A DNA stretch of 64,000 bases from Octopus vulgaris. Its lineage: Eukaryota. The notes beneath the pieces are model-generated. The model did no database searches, was not told where the DNA came from, and saw nothing but the letters and a program-made list of their open reading frames with translations. Below are positions 1 to 64,000 of the stretch, piece after piece (position 1 is the stretch's first letter; the number at the start of each line of letters is the position of its first letter). The stretch is from NCBI GenBank assembly GCA_951406725.2, contig OX597819.1, positions 4,092,001 through 4,156,000 on the forward strand, written 5' to 3'. The translations under genes and the position numbers were made by a program.

Positions 1-210
1 TAATGTATACAGCATTACTTCAAAGTAAGTTTGATTGCTATCACTATTCAACTCAAAAGTTATTTTACGGTGTTATATAACAATCCATGGCATAAACAGA
101 CACATAAACACACATACACAGATATGTACATGTATGGATGCATGAATAGGTTTGACAGAGAAAGAGTATTGAATACATGTAAATAATGGATCATGTCGGT
201 TTTGTATACT

Positions 211-398
211 AGTTTCAAATTTTGGCACAAAGCCAGAAATTTCAGGGGAGACTAAGTCGAGTAGATCGACTCCAGTCTTCAACTGGAACTTATTTATCGA
301 CTCCAGAACTTATTTTATCAACACGGTACATTAATACATACGAAATGCCGGTGGGCATTTTGTCCGCCGTGCTAACGATTCTGCCGGCTCGCCGCCTT
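211..398 (-). mobile_element. tRNA-derived SINE, family B (Meta-domain-like), degenerate
   Basis: Reverse complement of the head aaggcggcgagccggcagaatcgttagcac and the tail ggctttgtgccaaaatttgaaac, shared with copies at 8753, 14061 and 45937. Confidence 0.75.
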
Positions 399-3300
399 AA
401 GCAATTTTGTATATTAGCATTTTAACGACTGAGCATATACTTAACGCAAATCTCTACCAGAACCAGCGTGTCGCTGTGTGTGCCACAGCTTTATCTTTTA
501 AATTCTATGCACAATCCATCGGTGCACACTTTCCGTCTATTTAGTTTCACTCAAGTTATGAATCGATCCACATACTTCCTTAAGCTACCAGCCAGTGGGA
601 ATCAAACGCAAGAACTCATGGGTTTGAAAAGCGTTCGACCAATATGCTCTTATACTCAATATATGCTGATCATCACCGTTTCTTGATTAGGGAGTATATA
701 TGAATCAATAGAAAGGACTTGTTTCTATTGTCGTCTGAAGTAGAAATTGTGAGTAGGAAAGAAGTGAACCAACAACTCCGTACGTATGAGTATTAAATGT
801 GTGTGTGAGTCTTCATGTGTCTTCACAAATCGAAATCTATTCTTGTACACTGAGACTATTTTACAGGAGCACTGCTATTCAAATAAAGCATAGTTACGTG
901 ACAAGTTACATCCTCACAACGGAATATGCTTGCTTCCTTATCTTTTTAATTCCTTCCATTTGTATGACTGTAACAAACGATTCTTGCTAACAAAACACAT
1001 TTTAGATAGAATTTTTAGTCGAGTGGAAACCGAAAATACATCGCTAAGCTTACCGAGGCCAGCGGCAATATTTGTGCTCCTTATACTGGACGAAGAAATA
1101 AAAAAAAAACGTAAAGTGTATATACTGCATCAACATTTTTGTAAAATTGTATTTTGTATTAACAATTTATTCTGGTATTTGGTACGATTTTTACTTCATT
1201 GATTATTATTTATAAATATATGTTTTTGTCGCAGCAATCTAGATTGATTGAACAGCTATTACTTATCATATGTTATATACAATATGAAAGCAACCAATAT
1301 AGCACATCAACTGAAACTACTTATCATTGCGGGTCGTAAACATTGATAGCTTGGTTTTAAGTCTCTATAAAAGAGTTTATTTATTAGTTGATTTATATAA
1401 ACTTCAAATGCTTTGTGAGGTGATTTTTATGAGACATTATCATCATGACTAGCAATATCAGAAAGTAGACACTCTTTTATCCATCATGAAATCAATTAAT
1501 TATAGCAATCAATTATCTGTTACATATTTTATTAACCTCAGTGGGATGAAAGGTTACTTCGACCATGACAAACTAAAAGTCAAAAATATAAAACATGAAC
1601 TCAAAACTCTCCTATTTCAATCAGTTTTATGTATGTGTCGTTCACCCCAATGTGGAATTTATTATTGAAGAAGCAAGTTCTCGACATGGTTACAGTGATT
1701 TTAATTCACTGCACTGAAGCCACTGATATCCTTAGGGAAGTATAATCTTCGTATTTTCCTATTTATTCTTAAAACTTTATCTTAAGAAAGACAAGTCAAA
1801 GTAAAATGAAATTTTAAAATTGAAGAAATGTTTTCGGAGTAATGAGAAACAGTGTGCTTTTCTTTTCAGTAGAGGCTCAATCCTGACTAATAAAGAAAAA
1901 ATAATACAAGAGCTGTTTCGACTGATTGATTGATTAGTTGTACAGAGGTCTAACTGAACAAATAATTTCGTTAATGAATGATTAAATAAGTGATTCATTA
2001 ATTGAGTGGATGTAAAAATGGAGAGTGGGTGTTGTGTGTTAACCTTTTCAGGGTCAGTTACATGTATTGATCTGTATCTAGGATAACTGCAATTTAAAGA
2101 GAACGATTTCTTTCTGGATAGATGATTTCAACACCTGGGTGCTATGTAACGAAAGGGAAAATTCAATAATATCGACCTCATCAACAAGGATGAAGGCAAC
2201 TATAAAACATACGTTAACGACAAGATTGAAAACAATTGCATCAAAATTTGAAACAACTGCTGTTACAAGGACTGGAGCTAAAAATGTTTAATCCCTTCGA
2301 AACAATTCCAAGAACAACCGTAGCAACAAATGCAACAATAACTGGTGCAACAATGAAATATATTAAAAATACTTCAGGCGAGATAAAAGAGACAAATAAA
2401 ATTATAATGTGCAACGACAAGAATTGAAATCCTGTACACGCTCACCCGCACACAAACCTAAGCGATAAATATAAAAGCAACTACAATGGAAACTACGTAG
2501 ATAAATAGTTGTAAAGTAATATAAATTTTACATTTTTGCACATACTAATAAAAGTGCAGGCTCATTCATAAAAACCAGCCTGAACATCCCACACACATCA
2601 CAAGCAAATCTAATTGTTGCATGTTTCACTCATTCAAATGTGTACACTCATCCACATAAAATCCATTCTATAAATGCTTGGTCAGACACAAATACGCACC
2701 TTTCCTCATATTCATGTGCCTATGCAGACGCATACACATGCACACAGCCTCACCTACAGATTAGACAGCGCGCAATAAATATAATGTATATTTATACATG
2801 CATAGTGTACACACATTCACGCGCGAGCGCACATATACACATGCACACACGCACACACACATACACACAAACATATATGTATAAGTATAAGTATAAACAT
2901 ATATATATATATGTATAAATAAGTACCAGCAACATGATGGAATGTTTTAGAAGTTCGAGTTAGCAATCACGAAATTCTTAGTTCGATCCCACTGCTAGGT
3001 ATAATATGCAAACATCTTTTATCATAGCCCCGTAGCTACGGTTCTGTCCATACTTTGTGAGTGATTCTACCTAGATATTTGTGTAGAGTGCGTGAATGCG
3101 TGAGCGGGACTGATCATATACATTAAAAATTCAGCCCTGTCACACGTTCACGTTGAATTACGTTGAGGAACACGCTTTACAAAGATGTTCAACAACTCGC
3201 ATACTAACCCAATCTGTGTCTGTTATTGTGTCTCTCAACTAACTCCTTTCGCTCTATTACGCCCTGCTTCATCTCTCCCTTCAACATTTTAGATATGTAA

Positions 3301-3729
3301 GCACTATTAAATGATTAGCATTTGCCAATTTTCTCTTGACTGGTCACCGTTTGCAGGCATATGACAATAGGCACGTATCATCCATAATTTATAGTTATTA
3401 CGCAACTCATGTAAAACTTGGCTTCTTGAAACTGCGATCGAGATAAGAAATTACATAATTTCTCTCTCTCTATTTTTTTTTCATTTTTCTTCTGTATTTT
3501 CTGTGCTCCATGTAAATATATATATATCAAGCCGAACTGTATATCCACCATAGTACCTCCATTACAGATCGATTTCGAATTCTTTATAGTCACTCTTGTA
3601 GCATTAGCCTGGATGAAGGAGTCAGAATTTAAGTTCAAATATATCAGCACTATTCTGTGTTATCTATAAGGTGGTTATTGAAATCTCAACAACTTAATGT
3701 ACGCACAAACATATATTTTTGTTTGTATG

Positions 3730-3777
<48 letters not shown>

Positions 3778-3788
3778 CATATATATTA

Positions 3789-4177
3789 CTCTTTCTTTTT
3801 CTCTTTTACTTGTTTCAGTCATTTGACTGCGGCCATGCTGGAGCACCGCCTTTAGTCGAGCAAATCGACCCCGGGACTTATTCTTTGTAAGTCCAGTACT
3901 TATTCTATCGGTCTCTTTTGCCGAACCGCTAAGTGACAGGGACGTAAACACACATCGGTTGTCAAGCAATGCTAGGGGGACAAACACACACACACACATA
4001 TATATACATATATACAACAGGCTTCTTTCAGTTTCCGTCTACCAAATCCACTCACAAGGCATTGGTCGGCCCGGGGCTATAGCAGAAGACACTTGCCCAA
4101 GATGCCACGCAGTGGGACTGAACCCGGAACCATGTGGTTGGTTAGCAAGCTACTTACCACACAGCCACTCCTGCGCC
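3789..4177 (-). mobile_element. tRNA-derived SINE, family A (CORE-like), full length
   Basis: Minus strand reads ggcgcaggagtggctgtgtggtaag (A box) ... ggttcagtccc (B box) ... cttgggcaagtgtcttct (CORE-like), internal microsatellite, tail gcagtcaaatgactgaaacaagtaaaaga; more than 10 copies in the window. Confidence 0.9.
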
Positions 4178-4869
4178 TATATATATATATGTAAAAGTAA
4201 AAAAATATACAAACTGGGACAAGAACGTGAAACACCTAGAAGACGACACAAGAAACACAGGACGGGACATTCGAAGCCCTCAATCATCAGTCAAGAACCA
4301 GTTCATCTTTGCAATTTCGGCTGAATAATCTTGAGATTGCTCCGATCTGGGCAGCCCCCAAGGGAAATCTAAGCCAAGCGCATTAGATCCCTTGGAAGAA
4401 AGCCTCGAATGTATACAAAACAAGGACGGAAAACGGACGATGTACACGAATAAAAATACAAAAATACGTAAAAACAATAAAGAAAGCACGAATAAGAATA
4501 CAAATACGTAAAAACAATAATGGTAAGGATAAAAACAAGGACGTCAGGACAAGGGTCTTTCGACAGGACGAGTTGAGTTTGGGGCTGGCTAATATATATA
4601 TATATATATATATATATTCTATATATACACGCATACATCCCTCTGGCTCTCTCTCTCTTTCTTCCTCTGTGTGCATGAGTGTGTGCGTGTGTGTTTGTGT
4701 GTGTGTATTTACTAACAGATACACATTTCAAAATTTTACATTCACTAATATGCACGTGCGCTTACTCATGTATATTTTCATCCATTTGTATACACGTGGA
4801 AAAACGCACACATCCGCACGCTGTCTCGCGCAAATACTCGCACGAGCATACGGACATATACGCACACAG

Positions 4870-4907
<38 letters not shown>

Positions 4908-4992
4908 ACACTCACGGACATACATACTGACCAATGAAAGGCCCTATCCCATAAAAACGTATCCATGTGTTCAAGTCGTCTCAATTAAAGAG

Positions 4993-5032
<40 letters not shown>

Positions 5033-5626
5033 CTGCCTTCTCGCTTACTTCTCAAAACCAGTTCCAACATACTCATATGGCCAGGTTACTACAAAACGAA
5101 ACATGATCTTTTCTGTGGTGATTTGATTGACAAAAAAGGGAGAGAACAGTTGTTCATTAATCAAACCAGTCATGTACAGACTGGTTGGCGACTTATTAAG
5201 CAGTTTGAATCCGTAGTTTTGCATGTGCTGCGAGTGACTCGCTCTGATAGAATGCACTTCAGGCCTTGCAATGGTTGTTCAGAGAAAATTTTATATAGTA
5301 AGAAGGCACGTTCAAGCGATTTCGCCTGAGAAAATGGCAAGAATAATGTTGTTCCCTCGCAGACTATACTACAATCATAGTTAGAATTCTCTGACACGTA
5401 AATATTAAAGTTTTGGGCGCAAACGTGATATAAGCAAATATCTCCAGAACTAGGAACATTCATTTTCTTGTCTCAGCGGCAGAATACCACTTGACTTCGA
5501 TGCTTAAAGAAATCTAAATGATCAAGTGCGTGAATATACGAATTGATGTATGAAGTTTGTACTTAAATGTATTTATTTGTATTTTCTCTATCTTTCTCTC
5601 CTTGTCTTTCAACAACGTATCTATCA

Positions 5627-5701
<75 letters not shown>

Positions 5702-5723
5702 GATCTATCTATCTATCTATCTA

Positions 5724-5767
<44 letters not shown>

Positions 5768-6096
5768 TACATTTTTATGTGCACATACAAATGTATATAT
5801 ACGTATGTAAATATATGGACACACACACACACACACGCACACAGACACATACACACGCTTGTATGCAAACACACACACATACACACACAGACCTATACAC
5901 GAATGAATATGAAATTGTAAAAAGACATCAGCTATTAATATATAATCCATTACTTGATGGCTGTATATGATTGATTTCATATAGACAACATAGGAAGAAG
6001 TTTGTTGTTGTGTACAAACAATGAGACGAACATGATCCAATTTATTCATCCCAGGATCCCCCCGGTTGAATCTTTCTGGGTTAAATACAAATAACT

Positions 6097-6347
6097 AAAT
6101 AAGTCTTTATCAACGATGTGTCTTGAGGCGAATTCAGACATAAATAATAGCTTATAAAACATTGAGTTAAAAACTTTGGATGATTAAAAGTCGTAATGCT
6201 CTCAGCAAGTTACAGAAAGTGCCTGGTTCGAATCCCACAGGCAGCTTTTCGTCATTTTCTCCATCCAAGCGGTTTTAACCAAATGAGGCGTAAGGCTATT
6301 ATTCATAGCTGGTTTCGCCTCCAGTCATTGTAAATAAACGCTTATTT
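6097..6347. mobile_element. Old MITE/foldback-like element with about 87-bp diverged inverted arms and an internal tRNA-like B box
   Basis: Left aaataagtc..gaggcgaattcagacataaataatagc..gttaaaaactttggatg matches the reverse complement of 6261-6347; GGTTCGAATCC at 6225-6235 in the spacer. Confidence 0.55.
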
Positions 6348-7439
6348 GCATATTTCTGAAAGCTTCTAGGTCTGCGTTCTTACTACAGATAACTAATGAC
6401 ACATCACAATGCCATTAGCATTCATTGGAAAAAAGTAATTCGAATCGGGATTTTAGACGAAAGCAAGCATTTTCATTTTGTCATGGAAACAAGTTTTACT
6501 AAACAAAAGTACATAATAACAAATGTAAAGAAATGCGTTGGATTTCTTGGATGATGCTACTGCACAATGCATTGATATGCGTGCGCGTGTATGCATGTGT
6601 GTGCGCTTGTGTGCGCATGTGTGTGGCTAACTTAATTTCGGACAACTAAATTTGATGACCCAAAGACATGTTCATGGATGAAAAAATACCGTTATATAAA
6701 AGGAAATTACTGTGTTATAATTCTGCTACTTATATAAAATAAGATTAAAAGTTCATAGTATACACGTAAACATGGCTAGTCATATGCTCACATGTGCGCT
6801 CGCGGACCCACGTGCGTACTTATAGGTCACTATGAAAACGTATTTTTTTTCTTCACTCGCATTTTTCGCCAAATATATATGCATATATGTACAAACTCAT
6901 ACACACACACACGCGCGTACCGTAAAAGTTCATACCTACGTCTATATACGCACAAGCACAAGAAAAACCATGGTTAAAGGTAAAAGAAAAAACATAAGAA
7001 AGTATACAAAGCATAAAAACCACGTTCATATACGGACATGCCTTTATGCACTCATACACACACGTCCATATATGTACATAACCGCACATGTTTATATACG
7101 CATACACACACACGTATATACAAAAAATGAATATACATATACCCTCCCCCCCAAAAAAAACCCCCTAAAAAATGGAAAAATACTAAATAAAAACGTCTAT
7201 ATATATATATGCATTCTTATGGCCGCACACACGCACACATCTAAAACTGCCCACTCATACATATTCACACACGTGTACAAAATGAATCTATATACACGTC
7301 TATATAGGCACAGGAAAAAATGCAGGATAGAAGAGTACAGAAAAATTTATTATGTGTGAAAATATAAAAAAATATATGAAATAAGAAAAGGTATAATGAG
7401 ATAAAAAAACTTTTGGGGACATAATATAGAAAGCAAGTT

Positions 7440-7770
7440 CTATCTGTTTTCTTTAGGGGACCAAAACCGTAACAAAAATTTTGTCACATATTGTCATGTT
7501 CCGAAAAGTTCTGTCCTTGAGTTTAGACATGTAGTAGGGTCTACGCTGCTTTTCCAGATAAGCCATCTCTCCATGTCGCATAGACCGCACTTTCCGCTGC
7601 CGTTGGTGTAGGGCTTACATTTGGCCAAAATCTTCCAATGGATGTTATAATCGACACCTTTATCTTTTAAAGACTAAATATGATTAGATAATTTTGTCGC
7701 TTTTCTTTTGTTCCAGTGCCTAAAACTCAAGGTGTGGTTATTGAACCTGGCCTTAAAATTACCCTCTGTT
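7440..7770 (-). pseudogene. Penelope-like retroelement GIY-YIG endonuclease C-terminal fragment (5'-truncated, 2 in-frame stops)
   Basis: One frame reads [98 protein letters not shown], matching PLE EN motifs FKxRxxNH, LSxxIW, CxLCxxE, LNxRxE and KFLL. Confidence 0.85.
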
Positions 7771-7785
7771 ATCTTACCGTTTTTA

Positions 7786-7835
<50 letters not shown>

Positions 7836-7860
7836 TTGATATATATACATAAACATATAT

Positions 7861-7913
<53 letters not shown>

Positions 7914-8161
7914 TACATATATATATATAATTATAAATACATGCATATATACATACATGTACATACTTACATCTATATGTATATACATACATGTATATAT
8001 GGGCACAGGGCATTAAAAAAAAACACAATGAGAAGAAACGAAAACATAAAAACAAAAACATGAAAACGAACTTTTTTTCAAACGAAAAAACAGAGTGCAA
8101 GACATACAACACAAGGAATATTCCCCTTCTTCAGTTGTCCCTCTTTCGTCTACTCCGCATG

Positions 8162-8247
<86 letters not shown>

Positions 8248-8752
8248 GAGACAGAGAGACAGAGAGAGACAGAGAGCTAGCTAGCTAGCTAGATAGATAG
8301 ATAGGAATACAAACGTACATACACACACACACATATACAATGTTACTTCAAAATATTCATTCCTACAGCTGTTTAAATCATTCTAATATTTTACTATGAT
8401 CATTGCATAGTACTTTTGAAATATGTTATATAAGTTATATATCTAAATGTATAAATGTGCTTGTGCGTGTGTGTATGTGTCTAAAATTTGCAATAAGTTT
8501 TAGCCATGATTGACCCAGGATTTATTTGACTTATTGCAAAACCTGAAGTTGATTTTAAGCTATGTTTTGCAACATCATATCTCATTATCTGACTAGGGAA
8601 TTATCGTTTGTCAAATCGTGTTCGGATATTGGCAGTCTGATATTTTTGATGGAGATATTTGTCGTTTTGATATTATGGTATCGTTTTGAAGTAAATCAAG
8701 TTTTGTCGCAAGGTTGCTATATGGGGGTATCTAGCGTTTTAAATATGATCTT

Positions 8753-8967
8753 AAGGCAGCGAGCTGGTCGATACGTTTGCTGAATGAAATGCTTAGCAGT
8801 ATTTCGTCCATTTTTACAATCTGAGCTCAGATACCACTGCTGACGACTTTGTCTTTCATCCTTTCGAGATCGATACAAAATTAATAGCTGATCATTGGGG
8901 TCCATGTAATCGACTAACTCCTACCCTAAAATTGCTGGCCTTGTGCCAAAATTTGAAACCAACATTA
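8753..8967 (+). mobile_element. SINE family B with 12-bp TSD
   Basis: Head aaggcagcgagctgg, Meta-like ctttcatcctttcgagatcgata; aaatatgatctt duplicated at 8741-8752 and 8968-8979. Confidence 0.85.
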
Positions 8968-9837
8968 AAATATGATCTTGTAGATGAAGAAATATCTTAA
9001 TAGAAATTCCGTAAAACTAAACAAAATCAAAAAGATTCATGTATAAAAACCCCTTATCTGTTCCGATTTATTTCATTATTAAATTTGATTATATTAGCTT
9101 CCTTTAACGAACCTATAAATGTTTTTCCAATATCACTATAGGTATCATTTGAGTTCAAGAAAACTATTTAAAGCAAAGTTTACCCCGAAGACTTCGGTTT
9201 CATTTCAGTCTTTCTAAGGCGGATGTCGAAGCTATTTAATATCAAATCACGCCCTTTATAATTGTATTTATTTATTGTACACTCTCCTTCAAGAGATAGC
9301 AAGATATACATTTTAATGTCAACCATTGCACATTCAGAAATATAACGATAATCTAATGCATCTTCCACAGAAAATTAAATACTACAACACCTGTAAGCTA
9401 AATTATTCTATTTCTGCTTCACTGTTAAGTGATTTATCATCAACTACCTTAAATTCGCTTTGTTTTAATTGGTTTCGTTTAAATGTGCATCAGAATATGG
9501 TTTGTACATGAGCTATCAGTAGTCTGTAAGTCTATGAGAAGGTGAATTCTTCACCAAAGGGTCATCATCTTAATCTCGTATGCATACACTAATACCTCTG
9601 CTGCTTAAGGCTGTTCATTATCTTTCTAAATTGAAGAAATGAGAATATTATTATATTTGAAGTATTCAGAAGGAAATATATGTAGCTTCTGGAAGACAGT
9701 TAAAATATTTCGGATACTTGATTGGAAGACGTGTAACGGTCCCTGCTGAGTCGAATTGACAACTTGGTTCAATTTTAAGTGAAATCATTTCATTTTACTG
9801 ATAATGCTGATATCAATAAAAATAACATCTATACATA

Positions 9838-10290
9838 GGCAAGGCATGACTGTGAGGTAAGAAGCTTGCTTCATTGTTTGTTCCTTCTCGAGCCATGCCT
9901 GGCTCAGAAGGGTCGGTTTCCCGGTTTCCTTGGCGTATTAGGTTCCCCACCTGGACGGGACGTCGGTCCGTCGCAGGTGAGCTGCAAGATGCAGGAGGAA
10001 AGAGTGAGAGAAAGTTGTGGCGAAAGAGTCGGCAGAGGTTCGCCATTACCTTTTGCCGGGTCGCGTGGAGCGTAGGTGTTTCGCTCATAAACACACACAT
10101 CGTACGGTCTGAGATTCGAATCGGCGATCTCTCGACCGTGAGTCCGCTGCTCTAACCACTTGGACATGTGCTTCCACAAGAAGCTTCCTTCCCAATCTCA
10201 TGGTTCCCGGTTCAGCCCCACTGCGTGGCACCTCGGGTAAAGTTGTTTTCTATTATGGCACCAGGCCGACCAAAGCCTTTTCAGTGGATT
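9838..10290 (+). mobile_element. SINE family A 5' half, interrupted by a nested SINE
   Basis: Head ggcaaggcatgactgtgaggtaagaagcttgcttc resumes at 10178 with cccaatctcatggttcccggttcagccccactgcgtggcacc. Confidence 0.8.
9873..10177 (-). mobile_element. tRNA-derived SINE family C nested in a family A SINE, 14-bp TSD
   Basis: tRNA-like head on minus (agtggttagagcagcggactcacggtcgagag..gattcgaatc); TSD aagaagcttgcttc 9859-9872 and aagaagcttccttc 10178-10191. Confidence 0.85.
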
Positions 10291-10874
10291 AAAGAATCAT
10301 CTGTGGAGGATGTACAGTAAAAAACTGCTGAACACTCATCTGTCATCTTTAACAAGACAGTCCATCCATAATAAAAGCTAGTCTTCGACAAGTCTTCCAG
10401 CTTCAAATTCTAGACACATGAAAATTCCATTAAGATTTATACTCTTTCGTTTGTTTTTTTTTTTGTTTTCTTCTTTAGCGACTTCAATCATCAGGCAACT
10501 TTTTTTTTTACAATTAGAAACAGATAATAGAATTTATTTAAGATTTTCGAAATTATTGTAAAGGCTTTGAAAACACTACTAAAAGAGATTTAATATTTTC
10601 ATTTGTTTCCACGTAACGTAGAGTATTTAGTAACGTCAACAGTTCCTTAATAATGACAAAGTTAATATGAGATAAACGTTAAATCCTCGGATAATTGAAA
10701 TATCGTTGCATGTTCAATGTATTTTAATCGGCTTACAACTGCTGTAACATTAGAACTAGAGACTTACTGAGAATATGATGTCGATGTTGAAACACATGCC
10801 ATCTTTTAGATGACTAATGTAATCACGTGGCTAATGCAGATGCACACTGGTATATATATATTTGAGTGTATATG

Positions 10875-10985
<111 letters not shown>

Positions 10986-11054
10986 GCACACAGAGTTAAT
11001 GAATACATACATCTATATATATGTGTGTGTGCATATATATATACACAACAGTTA

Positions 11055-11545
11055 ATACATACATGCATGTATACATATGCACATTAATACATATATACGT
11101 ACATACATGCATACATACATACATACATACATGCATACATACATACATACATACATACATGCATAAATACATATATACATACATACATACATACATGCAT
11201 ACATGGATTCATACATACATACATACATACATGCATGCATGCATACATACATACATACATACATACATGCATGCATGCATGCATACATACATACATACAT
11301 GCATACATACATACATACATGCATGCATGCATGCATACATACATACATACATACATACATGCATACATACATACATACATGCATGCATGGATTCATACAT
11401 ACATACATACATACACATGCATGCATACATACATGCATACATACATACATGCATGCATGCATACATACATACATACATACATACATACATACATACATAC
11501 ATTCATACATGCATACATACATACATACATACATACATACATACA

Positions 11546-11577
<32 letters not shown>

Positions 11578-11585
11578 CATACACA
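11055..11585. repeat. Compound (TACA)n/(TGCA)n tetranucleotide microsatellite, about 530 bp
   Basis: Direct reading; explains the HTYI/MYVC pseudo-ORFs. Confidence 0.95.
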
Positions 11586-11953
11586 CTACGTGTGTAAATG
11601 ACTCGCTGCTATAAATTATATCTGTTCGTAAATTGTATCTGGCTGGTCGTTAACTTTCCTTAACGTCTTCGATAAGGCATCGGATATATAGCTCTCCATG
11701 TTCTCATTGTGGCTGCTATGGTCTGTGTACAAATCTTGGCGATGTCTTTTTCTTGGGGTGCTTACTGCACTTTTCCTTATTTATTTATTTATTTATTTAT
11801 TCTATCTGTGACTCCTCTCCTCTAGAAGAAGTGTTGTAAGCAGTCCTGAAAAAAGTTGTGCTCCTCCGAAAATAATTGTATAATGCAAGCGACGAGTCAC
11901 GCAATGGTGCCCCTACAAGTCCGTCAAGGGTATGAAGGGCCAAGGATATACTT

Positions 11954-11954
<1 letters not shown>

Positions 11955-12018
<64 letters not shown>

Positions 12019-12023
12019 ATAAC

Positions 12024-12073
<50 letters not shown>

Positions 12074-12153
12074 GAAGAAGACGAAGAAGAAGAAGAAGAA
12101 GAAGAAGAAGAAGAAGAAGAAGAAGAAGAAGAAGAAGAAGAAGAAGAAGAAGA
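11955..12153. repeat. Compound microsatellite (TA)n-(AAT)n-(AAG)n
   Basis: Direct reading. Confidence 0.95.
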
Positions 12154-12401
12154 AATGCACCCTTTTAAAGCTTACCCAGGCTCATGGGCCCGGTTTCCCG
12201 GTTTCTATGGCGTATGTGTTCCCCAACTGGACGGAACGCCAGTCCATTGCAGCGTTACTCATTTTTGCCAGCTGAGTGGACTGGAGCAACGTGAAATGAA
12301 GTGTTTTGCTCAAGAACACAACGCATCGCCTGGTCCAGGAGTCGAAACCACAATCTTACGATCATCTTGCTGACACCCTAACCACTAAGCCACGCGCCTC
12401 C
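12153..12401 (-). mobile_element. tRNA-derived SINE family D
   Basis: Minus head ggaggcgcgtggcttagtggttagggtg..ggtttcgactcctggacc, core cttgagcaaaacacttcatttcacgttgctc; related copy at 47618-47922. Confidence 0.85.
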
Positions 12402-13004
12402 ATATGTGTGTGTGTGTATATACATGCATTTATATATGTACCACGCATATATTTGTGTATCAATGAATGTCTGCTTCTGAATATTATCCGGGAAGAAAAT
12501 ACGTGAAAATGTGTAAATATGAAATGACAACGTAACCGCAGACGTTCTCTGTCAACGGAAATTGCTTTGTTTTGTTAATATTCTTCCTTCTGCAATATCT
12601 ACATAGTGTGAGTTCCTTATGTTTATTTCCTCTATGTAACTCATTCCACTGTATTCTAGTTTCCTCTTAGCCTCACCCCATTCTCTTACTCTCTTTCGGC
12701 TACACATCTTGTTTGTAACGAATGATAGGTTTTATTGTACTTCATATAGTAATTTCCTTTGTGAAGTCATATACTAGAAGAAAAGAAATGTAAGGAACAA
12801 CTTAATTACAGAAGGAGTTTTACGTACAATTGCATACATACATACATACATACATACATACATACATACATACACACATACGCGCGCACGCGCACACACA
12901 CATACACACATATATATCTGAAATGTGTATGCACAAATATAAACATACGTACATTCAAATGTGCATATTTCCGCGCGTATATTTACATATATGTGTATGC
13001 ACAG

Positions 13005-13049
<45 letters not shown>

Positions 13050-13054
13050 GGAAA

Positions 13055-13211
13055 GGCGCAGACGTAGCTATGTAGTAAGATGCTTGCTGTTCAGTCACAT
13101 GGGTTCAGTCCTACTGCGTGGTACCATGGGTTAGTGTCTTCTACTATAGCCTCAAGCCGACCAAGGGTTTGTGAGTGGATTTGTTAGACGGAAACTGAAA
13201 GAAGTCTGTCG
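13055..13211 (+). mobile_element. SINE family A 5' half
   Basis: ggttcagtcctactgcgtgg..gtgtcttctactatagcctc..gacggaaactgaaagaag. Confidence 0.8.
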
Positions 13212-13264
<53 letters not shown>

Positions 13265-13361
13265 TTATGCGTGTGTGTATGTATGTACGTATGCATGTGT
13301 GTATAAGCAGATTGCTTGTGGTTACTGAAAATAGGGCACATAAGAAATTCATTGATATAAT

Positions 13362-13565
13362 GCTTTCAAATTTTAGCTCGGGCTAGAAGTTTTTAGGAGG
13401 AGGGGCAAGTCAGTTACATTGACCACACCCCTACTTGACTTGTACCTATGTTATTGACCGCGAAATGATGAAAGGAGAAGTCGACCTTGGCGGAATTTCA
13501 AATCATTACATAAATCGGACGAAATACTGCTAAGCGTACTTATTGTTCTGCCAGCTCGCTGCCTA
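13362..13565 (-). mobile_element. SINE family B, degenerate
   Basis: gatgaaaggagaagtcgaccttggcggaattt..ttctgccagctcgctgcct is the reverse complement of family B. Confidence 0.75.
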
Positions 13566-14044
13566 ACCTTTATTTTAATATTTTATACCTAAATTAAAGT
13601 GAATACCTAAAGTAATCCTGGCGAATCACTATTGTAAATAATATTTCTGTTTCTACTTAGAGGCCCACATTTCCTTAAAGAATGTAGAAGCATACATACA
13701 TACGTATATATATATATATATACACCCATACACGCACAGACGTATATGCAACGAAAAATCCTTCAAAAATTAGAGACCCTTCAAGAAGTATTATCCTAAA
13801 TAGGTTTATGATCCCAACGAAGAGCAATCATGCAATATTAATGTATTGTATGATATAAACAACTAAACTCGCATAAAGCAAAGAACTATGAACCCCTAAA
13901 CATGTTCAGCTCTACAGGAACTACAGTTTCAATGCAGAACAACTCAGAACCATGAGAACACAAGGCACAAAAGATTCACAATCAATCAACAAGCACATTG
14001 GACGAATACATCAACACCATTATCAGTTGCCAAACAGGTATCAT

Positions 14045-14524
14045 TATTACTTCGACACCTAAGACGGTGAGCAGGCAGAATCGTTAGCACTCCGGGAAAA
14101 ATGCTTAGTGGCAATTCGTCCGTCTATACGCTCTGAGTTCTAATTCTGCTGAGGTCGACTTTGCCTTTCACCCTATCCGTGTCGATAAAATAAGTACCAG
14201 TTGAGTACTGCGATAGATGTAATCGACTTACACCCTCCCCGGAACTTAACGGCTTTGGGCCTATAGTAGAAAGGAATATTGCTTCGACAACTAAGACGCT
14301 GAGTTGCAGAATCGTTAGCAAGACGGGCAAAATACTTAACGGCATTTCGTCCGTCTGCACGTTTTGAGTTCAAATTCCACCGGGATCGACTTCCACTTTC
14401 ATCCTTTCAATGTCGATAAAATGTCGTAACATTGAAGACTGGGGGTCAATATAATCGACTAGCACCCTCCCACAAATTTTTGGGCCTTGTGCCTATAAGA
14501 GAAAGGGTTATTACTTTGACACCT
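14045..14524 (+). mobile_element. Tandem dimer of SINE family B, period 232 bp, with a triplicated 16-bp junction
   Basis: tattacttcgacacct at 14045, tattgcttcgacaact at 14277 and tattactttgacacct at 14509 flank two full copies. Confidence 0.85.
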
Positions 14525-14549
14525 GGACAATATCATTCAACCAGGTAGG

Positions 14550-14656
<107 letters not shown>

Positions 14657-15411
14657 GTATATATATACCTGATTTAAATATATTAAACTCTTTAATAAGG
14701 TATAATTCCAAGAGCACCATAAATATGCAATGGTTAAATGGACACTTATCAACTGAATGATTATGAATGCATTCTCTAGAGGCATGTTTCGCACTGTGCG
14801 AAACATTTGACTGTAGCTTATATCATTGGAAGAATTATAGACGAGATTAAGTAGCCACAGTTAGAGGGAAAATTCGTTGATGATGCCGAGCCATTAGAGA
14901 AACAGTAGTAGCAATTTTCTTTTGGAAATAATAATATTTTCAGTTTACATCAAAAGGTATTGAGACGGAATAAGGACGGTTTATATATAACTGTATTGAC
15001 TTCAATATATTCCCACGTTTATTTTATTGATTTCTGAATTGTTAACTCCGAAGAGTGTAGCTTCAAACTAGATACCGTAAATCGTCTACCTAGGCACTGT
15101 GCCAATTCTTATATGAATTATACAAATCTCAAAAATGACTTATAACCTAATATTTGAAAAGATAGCTCCTGGATAATTTTAGCTTGAACCTATTTCTAAA
15201 GAAGTAGGTACATCTTTAGAATTAGGCACAAGCTAATAGTATACATATTAGTTTTATAAATTTAAATATGTTTTTTAATTGAAATCGATAATATCGAGTA
15301 ATTTGTTTCAAGCTCTTCTCACAATACCTTTCACACTTCAGCATCACATCGAAAATGCTATAATCTGGGATTTATGGATGCCATCCCTACACTTGGGTTG
15401 ATAAATAGTGA

Positions 15412-15573
15412 GGCGCAGGAGTGGCTGTGTGGTAAGTAGCTTGCTTACCAACCACATGATTCCGGGTTCAGTCCCACTGCGTGGCACCTTGGGCAAGTGT
15501 CTTCTACTATAGCCTCGGGCCAGCCAAAGTCTTGTCAGTGGATTTGGTAGACGGAAACTGAAAGAATACTGTC

Positions 15574-15641
<68 letters not shown>

Positions 15642-15913
15642 AACATCGTTTGACAACCGATGTTGGTGTGTTTACGTCCCCGTAACTTAGCGGTTCGGCA
15701 AAAGAGACTAGGCTTATAAAAAATAAGCTCTGGGGGCATGCTGGGGCAGTGCCTTGAATTTTTAGCCTAATTAATCAACCCCAGTACTTATTTTTTAAGT
15801 CTGTTACTTATTCTATCAATCGCTTTAGCCGAACCGCTAAGTTACGGGGTCGCAAACGCACCAACACCGGTTGTCAAATGGTGGTGGGTGATAAACAGAG
15901 ACACAAATACACA

Positions 15914-15967
<54 letters not shown>

Positions 15968-16042
15968 ACGTATATACGGTGGGCTTCTTTCAATTTCCGT
16001 CTGCCAAATACACTCACAAGGCTTAGGTCGGCCTGAGGCTAG
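15412..16042. mobile_element. Two family A SINEs tail-to-tail (15412-15735 plus, 15736-16042 minus)
   Basis: Plus copy starts ggcgcaggagtggctgtgtggtaag; second copy reads gccgaaccgctaagttacgggg..ctcacaaggcttaggtcggcctgaggct in the opposite orientation. Confidence 0.8.
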
Positions 16043-16927
16043 ATACATACACATAAACTCACATAAACTTTTCCCCACATATGTGCGTGGATGTGCGTAT
16101 GTCTTTTGTGAGCGATTTCATCTAAGTGACAATCCCCAATAAACAGAAGTATATTTATTAAGATGACGCTAAGGCATAATGATACAATACCAAACTAGGC
16201 GAGAACAGAGCCAAGTATTATAGACCACAGATTGCTTAACCATGCTCAAGTCAGTTGACATTAGTTTAAGCACATCACCTCTTGAATTCAGATGAGGGAA
16301 CGTTTAGCCTCTGCAAGAGTGACCTTCAATATAATCAAAACGATTATCATCTCCGGAAAAGGAAGTTACTAATTAATCGCTTGAGCGTCATCCATTTTCT
16401 AAAATGGATAAATACATTTGTTTTTATTGATGAGTATTTCAATTAATAATGGTAGACAGCTTTTTCAGAATAATGTTTTTCACAAAAATAATAATTAATT
16501 GATGAATTTTTCATACATCAATGATTTATTATCTTTTCCTATCGATTAAAAAAGAGAAAAACTATGAATTATATCTGTAGCTCACCTCTTTACTACCTCC
16601 ATTTTGAAACTAAACTTTTTTTTGAATATATATTTTTTAAACTTTTCATAATTTCGATTACATTTATAATACATAACGTGGTTTTGCTTGGATGTCCTCC
16701 AATCACAATAAATGAAAAACACTATATTTTGTAGTGGATGCGGCTGTTTATGACAATCATAACCATAATAATGTTCATGTTAAATACTAGTAGCAGCAGT
16801 AATGTTTAGCTGTTACGGTGGTGTTATTGCTTCTGATGGCAAGCCGTTGACATGGTAACCACAGAATGTTATTTACAATTCATAAAGTTCCATAGCCCAG
16901 CAGTTAAATTTAAATTTCAAAATAAAT

Positions 16928-16971
<44 letters not shown>

Positions 16972-16974
16972 TAG

Positions 16975-17010
<36 letters not shown>

Positions 17011-17052
17011 GATACATATATACATATATACACACACATATATATATACACA

Positions 17053-17088
<36 letters not shown>

Positions 17089-17148
17089 TATATCTATATA
17101 TATATATATATATATATACATATATTTATATACATACATACATATATC

Positions 17149-17210
<62 letters not shown>

Positions 17211-17263
17211 TGTATGTATGTATGTATGTATGTATGTATGTATGTATGTATGATGCATGTATA

Positions 17264-17800
17264 TCTTTTATCTTTTACTTGTTTCAGTCATTTGACTGCA
17301 GCCATGGCACCGACTTGAAGGTGTTTAGTCGAACAAATCGACCCTTGACTTAATTTTTTTTTTTGAAACTTTGTACTTATTCTATCGGTCTCTTTTGCCG
17401 TGCCACCAAGTTACGTGGATGTAAGCAAACCACCACTGGTTGTCAAGTGGTGGAAGGAGACTGACACAGACACATAAATATATACTGGTGTCTTCCGATA
17501 TAGCCTTAGGTCGACGAAAGCCTTGTGAGTGGATTTGTTAGGCGGAAACTGGAAGAAGACCGTATTATGTGTGTGTGATTGTGTGTGTGTATGTATGTCT
17601 TTGTATCTGTGTTCGTTCCACTCTACCGTTTGACAACCGGAGTCGGTGTGTTTACATCGTTTTAGAAACCGATGAAATAAGTATCAAGCTTAACAAAAGA
17701 CATACAAAGTACTGGAGTCGATTCATTCAACTAAAAATTCCTCGTGGCGGTGCTCTAGCATGACTGCAGTCCAATGACTGGAACGAGCAATAAATAAAAG
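17264..17800. mobile_element. Two partial family A SINEs in opposite orientation (17264-17480 minus, 17488-17800 plus)
   Basis: cttttacttgtttcagtcatttgactgcagcc on the left; ggcggtgctctagcatgactgcagtccaatgactgg on the right. Confidence 0.75.
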
Positions 17801-18467
17801 ATAAAATATATGTGCACGCGCGCATAATACACTCATGTGTAAGACCTGAAGAACGTGGATATTGGCTTCTATCTTGTTGCCTTTTTTCACAAACACATAC
17901 ACATACTTTGTGTTTGTTTTTCTCTCCCTCTCTCTTTCTCTCTCTCCCATTCTCTCTTTCTTTCTCTCTCTCCTATTCTCTCTCTCTCTCTCACACACAT
18001 ACACCACCGAATCGCTTCTTACAGATTGAACTGGAAAAACACAATGGCTCCTGCCCTAAATGAATAAGAAAGTCATTAACATAAAATAACTGCAGTACGT
18101 TTTAGAATGTTGTGCAATGTCTCTCTCTAATACATACATACAGATAGACATGCATGCATACATAAGTACATGCATTCATGCATACATACATACCAAGTTA
18201 CATATACACACATTGAATATGAGTGCATTGAAGACATACAAGATAAAATAACTAGTTTGCTAGAGTAAGTTGTAAAATATTTATATGTATTTCAGTTTAT
18301 ATTCTATACGATAACAATAGCGCTGGGAACCAATCCAAAGGTTTTATGGTGTATTGTCTCGTCTCCAAAGAAACTGAATTCTGCGATACATATGCTGCTA
18401 GTTCTCTGACTTTAGAACTCTCTCCCTTTCTCTTTCTCTCACTTGGTCTTTATTCCTCGGCCTCTCT

Positions 18468-18531
<64 letters not shown>

Positions 18532-18573
18532 GTGTATATCAAATATAATATACAATATATAATACAATATAGG

Positions 18574-18607
<34 letters not shown>

Positions 18608-18912
18608 CTTGCTACAGTATATTATTTGATGTACATCTATTTGTTGAACTGCTATCTTACTTGACCTCAAGGGATACATCATATATAAAGACTGATATGC
18701 AAAGATAAACATACATGGGAGCACACACACACATACACATGTCTGTCTGTGTGTGTGTGTAATAATGAAGTCTAGCCAGAAAGTGATGTTTTAAGCCATT
18801 TGATACTTATATTTCAAGTTTCCATAATATATAAGAAATGCATCCATTACGTAACCCTTCTTCAGTTAAGGCACTTCAAAACTAATGTATATATATATAT
18901 ATATATGTATGT

Positions 18913-19075
<163 letters not shown>

Positions 19076-19124
19076 AATATATATGTATATATGTATATAT
19101 ATATACATGTATATATATATACGT

Positions 19125-19320
19125 GGGGTGTTGTGTGTGTGTGTATTTGCGCCCAATCACCACTTGACAACCGGTTTTGGGGTGTTCACATCGCCGTAAC
19201 TTAGTGGTTTGGCAAAATAACTGATACAAAAAGTACCAAGCCTAAAATAATAAATCCTGGGGCTGATTTTGAGTAAAACACAGCATGGCTGCTGTTAAAT
19301 GACTGAAACAAGTAAAATAA
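19125..19320 (+). mobile_element. SINE family A 3' half
   Basis: cacttgacaaccgg..ccgtaacttagtggtttggcaaaa..atgactgaaacaagtaaaa. Confidence 0.75.
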
Positions 19321-19326
19321 TAGCAG

Positions 19327-19420
<94 letters not shown>

Positions 19421-19555
19421 CAACATTTAGAGGAATGACCTCCAAAGTGGACACCCTATATGCTAAACATAGACGTCAAATCACCATTATCACGAAGAAT
19501 GTCTTCTCAAGAAAAAATTCTCAGCAAAACGCCAATTTGGAGATTTTTATTGATG

Positions 19556-19595
19556 TACCTGAGGAGACCCAGAACGTGTCGAAACATATGTTGTA
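19556..19595 (+). ncRNA. Minimal type-I hammerhead ribozyme motif (PLE pLTR type)
   Basis: tac|CTGAGGA|gac ccagaacgt gtc|GAAAC ATAT GTT|gta; palindromic stem III ACATATGT, 3-bp stems I and II, AATAAA at 19599. Confidence 0.6.
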
Positions 19596-19684
19596 ACCAA
19601 TAAAGTCTATTACACATTCCATCTCCTATTTTATTAATACTTTTATATATATGTAGGTATATATATGTAGGTATATATACTTAC

Positions 19685-19720
<36 letters not shown>

Positions 19721-22700
19721 ATGTGTGTGTGTGCATGTATACAAATGTGTATACGCCTTATCCAAACTCAGCTGCTTGTCCTTTCTATGAAAACCAACTG
19801 TGTTTGCATAAAGTGTACAAGCAATAATGTAAGCCTCTGTTTTAGAGGGCTACAATCGTACATCAAAACTCTTCTTACCAACTCAAACGTTATAGCATTA
19901 TACGTATATATAGTAGCGGTTTATGACACGAATACCGCCTCTGAAATTCAGAGAGGATAAAGTACATCATAGATATCACATGATCGGTGTCTGACGTTTC
20001 AGTGCTATGATTCGAATGTTTCTAAACTCAACGAAACAACTGTTACGATGTAGAAATATAAACTGAAAACAACCTGCATCAACAAATATTTTCACAAGAC
20101 TTAAATGCAATAATTCGTTTGAAATTTATTTTATTCAGGGAATTCTGAAACAATCTTCTTCTGTTTTGTAGATGATGCAGAATATAGTTTAAGCATAGAA
20201 ATAGATAGAAAATAAGAGTACTATTTCATTAGCTAATTTTGCTCGCTAATAGATACATTCTGGAGACAGTTAAACATCTTGGATATTCATACGGATAATG
20301 ACCAGCTTGTGCAAAGATTAGAAACGGAATTAAAGTTTTCTTTTAATTGCTTGAAAGAATCAAGTAGTGAAGAACACTATTTTCAGCAATGAAAGTAAAC
20401 GAGACTACAAATTATTGATGTCCAAAGAATTTCTTCTAAAATCTGTTGTATCTCAGCGATATTTAAAATTTATGTATATTGAGCTAACGATGCTGTCCTA
20501 AAAATAACGCATACTCTAGTTAATGTAAGTCACAGATGCAGCATGAATGAAAAACTGATTGGATCTTTATATGCGCTCGGTGGAGCATTAAACAGATAAT
20601 GTCTTTTAATGTTGTGCCGAATGGGAGAAACTATCAAAGTGTATTCTGAAATATATTTTAGATCGAAAATAGAATTAATTGTGACAGGATTTGGATATCA
20701 ATGTTAAACAATATAAAGATTTGTGGATTTAATTTGAATGAATTTTTCATGTATTTGAGTAACGTTATCATAAGCATTGTTTGTTAAAATACGCGTGCCA
20801 TGTGTATGGTCATGAGTGAATAATCGTTCAATCCACTTATTTGTATAGCTAGCTTGAACGGAATGAATGGATAGGTTCATGCGTCGAGAGATTGACATTT
20901 CGTGTTTTGTGGTAGGGCACTTAATTACATATACTTCAGTTCACCTCAGATTTTGTTGAAAATGGTCAATAGGTGTGATTCCTTGTTGACTGATGCATGT
21001 AATCCCTAAAGGTCAAGAATGCATATTCATCTTTTGGATTACGGTTTTAGAATCCCAATCGGATTCGCAATCTTGAAGTGTCAAGAACTTATATTGTGCT
21101 TCATGACGTTTTCCATTGATATTTTATGAAACTGAAACATCTAAATAAGAATAATACAAACTCTTTCAATCTTGTCTAATCAAAAATTATTGTCGACCAA
21201 GGAAGTGTCAATAAGCGAAGATAACGCTTATTGACACAACAGTTTTGCGTCACAGGCACAAGATACCGAAAAGGTTCTCTGAAAATTCTAAATGATTCTT
21301 TGATTGTCTACAGTTCTAGCATTGAATGAAATATAAGTTGATTTTTTTTTTTCCAGTAGATACAAATTTAACTGCGATATGGTCGACTGAACCAACTTTT
21401 GTTGGTTGAAATTGATAATATGTGGAAATTTTTCTTTTTACAATATTGAAAACCTCATACACCTCCTAAGGACCTCATTTACAGGGTCAATCTATTTTTA
21501 AAAAAATAACTGGAGCTTTTGTTTTTATCGAGTTTTAAAATATGAAGATTCTAGTAAGCCTCTGTTTAATTTAAACTTGGAAATAAGGGAAGAGTAGTTA
21601 GTGTGAAATCCTCATACTTCTACCAATTCTGAGACACGTGTTTGCTTAGTATACTTGTTTCCTCACCTGATAAGTGATGAAAATCATGACAATTTAAAAT
21701 ACACGCTCACATACACACACAGACACGTGCGTGTATATCTGTTTGTATATTGTCTTATATATGCCAACAAGTTTTGAGAGACCACACTTTTGATGAAAAA
21801 GGAAATATTTAATTTACGAGTCTAACACATTTAGAATTATTTCTATGTAGTTTACCAATGGTTTCATGTAAAAGAAAACAATAACGGCCTTACTTTATAA
21901 TTATGGTTGTTTTATATGCGTTAAACTTGGTCGCTAGATGAAATCTCGAACGAGAACAGGATTATGCCAAGCACACGGTTCGGAATTTGTAAACCTGTAA
22001 ATTGCTTTGCTAGATTCTCTCTCTTTACATCATGTAAATTCCTGCTAGATTAAGAACATAAAGTGAAACAAATTTTATGTAAGAAATTGAATAATACTAA
22101 ATGACATGATCATAAACTTTCAGACTGAGCAATTAAACTCACAGTCAACTAAAATGCTCGAGCAAAGTAATGTCAGTTTGAACTGACATTGAGGGCATAA
22201 ACATAAATGTTAATAGACGGACTGTAAAATATTAAAGAAGGATTTTGAACAAGGAGACTGATAATTTAGAAATAAAAGAGGGGGAAAAGAAAACAGGTAA
22301 AAGGAGAAAACAGAAAAAAAAATTGTGGAGGGGTGTAGATAAAAAAAAACAAGAAGGAATAAGTGAAAGCGAATACAAAGAAACAAATGAGAAAAAAAAA
22401 ACCCAGAAAATTTGAGTGCCCTTCACAATAAGGAGGTCTCCATTCGATCTCTTTCTCTCCTTATTTCTTCCATTACAATGCCAATATCGCTGAAAAATCT
22501 CTGGAGAATTGCTTTTATTGTTCAATACACATTTACAAAAAAAAAAAAATATCTATTATGCGCTTTCTCACAGGATCGTGAGATGTAAAGAAAAAGTCAC
22601 AAAAGACAGCGTAGAGGAAAGAAAACGAGATAAAGAGAGGCATCAGGGGAAAATATAAACCGTAAACCTTTTAATGGGTTTTAGTGGGGGGTGTATCCTC

Positions 22701-23320
22701 TTCCGTTATACAAATTTCCCCTCATGCGTACAAGGGCTAAAAACTTGTCATGGCGTTTACGACAATCCAAGGACACAAGTGTTTTTTTTAAACCTCACAT
22801 TTTCTGTAATACCGTGTTCTATCAAACTCTCTGTTACCTTGTTTCTTTTTCTTTGTCTCCTCTAACTTTTTATTAAGAAAAGCGTTCGAGCTTCTCTGTG
22901 CGTGTATGAGCGCGTATATTTACATGGATATTGTTTCTTTTTGTGAAGACAGTAGAGCAAAGGAGACGTTCCTCTAGAGCTACCCCGAAGTCATGTCTCC
23001 TCTATTTATAAGCTTTCTTAATTTAATTCGAATTTCTTACACGTATGCCCTTTCAGAACAGATGTAGTTAATGACTCCAAACGTTCTTGTCGTTGAATTT
23101 CTGATCCGGTACTCTCAGTATACAGATGTGTTTGGGAAATAAATACTTCTGGCACGAGCGGTAGTTTTAATAATAATATATGTATATACATAAACACACG
23201 CATGCACAGACGTGCAAATACATGTTTACACACACACGCTTATACATACACATATATAAACATATGTGTGTGTGTGCGTGCAAATTTAGTGATTTTTAAA
23301 AATAAATTGAGAGAAAATTA

Positions 23321-23368
23321 ACAACCTTAATCGATTTTCGAATCTTATTGGATTCTCATCAGAGTCGT
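23321..23368 (-). ncRNA. Minimal type-I hammerhead ribozyme motif
   Basis: Minus: acgact|CTGATGA|gaatc caataa gattc|GAAA ATCGA TTA|aggttgt; 5-bp stem II starting G-C, palindrome AATCGATT, stem I with one bulge. Confidence 0.7.
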
Positions 23369-23510
23369 CTACATCAATTTGATCAATCCCCAAAGAAACT
23401 AGTTGCTGATCTGTTTATATACGTAACAATTCTAGCTGCTACAGAAACCTGGAACGACTAGTTTGCAAACCGCAAACAAACACACTCTAAAACATTAGAG
23501 TAGTAATATC

Positions 23511-23666
23511 TAGAAGGTCGTTTGATGGTCGGTCAGAGAGTGGCTGTTGGTTTCGCACCTATAAGGTGCTTAGCTGTATAAGCGATTCGTTGCCTACACA
23601 TCTAAGCGCCATATAAGGTATGAAACCAATGACCGCTCTCAGAGCAGCCATAACAAACAACCTTCT
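23511..23666. mobile_element. MITE (about 155 bp, imperfect TIRs), copy 1
   Basis: tagaaggtcgtttgatggtcggtcagagag ... ctctcagagcagccataacaaacaaccttct; homologous to 33895-34041. Confidence 0.7.
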
Positions 23667-23691
23667 CTCCCTCTGTCTCTCACTCACTCAC

Positions 23692-23744
<53 letters not shown>

Positions 23745-23900
23745 GTTGAAATTTAGAGAAAAACAAAAGATGAAGACAAGTATACAAACAACAAACAGGT
23801 GTATTAGTTTGACGCTCGGGGAGGTGAGAAAGTCTTTTACGTTTCGAGCCTACGCTTTGCAACAAAAAGGAACACGAGAAAATAAACAGAGAGAGTGTCT
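23745..23900 (-). mobile_element. PLE pLTR-like relic with a degenerate hammerhead (23834-23869)
   Basis: Minus: cttt|ttgttgca|aagc gtag gctc|GAAAC GTA|aaag; starts at a (TA)n tract; gacgctc motif shared with 42121-42295. Confidence 0.5.
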
Positions 23901-24089
23901 TTTGATAGCCCGTTGGTTTTCCGAATACGTTTCTAATCAGACATGTATTCTCTTCTTTAGAAGGGGTATATTTTACTCCAATTGTGATGTGATTGGATTA
24001 ATTGTAACTTTAATAAGGTAAAGCACCACGATAAAAATCATTTACACGCGTGAAAAGCATCAACACGAAGAATCCAGTTGAAAAAGATC

Positions 24090-24450
24090 AATTCTACGAT
24101 ACAGATCATCAGACAGTGAACAACATAGGCAGCAAATTATCTGAAGAAGGGCATTGAACAAGTGAGAAGTGATCCGGAAAGTCATAGAAAGGTTATGGGA
24201 GAACAAGGAAAGCAGTTAAGAGGCAAGTTATTAAACGTCGACTTGCTGTTCGAGGGGTTGCAAACGTGACCTATTGTGTAAGAACAATATTGAAAGACCT
24301 CGGATATGAAAGAAAACTTAACAGAAAGAAGCCAATGATTTCAAAACTTAATAAGATAAAGAAATCAAACTCTTCCAATTTTCCCAATTCATGGTAAGCT
24401 TATGTGTGGCGCCACAAGACTGAAACATACATTGCAGGCGGACTGTTTAC
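24090..24450 (+). pseudogene. Tc1-like transposase remnant (HTH/linker region, frameshifted)
   Basis: VRTILKDLGYERKLNRKKPMISKLNKIKK from 24278 (Tc1 RKKP linker) and YVWRHKTETY from 24401 (Tc1 VWR motif). Confidence 0.6.
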
Positions 24451-24452
24451 AA

Positions 24453-24522
<70 letters not shown>

Positions 24523-24647
24523 ATTTGTGTGCGTTTACATACACGTGCGCATATATAAATTGACTTAAATATAAACCCTTACATTGAATGTATGTATGTA
24601 CGAATGTATTATGTATGAATGGATGGATGGCTGTAGCTATCTATTTA

Positions 24648-24697
<50 letters not shown>

Positions 24698-24751
24698 AAT
24701 TTATCTTTCTCTCTCTTTCTGTCTCACTCTGTCTGTCTGTCTGTCTCTGTC

Positions 24752-24805
<54 letters not shown>

Positions 24806-25254
24806 TCTCTTGATATATATATTTATAATGCTTTAGTAATTGTGATCGTCAACACAACATTAAATTAGATTTCTGAAAACCTTACAACTTTAATGTAAGT
24901 GAACCTATTGTAAAATAATTAAATATATCTTTACTTGCCGAATATTATAGAATAAAGATTTTACTAGAACTAAATTCCCTCAAATTTAGCTCTGGCGTAG
25001 TAAAAATTTTCTCTGTGCGCTGGATTATTAATTAAATTCATAATTAGATAAATATCGATATCAACTGTATTCTGTAGAATACTTCATACGAAATTTATGT
25101 AAGTAAATTAATTAAGTAATCAAAATTATAATATTTAAATATAAAGGTCTTTATAATTCCCGAGCGGGTTCAAATTAAGTATGCTATTCAACCCTACAAT
25201 AGCGTGCAAGCGCGCTCGAGCGTGTGTATGTGTGTACACACGCATTTGTGTGTG

Positions 25255-25326
<72 letters not shown>

Positions 25327-26057
25327 CGCGTCCGTTTTATGCGTCTTTCAAAGGCTAAAGATGAACAGAGTATACATAAACCCTATTTTTGACTGTTAGG
25401 CTTATAATTAATTATTAAACATTTAAATAAAGATTTAGGTTTAGATTTGTTTATGACATTAAGTGCTTGTATTATTTTTTTTTATGTATGACTCTAGTAT
25501 TATCATTCTTTATTATATAGAGAGAATGAACCGAAAGCTTTAGTAAACTTAGTTTCTTGTTATCAGTTGTCAACAACCGTAGGAAAGATAAAATGATTAG
25601 GAGTATTCTGCATAAATCGATTTAACTGACTCGAGCCTAGAGAGATTATGTATATCAAGGGAATTAGTACCAATACGATACACTGGAATTCATTTCTTCA
25701 TACAAAGATTGGCCTTTCCTTTCCTTAAGAAATCGGTCTTAAATCGATACTAAATTTGTAGTAAGCGAATCTAGTTGAAATATTATGAACAGACTCCCAT
25801 CTGCAACTCGGTTCTAAATTTCATTCTAGCTACGCCTTTATCCATTACCCATTCTGTTCCTTTCAGATTCCGACAACTTAAGCAAACATCAGCGATCCAA
25901 CGTAAAACTATGCTTATTTAAGTGTCCTACAGTTTGGTATTTGTATATACACACACAAACACACAGCACCAAGGCAGATACGGACACGCATAATCTCATC
26001 TGTGTATATATATATATATATATATATGTATATTTCATATATATATAGATAGATAGA

Positions 26058-26114
<57 letters not shown>

Positions 26115-26230
26115 CATACATACAAACATACATGCATGCATACACACACACATATATATATATAAATATATAAATGTATGTATGTAGGTAGGTAGGTAGG
26201 TAATCAGTATATACGTATCATGTATATGTA

Positions 26231-26285
<55 letters not shown>

Positions 26286-26290
26286 ATGTA

Positions 26291-26330
<40 letters not shown>

Positions 26331-26812
26331 TGTGTGTGTTTTGTTTCTGTATCAAAGATATATATGAATGCAAACCTATACCTTCATAACTAACTGGCGT
26401 TGCTAATTCGTACCGCTTTTTCTTACATTAATGTTTTATGCTGAAGAAACTGAAATTAGAAACTCGGAATAATAAAAATGTTCCCCCGACAATCAACTAG
26501 GAAAAATATTAGTTCATATGCTAAATTTTCTCTACCAAATGTTCGTGAATTTCTGTAGAGAATTCAAGGATCGTTATCGCGATGCTCAGGGTCAAATAAT
26601 ACTTCTTTCATATTTCATTTTCTCGATTTAAAAATATAACCAGAATGTTCTATAAGAATTAGATTTTTTATTTATTTTTAACACAGTGTGCACAGGTGAA
26701 ATGAACTACACACATATCTATAAATGAACACAAGTGTATGCGCCCGCGCGTGTTTAGTCAATCAGTATATACGTATGGTGTATATGTATGAATATATATA
26801 TATATTACTATT

Positions 26813-27053
26813 CTAGCACTATGACCCGGCAACGCCACGTCATAGTGGTAGTGCATGCATATACAGCTGCGTTCGTGCGCACATACACGCGAGTACTGTC
26901 CAAGTCTTATTTCATGGCTTTGCGGGGTGACTGGGGAAATGTAAAGATGTGCACGACCACCCTTGGAGGGTTTTGAATGATCATAGAAAGTGCGAGCCCT
27001 CTAACTGAAAGATTGTGGATTTGTATAAAGGACACACACACATATATTTTGCT

Positions 27054-27095
<42 letters not shown>
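26813..27095 (-). mobile_element. Non-autonomous Helitron-like element
   Basis: Minus 5' TC(AT)n..aaacagcaaaatatatgtgtgtgtgtcctttatacaaatccac; terminal hairpin cactatgacccggcaacgccacgtcatagtg next to CTAG at 26813-26816; the A/T target site is not preserved. Confidence 0.6.
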
Positions 27096-27096
<1 letters not shown>

Positions 27097-27238
27097 TTGT
27101 CAAATCCTGAATACGTTGCTTTACTCGATCCAAGCGAACTTGGAACCAAACAAGAGCAACTATATAAATAACGGGAATTAAGATTCCATTTATCTCAGCA
27201 GTCCTGCCGTAGAATTTAATGTGATTTTGTTTCATATA

Positions 27239-27440
27239 GGCACAGACATGGCTGTGTGGTAAGAAACATGCTTCCCAACCACGTGGTTTAACGATCAGTC
27301 CCACTGCGCGGCACCTTGGGCAAATGTCTTCTACTATTGCCGCGGGCCGACCAAAGATTTGTCAATGGATTTGGCAGACGGAAACTGAAAGAAACCCGTC
27401 GTATATATATATAGATATATAAACACACACGTTTGTGTGT

Positions 27441-27480
<40 letters not shown>

Positions 27481-27730
27481 ATGTGTGTGTGTCTGTATGT
27501 TTGTATCTGTGTTTCTGTGTTTGTTCTCCCACCCTATCACCTGACAACCAGCGTTGGTGAGTTTACGTCCCCGTAAACTCACCAACACCGGCTCGGCAAA
27601 AGAGACCGATAGAATAAGTACCAGACTTTACAAGAAAGCACTGGAGTCGATTCATTCAACTAAAAGTTCCTTAAGGCGGTGCCCCAACATGGCCGTAGTC
27701 TAATGACAGAAACAAGTAAAAGATAAAAGA
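27239..27730 (+). mobile_element. SINE family A, full length
   Basis: ggcacagacatggctgtgtggtaag..caccttgggcaaatgtcttct..gaaacaagtaaaagataaaaga. Confidence 0.9.
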
Positions 27731-29006
27731 TACCTCGTGCTGTTAATGCCTTTGACATAAGCATGAGCAGCACAAGAAAAATATATCTCCCTTCCCTAAA
27801 CGTATAGTGTATGTTCAGAAACGAATTGATCCACATTTAACAAAACGTAAGCTGCTTTTCGGTTGAGAAAACACAGCAATATAGCACACTGTGAGCTTAA
27901 TTTACTTGTTCTGTGTGCTTAATTTAGAAAAGGCGCAAAATACCGTAGAACTTCCTATTTCTAAAAAAATATGATGACAATAAATGGTCACCAGTAACAA
28001 AAAATCAGTTAGGGTGATTTATTATTCTCCGAGTACTCAAGTCATTTTTATGAAATGAAGCAACTATAATTCGGAACTGAAACCAGATCCTCAGGAGACT
28101 AGATTCTAGACTCCAGTTTCAGCCAAATGTTGGATAAGTGTAAGCATTACAGAATGTAGGATATAGATTTCAACTACATCAAGCTAATGACGACATCTGT
28201 TCAGAGAAACAGATCTTAATAGTAGAGATATTTTATGATAGACAAATAGAAAAAGTGATAAATAACTCTTACTGCATTTTGAGATTGCATTTAAGAAAAT
28301 ATAGGGAGAGATATGGTAATGAATGAAATTAGATTATTGATAAATAGAAATGGGGGTCTAAGATTGAACGGAGTGTGAGTGAATGAAGGGAAAAAAACTG
28401 GAAAAGAATAAAGAAACTTATTACAGTGATAGAGAAATAATGAAGAGGAAGTGAAAAAGGGGGAAAAGAATGTAGAAAATCGACAAAAAGTAAGAAGAAT
28501 GGAGAAATGAAGAAGAAAATGACAGTGAACTATAAAAAAAAGAAGAGAAATAATAAGAGTAAATACCTTAAAATGAGAAAGTGTAATGGTAATGAACAAT
28601 TACTTTTGTTTGTTTTCTTTATATCGTAAGTTTGCTATTTATTTGAAAACTCAATTAAGTATGCAATAATTGAAAGGAATTTAATGTCCATTTCGGTTAG
28701 GGTGCTCCCCTAACTTCAAACGTAGAACTCCTTTAATTCAATCCACGCAGAATTAGGGAGATTATTAAATGAATAACACATTCCCCTCACCACTAACACA
28801 ATGTAAACAGCGACATCATGGAATGGTAGGGGACAGATGTTGTATGGAAGGAGAAAACTAGGAGATTGTTCAAAACCCTTTTGTCATATTATTTACTTCA
28901 CAAACAAACTTGCTTATTTCTGTCATTCTCTTCACCGACAAATGCAACGGTTCAAATTTCAGCGAGGAAACGCTATCATCACCCACACTCAATTTTGCCA
29001 AACGAA

Positions 29007-29041
<35 letters not shown>

Positions 29042-30907
29042 CACTAACGGACACTAAAAATATGCTGTTTGTAAACTTTTTTTTTCAATCTGTTCTATTC
29101 TTAATTAAAAAATATTACACACCCATATTAACAGAAAATTACACGTCAAACATTTGTGTGTATGCATATCATATTGCATGAATGCATATTATGTTTCAGC
29201 TTCAACGAATATGTCTGGTTGGGTAAAATACTGCAATAGATAGCCTGAAGCCATACTACCCGTAAATTGATTTACATCGACTCTACTTTTATACCTACCC
29301 CCACTCACTAAAACACAAATTCTTTGCACTTCAGCTCTCCTCACCCACAACTCTCAAGACACCCGTTATAGATACTCTGAAACTCCATAGCCCTAAAATA
29401 ATTTACATTTATCCATCCTTGTTTGTTCCAGAACACCAATACACTTATCTTCGCATCTTACCCACAATGCACTCAGTGCACTTATCTTTCACTTATATTC
29501 TCAAGCTGCCAGTATATCCTACTTGAACCACCGTTTTACTTTACGAAATATTAGTCAATAACATGGCCTATATTTTTACTTTCAAATTACCTTCCCGATG
29601 CGAGCTTAAAATGCACTGATATTTAAACAAAGTCATTCCCAGAGGCTGCATAAAGATAATTTATACCTCTCACTCACATCGTCTTAGTTATATACAAGAA
29701 CGTTTTGATCCTATGGGGATGAAATGCAGCATGCATTTGATCAATTGTGAACCAACAGATATTATTGCCAATAATATATAACTCGTGCAATTCCTTAAGA
29801 CCTAACATGGCTTATACAATAATTTTTTAAAGATTTTCTGATGTTAATACATAAGTTCTACAATTACGCGTTTCATTTCCATTCTCTGTCTCTCATAATC
29901 GAATTACCGTCAGAATAGTTCAAAACTTTACTTGCAAAGAAAAGAAGCGCTTATATTTGTTTCAATAAAATAGGTTTTACGAAGCAAACCCAGCTATTTT
30001 AGCAATTCTATTAATATATTCAAAGGTAAGGTTTTGTAATAAATCGTTAAATTAGTGAATACCGAAGTGATTAACGCCCCCACCCCCACCCCCACCCCGC
30101 CCAAAAGAAATTACTCTGCTAGCAATCAGCTTACCTGAGAGGTATCTAAAGAAAATATTTCATTATAATAAATGTTAACTATTACAAAACCTTTTTAAAA
30201 CTACAACGAACTACTTTGTTATATAATCCTACCCCCCTCTTATTCCTCTGGTCTATGATTCTTTCTCATTGTGTGTGTGTGTGTGTGTGAGCATGTATGA
30301 CTTTCCTGCCACCAAGTCTAGTATGCGCACTCATGGTGCCCCTGTTATGTTAACTTTCTCTGTATTTCTCTCCCCTCTCTTTCTCTTCATCCACCTCTCT
30401 CTCTCTCTCATCTCTTTAAGATGTAAAGCATGACTGGAGAATCAACCAACCATCTAACCAGCAATCTAACCATCATTTAAATCAACTATTATGCGTGTGT
30501 CATGTATCTGCCATTCATTGAATATATAACTGTTATCATCTTTACCGTCCTGCTACCACTGTTTTTCGGTTTCCATGTTCCTCTACTGACTTTAACTTCT
30601 TATGTTAATATGCTTTATAACAGCCCCTTCTCCCGATCCCTACATGATATAAAGTATTCTGCTGACAGAAAAAATACATTTGTTTTTTGCCATTTGTATT
30701 TTTCGTCAGTAGAATGCTAAAAACATTATTTCGGTACAGATATATAATGTCGAAAATCAAAACAAGATCTAAGAGTTTTATTCTACTTAACTGATGATAT
30801 GCATATGCCACTATTTGTTGTGTGATATTAATTAACGCAGTATCGTTTATAATATATGTGACATTCAGCATTAAGCAGCGGGTAATTATGTGCTGAAACA
30901 ATTTTAG

Positions 30908-30941
<34 letters not shown>

Positions 30942-31165
30942 GTGTATGTGTGTATACGAGTCAGTGGACAAACAAAAGAAAAAAAGCGTTCGACACATTT
31001 TTGTACGAGTCAAATGTATTATTTGAAGCAGTTGGATTCGGTTCCATGCAACTGAAGTTTCGATGGTTTCTGTATGAAGACTATGTAATTGTTCCAAATG
31101 ATAAAAATGAAAATAATAATGATGATAACAACAACAACAACAACAACAACAACAATAATAATAAT

Positions 31166-31590
31166 GAATTTTTATCATGGATAGCCAACGAGAGAGAAGA
31201 AACTCTACTCCGCATGGAATTACATGGTCAATTCCATCGCGAAAGTAACAAATTAAAAGATCAGGCAGCATCATGGAGGTGGATCAGCAAAGGTGACCTA
31301 AAATGAATGCTGAAATCCTAATCATTGCTGCCTAGGATCAGGTATTAAATACCAACACAGTGAAAAGGAATATATACTACATAAGTGCAACGAACCTCTG
31401 CAGAATATGTGGGAAGAGGGTCAAAAGCGTGACTCACATTGTTAGTGCTCGCAAAAGTCTTGCGCAGAAAGAGTACAAGCGCAGACACGACAAGGGAGCC
31501 CAAAACCTTCACTGGCTACTATGCCGGAAATAAAGAGACAAGATAACAGGCGCCTGATACCAACATACACTATATACACACATAATAATG

Positions 31591-31687
<97 letters not shown>

Positions 31688-31910
31688 GGAGGAGGAGGAG
31701 GAGGATGGGGAGTTGGAGGAGGGAGTAGGAGGAGGGAGGGAGGGGCAGGAGGTGGAGGAGGATGCTGGAAAGATATAGTGCAATCATCGAGTCGAAAGAG
31801 TACAGGAGTCGGAAAAATGTAAGATTTTGTGGGACTTTCCACTTCAAACGGACAAGAAGTTAGAAAATTATAGACCGGACATAACAATTATAGACAAGGA
31901 TCGTAAATTC
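31166..31910 (+). pseudogene. R4/Dong-like non-LTR retrotransposon C-terminus (CCHC knuckle plus RLE endonuclease), split by a microsatellite block
   Basis: LHGQF..SWRWISKGDLK / IIAA*DQVLNT..CRICGKRVKSVTHIVS..EYKRRHDK..LHWLLCRK, then after 31570-31790 ERVQESEKCKILWDFPLQTDKKLENYRPDITIIDK. Confidence 0.85.
31583..31762. repeat. Compound triplet microsatellite (AAT)n-(AAG)n-(AGG)n
   Basis: Direct reading. Confidence 0.9.
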
Positions 31911-31933
31911 CAGGATCGTATAGAGAGGAAGAA

Positions 31934-32082
31934 AATAGTCACAATATTATTATTTAAAATATTTAAACGTACGGGTTGTGCGAATACAAATCTGTTAAAT
32001 AACCGTTCAGAGCTATGACCATCTTGCATACATTGCATAACCCGTACGTTTAAATATTTTAAATAATAATATTGTAACTATT
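31934..32082. repeat. Inverted repeat, 48-bp arms (2 mismatches), 53-bp spacer
   Basis: 31934-31981 versus 32035-32082. Confidence 0.85.
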
Positions 32083-32885
32083 CCGAAATTTTTCAAATTC
32101 TAATTCTTTATAACCAAATAAAAATGAAAATACCATACTGATTTTTAATTCAACATACATAGATTACTAAAAAAACTTCATTGCAAACTTGGAATTAAAT
32201 TCTCCCTTTTTTCTTTTTTTTTTTTGATAATCTCCTATGCTAAATAGTATAAAGTCTATGTCCCTAAAGAAACTACTCAGTTCACCTCGATTATCTCACT
32301 TCCACTTCTTAATATATCATTAACCTAGGATATTTTTACCTAACTAATTAGCCTTTCTCCGCAGGTAGTAAATACTATGTCTAACAGATTCTATATTTTA
32401 ATTCATTAATAACATTTCACTATCTACGAAATCTGAGTAATTTACAAAATCTGTTTGCCAAATAGTAGTAAACAGCCTCTGTAGCATTACAACCCTTTCT
32501 CTACCTTAATTTCTTTATATAGAACTTTGACTTTCACCCCTATTTCTATAAATAGAAAATCTTTCTTATCTTCTTTCAATTGATCATTCTTCCCAAACCT
32601 TCTAACAGTTCAAAACAACTGAATATTCTGAATATTCTTGAGTCAGTTGATAAACTCTACTACCTAAATGTCTTAAAATTTAAGTCGACATCCTTGTCTA
32701 TATATCTACCTTCTCTATAATGTTATCAATTTATATGAAAATTATGTATTAATGGAAAACCTCTATTAATGGCTGATGATTGCTCAGCATTTTAAAACTG
32801 TTGTAATACTTACAACATTTAATAAAATGATGTAGCGTGAAACGATCGTACCAAATTACCGAAGTTATTCTTGTTGCTTTTTTTG

Positions 32886-32941
<56 letters not shown>

Positions 32942-33616
32942 TGTATGTATGTATGTATGTCTATATGCGTATATTATAAATTATATAATTATGTATGCAT
33001 ACACAGCTTGCACTATAGCACAACCCACTCAACAACTCTGTTTCGTAACGATCACTGCAGAGAGAGGTGTATGTTAAGCAACATACTTTTAGGTGTGCAT
33101 GTGCGCGTGTGTGTGTCTGTCTGTCTGTCTGTGTGTATGTTTGTGTGTGTGTGTGTGTGCGTGTGTGTGTGTGTCTGTGTCTGTGTGTATGTTTGTGTGT
33201 GTGTGTGCGTGTGTGTGTCTGAGTGTTTGTTTTTGTGCAGAATGACTTAGGCAAAGTAAGCTCCAGGCAAGTGAAATATGGTTATCGCGTTTAATTTATA
33301 TCAATTTCCCTTCATTACTTTCGGCCCTTATAAATTCTCCATTCTCTGACCCTTTATTTGTTTATGTATTTATTATATTATCGTATTTTACGAAGAATGG
33401 TGTTGTTGGCTGCTCGTTTTCAACGGAGCAATCGTTGGAGAGAAAAGGAAGTGTCTATGTAAGTAGGACGATAAAATACCACTTATTTATATCGGAAAGC
33501 GTTATCGTCTGCTATTTCTTCTGTCCGAAAATTTCAGTTTCAACCATAAAATATATACAAATTAGCAAATTCTTCCTTTCCACGTGCGCCTGTGTGTGTG
33601 TGTGTGTGTGTGCGCG

Positions 33617-33651
<35 letters not shown>

Positions 33652-33652
33652 C

Positions 33653-33688
<36 letters not shown>

Positions 33689-33702
33689 CGTGTGTGTGTG
33701 TA

Positions 33703-33808
<106 letters not shown>

Positions 33809-33894
33809 CGCGCGTGCGTGTATATACGTATCGTCAGCTGTTCATATATCCAAGAAAGAAGCATGCTCTAAAAAAATTAAAGTATAATTATATT

Positions 33895-34038
33895 TAGAGG
33901 GTTGTTTGTTATTAGGGGTCAGAGAGAGACCATTGATTTCGCACCTACAAAGCGCTTAGCCATTTGAGGCTGAAGAGTCGCCTATACAGCTAATTGAAAC
34001 CAATGGTCACTTTCTGACCTGCCATAACAAACAACCCG

Positions 34039-34041
<3 letters not shown>
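33895..34041. mobile_element. MITE copy 2, TA-flanked (Tc1/mariner-type ends)
   Basis: tagagggttgtttgttat ... ataacaaacaacccgcta; inner IR gaccattgatttc / gaaaccaatggtc. Confidence 0.75.
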
Positions 34042-34076
<35 letters not shown>

Positions 34077-35105
34077 TACATTTGCTTACAATCATATTTC
34101 TTTTCACAGCTAAATCAATGAAATTTATAAAATTTAAATCGCTTTATAGTTTCATCCGGTTTCTCAGTATTTCAGAATTAGGATTTCGTCCTCGGGAAAT
34201 ATTTGGAGAAAACTAGATTATCGCTGACTTATGCACACATACACACACGTAAGACTTGTGCATAGTTGCTGCTGTCAGTTATCATTCAAAGGGAAGACAT
34301 TGATCAAATCGTAGCTGAGAAAGAAGACACTTTCTCTTGGTGTCTTGCAAATGGTCTGATCGGGGAACCACTCGATTGAAAAGCAATGCTTCATCCACGA
34401 TGCCATATTTGGTTGTACTCATTGACTTCGATTACTATTTGACTGCATTTAAGAAATTATAATATGTTTCTGTCCACCTAGCCGAAAAGATTATATAAAT
34501 GGCGTGTTTTTGATGTTCTCGTCTTTCCTAAGAACAGAAAGCAAGAAATACTCTCGAATGTGACATTGAACACGCGTCGCAGAATCGACTTGTCAGGGGC
34601 GTACCACTGCTCCGTTGCACGTTCTTTGACTATTTTAATTGATAAAAGTTTTATATGTATGTATGTGTATGTTTGTTTGTATGTATGTATGTGTGTATGT
34701 ATGTATGTATGTATGTATGTATGTATGTATGTATGTATGTATGTATGTATTCATGTATGTATGAATACATATATGTGTGTATGTATGTATGTATGTGTGT
34801 GTATGTATGTTAGTGTATGTATGCATACATATATCTCCTTTCACTTGTTTCAGTCATTTAACAGCGGCCATGTATATATATATATATATATACATTGCCT
34901 GGGAGACTCTTCTTAAAGTAGAAGAAATAGCTAAATTCTTTGGCTGCTATTTCTAAAAGTTCGGTGTGTTGTAAAGCAATATTTTTGCTGAACCCCAATT
35001 ATATAAAGTAATGTTTAAATTTACCGTTAAATGGTCCTTTTACATACTGAACACTGCTTGGTAAAATTATTAATTACTAATTAATTAATTAATTTTACCT
35101 TTATT

Positions 35106-35182
<77 letters not shown>

Positions 35183-35188
35183 CATACA

Positions 35189-35219
<31 letters not shown>

Positions 35220-35308
35220 GCATGCATATAGAGTGAGTGGATTTGGTAGACGGTAACCGAAAGAAAGCCTTCTGGTATATATGTGTGTATATGTGTGTAT
35301 ATGTGTGT

Positions 35309-35376
<68 letters not shown>

Positions 35377-35384
35377 ACAGATAG

Positions 35385-35542
35385 ACGACGGGCTTCTTTC
35401 AATTTCCGTCTCCGAAATTCACTCACAAGGCCTTGGTCGACCCAAAGCTATAGTAGAAAGCACTCAGTCAAGTTGTCATGCAGTGGGACTGGACCCGGAA
35501 CCAAGTGGTTGGGAAGGAAGCTTCTTAGCACACAGCCATGCC
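35385..35542 (-). mobile_element. SINE family A 5' half (a short opposite-orientation fragment lies at 35235-35277)
   Basis: gacgggcttctttcaatttccgtc..cagtgggactggacccggaacc..cacacagccatgcc. Confidence 0.8.
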
Positions 35543-36723
35543 TGCCTATGTAGCCTATATAAACAACAAATTTTCCTTGAGGTATAGTCTACGAAATTCA
35601 CTTGCAAGGCATTGTTCGACTTGTAAAAGATAGTAAAGGATATTTACTCAAAGTGCTGCACATGTGTTTGTATGTTTATACGTATGTATATGCATTTATT
35701 AAAGCTAAGTTTCTGGAATATTTTGCATATTTTCACAGTTCTATTGCCTAATAGTATTTTTAAAAAAAATTTATCCTGTCTTCACGAAATTCGGTTTCTC
35801 AGTATTGTTGCTGGGACATTTAGGCACATGTTAAAGTTTTCTAATAATTACAGGTATAAATATAATCCGGGTATAGCTACTGTGGATATTACATTTGTTC
35901 TCCATAGATGATTTCTGTTGAACTTCTCTTTAACATTATGTTAACATCTGCTGATTTAATCTGCTGTGTACTCGTTCTTTTTAGTCCCAAATCATTTTGT
36001 CGGGACTTCTTGCCTAAATATTGGTTTCAAATTTTGACACATAGTCAACAATTCCGGTGGGAGTGGGTAAGTCGATTTTCCTAATATACAGTAATAATTT
36101 GGAATTATATTCACTACTGAGTTAAAGTAGTAGATATAATACAGAGAAAGGAGAAAAGCAAGTGATCTTGTATCTGATGAATGCTATAAACGAAGAGATT
36201 CCGAAAGGCTAGGTAAAATAGAAGAAATATTTATTATATATTTTGTCAGTCAAGTAGTAAGTATTCTCTGAAATTACCTTTTGAGGTGAAGGTCATTGAT
36301 ACAAACAATTAATGGTTATGTCACCTTATTGATTTGATCTTCATATTAAAATTCATTAGTGAATTTTATTAGTGTAGTATATATGTTCAAATAAATGGAA
36401 ATATATAGATGCCACTGTACAATTCATTTACAGATATTATTATAATTTACAAATAATTTACAAATATTTTTTCACATACATAGCCAAGTATAAATAAACA
36501 TCAACATGACCAATATATCGGGAAAATATTCATTTTAAATATATAAGCACATTAGTAAAAAAAAGGCAATCGAAGGAAAAAAGAAAGATTATAAGAATGA
36601 GCTTGGAATGAAAAAGAGCTGAGTCGAATTGGGAAAGAATACCAAATGGGGAGTCAGCTCAGTGTTTTATATGTTCTACTAAGTAAAGTCTTCGGGTGAG
36701 TGACTAACACAAACAATTTTCAC

Positions 36724-36754
<31 letters not shown>

Positions 36755-37180
36755 TGTATGTGTGTGTGTATGTATGTATGTATGTATGTATGTATGCATG
36801 TGTGCATGTACGTATTATATTTATATATATATATAATTGTATGTATGTATGTACGCATGCGTGTATATATTATATATATATATATATATGTATATTTGTA
36901 TATATAAATATAGATATTATGTACATGCTCACATAAATAGAGTCCCGCATGCACACACATGTGCCTGATTGTTTGTATATATACGTACATATATGTCCTA
37001 ATGACTAGGCATGTATATATATGCATGCGGCTATGGTTTTGTATTTAATGTTTTTATATGCATACATTTATGTCTGCTTGTATTTACACGTGCAAGTGTA
37101 TACTTAGTTGTTACCCTCTTGTTCTCCTATCCTGTCATTTTTTCTAACTGTGCGATTGCATGTGTGTGTGTGTGCGATTG

Positions 37181-37223
<43 letters not shown>

Positions 37224-38008
37224 GTGTGTGTGTGTGTATGTGTGTATGTGAGAGAGAGAGAGAGAAAGAGAGAAAATGGACTAGTCGGGGACCACACATG
37301 AGTACTCAGTAACAAAAAATAAGATAAGGAATTATTGTTACTGAACAACCTGCAAAAAGAATTTGTTTTAAATGAAGTATATTTGCACAAAGCCCATCGC
37401 ACACTCACCCCCAATTGTATGACCTAAACTGATATATTGCGCCACGTGCCAAACACAAAAGAACGCATGTAAAGATGTAAAACCCACCAAGCTTGGCACT
37501 GGGTCCCTTTACCGTCACAGTCCACATCGCATATGAAGTGTCCTTTTCTTTTGTCAACCAAAATCAGACATATATGCAGGAATGCAGGAAACAGCATATT
37601 TAAGAGCAGGATGTTTGAAACCCCTTTCTTTCATGGTTCAGATTTTGTGGTCGTAGAGCGCGTTTGTGCAGCGTTTCTATGTGCCCACGATTTAGTATTT
37701 CTATGCGACCATGCAAATAGTAAGTGTTGATTTTGTGTTTGGTTCATTCATCCTTTACGCAGGTCTTGTTTTTGTTTTGCAGGATGTATGGCGACACTCC
37801 TTACCGACCAAACCTGATAACGGTGCTAATTTAGTCACCGACGAACTGATCACGTCACAGGATATATAGGATTACATGGTATTTGGTAATTCTTGGAGCA
37901 GCCTATCATAATGCTACACACATATATATATACACACAAACACAGGCCCGCATGCATACACACACACACACACAGGCCCGCGTGCAAACACACACACAGG
38001 CCCGCGTG

Positions 38009-38047
<39 letters not shown>

Positions 38048-38455
38048 CTGTACGCATTTGTATGTCTGCGTTGCATTTCCTTTCGTTTCTTCCTTCCTGT
38101 CTTCAACGCTTTCAACTCAGCTGGTTTTATAATCTCTCTCTCTCTGACCATCGCTACTCTTCCCTAGCCTTCGCCACTTCAAACCGTTCTCTTATTTTCA
38201 CTTCTGTATCACTTTCTCTACCACCATTGTATATATACTTCAACGCCAATGCATATTTCTCTTCTTCTGAGTAAGAGTTCTATGCAAAGCACAAGACAAA
38301 ACGTATTTCCTCACGACAGAAAACATTAATTCACCGTTTGAATTATTTCATTATTTTTTGCTGATAAAAAAATATCCCTCAGGTCATCGGATTCTACGAT
38401 AATTGTCGCAGATTCGGATTGAACCTGGACCTACAAAACGATGACTTTTGACGTT

Positions 38456-38487
<32 letters not shown>

Positions 38488-39038
38488 TCAATTAAAGCTT
38501 AACAAAGATAATTTCCTAATAGATCTGCTCTGGAATTCACGAAACAGGGCTTTTAATTCTTACTAAATTGATAGTACCACCCAAAAATGTAAATTACTAC
38601 AATCCGGACGAGGATAAGAACTATCCGTTGCCTGAAACATCAAAAGCTATCCTAGAGTGATAATGACGACTAACCGAATTTCTTGTTTCAGCCGTCATCA
38701 CAATATTTTACAATCCCTAAATCCTTCGCGGCCCACCACCTACCTCAACATATAAAGTAGCTCGGTGGAAGCCTTGAAAGCGATCTGTTTAATAGTCCAT
38801 TAAATTTTCCCACTGATCTCATCTTTTTCCGCAACTGACAATGTGACAGTCGGCTAAAAGACTGATAATGTTAAAAGCAACAACAGAAGCAATAACCGGA
38901 TCGATGACAATGTGATATGGACGATACGAGTTGAGCTGTTCGTACAATCTTCCAAATGTTTGTGGTTAAATGCATCACATTATTATACATACGAGAGGGG
39001 GGGGTGTATGTGTGTATATATATATATATATATTGGTG

Positions 39039-39072
<34 letters not shown>

Positions 39073-39251
39073 ATAATAAATATTAGGGAATAAATCCAAA
39101 TTTACAGGGAAAAAAATCAGATTTAGGATTAAATCCAATTTTATAGTAAAATATTATAAAATATTATTAGAGACAAAACCACTATTTTGCAAAACAAACA
39201 AGGAAAGACTTAATCAATACATAAAATTTTAATAAATAGTAAAAAAAACCG

Positions 39252-39294
39252 CCACTACAATCGTTTCTTGTCTTGATCGACAATCTTCAGGTGG
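39252..39294 (-). ncRNA. Minimal hammerhead ribozyme in the palindrome left arm (intact core)
   Basis: Minus: ccac|CTGAAGA|ttgtc gatcaa gacaa|GAAAC GATT GTA|gtgg. Confidence 0.75.
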
Positions 39295-39360
39295 ACTTCA
39301 ATTTACAAGTCAGTTTCAAATTATAAATTTATAATTTGAAACTGACTTGTAAATTGAAGT

Positions 39361-39403
39361 CCACCAGAAGATTGTCGATCAAGACAAGAAACGATTGTAG
39401 TGG
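39361..39403 (+). ncRNA. Mirror hammerhead copy with a core mutation (CAGAAGA)
   Basis: ccac|CAGAAGA|ttgtc gatcaa gacaa|GAAAC GATT GTA|gtgg; T>A at 39366. Confidence 0.6.
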
Positions 39404-39784
39404 CGGTTTTTTTGACTATTTATTAAAATTTTATGTATTGATTAAGTCTTTCCTTGTTTGTTTTGCAAAATAGTGGTTTTGTCTCTAATAATATTATATA
39501 TATATATATATATAAAATTATAAATGAGGGTGAAAAATCGATATTAATTTAATAATACCATTAATTTAACACCAAGTGGCTTAGCACAAAAAACTACGGA
39601 GAAAATATGTATAACTCTCTAATAATTTATATATATATATATATATATTTTACACACACACATATACATATATACATACATACATACATAAATATATATA
39701 TATATTTTACACACACACATACATATATACATACATACATATATGCATACATACATATGTGTGCGTCAATTCTATGTTTGTGTA

Positions 39785-39995
39785 TGTAAGTTTGCAGGTG
39801 TTTTTCTGTCTGTAGTTGATCCTCAAACCGATGATGGTTTGTTTATTTTCACCCGTAACTTAGCGATTCAACTAAAAAAAATAGTACTAGAATAAATACC
39901 ACAATTCAAGAACAAAAGTGTAGGAGATTGATTTATCCAACTATAGCCTTCGAAATGGTATCCTAGCATGGCCGTACTTTTATGACTGAAACAAG
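39785..39995 (+). mobile_element. SINE family A 3' half, degenerate
   Basis: ccgtaacttagcgattc..agcatggccgtac..tgactgaaacaagta. Confidence 0.65.
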
Positions 39996-40704
39996 TATCT
40001 ATCTACCTGAGAAGACATGCATAAAAGAGTTAGTTTGTGTGTCTTGTATTTGTATGTGTGTATTTGTATGTGTGTGTCAGTGTATGTGAGTTTGTGTATG
40101 CGTATCCTTTCTCTGTTTAGATGTGTGTGTGTGCGCGCGTACCTGTGTATGTGTGTGTGTGTATTTGTAGTTTTAGTGAACAGCATACTCTATTTTTCTT
40201 CTGAACAAATAACAGTAAATGTTATAAATAATTTGCCATCCCGTGAACCCCATATAAAAGTCTTGCGCACAAACACCATTGCCTTGATCATATAACAAAA
40301 CAGAAACATAAATAGCGAGAACCTTACACTTGCTTACATTATGGCGCCTTTATTACACTTCCCCTTAAATACATAGATAATTCCTGAATCAGATACAAGC
40401 ATGTTGTTCTTTCCTTTTCTCAAATGAATGAATTAGTTTTGTCCAAGAAGCAAAATTTAGAATAGCAAAGCGAAACACCACGTAGTAAGTAGTCCGACAG
40501 CCTTTCGTTAATGTCAGTTGGTCAATCCTTAAACGTCGCATATTGTCAAGACGTTTGACTTCCTTTAAGTTGTAGAGCGAAACGGAACTGTTTAATGTTC
40601 ATATTTTCCAAATGACTTGCATTAATGTAAGTTGTTTCCCAGTTTCAACGAAGAACTTCACCTCTCAGAAACGCACTTTATGATATATATATATATATAT
40701 ATAT

Positions 40705-40739
<35 letters not shown>

Positions 40740-40751
40740 TAGATATATATT

Positions 40752-40861
40752 ACCGTGACCGACCAGGCTATCAGATGTTGCTACACATCGCTGGTCACAA
40801 TGCGCTTCGCATTGTTTTAGCCTTCAAGTGACGCCACCCACTGGCTAAGCGAGCAGGCCAA
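40752..40861 (-). mobile_element. 3' tail of SINE family C (same tail as 56571)
   Basis: accgtgaccgaccaggctatcagatgttgctacacatcgctggtcacaatgcgcttcgcattg identical to 56581-56643. Confidence 0.85.
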
Positions 40862-40870
40862 TATATATAT

Positions 40871-41006
<136 letters not shown>

Positions 41007-41010
41007 ATAA

Positions 41011-41250
41011 GTGACAATTATTCAATAGCCAAGATAAAACTCTGAGTTTCGGATGCCGAAGTGGAAATCCACAACAGCATCTCTTCGGTTATCTGGCCAT
41101 CTGTTGTGGATTTCCACCTCGGCATCCGAAACTCAGAGTTTTATCTTGGCTATTGAATAATTGTCACATATTATTTCAAGGATAAATCTCCTCTATTTAC
41201 ATAATATTGATGACTCTTTCTTTCTTTTGTTATCTTACCGTTTTTACCAA
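41011..41250. mobile_element. PLE pLTR-like foldback: 67-bp arms (41011-41077 / 41101-41167) plus an extension ending gttatcttaccgtttttaccaa(TA)n
   Basis: Arms differ at 1 position; flanked by (GT)n and (TA)n; terminus shared with 7767-7789. Confidence 0.8.
41033..41093 (-). ncRNA. Hammerhead motif with core variant CCGAAGA
   Basis: Minus: gataa|CCGAAGA|gatgctg..gtgg attt ccac..cggcatc c|GAAAC TCAGA GTT|ttatc; perfect 5-bp stem I. Confidence 0.65.
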
Positions 41251-41304
41251 TATATATATATATATATATACATACATACATACATACATACATACATACA
41301 TACA

Positions 41305-41338
<34 letters not shown>

Positions 41339-42120
41339 CATACATAGATATAATATATATCAGGTCTAAGCTTTAATAGTGTTATAATTCAATTCGTAGT
41401 TGTGTCAGTTACTGTCCGTCATTTTAAAATGGCCACGCGATTGACTAGTATGAATTCGCTTGCCAGACGTTCCAAACTCGGTAAAATCTTCAGATTTGCT
41501 GTCCCCACTCGACATTCCAAACCCGCCAAAATCCTCAGACCTGCTTTCCCCACTCTCAGCATTATTTACTGCAAACTACAGTGATTTCTATTCTTCGCAG
41601 TAGGTTGCTTTTGCACCCTTTCTTCTCAGACACACCCGATCTTTTCCTCTCTTTTCTCATCATACATATTATATAGCAACCTGCCTTGTAGTAGACAACG
41701 TATATAAGCACAACGCTCAGATAAACGAACCTCTGGAATCTTTCACTGCACGAGTTGTTATTTTTTTAGCCACAATTTAGCCACAATTTAGTTCTACCTA
41801 AAGCTTGTCAATTATGACTGTGTTATGTTTATGTTTTGTTTTTTAAAAAAATATTTATGTCCTGGATTTATTTTCATTCAGTAATTGAGACGATAGTGTG
41901 TGATTTGAAGAAAATCTGTCCACCATTTTTCGAATGTCGGTCGCGTTTCCTGCAGGTATCAATCTGTAGCTATGTAACAGGAACATTAATTTCGTCCATA
42001 TCTCTGGTGTAGGAATGTCTGAAAATGACATGCACATAACTACTTCCTCCGTACTAAACTAATAAAGACAACAAATATAAATATATTCGTGTGTGTGTGT
42101 ATGTGTGTGTGTGTGTAGTT

Positions 42121-42295
42121 AATCCAGACATGAACAAAGAGAAAACACAACAACGCGAGGACGTGGAGCAAGTATAGTGTTATTGGACGCTCAGGAAAGG
42201 AAAGAAAGAAAGGATGATTTAATGTTTTAAGCGGAGCTCTTCGTCAGAAACATAGAAAAAGGAAAGAAAATCGCCAATGATACACACGCGGTCAC
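42121..42295 (-). mobile_element. PLE pLTR-like relic with a degenerate hammerhead (42217-42251)
   Basis: Minus: gttt|CTGACGA|agagc tcc gctt|AAAAC; lies between (GT)n and (TA)n. Confidence 0.5.
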
Positions 42296-42312
42296 ATATA
42301 TATATATATATA

Positions 42313-42392
<80 letters not shown>

Positions 42393-42601
42393 TATAATAA
42401 GCGTAGATCGTATACGAGTGGGTATATATTAATAAAAAAGAAGTATATATATATAGAACAACCTCGAAACCACAAGTGTAAACAAGAGAGACAGAACAAG
42501 GCAGAAACAAGGAAAATGCCACTTATATTTGAACACTATACAAATATTCTTTTAAAAATACTTTTCTTTTAATTTTTCTAAATTTAATTACTTAATCGTT
42601 A

Positions 42602-42639
42602 CAGTTGAAAAGGTCTCAAAATGACTGAAACCGGTACTG
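42602..42639 (+). ncRNA. Degenerate hammerhead motif
   Basis: cag|TTGAAAA|ggtc tcaaaat gact|GAAAC CG GTA|ctg; two core substitutions, all three stems retained. Confidence 0.5.
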
Positions 42640-43542
42640 AAATGTTTTTTATATAATTATTTTAGCATTTTCTATTTTGATTTATTTTTTCATATATATA
42701 TATATATATATATATAGTATTCAGAAGTAACCAAAATAACTCGGTTGTTGGAGCATCGTTAAGCATAATACTTTTCATAGTGGATACGGAGGTGGAAATT
42801 AGTCTGGCAGAACTAATTCTTTTCCATCGAACTGAAGTCATCTAATTGAACATACATAGATCCGAACTACCTACACTGTTTCCATATATATGAGCAGTCT
42901 CGTGTCTGCTCATATATATTCAGCATCGTTAGTACGCATCAATCTCTCTCCACGAATGGTACTACCCCAAACACCAGACTTCTCTTTTCATTCCCATGGC
43001 TAAACTTTTCTTCCACTGCTTTTATAATATTATTTCCTTATCGAGACCATCAGTACCTTACTCGGAATGCAACGTTTTAGTTTATACATTGTTAAATTGA
43101 AAAGTATATTAGCTGTTGTGCCTAGACGAAAGGGTATCACTCATAAATTAGTAGTTGCCAATACCACAGTGACCAGTCATAGATGTGTGTGTGTTGACTA
43201 AGTAAAATAATGGGGTTTTTTTTTTCATCTGGTCTATATGTGCAATTATATATGATATAAGATAAAGTTAAAACGATAGTAAAGCATCTGCGGTATGACT
43301 GAAGAAAATATTCAGCAGAATAGATTAATATTTAAATATAGAGCCTTTATACACATAGCATTGATCTAGAACTTTGATGATTGTTTGTTGTTTGTGTATA
43401 AAACCTCTAAGACGTTGATTGATTGCGAAATATCAAATACAGCTCAACTAAATGGAAAACATTTGTTTAATTTCACTCAGACACAGACACACCGACATAC
43501 ATATATGCATCATACACATACATACATACATCATACACATAC

Positions 43543-43688
<146 letters not shown>

Positions 43689-43939
43689 GAAATAAAGTCA
43701 CATTTCTTGTGAATATATCTATGACTTCTAAACCTAAATATATTTTATATATGTGAATTTGTTGATTTCTCCTCAAACAGACTTACACATCACGTGTACG
43801 TGAATACATACATTCGTGCGTGTGTGTGTGTGTGAGTTCCTGTGTCTGTGTGTATGTCTGTATTTGCGTGCGTGTGTGTATGTGCGTGTGTGTGTGCCTG
43901 TGTGTCTGTGTTTGTGTGTAGAGAGAGGGGAAGAGAGAA

Positions 43940-43972
<33 letters not shown>

Positions 43973-44538
43973 GGACACGTTGAGTGACGCAAAAGTATTT
44001 CAAACTGTATATCACTGGCACTTTTATTTGTTTACGACGCACACACACTAAATACACTAAGCACATACACAAACACAACAAACACACGCACGCATACACT
44101 CGCTCACACATACACTCCAAGAAGAGCATGTAACTCTCTGTGCCTCTATTTGCTTAACTGTTGGAAACCGACTCCAGACATTCTAAGTGTTACTGGTGTC
44201 TTATCCACAAACAAATTTAAATTCTCATCTACTTACTGCTACTGAATTCTGGGACTGCGAACCTATTAACATTGTAGACAGATTTGTCGTGTTTATATAC
44301 ATATGAGTGAATATATGAGTGTATGGCCGTATGTATAAAATCTCATTACCTAGGTACGATCTATATGAAGTCTAAATATAAAATCATGAAATCACACACA
44401 ATTTACTGAGTCAGTGATTTTAATGAAAATTCCTTCAATATTCTAATATACGAATATCAATATTAATGTATCTATCTTATTGATAATTGAAATTATTACA
44501 TTAATGTCATTAAGTGATAATGTTCACATGAAATATAA

Positions 44539-44580
<42 letters not shown>

Positions 44581-44660
44581 CAGATATGTTTATACATACA
44601 TATAAATATATTTATGCATATATAAATACATACACACACGTACACACTCAAACGCACATA

Positions 44661-44720
<60 letters not shown>

Positions 44721-45353
44721 ATATTTGCCACCTAAATATGGCTAACCACCAAGGGGGGATGATACTGTAGCTTGTAGCCCCAGGAGAACATCTTCTCCAG
44801 CTGGCTATTGACACACTTTCTGTGCCCTATCAGTATTTGCAAAGGGAAGCCATCCTCCCCATCGTCGACCTTGCGTGATACGCACGGACCCGGGTTTCTG
44901 GATATTTACACGTCGTCAGCGCACGACAATCACCGGTCTTCGATGCGAAGGGGTCCCAATGCAAATACATATTTCCTTTTTCCAGTGACGAAAAGTCACT
45001 GATCTCGAAAAAGTGTAAACATGCAATAATAAATCTCTGAACGGGGTACAAGCAGTAGCTGCACAAGAATTAAGTAGCAATAGCATTACCTTTAATTCTA
45101 TAATTATATACCGCCTTTTAAGACACATGTTTCAAATGCACCGATTATTAATCGTTGCAATTGTAACCCTACAATAAAACGGAGTCTTAACTTAATATCT
45201 CTCGGTATGGCCGTTTAATGATTTTCTTTTATAAACTCTGCGTTGTACAATGTACAGCTGCCCGTTAAGTCAGATGCGAACAATCTCTATTTCAAGTTCT
45301 TATTCGATGTTCGTTTTCAGTCCATCAATTCAAAACCTTGTATAGTTTAAATC

Positions 45354-45426
<73 letters not shown>

Positions 45427-45885
45427 CCTATGCTCGCTTTCTTCAACTCTTTTGATGTCGCATGATCAGAAGGTTCGAGGTACGTAGCATTTGATAAATC
45501 TATTTTAATGGAGAGTTGCGCTGATGAAAGCTATGAAATATATATGCAATATATATTCAAAATATATATGAAATATATATTCAATATATTTGTTTTCTTT
45601 ATTTATTCCTTCTGTTTTGCATATATGAATTACAGGGATATGTCGTATGTGGAGTCCCATTGGTAGAAAATAGAAATAAACAGTCTTGACTGCTATTTCT
45701 AATTTTTCGGTATGCGGCCAAGCAACCTGTTGCCTGCCCCATTTATTTATGTACAATATATATACTGAATTTTACAGAAGTTCCTACCGTTAATCGGTTA
45801 TATTTACATACCGAATTCTACCAGTAAATAATTGTTGGTTTTTTTAAAAACCATTATAGAAATTATTTACTCTTATTATTATTAT

Positions 45886-45932
<47 letters not shown>

Positions 45933-45936
45933 GATA

Positions 45937-46150
45937 AAGACGGCGAGCTGCCATAGTCGTTAGCACAGTGGACGAAATGCTTAGCGGTATTTCGCCCGTC
46001 GCCACGTTCTAAGTTCAAATTGCGCCGAGGTCGACCTTGCCTTCCATCCTTTCAGGGTCGATAAATTAAGGACTAGTGAAATTCAGGATCGATGCAATCG
46101 ACTAGTCCCCTCTCCCAAAACTTCGGGCCTAGTGCCTATAGTAGAAAGGA
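45937..46150 (+). mobile_element. SINE family B, full length
   Basis: gacggcgagctg..gccgaggtcgaccttgccttccatcctttcagggtcgataaattaag..gtgcctatagtagaaagga. Confidence 0.9.
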
Positions 46151-46179
46151 TATATATACATACATACATATATATATAC

Positions 46180-46251
<72 letters not shown>

Positions 46252-46679
46252 CCTGTGTATATATGTTTGCCTATATACACACACGAAAAATATTTCCAAA
46301 TATATATATTTACATAGCACAATATAATGTACGAATGTTTATATATGTATGTACGATATATATGATATACAGATACATTTATGTGTAAATATATATATAT
46401 AGATATATTGTTGTATACATAATTGTCATCACGTTCGTGTTTCTTCATCGTTACTCCTCATCAGCTACACACATTGAATCTACTTACGAAGTGTAGTGAC
46501 GCAACAACACCTGCCTTGCAGATTGATGATCTTACTTCTGGTCCAACTTCCTTTATTTTTAAACACATTGCACACATTTCTCTTCCAAAACAGTTGCTGC
46601 ACCAAAATTCTTTCTATGTTTCGCTGTATTCGAGTTGAGCCAAACACAGAAAGACTTTTGGTGAGGTAACTGTCTTGGA

Positions 46680-46925
46680 AGAGTTTCTCTCTTCATTGCC
46701 CACATTCTTGTAAATTCGTTGTATAATAACTTGTATTTTACCATCTTCTCCAGGCATGGCAACATCTTTTAGTCCTCATTTCCTTTCTTTTATCCACTAC
46801 AACAACGTCTGGTCTCCGAGCATCAATTGATGAATCACATAGGATTGTAAAATCCCATGAGAGCTTCTACTCATTATCTTCAGTGACGCGTTCTAGTTCA
46901 TGATCGTACCATTTCCGTCTTCTTT
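46680..46925 (-). pseudogene. Second R4/Dong-like RLE endonuclease fragment
   Basis: RRKWYDHELERVTEDNE*KLSWDFTILCDSSIDARRPDVVVVDK..DVAMPG..KYKLLYNEFTRMWAMK. Confidence 0.8.
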
Positions 46926-47029
46926 AAAGATTATACTTAGCCGTTTTGTCGTACTTCTTTTTGTATCCCCTGAAAATTATTAGCCTCATTTTTGTAAACT
47001 GGGGGATACATGTGTTGTAGTGGAAGAAA

Positions 47030-47290
47030 TGCTGCTTCCATACGCCCTTAATATTTAAAGAAGCAGGGGTGTGTACCAAGCAATGTTTTTCCTCACACTT
47101 TTACTATGGAATCGTGAGATTGTGGTATTCCTGGTGGATATCTGGCATCTAGTTTTCATCCTGATATTATTTATCGTGTGAGTGCTCTTTTGTTTAGGAT
47201 TGCGTACGGGGATTTGTTCGGTAAAATATTTGTTATGGAGTAGAAGATTAAGGTAGGTGTTACTATCTATATATAGTCAGTTGGGTTCCT
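47030..47290 (-). pseudogene. Possible PLE RT-EN linker remnant
   Basis: RKNIAWYTP resembles the PLE linker RKRNIIWFNPP and KYFTEQIP resembles IIKQIP; heavily degraded. Confidence 0.3.
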
Positions 47291-47437
47291 ATACTGGATT
47301 CGAAAACATTGTGCATGATCTCTGAGAGATTAGACTCAGGAGTTAGCTGGGCTAAATAATTCTAAAGCTTCGAACTCGATAAAAATAGCATTTCGTCAGC
47401 TTCTTTATAAGGATAGAGCTTCTTAATAGGGATATAA

Positions 47438-47485
<48 letters not shown>

Positions 47486-47542
47486 CTCTATCTCTCTGTC
47501 TGTCTGCCTGTCTGCCTGTTTGTCTGTCTATTTATCTATATC

Positions 47543-47588
<46 letters not shown>

Positions 47589-47617
47589 TTTGTGGTATAT
47601 ATATATATATATATATA

Positions 47618-47922
47618 TACCACAAACTTTCCCGTCGTTAGACGATGTATAAGGGCCCGGCAATTTCTTGCCGAGCAACCAAACAGATGATTTGTGTATA
47701 GTGATCAAATGTTTCTGTCTAGGTAAGTTTACTCCCTCTTTCAAATCGACATTGCCTGTACATGTGCACCGTGTCCCATATGTTGGCAGATGACAATGAT
47801 CGCAGAGCAACGTGAAATGAGCTGTTTTGCTCAAGAACACAATGCAACGCCCGGTCTGGGAATCGAAACCACGATCTCGCAATCCTGAGTGCAACAACCT
47901 AACCACTAAACCATGAGACTTC
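47618..47922 (-). mobile_element. SINE family D with an alternative 3' tail
   Basis: gagcaacgtgaaatgagctgttttgctcaagaacacaatgc..gggaatcgaaaccacg shared with 12153-12401; distal part differs. Confidence 0.75.
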
Positions 47923-48142
47923 ACTATTTATATATATATATATTTAAAAAAAGGAGATGTGGAACACGAGTTGTGATATATAAAAAAAAGGAAATGAAGA
48001 AAATGCTGACAAAATAATCTAAGTAAGGGAGAGTGTATTTAATTAGGTGAAAGTTCTTTTTACCGGTTGCGCATTTGTTATGCTCATCAAAAGATATTTT
48101 TTTAAGAGAGATAGAGTTCCTTTCTGATAGATTTTTTTCTCT

Positions 48143-48559
<417 letters not shown>

Positions 48560-48695
48560 TACACATGTATTAGAATTTTCTCTGATTTTTCAGATTTTTG
48601 TATGCTAGACTACTGGTTTTAAATTAATATCAATTTATCTCCCTCATTATTTAAATATATATATTAGAAGGTTTAGAGATGATGTACAGGTATTT

Positions 48696-49012
<317 letters not shown>

Positions 49013-49038
49013 GTGTGTGTGTGTGTATATATATATAT

Positions 49039-49079
<41 letters not shown>

Positions 49080-49459
49080 TGGGGGGATAAAGACAGACGG
49101 AGAGAAAGAGAGAGAAAAGCATAAATACATACATGCATATATGTATGCATACGTGCATATATGCATGCATACATGCATGCGTATACATATACACACACAT
49201 AGTAAAGCATATATTTATAATGCATGTATTATTTTTTATTTAGGCAAGAGGCCAACAATATTAAAGGTGGGTGTGTAGTCGATTACGTCATCCCGAATAC
49301 TTAAGTGTTACTTTGTTATATCGACACTGGAAGGATGAAAGGCAATGTTGATCTAAAGATGTGCGTGTGTGTGTGAATGTATGTATATTCGTGTGTATTT
49401 GCGTGTGTGTGCACATGTACGTGTCTTTGTGGAAGGGAAAACATCGACAGTTATATATG

Positions 49460-49531
<72 letters not shown>

Positions 49532-49969
49532 GGAAATGCATGATATTTATGTGGGTGTATATATATATATATATATACGTGTGTATGTTTGTGTGCTTGT
49601 GTATGCATTTATAAAATATATATAAATATGAATAAGTTTTATATTTATAATGTTATATCTACATTTCTTTTGTATGTGCGTGTGTGTGTGTGTGCGTGTG
49701 TGTGTGCATGTGTGTGTGTGTGTGTGTGTTGTGTTGTGTTGTGTGTTAAGCTTAAGAAGAGCTGATAGAACATGAAATGAGAGAGAGAAGAAAAGTTATT
49801 TTGGGCAACAAGTGAGAACTGCTCCGTCACTTCATGTTTGCTTATCTTTCTGCCATCCATTGAATGAATCCTCTCATTTATATTCAATTCATAGAGATGG
49901 ATGCTCTGAATATGAAGCTAACGCAAACACGTGTTAAATGCATTTACAATTTATGGTGATTTTAATTTT

Positions 49970-50027
<58 letters not shown>

Positions 50028-50455
50028 ACATATTTATACACACACACACATATATATATATATATGTATGTATATGTATATGTATATACATACATATATA
50101 TATATATATACGTACATATATGTATATATATATATATATATCTTTTTAAATACACACGCACCAAGATACACACATAAATATACACACAAACACACACACA
50201 CACCTTTTTTATTCTTTATATAATTACATAAACATATTTAAATGTAGGTATAAAGAAATCTATCTATTTATATTAAAATTTACGTGTAAGCCATATCTAT
50301 CTTAATCTAATCATTTAAATCATGCAAAATGTTCTCATTTGTGTTAATAAATAACAATGCGTAGAGTTCATAAATGCAGATTTGCAATTTCCTTATATTG
50401 TAAGACTAAAGGCTTTACATCACAACAGAAATTTAAAGGGATGCATTTGCTAAGG

Positions 50456-50505
<50 letters not shown>

Positions 50506-50666
50506 TAAATAATTAGGGTTCAGCAAATATTTGCTTCATAGCAGCCAAAAAACGTTAGCTTATTTCTTCTACTTTAAAAAGGGACTCCCAGAAAAACCCA
50601 AATACTTGAAAACAATCCACACAGGCAGAGAGGAAGAAGTAACGAAAATCAATCAATATCTGGTCA

Positions 50667-50749
50667 CCTATGGACGCGCGTTTCGGAATTAGGTTGGAAT
50701 GAAGAATATAGAATTATACTTTACCGACCGTTTTCCTCTTCAGCATAGG
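50667..50749 (-). ncRNA. Type-I hammerhead ribozyme, canonical core with GUC site
   Basis: Minus: cctatg|CTGAAGA|ggaa..extended stem II..ttcc|GAAAC GCGC GTC|catagg; 6-bp stem I, palindrome ACGCGCGT; predicted cut between 50673 and 50672. Confidence 0.88.
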
Positions 50750-51040
50750 ACCCCATCAATAATTAAGTATTGAAATATTAAATTGGAAGGTACTAGAATA
50801 ATTGAACATATCTCTCCACCTAACGGTGACAGATAATATTCAGTGTTAGTATCGCCGAATTCAAAACATGAATGAGGTTCAATCACCCTCCCCTGCCCGC
50901 CCTCGTGTGTCTACAAGTAAACTACTACAGAAAAAAATATGTAGCTTGTTATCAGGGAGAAAATATTTAATTATATATATGTCTACATATATGTATAAAT
51001 ATATATACAAGTATATAATATATATACGTATATATATATG

Positions 51041-51085
<45 letters not shown>

Positions 51086-51096
51086 GTATATATATG

Positions 51097-51161
<65 letters not shown>

Positions 51162-51624
51162 AAACGAGATGATGAACAATTATCTGACGAACTTCATCCG
51201 CTTACAGCTGTTTCTGCTATGCGATGAAGTGAAACTCATGGTGAGTGCCAGATTAAAAGCTGTAAAACCTATAACTATACCATAAAAAGTGTTACTAAGG
51301 AACTCAAATATGACCCCACTGAATCTGATAGCAGAAACTGGTGTAACGTAATGAACTTCATAGATAATTATTTATTTTTTCGTCTTTTCATGTTCTTATT
51401 AACGTTCTGTACTCGTCTAATATTTCATTCTGAAGTATGTTGTGTATTGAGTTTTTACACCAGGTTGTATATGCATAAGCTGGGAAGTGAATGGAATGTC
51501 TGGTCTGTGTCTCGTTGTGGCTATCCGTCGTAAAAAAAAGGGGGAAATAGGGGGAAATATATGTATGAATATATGTATATATGTATATATATATACGAGA
51601 AAGAAGCAACAAGAATGGATTAGT

Positions 51625-51715
51625 TTTTAGTACAATTGTTTCATACAAAGACAGGCTTTATTACAAGTTGCAAAAATTGCAGCAGATAAAAGTGTCCCGT
51701 ACTCATCAGCTAAAA
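51625..51715 (-). ncRNA. Type-I hammerhead ribozyme, canonical core with GUA site
   Basis: Minus: ttttag|CTGATGA|gtacgggac..gtctttgtat|GAAAC AATT GTA|ctaaaa; 6-bp stem I, palindrome ACAATTGT. Confidence 0.85.
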
Positions 51716-51865
51716 TACATATGAGTTCTCCAAACATCTTAGTGGGTGAGGTTATACTCATGAAATATTGGAGATAATTTCATTAAAGGCAGAATTAGGT
51801 TGCAAACAGATTTCCAAATTATTATCATCATATTATATATATATATATATTTATATGTATATATG

Positions 51866-51949
<84 letters not shown>

Positions 51950-52057
51950 ATATGATGATAATAATTTTTGCGAAGGTTTTGAGGAACATCGGTACCCTTG
52001 AGATAAATAAGTAGGCTTTGATGAGATGCGGGTTAAGAATCTTCTTCGTTGGCTACT

Positions 52058-52150
52058 GAATTTCGTTATTTTGGATACAGAATTTCCTTCACTGTCCGCA
52101 GAATTTCATTTTGTGGTAAGAGAATTTCCTTGTTTGGCCACAGAATTTCT
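52058..52150. repeat. Degenerate 21-bp minisatellite (gaatttc at 52058, 52080, 52101, 52122, 52143)
   Basis: Periodic motif seen directly; a minus frame gives EIL heptads. Confidence 0.6.
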
Positions 52151-53432
52151 CATTCCCCGCAGTTGCTCTGATCTTCACACATTTGCTTAGCTTCCTCAGT
52201 ACAACGACTCCCTCTCACTCTGTGGGTCCTATCCCTGCTTTGAAACACTCACTGGGGGCTTCTCTGCCTCTTTTGCCCCGGTTAAGCTCGATGTATACGC
52301 ATATACTTGTGTGTGTGTGTAGGTAAATGTTGAACTATGTCAGTCCTTTGCAATAGAAAACGTCCACTAGATCTGACCATAGCTTGTTTCGTCAAAAACA
52401 TTACCATCAGCACTGAACTACTAATTTTTTATTGACTCCAAATATATCAAAGGTAAAGTTCAGTTCAGCGGAATTTGAACTCAGAGTACATAGGCTCAGA
52501 GATAATTCCCCTGCGATTTTTATCCGATGCTCTAACGAAACTACTAGTTTGTCACCTTTGTGTTACAACTCTATTAGAGAATTACTACATAATTTGTGCA
52601 CTTTTGCCTACTTCACATACAGACTGGTGAAATTCATCTCATTTTCCCTGTAATTCACGATTGACACATTTCTGTCATCTTCATTTTCTGTACTTGTAAT
52701 ATGTAAATCAAACCTGCCCTTGTCGATAGTACCTAAGTATGGTTTACTACTACTACTACTCTCTCTCTCTCTCTCCCTCTCTCTCCCTCCCCATCTCCCC
52801 CCTCTCACTCTCTCGCTCTGGGCAAGTGGTGAACTTTAACTGCGCTGTTACCTAGTATTCGGTTATCTAATACCCAGTGCGAAACCGAACGGAAAAGGTG
52901 GCTGAAATGAATCTATAATACTGTATACTGGAAATATTGGAATACTCAGTGTGTGCGTCGGTATGTGTGTGTGCAGTTTTATGAAATTTTCCATATCGTC
53001 TGTTTCTTGCGTATTCCTATAGAGATCTATAAAATGATACCGTTTTTAACTCCTGTATAGACCATGTGGCAAACGCTTGTTGGCGTTCAACCAACACTCG
53101 AAATATATAGTCGAATTACAGACTTCCATATTTTATCAGTTTCATAAACAACACGAATTTTTGATATGCTATTCTATCATAATTTCCTCTCTGAATAACG
53201 AAAGAATGGCAGAAATATAGGTCAGTAGCCTCTACAAGATATTTGTATTATATAATGGTTTTTCTAGCGTATTATAACGACTCCATTGCCATTTGCAACA
53301 ATGAAACACATTGCAATAAATAATTCAATATGTCCACGCAAATTACGATTTATTCTTCCTTCATTCAGATGTTATATAATGGCGATTTGGACTCATTATT
53401 CAAACATAAATCCGTATGTGAATATGTATGAA

Positions 53433-53489
<57 letters not shown>

Positions 53490-53556
53490 ATTTATGTATG
53501 TATGTATGTATGTATGTATGTATGTATTTATGTATGTATGTATGCGTGTGTGTATG

Positions 53557-53607
<51 letters not shown>

Positions 53608-53888
53608 GTATGCATGCATGTATTAATGTATGTAAGCATGTATGTATGTATATGTATATATATGTGTCTATACATATGTGCGTATATGTGCATATGTATG
53701 TATGTAAGCATGTATGCATGTATGTATATGTGTATATGTATGTATGTAGGTATGTATGTAAGCGTGTATGCATGTATATGTATATATATGTGTGTATATA
53801 TATGTGTGTATATATACGTGTGTGTATATATATATGTGTGTGTGTGCGTGCGTGTTTACATATAATTGTAGTTAATGAGATCATGCAC

Positions 53889-53927
<39 letters not shown>

Positions 53928-53929
53928 TA

Positions 53930-54190
53930 TCTCTTCTATTTTTTATTCGTTTCAGCCATTTTAGACGTACGAATCCCATCCCCAATACTTCTTTCATTTT
54001 GAAACCTGGTACTCATTCTATTACAACCGTTTTGCTGAACTGCTAAGCAACAGAGATATAAACACACCAACACCGGTTGTCAAGCTGTGGCAGGGGAGAA
54101 AAAATTCCACTACAGTGACACACACGCACACACAAAAACATATATACTACGGGTTTCATTCAGTTTTTATCTGCCAAATCCAATCACAAA
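53930..54190 (-). mobile_element. SINE family A, degenerate
   Basis: ttttgctgaactgctaag..aacacaccaacaccggttgtcaag..ctgccaaatccaatcacaaag. Confidence 0.7.
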
Positions 54191-54200
54191 GTAATACACG

Positions 54201-54235
<35 letters not shown>

Positions 54236-54625
54236 GCACACACACACACAGAACCCTAATTCTCAAGTACAATTAGTATGGCTTAGTGTCGCCCACCTAA
54301 TTACACTTACAACTTAAGTGTTAACTCGACGCTGAAGATGGCATGCAGTAGTCGCAGGGCGAAGTTCTTCGACATTTGGTCATTCTGCGCCTGCTTGTTG
54401 CATGATGTGGAATCAAGCCTGGGAGTGATAAAGTGGTAATTAGTAACTCCAAGGAATAAAAGCCACTAGATTTTGTGTGTAAATAAGCACAGATTGGCTA
54501 CTTTGTTTCTCTGAGATTGGTCACGAGATGGAGGCACTTCTTATGAAATCCCGGTAAGGGTAGAAAATCTACGGAGAGGTAGAGAAAATTGACATGTTTG
54601 CATTTCTACTATGGATGTCTACATC

Positions 54626-54657
<32 letters not shown>

Positions 54658-54714
54658 TGTATGTATTATGTAAGTATGTATGTACGCATGTATGTATGTA
54701 TATATGTATGTATG

Positions 54715-55040
54715 CCTGGCTGTGCGATAAGAAGTTTGCTTTCCAACTACATAGTTCCGAGTTCAGTCCAACTGCATGGTATTTTGGGTGAATGTCTTGT
54801 ACTATAGCCTCGGGCCCACCAAAACCTTACGAAGGGATTTGGTGGGACGGAAACTGAATGAAATTCATTGCATGTGTGTGTGCGCGCGCGCGTGCTTAAC
54901 AACTGGTGATGGTATGATTACATCCCTGTAACTTAGCGGTTCGCCGAAGAAACCAATAGAATAGGTACCAGACTTTAAAAAAATTCTTCAAGACGGTGCA
55001 TAAGCAACGCCGCTGTCTAATAATCGAAACAAATACAAGA
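54715..55040 (+). mobile_element. SINE family A, degenerate
   Basis: ggctgtgcgataagaagtttgc..actatagcctcgggcc..gtaacttagcggttcg. Confidence 0.75.
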
Positions 55041-55159
55041 AAAGAAATTATATATATATGCTTGCATAAGATATGTTGTGAATTTATGGAAAGAAATCCC
55101 ATAAAATTCAAAAATTTGGCTAAAAATGGAGAAGAGATGTTAAAATATATAAGAGAATG

Positions 55160-55204
<45 letters not shown>

Positions 55205-56570
55205 AGACAAACAGACACAATTGAAAACCCACCAGTAGTTTCTCTCGCGCTCGATTCCACTTCATCCACTTACGAGCCCAACATAAATAGAAAGTATTAG
55301 TTATTTCTACCTGCGTACACAATCCAAAATTATTCCTTGAGATGACAACCACATATTTCCTTATGTCTTTGACATCAAAACAAGCTTTAGATGCCAAAGA
55401 GATGGGAAATATTCGGATTTCATAATTTTGAAAAGTATAATAATTTGCTTGCTGTGCTAATTATAGTTGATAGCCTCTATTATTTTGAATATAATTAATG
55501 TGTTAGCCAACAGATTTTAAAACATTGCGAACATTCCAGTTATTATTTAGTCATTATTCTGTATGCTACTTTAGTAATACAAACAGTTAATTGCAATTTG
55601 CAGCTGTTATTGATTCGATTCGATTTGTTTAGAAGTATCTAAATATTCCAGATATTGGTATGATTCACTTACAACGATTAAAATATGACTAAGATTCGAA
55701 ATCTTTACATCTCACCTCCTGCTTTCGAGTATTCAGCATAAAAATTGATTAAAATAAACAATGCATTCGTTGGTGAAAGACTTCACACTGACAGTGTCAA
55801 ATCAAAGAATAAAAGATAGAAATGCGATTAATATGCATGGTCAGAGATATTAAAATATAAAGAAAATCAGGATTGATTCTCCGCTATCTAGTAACACCCA
55901 ACAGCAGGTAGAATGTTCAAATCAGCAAAGCAAGAGAGAAATATTGATTTTTTTTTGTACAATTGATGACGTGAACACAAATATTTTATGACTGGCGATA
56001 TTATGCTAGTTTAAACGTGATGTAAACAAATATATACTGAATGATATTGCTGTAGTGCAGATTTATATATTGTTTGTTAGTATAACACATGATTTTATTA
56101 CAAGGAAAGTTTGCATTCACAACAAGCGTGCGAATCTAAATTTAGGACTACAGAGTTTGCATGAATTATAAGCCGAGCAACTTAAAAAGCTGTCATGGTG
56201 CCTGCGAGAAAGCAAAAGGTAGTGGAAGAGATAGGATTCAGTTTCGAACGCTAATTATTTCTTTTACATTCTTATCGCATTGAAAAAGCTCCTAAAGTCA
56301 TATTTCTTTGTTCGTCCCTATTAACTTCTGTGCTTTCTGCCTATTTCACAAATCTGTACTATAACCGAACGCTTTCACACACCTAGGTTTTTAAGGTTTG
56401 AGTTTGTATAGTTTTGTTTCCTCCAAAGTTATTATATTTGAATGTTTTGGCCAGTAATTCACAAATTGTAAACAAGTTGACAACTCAAATTTTAATTCAA
56501 AGTTGCTTACTTTTAAAATTGGGTTATATACCTTTCAACTGTAAATTTTAGTTATTAATAATGGACAAAT

Positions 56571-56880
56571 CACCGTGATCACCGTGACCGACCAGGCTAT
56601 CAGATGTTGCTACACATCGCTGGTCACAATGCGCTTCGCATTGTTTTTTAGCCTTCAAATGACGCCACCCCGCTGGCTAAGCGAACAGGCCAACAGAAGA
56701 AAGAGTGAGAGAAAGTTGTGGCGAAAGAGTACAGCAGGGATCGCCACCACCCCTGCAGGAGCCTCGAGACCCTTTAGGTGTTTTCGCTCAATAAACACTC
56801 ACAACGCCCGGTCTGGGAATCGAAACCGCAATCCTACGACCGCGAGTCCGCTGCCCTAACCACTGGGCCAATGCGCCTCC
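56571..56880 (-). mobile_element. SINE family C, full length, perfect 17-bp TSD
   Basis: Minus head ggaggcgcattggcccagtggttagggcagcggactcgcggtcg; attaataatggacaaat at 56554-56570 and 56881-56897. Confidence 0.92.
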
Positions 56881-57200
56881 ATTAATAATGGACAAATATA
56901 GGAATTAAACGCTTAATTAATCACATATTGTGATTTCTTTTCACTTTTGAAAAGATATTCTGAGAATAATAGCAGCTTATTTGTCACCTTTTCGGAAACC
57001 ATGCCAACTCCTTTTTCTGGATGGTACAGTGTCCCTTCATTGATGTTGCTATCTCAGTATTTTGTATATACTATCATATGTAAACTAAAAACATATGATT
57101 CAGTAGATAATATCTACAATTGAATATAGGCACTGTAACTTCAATAACTATTACCATAACTTCTGCTACGTTTGATCGAAATATTTTGACGTAAACACAC

Positions 57201-57240
57201 TGTGTTACATGTTTCTGCCGCAAAAGACGTCATCAGCACA
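57201..57240 (-). ncRNA. Hammerhead-like motif, imperfect
   Basis: Minus: tgtg|CTGATGA|cgtc ttttgc ggca|GAAAC AT GTA|a|caca; one extra nt before stem I and a mismatch at the base of stem II. Confidence 0.45.
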
Positions 57241-57392
57241 TCACTTGCCCGACGCTGTCACCAGCAAAATACGCTACGTATACATACGCTACGTATACAG
57301 ACGCATAAATAAATCAAAAATGAAGTGAGTAAATAACTCCGAGAAGCCAGTGGCACGTGATTAGACTGCATGTTCGCTAAAGGTATTCCTTT

Positions 57393-57608
57393 GTTCTTTT
57401 ATTCTTTTACTTGTTTCAGTCATTTGACTGCAGCCATGCTGGAGCACCGCTTTTAGCCGAGGAAATCAACCCTTGAAATTATTCTTTGTAAGCCTAGTAC
57501 TTATTCTATCGGTCTCTTTTGCCGAACCGCTCGGTTACGGGGACATAAACACACCAGCATCGGTTGTCAAGCGATGTTGGGGGGACAAACACAGACACAA
57601 ACATACAC

Positions 57609-57679
<71 letters not shown>

Positions 57680-57690
57680 TATACGACAGG

Positions 57691-57734
<44 letters not shown>

Positions 57735-57907
57735 CACACACATACGACGGGCCTTTTTCCGTTCCTGTCTACCAAATCCACTCACAAGACTTTGGTCGGT
57801 CCGAGGCTATAGTAGAAGACACTTGCCCAAGGTGCTACGCAGTGGGACTGAACCCATGACCATGTGGTTGGTAAGCAAACTACTTACCATACAACCACTC
57901 CTACGCC
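57393..57907 (-). mobile_element. SINE family A, full length, directly downstream of a U6 copy
   Basis: Head ggcgtaggagtggttgtatggtaag starts at 57907; tail ..gactgaaacaagtaaaagaataaaagaac. Confidence 0.9.
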
Positions 57908-57910
57908 TAT

Positions 57911-58017
57911 AAAAATATGGAACGCTTCACGAATTTGCGTGTCATCTTTGCGCAGGGGCCATGCTAATCTTCTCTGTATCATTCCAATTTTAGAATATGT
58001 ACCGCCGTAGCTAGTAC
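57911..58017 (-). pseudogene. U6: U6 snRNA full-length copy (107 nt), probably a retro-pseudogene
   Basis: Minus: gtactagctacggcggtacatattctaaaattggaatgatACAGAGAagattagcatggcccctgcgcaaagatgacacgcaaattcgtgaagcgttccatattttt; ACAGAGA box and AGC triad present, several substitutions versus canonical U6. Confidence 0.95.
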
Positions 58018-58110
58018 ATATATCTAAAATTGAAGAATTCTTGATTCTTCATATTATTTCCATTTGTTATTTGGATTTCGTCCGAATTGGCTTGACGACT
58101 CTGTTAATGA

Positions 58111-58163
<53 letters not shown>

Positions 58164-58564
58164 GATGTATCTATGTATACATGTTCATTTAATTTAAAAG
58201 ACAAATTGAAACTTAGTTTTCGTTGCTGAGAGTTACCCGCCATCTGAATGCTAACTTTGTAAGTACACTTTTGCCACCATCATGAGTTTCGCCAGGAAAT
58301 ATGGCTCACATACAGTAACTATAAACCAAGTTTTATGAAATTTCCTGATGCTTATAAAAAATAATGAAATGAATGCTAATTTTCAAAAGCAAAATATTTA
58401 TTACTTTAACATAGAAATTAAATAAAAAAAAACAAAATTTCACAATTGTATATTTGCAATAAATACATGATATTATTTCTCTGAATTTTACCACATAATC
58501 ACAATCTACTCCATCGAAAGCTGTTATACACACACACACACACACACACACACGTGTATGTATG

Positions 58565-58642
<78 letters not shown>

Positions 58643-58668
58643 TACATATATACATATACATATATATG

Positions 58669-58727
<59 letters not shown>

Positions 58728-59473
58728 GCACACATTTATAAACAATATATTTATATATACATCTTTTAAAAGAATACACGCGCGCACACAACAATATATT
58801 ATAGATTATATATATATGGAAACAGAAAAAAGCATAAATATATTCTTTTATACAAGGCAAAGGTTGATGTAGTGAATGTTGTAAGCAATAAATTCTCAAT
58901 TTATTGAAATTTATTTCTGATGTGGAGAAAGAAAAGAAAATCTTAGCAAAATTGCTAGCGTCACTCAAAGAAAAGTGAAGTTTATATGAAAAAAGAAAAA
59001 TTAATTTATGAAGTTAATTTACATGTTTAAAGAAGTCACAGCGTGATCTTTGTTTGCCGGCGAGTTACAACTAAGTGTATATATTTTGGTCTATTTGACC
59101 TCGTCATCAGAGTGCAGTTTAAATGAGACTAAATTTGTGGATACTTTTTTTCTTATAGAAAAAGACTTAAGTATGTTTTTTGGCCATTGTAATTTTTTCT
59201 TTATTGGATTTGCTTTCTTTAGATTCGTTAACAATTACCGCCTGGGTGAGTGTTCGTTCTCCAGCATACAAAGAGGCATAAATATATTAAGGATTTGTTT
59301 TTTGCTTTTTGCTTTTTGCTGGGTTTTTTTTTTCTTTCTTTCTTTATCTGTACTGCATTTAGTACATCACCCTCCAACATTATTATTCAAATTCATGTAA
59401 TTGACCCATTTGAATTAGCTCCCTTAGGTCTGTGGGTTTTTTATATATTTATCTTTTATTTTGTTTGTGAGTG

Positions 59474-59528
<55 letters not shown>

Positions 59529-59910
59529 AAGCAGCTTGTCCCCATTTTGTTTTCTCGTTTCTCAGTTTTCTGTCACGCTGTAGGAATATAGGAATGTGGA
59601 AGGAGAAAGTAAGAACTATCCGTGTTGAGAGGGTTGTGGAGAGAAGCGGTGAGAGCGAGGGGGAGTATTACGAAAAAAGAGATAGCACAGAGCTGAATAA
59701 CAACGACTTAAAACTTAACTGGTTGAAGAAACTCGGAAGTTATGAAAGTGGAAAGTGTGTCTCAATGTAAACTGCAAGAAAAGTAAGAGCGGTAAAGTCC
59801 TCCTCAGTTCAGCTAAATGTACTTTCCTCAATGTTGTGAATAATTGTTCGTGTGTGTGTGTGTGTGTGTGTTTGAATGGATATATACACACACACATACA
59901 TACATATATA

Positions 59911-60299
59911 CTCTCTTTACTCTTTTACTTGTTTCAGTCATTTTACTGCGGCCATGCTGGAGCACCGCCTTTAGTCGAGCAAATCGACCCCGGACTTATT
60001 CTTTGTAAGCCCAGTACTTATTCTATCGGTCTCTTTTGCCGAACCGCTAAGTGACGGGGACGTAAACACACCAACATCGGTTGTCAAGCAATGCTAGGTG
60101 GACAAACATACACACACACATATATATATATATACATATATACGACGGGCTTCTTTCAGTTTCCGTCTACCAAATCCACTCACAAGGCTTTGGTTGGGCC
60201 GAGGCTATAGTAGAAGACACTTGCCCAAGGTGCCATGCAGTGGGACTGAACCCGGAACCATGTGGTTGGTAAGCAAGCTACTTACCACACAGCCACTCC
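59911..60299 (-). mobile_element. SINE family A, nearly full length, very similar to 3789-4177
   Basis: gcggccatgctggagcaccgcctttagtcgagcaaatcgacccc..cttaccacacagccactcct. Confidence 0.9.
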
Positions 60300-60308
60300 T
60301 TGTGTGTT

Positions 60309-60343
<35 letters not shown>

Positions 60344-61548
60344 ATTCGTTTATGCATTTGCTTTGCAAGATTTCGTGATGTGAAAACGTGTGTTGAAACT
60401 AATATTATTAGAATTGGGGACGGTCATCATTTGCCAATTAAACATAAAATGGAATGAGCAGGACAGGAAGAGACATTTGGGCGGAAAAACTTTGATAAAT
60501 AAACTAAAAGTAATAATAATAAAGCCAAAGTGGTGATCAGATAAACAGTGCGTGTGTTTAATTGGCAAAAGATGAACGTCCCCAAGTATAACAATATATA
60601 TATTGAACTAGCAAGCATGTGCTTTCTACGATGATTTGAGAAGTGACAATTCTGTAAATAATAATTATATTTCATCAGTTTCAAGTTTATAAGCGATCAC
60701 TGTGCATTGACAAGAGAAAATAGTTTAATGCTGGAACATATGAACCCTCGACGGAAAAAAAGTACCCAGGGGACACGTACCTTTGGCGAAGTGTGATCAT
60801 TTCTATCTCAGACACAGACATTAGCAAAATGTTATATGTTATATATACACAACTACATATCTATATATATGTGTGTGTGTATGTATAAGTGTGTGACTGC
60901 GTATGAGTGTGTGTTTGTATGTGTGTGCGCGTCTGTATGTGTGAGTGTGTATGTGTGTGTTTGTATATCTGTGTTTATGAGTAAGTGTGCGTTGTATTTT
61001 TTTTTCCTGTATGTGTGCAGGTGTGTGCGTTTCTCTTGAGATATATCGTGCAAATGCAATATCTGCACAGTGTTAGCTGGTATGTCAGGTAAATCCATCG
61101 AGACTGAGTTAGGGAGATTACTTCACCTCTAATTATCTGACATTCATAATTTCCCTTTACAATTTTGCATTTTCTTTTTTCTTTTACTATGTCCAAAGTC
61201 TCTAATTCATTTTTCAGATTTTAAATTTAAATTATTTCGTGATACTCGGGAATTATCTTTCACACTTTAACTTCGTGGGAACATCTCCACAGTTGAGAAC
61301 CATTAATATAACTTATCTTTCTCTCTCTCTCTTATTCACTCTCTCATTCTCGAATTATGCTTTTCTGTTTCGTTTCGAGAACATTCATAAAACGTCAAAA
61401 TGCAAACTAAAATATAAAAATCAAATGCATTCTTTCTCTGGACCATGAAAACGCTAACACACATTTCCGCCACACAGGCTCATGGAGGTATGCACAACAC
61501 ACTCACTCGTAAAACACAGACACACACACACAGAAACACAGACACACA

Positions 61549-61592
<44 letters not shown>

Positions 61593-61659
61593 TACACACT
61601 GACTCAAGCATGCATATACACAAACAAAATGTATACATAATATATTCATATATACATAC

Positions 61660-61725
<66 letters not shown>

Positions 61726-61922
61726 GTATGATGGACTCGTGATGGGACTCGCAGTTCGTGATGGAGTGGAAGGTGAGCTGCCATTCTATACATCGTGTTT
61801 TTGACATTTTACTATAGGAGGTCATCCCTTTCCAGTCGATTTCTTACAGAAAGTTTGGGAGTCTGTGTGCGTGCGTGCGTGTGTGTGTGTGAGAGAGAGA
61901 GAGAGAGTGTGTGCGTGCGTGC

Positions 61923-61959
<37 letters not shown>

Positions 61960-62261
61960 CAAAAGAAATAAAGCAATACCTCCCAGTATTTGAGAACATT
62001 TTATCCACCCCGGAAGGTAGGAAGATCTCGACTGAATAACAAATACACTCACACACACGCTCTCTCTCTCTCTCTCTCTGTTTGTCTCTCTCTCTCTCTC
62101 TCTCTCATGCATGCCGTGATGTTCAAACCAATTCTGACTCCTCAGCATTGCTACAGCAACTAGGATATAAAAATTAAAAAAGCAGCCGTAGTTACAAATA
62201 TATACATACATATATATACATATATACATGCATACATACATATTATACATACATACATACA

Positions 62262-62336
<75 letters not shown>

Positions 62337-62893
62337 TTACAACAGCTTCGTAAACCTTCATCAAACATAACTCAGAAATATCGCGACTATAGTTATTATA
62401 ACATCACAATCACCAGACAGGCTACAATTCTCTGCATTTCTTAGGCATCAGCTGTGTTTACATAATTGTAATGGTGTCGTGTACAGTCTGTGGGATCAGC
62501 GAGGAACCTATTCTTCGCAAACAGTGCTTCTTACTCAGCTACACACAGTTATATACTGTGACGACCAATTCAACTTACTAGGTTCCTTTGTCCAATTTTA
62601 GGAGATATTTCATGTCATTTAATCTGAAATTGTAAGGGTTTTTAGCAGTGTGTAATAGTTAGAGATTGCTTTTTATAAGTATATTAACGCTGAGCTATGA
62701 ACTATATATTTATATTTTTATCGTTCATTGATGTAGGCAATAACATCACTAGGCTTAGATTTTCAATTGGGCAGTCGGTGAGTTGCTGAATTTTAGATAT
62801 GTGAATAAACAAAAGAACGCACCAGTATGGCGAATTTCTAGCGAATATCTACCGATGTATCTTTCGCCGACAGCTCCACCAGACACACACACG

Positions 62894-63700
62894 TCTACTA
62901 CATAGGTGGGAAATTCTGTCTGTGTGTTTGTTTGTGAAGTTGTTAGCTAACTCCTCCTACATCGCTTGATCGATTTTGATGAAACTTGACACGTGAGTAG
63001 AACTCATGTCTGGAAAGCTCATGGCATACTCAGATTGATGAAATAAATCGATAATTGGGCCCTTGGAAGGGATCCTTATATATATCTAATATATTTTATT
63101 TTAAAAACCAAGAGAAATAACCAATTCGGCCCAAGAAGGGATCCTTATATATAGCTAAAGGAAATAACCAATTCATTTTCCTAAATTATTTGGTAAAAAT
63201 GAAATAGAGTATTCTTATTTCCTAGTATTTGAATTGTTAGAGTTATTTTCGCAATGTATCCAGTACAACCCTTAAACAAGTAAGTAGTATTTTCCTAAAC
63301 ACTAGATCCACTTATTTCGGTTGGTGACTTATTCATGAATATACCAACACTAGCGCCGCTGTGGGTAGTATTCTCTGGGAACGCACAAAAGCCCTTTTCA
63401 GAGTTATTTACTTTGAATTGTTATTACGTAAAATGCATCACGATTTTAGCATACACACCTTATTAGCATTTCCTCCTATGTTCTATATATTCTAGGAACA
63501 CATTAAAGCCCTTTTCGGGACTACTTTATTTGAATTCTTACTCTCAGGTAACTAATTTCATGTTATTACATAACTGACTTCACAATTTGGGTATTCATGA
63601 CTTATTGGGAATTCATAAAAGCAAGATCCTGTGTAAGACAGTTCGGTATTCTCTGTAAATGCACGAAAACCGTTTTACTTTGTATTGTTGCTACTGGATT
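62894..63700 (+). mobile_element. Helitron-like element 5' end followed by degenerate internal tandem subrepeats
   Basis: TCtactacata..tgtctgtgtgtttgtttg..aactcctcc..gatcgattttgatgaaacttgacac resembles non-autonomous Helitron 5' ends; gaagggatccttatatata x2; tattct..gaac..aaagcccttttc x2-3; 3' end uncertain. Confidence 0.5.
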
Positions 63701-64000
63701 AGCGAAACAATTATGAGAACGAAAGAGGCACATTAGAATGCATGCACACACACACACACAACACAATTACATACATGCACTTACATAAATACAAAAGATT
63801 GACACATGTGTATATGGTATTATATCATTTATATCATATGCCAAAGATGTAAGACAAATATAGCAAAAAAAAGTAGTCCAAGATGATTCTTAGGTGTTTC
63901 AAAACTTCAGCGACTGGTTGTTGTAACAGTGTGTATTATGCAAATAGGTGCGCATACTGGTGCAGTAATACATATCAAACAAATAGAAGACATGAAAACA

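Follow-up and report, generated by a model that had tools for sequence, protein, structure and literature searches.

EN+ Penelope-like elements (PLEs), such as Penelope/Poseidon, Neptune, Nematis and Hydra, are described as inserting with an inverted, 5′-truncated copy and a palindromic junction (PMC3846280, PMC8557442). The head-to-head palindromic junction is given as the commonest of their inverted forms, one of the inverted pLTRs optionally carrying a tail (PMC3846280). The typical insertion is reported to combine the inverted 5′-truncated copy with a 30–40-bp tail at one end and a bias for microsatellites (PMC8557442). A small palindromic helix III has been reported for the PLE hammerheads, and hammerhead pairs lying on opposite strands, 100–700 bp apart, were noted in Schistosoma (PMC4209133). 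Biochemical insights have come from a lizard PLE protein, which in vitro cuts AT-rich DNA on both strands and extends both. This protein, a predicted dimer, uses ATT/AT-rich targets, and its reverse transcription starts at two internal sites bracketing the tail; insertion does not require the hammerhead of the lizard element, whose cleavage depends on the protein (PMC11167929). As for the common octopus, 336 recently active PLE insertions distributed among 31 families are reported in Octopus vulgaris (PMC13282606).

Other described systems share some of these features. Non-LTR retrozymes, which are thought to be PLE-derived, are short, non-coding, low-GC elements with a type I hammerhead, arranged as head-to-tail tandems giving unit-length circles (PMC7229834; bioRxiv 10.64898/2026.07.22.740005). 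Naiads, families of which are listed for Octopus, are described as having a (TA)n target, inverted copies and a tail, as lacking a canonical hammerhead, and as old remnants in cephalopods (PMC8557442); the endonuclease of their ORF is N-terminal. The palindromic Harbinger repeats of Xenopus are DNA transposons with a palindromic consensus, which fold on themselves into a tight duplex without any neighbouring copy and are ADAR substrates (PMC5625713).

The locus analysed here lies in a 64,000-nucleotide stretch of O. vulgaris DNA (contig OX597819.1, positions 4,092,001–4,156,000, forward strand), hereafter the window, in which all positions are numbered. It is a 336-bp palindrome (39160–39495) made of two 168-bp arms with zero spacer, as proposed in the initial annotation. 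Tracing the pairing outward both ways places the axis at 39327/39328 and yields exactly two mismatches in 168 steps, at 39289/39366 and 39241/39414, both in line with that annotation; the third mismatch only comes at step 169. A repeat finder concurs (173 nt at 98%). Both arm mismatches are transversions, and 39241/39414 adjoins a homopolymer run. Neither is an A-to-G change, so that the mismatches show no A-to-I signature. Ten perfect zero-spacer palindromes with arms of at least 12 bp were counted in the window, the nine others being TA microsatellites. The RNA of 39072–39495 folds at −268.9 kcal/mol, versus −65.7 ± 4.9 kcal/mol for 100 shuffles.

The left arm (39160–39327, minus strand) looks like a 5′-truncated PLE-like terminal repeat reading away from the axis, and the right arm (39328–39495, plus strand) is its mirror copy, also reading outward. 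Going outward, each arm includes a type I hammerhead. The right arm ends with a CTAAT motif (39485) and directly abuts a (TA)n tract, while the left side adds about 80–88 nt before (TA)n is reached. This one-sided extension, announced as about 90 bp, indeed measures 88 nt (39072–39159, minus strand). The (TA)n tracts already noticed on both sides span 39015–39071 on the left and 39496–39514 on the right, a target-site duplication, variable and often absent in PLE insertions, not being legible within such a sequence. The extension comprises two degenerate 39-nt units (39082–39112 and 39121–39151), 77% alike, and its self-match at an offset of 39 was equalled in 1 of 2000 shuffles. It looks like two tails in series, since CTAA end motifs recur on the left side at 39167, 39123 and 39083, and since the right arm stops just past the mirror of the first of these. 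The centre of the palindrome (39321–39334) is AT-only and is the putative joining point of the two copies. Read on either strand, it supplies a TATAAA immediately upstream of the arm, a weak signal given the 174 TATAAA found window-wide. The repeat search detected no tandem array across the arms, only the inverted pair.

Two mirror hammerheads had been recognized initially, one intact on the minus strand and one broken at its catalytic core on the plus strand. The change of CTGAAGA to CAGAAGA at 39366 on the plus strand does hold, and the minus copy (core at 39290–39284) is intact as far as core letters are concerned, but not in every other respect. The minus-strand type I hammerhead (39252–39294) has a GUA cleavage triplet and shows the complete core C3 U4 G5 A6 N7 G8 A9 / G12 A13 A14 A15 / U16 H17 with paired junction stems, according to the core criteria given for active hammerheads in PMC3088659. 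Its stem I has 4 bp, its stem II 5 bp, and its helix III only 2 bp with a self-complementary loop; the predicted cut falls at 39256/39255. Helix I can be extended to 11 bp over 39317–39245, past an inserted hairpin. The mirror hammerhead (39361–39403, plus strand) departs from the same core at U4, replaced by A at 39366. A strict type I descriptor found a single match in the window, on the minus strand at 39290, and none in 300 shuffled windows.

Several features set these hammerheads somewhat apart. They resemble the PLE type I hammerheads of PMC4209133 by the CUGANGA/GAAA core (full in the minus copy), the short stem I and the self-complementary helix III supporting a dimer. They differ by the pair closing stem II, which in both arms is U10.1–A11.1 instead of the G10.1–C11.1 pair described there as highly conserved, as well as by the absence of an unpaired base after A9 and by the hairpin inserted in helix I. 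Rfam called no hammerhead in the whole window at the gathering score, its sole call being a U6 snRNA, nor in 36000–43000 at E ≤ 10. The Rfam miRNA-precursor matches over the palindrome at this relaxed threshold, far under their gathering scores, were rejected as reflecting a generic hairpin. The U6 call itself (57911–58017, minus strand) is a full-length match of 108.5 bits adjoining a dispersed-repeat copy, and may be a gene or a retrocopy. The minimum-energy fold of a single arm differs from the hammerhead fold. Two single arms co-folded without constraints do yield a dimeric hammerhead, at −31.2 kcal/mol, the helix III region being self-complementary with two G–U pairs. Such a dimer could not form in cis at this locus, because the two copies are on opposite strands. 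A free single arm could conceivably cleave as a monomer, since invertebrate hammerheads typically have a helix III of 2 bp capped by a tetraloop, and efficient cleavage is described for many of them (PMC7229834). U4 belongs to the hammerhead consensus core, and a U4C variant is reported to be less active in vitro while still supporting a viroid (PMC3088659). The literature searched gave nothing relevant on the effect of U4A, and the plus-strand hammerhead is thus likely impaired rather than proven broken.

On each strand the hammerhead sits in the second arm, behind its own full complement. In a read-through RNA the complement would thus be made first and the hammerhead second, the two closing into a 168-bp duplex, and no self-cleavage is predicted. 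The free fold reaches −270.0 kcal/mol, compared with −195.8 kcal/mol when the hammerhead is forced, a cost of about 74 kcal/mol. In an 800-nt read-through RNA, 41 of the 43 ribozyme positions on the minus strand and 42 of 43 on the plus strand are paired to their mirror at p > 0.99. Both ribozymes are therefore predicted to be zipped shut within the hairpin duplex; this is an equilibrium prediction, and a transcript initiated past the axis but ahead of the ribozyme would evade it. The geometry of the palindrome itself would then silence the ribozyme on both strands, and tests of strand bias must consequently separate palindromic from solo copies. The U4 change is likely neutral, since both hammerheads are predicted to be masked.

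The initial proposal of a PLE-type insertion with inverted pLTRs is supported by this anatomy and by the published PLE forms (PMC3846280, PMC8557442). With good confidence, the palindrome can be read as two head-to-head repeat ends, likely truncated 3′ ends of a PLE, that arrived in one insertion, with masked hammerheads and a likely neutral U4 change. The outward reading of both hammerheads shows that the two copies are joined head to head. As in EN+ PLE insertions, an inverted 5′-truncated head-to-head layout is present, with a microsatellite target, (TA)n on either side, a one-sided, tail-like extension and a repeat-borne hammerhead. In contrast to these insertions, the palindrome has no ORF and both of its copies are reduced to a repeat end. 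The insert cannot move by itself: no ORF of 100 aa is found at the locus, and tblastn with 150 PLE-like proteins revealed no autonomous EN+ PLE (a single ORF combining a telomerase-like RT with a GIY-YIG endonuclease) there. PLE membership rests on anatomy, because the locus lacks an ORF and no other copy of its family was found in the 64-kb window at E ≤ 1e-3. Other points weigh against the PLE reading: the hammerhead is not called by Rfam, the best fold of a single arm is not a hammerhead and the base of stem II is U–A, the extension of 80–88 nt is about twice the 30–40 bp of the published tail, and the endonuclease remnant described below is linked to a different family. A 29-nt probe from the palindrome family gave no match in prokaryotic genomes, and none of three sequence probes was found in the PLE supplement of PMC8557442. 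Neither a published account of this repeat family nor any mention of it in the literature on octopus hammerheads was found in the sources searched; subscription papers and supplements may hold one.

The palindrome is, like the retrozymes, short, non-coding and low in GC with a type I hammerhead, but instead of head-to-tail tandems it consists of one inverted pair, whose ribozymes are predicted to be masked. It shares the (TA)n target and inverted copies of Naiads and has a tail-like extension as they have a tail; its full hammerhead core and near-identical arms distinguish it from them. It self-folds into a tight duplex as the Harbinger repeats do, with the difference that its palindromic structure was likely formed at insertion.

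Six local inverted repeats were revealed by self-BLAST of the window, one of which is a pair of copies of a dispersed repeat that we take to be SINE-like. One-sided extensions are seen in three of the five others, namely the palindrome, 41002–41255 and 48648–48910. The repeat at 41002–41258 matches over 74 of 76 bp, with a short spacer and a one-sided extension of about 80 nt; in each of its arms a minimal hammerhead is represented by its 3′ half, a good 5′ core being absent. The inverted repeat at 48648–48910 is set in (TA)n and bears a tail of about 36 nt on one side only; CTAAT stands at each of its outer ends, and no hammerhead was found in it. The last two look different: 48241–48565 is MITE-like, with symmetric 108-bp arms (104/108) around a 110-bp spacer, and 31934–32082 is AT-rich, matching over 49 of 51 bp, with a spacer. 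A 116-bp repeat is also present in two copies, 94% identical (40749–40861 and 56578–56693), the former lying between TA tracts. The frame of the commonest dispersed repeat (60140–60340, plus strand) has as its sole match a hypothetical protein of Argonauta hians, 78% over 60% of its length, as would fit an octopod host.

A trace of PLE coding sequence was found at 7449–7797 on the minus strand, where a remnant of a GIY-YIG endonuclease with one in-frame stop bears an inverted short end at its 5′ break. Its 7449–7772 part is the only strong window match to the 150 PLE-like proteins in tblastn. The 92-codon frame of this remnant has 2774 protein matches at E ≤ 0.001, with 58% identity at best. 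Among them is a 723-aa protein in which RT and GIY-YIG motifs were recognized by eye, these motifs being the ground for the RT and GIY-YIG labels used here. Pfam gave no real family for six relatives, a PDB sequence search nothing significant, and a word-index search no relatives of greater length. The final 31 nt of the element at 41 kb, with the start of its TA tract, are repeated in inverted orientation at 7767–7797. This shared end beside the remnant implies that PLEs making inverted (TA)n ends have been active in this genome, although from a different family than that of the palindrome.

Further hammerhead-like motifs are scattered in the window. On the plus strand, 51175–51245 is a minimal hammerhead adjoining (TA)n, with a perfect core at 51184, an 8-bp stem II and a 5-bp stem I; it is directly followed by an ATG and by a splice-donor-like GTGAGT, which fits a PLE repeat with an intron. 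This motif was passed over by scans imposing short stem II loop limits or an obligatory helix III. On the minus strand, 23315–23372 has a perfect core at 23362, a palindromic helix III and a weak stem I (2 bp), and 18790–18875 a perfect core at 18865 without stem I. The hammerhead-like motif at 42605 (42595–42650, plus strand) carries two core changes. The motifs at 23362, 18865 and 42605 belong to families other than that of the palindrome. A loose match at 50667–50749, with a 52-nt stem II region, was dropped as likely due to chance.

How could such a palindrome be formed? In the sequence of events that we prefer, and to which we give about an even chance, both ends of a single break would have served as primers. 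A GIY-YIG/RT protein supplied by another locus of the genome would have cut the (TA)n tract, and the element RNA would have been reverse-transcribed from both broken ends, as PLE biochemistry suggests. One start may have been at the outermost site and the second start two tail units further in, leaving the one-sided extension. Both cDNAs would have halted some 37 nt beyond the hammerhead core; their 3′ ends may then have been joined through the short AT palindrome, producing the zero-spacer junction. The two mismatches would have arisen afterwards as neutral changes, or else stem from errors of copying or of sequencing. Priming from both ends is favoured because the lizard PLE protein cuts and extends both strands in vitro (PMC11167929).

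Fold-back self-priming is nearly as likely and would give an identical product: one cDNA (or antisense RNA) would have folded over at the AT palindrome in the centre and served as its own template in the outward direction, and either endonuclease cleavage or microhomology with (TA)n would have fixed the second end at the tail boundary. Published work interprets junctions of this kind in this way (PMC3846280), and we rate fold-back a little short of even. The zero spacer and the equal truncation of both arms follow from it directly, and near-identity of the arms is expected. It nevertheless requires an extra step to end the copy exactly at CTAAT, here and also at 48648–48910, and the in vitro extension of both strands from two start sites (PMC11167929) speaks against it.

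An assembly or sequencing artefact, affecting the whole palindrome or just the mismatch at 39366, appears improbable. Inverted PLE structures are known to trouble assemblies (PMC8557442), both mismatches are transversions, and 39241/39414 borders a homopolymer. However, a fold-back chimera would mirror the flanks, whereas here the mirroring ends at the end motif of the element and the flanks beyond it are unmirrored. The arms also are unequal in length and disagree at two sites, the one-sided layout is seen at two other loci of the window, and the window contains no N.

It is quite improbable that a single truncated PLE copy came first, and that a later template switch during replication or repair made the inverted duplication. 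Microhomology would be readily available in the axial AT palindrome and in the (TA)n on either side, and (TA)n tracts are break-prone. Against this, unrelated families of repeats in the window show the same layout, which fits the published PLE form, and the copy ends on the tail-boundary motif.

The initial annotation left the choice between chance and selection as the cause of the plus-strand core loss, and chance is the better of the two. Selection would have removed the plus core since it cut a plus-strand host transcript, which we hold to be very improbable. One of just two mismatches does fall in the conserved core, hammerhead-bearing tandem repeats are reportedly depleted in Xenopus introns (preprint 10.64898/2026.07.22.740005), a depletion for which no analysis by strand was found, and a transcript begun inside the palindrome would evade masking. 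However, masking is predicted for the plus hammerhead whether mutated or not, and even an intact copy would be expected to leave a host transcript uncut, so that little remains for selection to act on. The probability that one of two random changes strikes 11–15 core positions out of 168 is 0.13–0.17, and PLE hammerheads are described as weak, requiring a partner or a protein (PMC11167929, PMC4209133). Perfect cores number three on the minus strand (39290, 23362 and 18865) and one on the plus strand (51184), 0.025 per shuffled window being expected by chance (40 shuffles), and this count was in favour of selection. The claim that the best-preserved hammerheads are mostly on the minus strand is nevertheless weak: with a stem I of at least 4 bp, one remains on the minus strand (39290) and one on the plus (51184), the latter with an intact core, an 8-bp stem II and a 5-bp stem I. 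The 64-kb window thus offers no usable hammerhead strand bias. No host exon was detected in it either by a Pfam scan of stop-to-stop frames of at least 45 aa, covering 299 of the 304 non-repetitive frames (692 frames in total) and one extra fragment, a scan that exons under 135 bp would escape. The only frame passing the curated Pfam cut-offs, a poly-N/poly-K one, was rejected as a host exon. In the literature searched, no precedent emerged for an intron strand bias or a strand-specific loss of hammerheads; subscription papers and supplements may hold one.

A palindromic MITE or a TA-targeting foldback DNA transposon is hardly tenable: the TA flanks, the near-perfect arms, the existence of palindromic MITEs (Xenopus Harbinger; PMC5625713) and the resemblance of 48241–48565, with its symmetric 108-bp arms, to one of them are outweighed by ends unequal by 80–88 nt, the absence of symmetric terminal repeats and a non-chance hammerhead in the arms.

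The insertion had also been called young, which the low divergence of the arms makes plausible (2/168 = 1.2%, 95% range 0.14–4.3%), though homogenization could mimic youth. At 0.0036 per million years, the rate given for O. bimaculoides (PMC13282606), its age would be about 1.7 My (0.2–6.0) if this rate is per lineage, or 3.3 My (0.4–11.9) if it is pairwise. The arms of the other four inverted repeats are also close (74/76, 104/108, 91/95 and 49/51 matches), which could reflect homogenization of the arms in all of them.

The palindrome is likely an ordinary PLE-type inverted insertion of known layout, with a double-length tail. As a single locus it has small weight, being a clear instance of a known form of PLE insertion. 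Its double-length tail and matching outer ends provide genomic traces of PLE priming, a mechanism which is still unsettled. A much broader proposal, which we regard as doubtful, is that octopod head-to-head PLE insertions are mass-produced self-silencing ribozyme hairpins, supplying much of the long dsRNA for the exceptional A-to-I hyper-editing of the octopus. If so, priming from both ends with stepped starts of reverse transcription, leaving tails in multiples of about 40 nt, would build near-perfect duplexes of 100–170 bp, and masked hammerheads would let such palindromes persist in transcribed DNA. A fraction of 4.4e-3 of octopus loci is reported to be able to form long duplexes, the responsible repeat being left unnamed in the part of PMC5625713 available to us. 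The five non-SINE local inverted repeats per 64 kb, three of them with one-sided extensions, give a hint about density. If they were equally dense genome-wide, such palindromes would be a candidate source of the long dsRNA behind cephalopod hyper-editing.

Follow-up and report, generated by a model that had tools for sequence, protein, structure and literature searches.

A truncated copy of a dispersed hammerhead repeat, most likely a non-autonomous retroelement, in a (TA)n tract of Octopus vulgaris

The stretch of Octopus vulgaris DNA analysed here (referred to as the window; 64,000 nucleotides, positions 4,092,001 to 4,156,000 of contig OX597819.1, assembly GCA_951406725.2) carries a type I hammerhead motif on its minus strand, within a copy of a repeat that we named family A. 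All core elements of a type I hammerhead (CUGANGA, GAAA and UH, with three helices and open at stem I) were present, and every piece named in a preliminary description of this DNA was found where that description had placed it. A strict descriptor (6/6 pairs in stem I, 4/4 in stem II and a 2-bp stem III) matched the window twice, at 50749-50667 and at 51715-51625, versus no match in 200 dinucleotide-shuffled windows; the motif at 50749-50667 is real and beyond chance. The features of the locus, and of related copies in the window, are the following:

50502-50964, minus strand: 5′-truncated family A copy (unit positions 1-484 of about 600), a putative non-LTR retrozyme or non-autonomous Penelope-like element (PLE)
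50458-50504: (TA)n target at the 3′ end of the element, one of two fixed family ends
50972-51157: imperfect (TA)n on the 5′-truncated side
50538-50539, minus strand: 21-bp deletion relative to family A, from the family alignment
Near 50828, minus strand: 4-bp deletion relative to family A, from the family alignment
50667-50749, minus strand: type I hammerhead motif with 6-bp stem I, CUGAAGA core, 4-bp proximal stem II, GAAA and GUC triplet
50749-50744 (CCTATG) and 50672-50667 (CATAGG), minus strand: strands of the 6-bp stem I
50743-50737, minus strand: core CTGAAGA
50736-50733 (GGAA) and 50688-50685 (TTCC), minus strand: proximal stem II, flanking the 52-nt insert (stems included)
50685-50736, minus strand: 52-nt stem II made of GGAA/UUCC, a 3×3 internal loop and a variable distal arm (predicted fold and family comparison)
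50732-50730 (AAC) and 50691-50689 (UAA), minus strand: the 3×3 internal loop of stem II
50726, minus strand: private substitution breaking one arm-helix pair
50684-50680, minus strand: GAAAC, followed by GCGC (50679-50676) and GTC (50675-50673)
50674-50681, minus strand: 8-nt palindromic stem III ACGCGCGU, the predicted intermolecular helix of a dimeric ribozyme
50673/50672, minus strand: predicted cut, after GUC
50661-50666, minus strand: UGA of a 3×3 stem I internal loop, then CCA pairing with UGG at 50755-50753 (predicted fold); candidate loop 1 for a tertiary contact
51715-51625, minus strand: family C hammerhead, the second strict type I match, with a 60-nt stem II and a GUA triplet
34890-35112, plus strand: family E fragment
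45426-45880, plus strand: family D fragment in which the second half of the hammerhead core has been lost

Rfam reported no hammerhead at its gathering score, nor at E ≤ 10 between 49 and 53 kb, likely because of the long stem II insert. Its output otherwise consisted of U6 at gathering score (a U6 snRNA gene or pseudogene at 57911-58017, minus strand, 108.5 bits) and of microsatellite-driven miRNA noise at low stringency. In the predicted fold, stem I is extended by TGG/CCA (50755-50753 with 50663-50661) past the 3×3 loop. The extension through ggtc/gacc that had been proposed earlier can indeed pair, but it shares C50749 with cctatg and is therefore an alternative register rather than a pure extension. 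The whole 106-nt construct (50655-50760) had a folding z of +1.02. Elsewhere in the window, 39294-39252 (minus strand) holds a small type I candidate with a 4-bp stem I, a 16-nt stem II and a near-palindromic stem III, while around 51175-51255 (plus strand) a hammerhead-like core (CTGACGA and GAAAC) has a long stem II that pairs well, but its stem I is poor and the usual order yields no standard cut triplet; this is possibly a rearranged or broken motif.

That the island around the hammerhead is itself a copy of a mobile repeat had been overlooked in the preliminary description. In the searched genome (2.8 Gb, 227 contigs), one exact pattern matched 44 times and a 19-mer 58 times versus none for control patterns, and the copy-number check thus returned a dispersed repeat. 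At least 55 family A matches were contained in the best 40 of 1472 candidates, which probably include related families too. The unit of about 600 bp, mapped on one natural copy, is non-coding and holds one type I hammerhead; in partial tandems its position 590 runs back into position 1. Locus L006 spans about 1.5 units, with two complete head-to-tail hammerheads 599 bp apart, and no longer family A array was present among the loci examined. The window copy is a lone monomer fragment, differing by 12 substitutions (8 of them private) from the column majority of 16 relatives, and family A copies in general lie 2-8% from the family majority, some of them being local duplicates.

The ends of these copies fall into a restricted pattern. 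Across 73 loci (some of them local duplicates), 56 outer 3′ ends lay at unit positions 478-490 and 40 at 580-595, with 9 elsewhere, and 24 of the 31 inverted two-armed insertions had one end at each of the two fixed sites. In the first 30 loci, the ends pass into (TA)n or comparable simple repeats. As for the earlier reading of a (TA)n-bounded island of 470 bp, the boundary at 50502 proved to be a true family end, but (TA)n is ubiquitous in the window (166 tandem-repeat rows). Partial tandems, inverted truncated copies, one-sided tails and microsatellite targets were all present in family A; PMC8557442 describes as traits of PLEs the targeting of (TA)n, partial tandem copies, a truncated copy in inverted orientation and a tail on one side. 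In 53 of 58 cases the copy continued past the cut site by more than 10 nt on its upstream side, implying that the template was uncut or re-ligated, and 5′ ends lay within 3 nt of the cut site in 4 of 58 versus 1.1 expected, a weak enrichment with two of the four in one locus. Family members are covered by contigs of seven sequencing runs guessed to be RNA and of one run of unspecified kind; no contig spans the stretch concerned, and ends or circles are not visible in contigs.

Several related hammerhead families accompany family A. Family B is 73% identical to it over unit positions 171-595 and has many tandem and inverted copies, including a 10-unit array (L149, G000:C8:3133783-3139511) with a spacing of 581-591 bp, a hammerhead in every unit and a longest open frame of 151 aa. 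Families D and E have a downstream block in common with family A and an identical hammerhead layout. In family D, a short-stem-II hammerhead at 45515 was considered and rejected, as relatives put the true GAAAC further on, in sequence that is absent from the window copy. Family C yielded 1633 candidates, with the best copies being 95-98% identical; four of its loci have 2.4-3.3 kb in common, including reverse transcriptase (RT) and endonuclease remnants, and its hammerhead sits 35 nt before (TA)n. To judge from these remnants, family C is the 3′ end of a Hydra-type PLE. Many further unrelated type I families were noted by chance in the flanks of examined loci (L016, L022, L023, L035, L038, L040, L052, L131, L135, L141 and L174); their stem III is palindromic and their inserts span 14-79 nt.

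The genome also holds intact PLEs, and two such families were sampled. The first encodes a 775-aa protein with Pfam RVT_1 and GIY-YIG domains and a CX4CXXC linker; it is very young, and at L111 (G000:C1:37061500-37071499) it comes with an upstream 557-aa frame and a terminal repeat of about 1 kb. A scan of five of its copies revealed no standard hammerhead. The second encodes a 727-aa protein for which neither Pfam nor PDB returned anything, and which would belong to the Hydra clade by its RWK, DKT and CxCX5C motifs, read against PMC8557442. Its young copies at L211-L216 are about 98-99% identical and show, by eye, a short hammerhead-like motif near the (TA)n end. The family A unit gave chance-level matches to 30 loci of the 775-aa group, except for nested copies in L051 and L056, and it had no match in 30 loci of the 727-aa group and one 24-bp match in six longer loci. 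Both were rejected as the parent of family A, as they share no real sequence with the unit; further PLE candidates number in the thousands. A PLE endonuclease remnant 1 kb upstream of the family A copy in L049 was likewise discarded as a parent, since the 3′ region of the older element continues, by eye, on both sides of the copy, which therefore looks nested. No frame with RT and GIY-YIG was found joined to A, B, D or E units in the loci searched (best 40 candidates per search), and in the window no long coding frame, PLE frames included, was recognised by eye among 47 frames of at least 120 aa, nor did the 775-aa protein match it. The PLE partner that mobilises family A is thus one that we infer.

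Taken together, we consider it probable that the island derives, in truncated form, from a dispersed hammerhead repeat of about 600 bp, which is non-coding and has (TA)n as its insertion target. The repeat would most likely be a non-autonomous retroelement (a non-LTR retrozyme) that PLE enzymes copy, and its hammerhead is predicted to cut as a dimer. Family A would then most likely be a new family within a known class, that of non-LTR retrozymes or non-autonomous PLE derivatives. Alternatively, the unit might be the terminal repeat (pLTR) of an unsampled autonomous PLE, of which the window copy would be a lone 3′ fragment. Family C, in the same window, is a case of such an arrangement, with a long-stem-II hammerhead that forms the 3′ end of an RT/endonuclease element of Hydra type, and rare full-length copies could escape searches in which the best 40 candidates were scored. 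However, unit position 1 is preceded by unit position 590 and not by a unique body, and sister family B forms its 10-unit array without a long frame. Moreover, translated searches with both PLE proteins matched few A or B loci (L272-L290 left out), and L049 and L056 look by eye to be nested in or beside an older PLE (L036, L123, L128 and L147 left out). We therefore regard the terminal-repeat explanation as unlikely.

The non-autonomous reading includes a prediction on how the hammerhead works. As a duplex, the stem III palindrome ACGCGCGU has a computed energy of -13.9 kcal/mol, whereas in the monomer stem III has a pairing probability of 0.008 and the active secondary structure is predicted 0.5% of the time. 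The unconstrained minimum-energy fold of two copies was the active dimer (-50.7 versus 2 × -18.1 kcal/mol), and the same co-fold was obtained from a typical family A copy and from a family B copy, but not from the family C copy of the window. On these folding predictions it seems reasonable to call the motif the best candidate for an active ribozyme in the window, as had been suggested earlier, since its two-copy co-fold, unlike that of the strict hit at 51715, is the active dimer. In their commonest form, families A to E all carry a perfectly palindromic stem III; in D and E it measures just 6 nt, too short for a monomer hairpin to close. The hammerhead is accordingly predicted by the models to cut only when two copies pair, which matches the dimer mechanism reported for animal type I and PLE hammerheads (PMC7229834, PMC4209133). 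Activity in such systems is variable: one of nine Xenopus retrozyme dimers cut in vitro and eight did not (bioRxiv 10.64898/2026.07.22.740005), and PLE hammerheads cleave poorly (PMC4209133). In our judgement, and on modelled folds, a tandem pair has about an even chance of cleaving measurably in vitro. A lone copy lacks a partner in cis, so the window locus is likely a silent ribozyme in the cell even if its RNA cuts at high concentration in the tube, and we rate the chance that the lone 50502-50964 locus does anything in the cell as low.

The version built on the preliminary description is that of an efficient monomeric ribozyme, in which stabilising tertiary contacts come from the long stem II arm as it bends back. 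Tertiary contacts are left out of account by energy models, and the motif does have canonical helix lengths (6 bp and 4 bp) with short loops at the places of loops 1 and 2 (UGA; UAA or UGA). Moreover, coral and mussel retrozyme monomers with a short stem III do cut (PMC7229834), as do newt monomers when stem I carries a looped extension (PMC6155905). Nevertheless, the weak point is stem III, which lies beyond repair by a stem II arm; all five families have it as a palindrome in their commonest form, and the 6-nt versions of D and E are too short for a monomer hairpin. The distal arm is variable in length and shows no two-sided change within family A, and any real monomer activity would be better credited to the proximal loops. 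This makes the monomeric reading very unlikely, and the dimer-dependent hammerhead of a non-autonomous repeat the preferred one.

Comparison of the copies supports 50749-50667 as a conserved hammerhead, as far as alignments can tell. The core was intact in 48 of 57 distinct family A sequences, a count that is partly circular, as 20 loci were chosen with a pattern containing the core; homologous copies thus keep the core, and it also persists across families otherwise diverged in sequence. When families A and B were aligned together, two pairs of stem I and two of stem II had changed on both sides, each of which probably reflects one or few events. Within family A alone, two-sided changes affected two pairs, a number reached in 100 of 500 shuffles, and RNAalifold chose another fold and did not recover the hammerhead. 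Compensatory changes were therefore found for stems I and II across the two families, but the arm helices had none within family A; some arm pairs also change two-sidedly across A and B, although this rests on a gapped alignment.

The arm itself turned out to be less exceptional than first described. Its ggtcgg/ccaacc helix is present, but with a C-A mismatch in the window copy; at the position concerned, 50726, the other family A sequences have T in 52 of 56, G in three and a gap in one, and by this comparison the mismatch is private damage of the window copy. The two arm helices named earlier are 95-98% paired in family A (57 distinct sequences), with no two-sided change. The arm folds only modestly and is not unusually stable (z = -1.35; 19 of 200 shuffles equally good). 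Nor is its length unusual, since long inserts are common in the Octopus vulgaris genome: in the loci examined, stem II inserts measure 60-61 nt in family B, 56-61 in C, 54 in E and 46-79 in about seven further families (listing read by eye), giving about ten other families at 46-79 nt, and range over 22-98 nt in related family D. The arm is a local family trait.

More regular are the short loops next to the core. UGA directly follows stem I in 42 of 46 family A sequences, 51 of 51 in B, 10 of 11 in D and one of two in E, and UAA or UGA immediately precedes the 3′ strand of the 4-bp stem II in 44 of 46, 51 of 51, 11 of 11 and two of two, respectively; family C has neither proximal motif. These motifs, which were picked post hoc in families that are related, sit at the distances canonical for loops 1 and 2, which are 6 bp and 4 bp for type I hammerheads (PMC4209133). 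Any tertiary contact would more likely use these core-adjacent loops than the distal arm. Families A, B, D and E might even form a dimer-gated type I subclass in which loop 2 is a 3×3 internal loop (ending in UAA or UGA) that docks on a 3×3 stem I loop (starting with UGA) while carrying a free variable arm, on which the borrowed PLE reverse transcriptase might, for instance, take hold; we offer this tentatively and think it unlikely. Our literature search returned nothing on a hammerhead class with long or extended stem II and nothing on family A, although subscription papers and supplements may contain some. Lunse et al. 2017 is reportedly a survey of PLE hammerhead variants. For cephalopods or the Hydra clade, PMC8557442 was the sole relevant paper found.

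The chance that family A instead resembles a satellite or a SINE, spread through copying of DNA or by an unrelated LINE, with the hammerhead as an inactive relic, seems close to negligible: although copies lie 2-8% off the majority and some are local duplicates, PLE-type target-primed reverse transcription fits the 5′ truncations of variable extent, the fixed pair of 3′ ends, the inverted arms and the termini in (TA)n, and the core has outlasted the divergence of the remaining sequence between families.

Under the preferred explanation of a non-autonomous repeat copied by PLE enzymes, tandem source loci would be transcribed as multimers, in which neighbouring hammerheads would pair via the ACGCGCGU palindrome and cut after GUC, freeing units of about 600 nt that may circularise. 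A PLE endonuclease would nick (TA)n, and priming by PLE reverse transcriptase would occur at either of two AU-rich sites separated by about 105 nt. Copying would then pass the cut site, often cover more than one unit and often start off both target strands, and most products, the window copy included, would be lone truncated copies that later decay.

Such a repeat has several counterparts among published systems. With animal non-LTR retrozymes (PMC7229834; bioRxiv 10.64898/2026.07.22.740005) family A shares a non-coding low-GC unit with one type I hammerhead, the occurrence of monomers, dimers and multimers, an occurrence together with PLEs and a short palindromic stem III. Its unit of about 600 bp compares with 170-400 nt in invertebrates (PMC7229834) and with 51-972 bp across families (bioRxiv 10.64898/2026.07.22.740005). 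It differs in its 52-nt stem II insert and in consisting mostly of dispersed truncated or two-armed (TA)n copies, and it is known here from DNA, whereas theirs is known as circular RNA. With the terminal-repeat hammerheads of PLEs (PMC4209133; PMC8557442, including the Hydra clade and Hydra-1_Obim) it shares the type I fold, a dimer-type stem III, partial tandems with an inverted truncated copy, a one-sided tail and a (TA)n target; unlike in those, no linked RT/endonuclease frame was found, and the tail is about 105 bp versus 30-40 bp. The 52-nt insert also contrasts with PMC8557442 File S2, whose Hydra rows have inserts of at most about 25 nt. The same file prints a precedent in PLE-X1_sMoe of Selaginella, with a 53-nt stem II insert (9 + 35 + 9), yet that element is from a plant, is endonuclease-less and rDNA-targeting, has a 9-bp proximal helix and is flagged as non-canonical in structure. 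Finally, the satellite hammerheads of newt and axolotl (PMC7229834, PMC6155905) resemble family A in their weak stem III with palindromic loop and looped stem I extension, and theirs cut better as dimers; they have a short terminal loop 2, where the loop 2 of family A would be an arm-bearing internal loop.

The repeat described here adds one retrozyme family to a genome already rich in such families. Its hammerhead illustrates that long-stem-II hammerheads are missed by Rfam, and probably by short-loop descriptors too. If the docking arrangement outlined above were true, natural hammerheads would keep their loop 1/loop 2 contact while bearing an extra RNA arm, and counts of animal retrozymes may fall short by a large class, with Rfam missing them; two-strand priming by PLEs would then also become directly testable through the two fixed priming sites, which lie about 105 nt from each other. 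The two fixed 3′ ends of family A document cleanly the way in which PLE enzymes seem to copy hammerhead RNAs.
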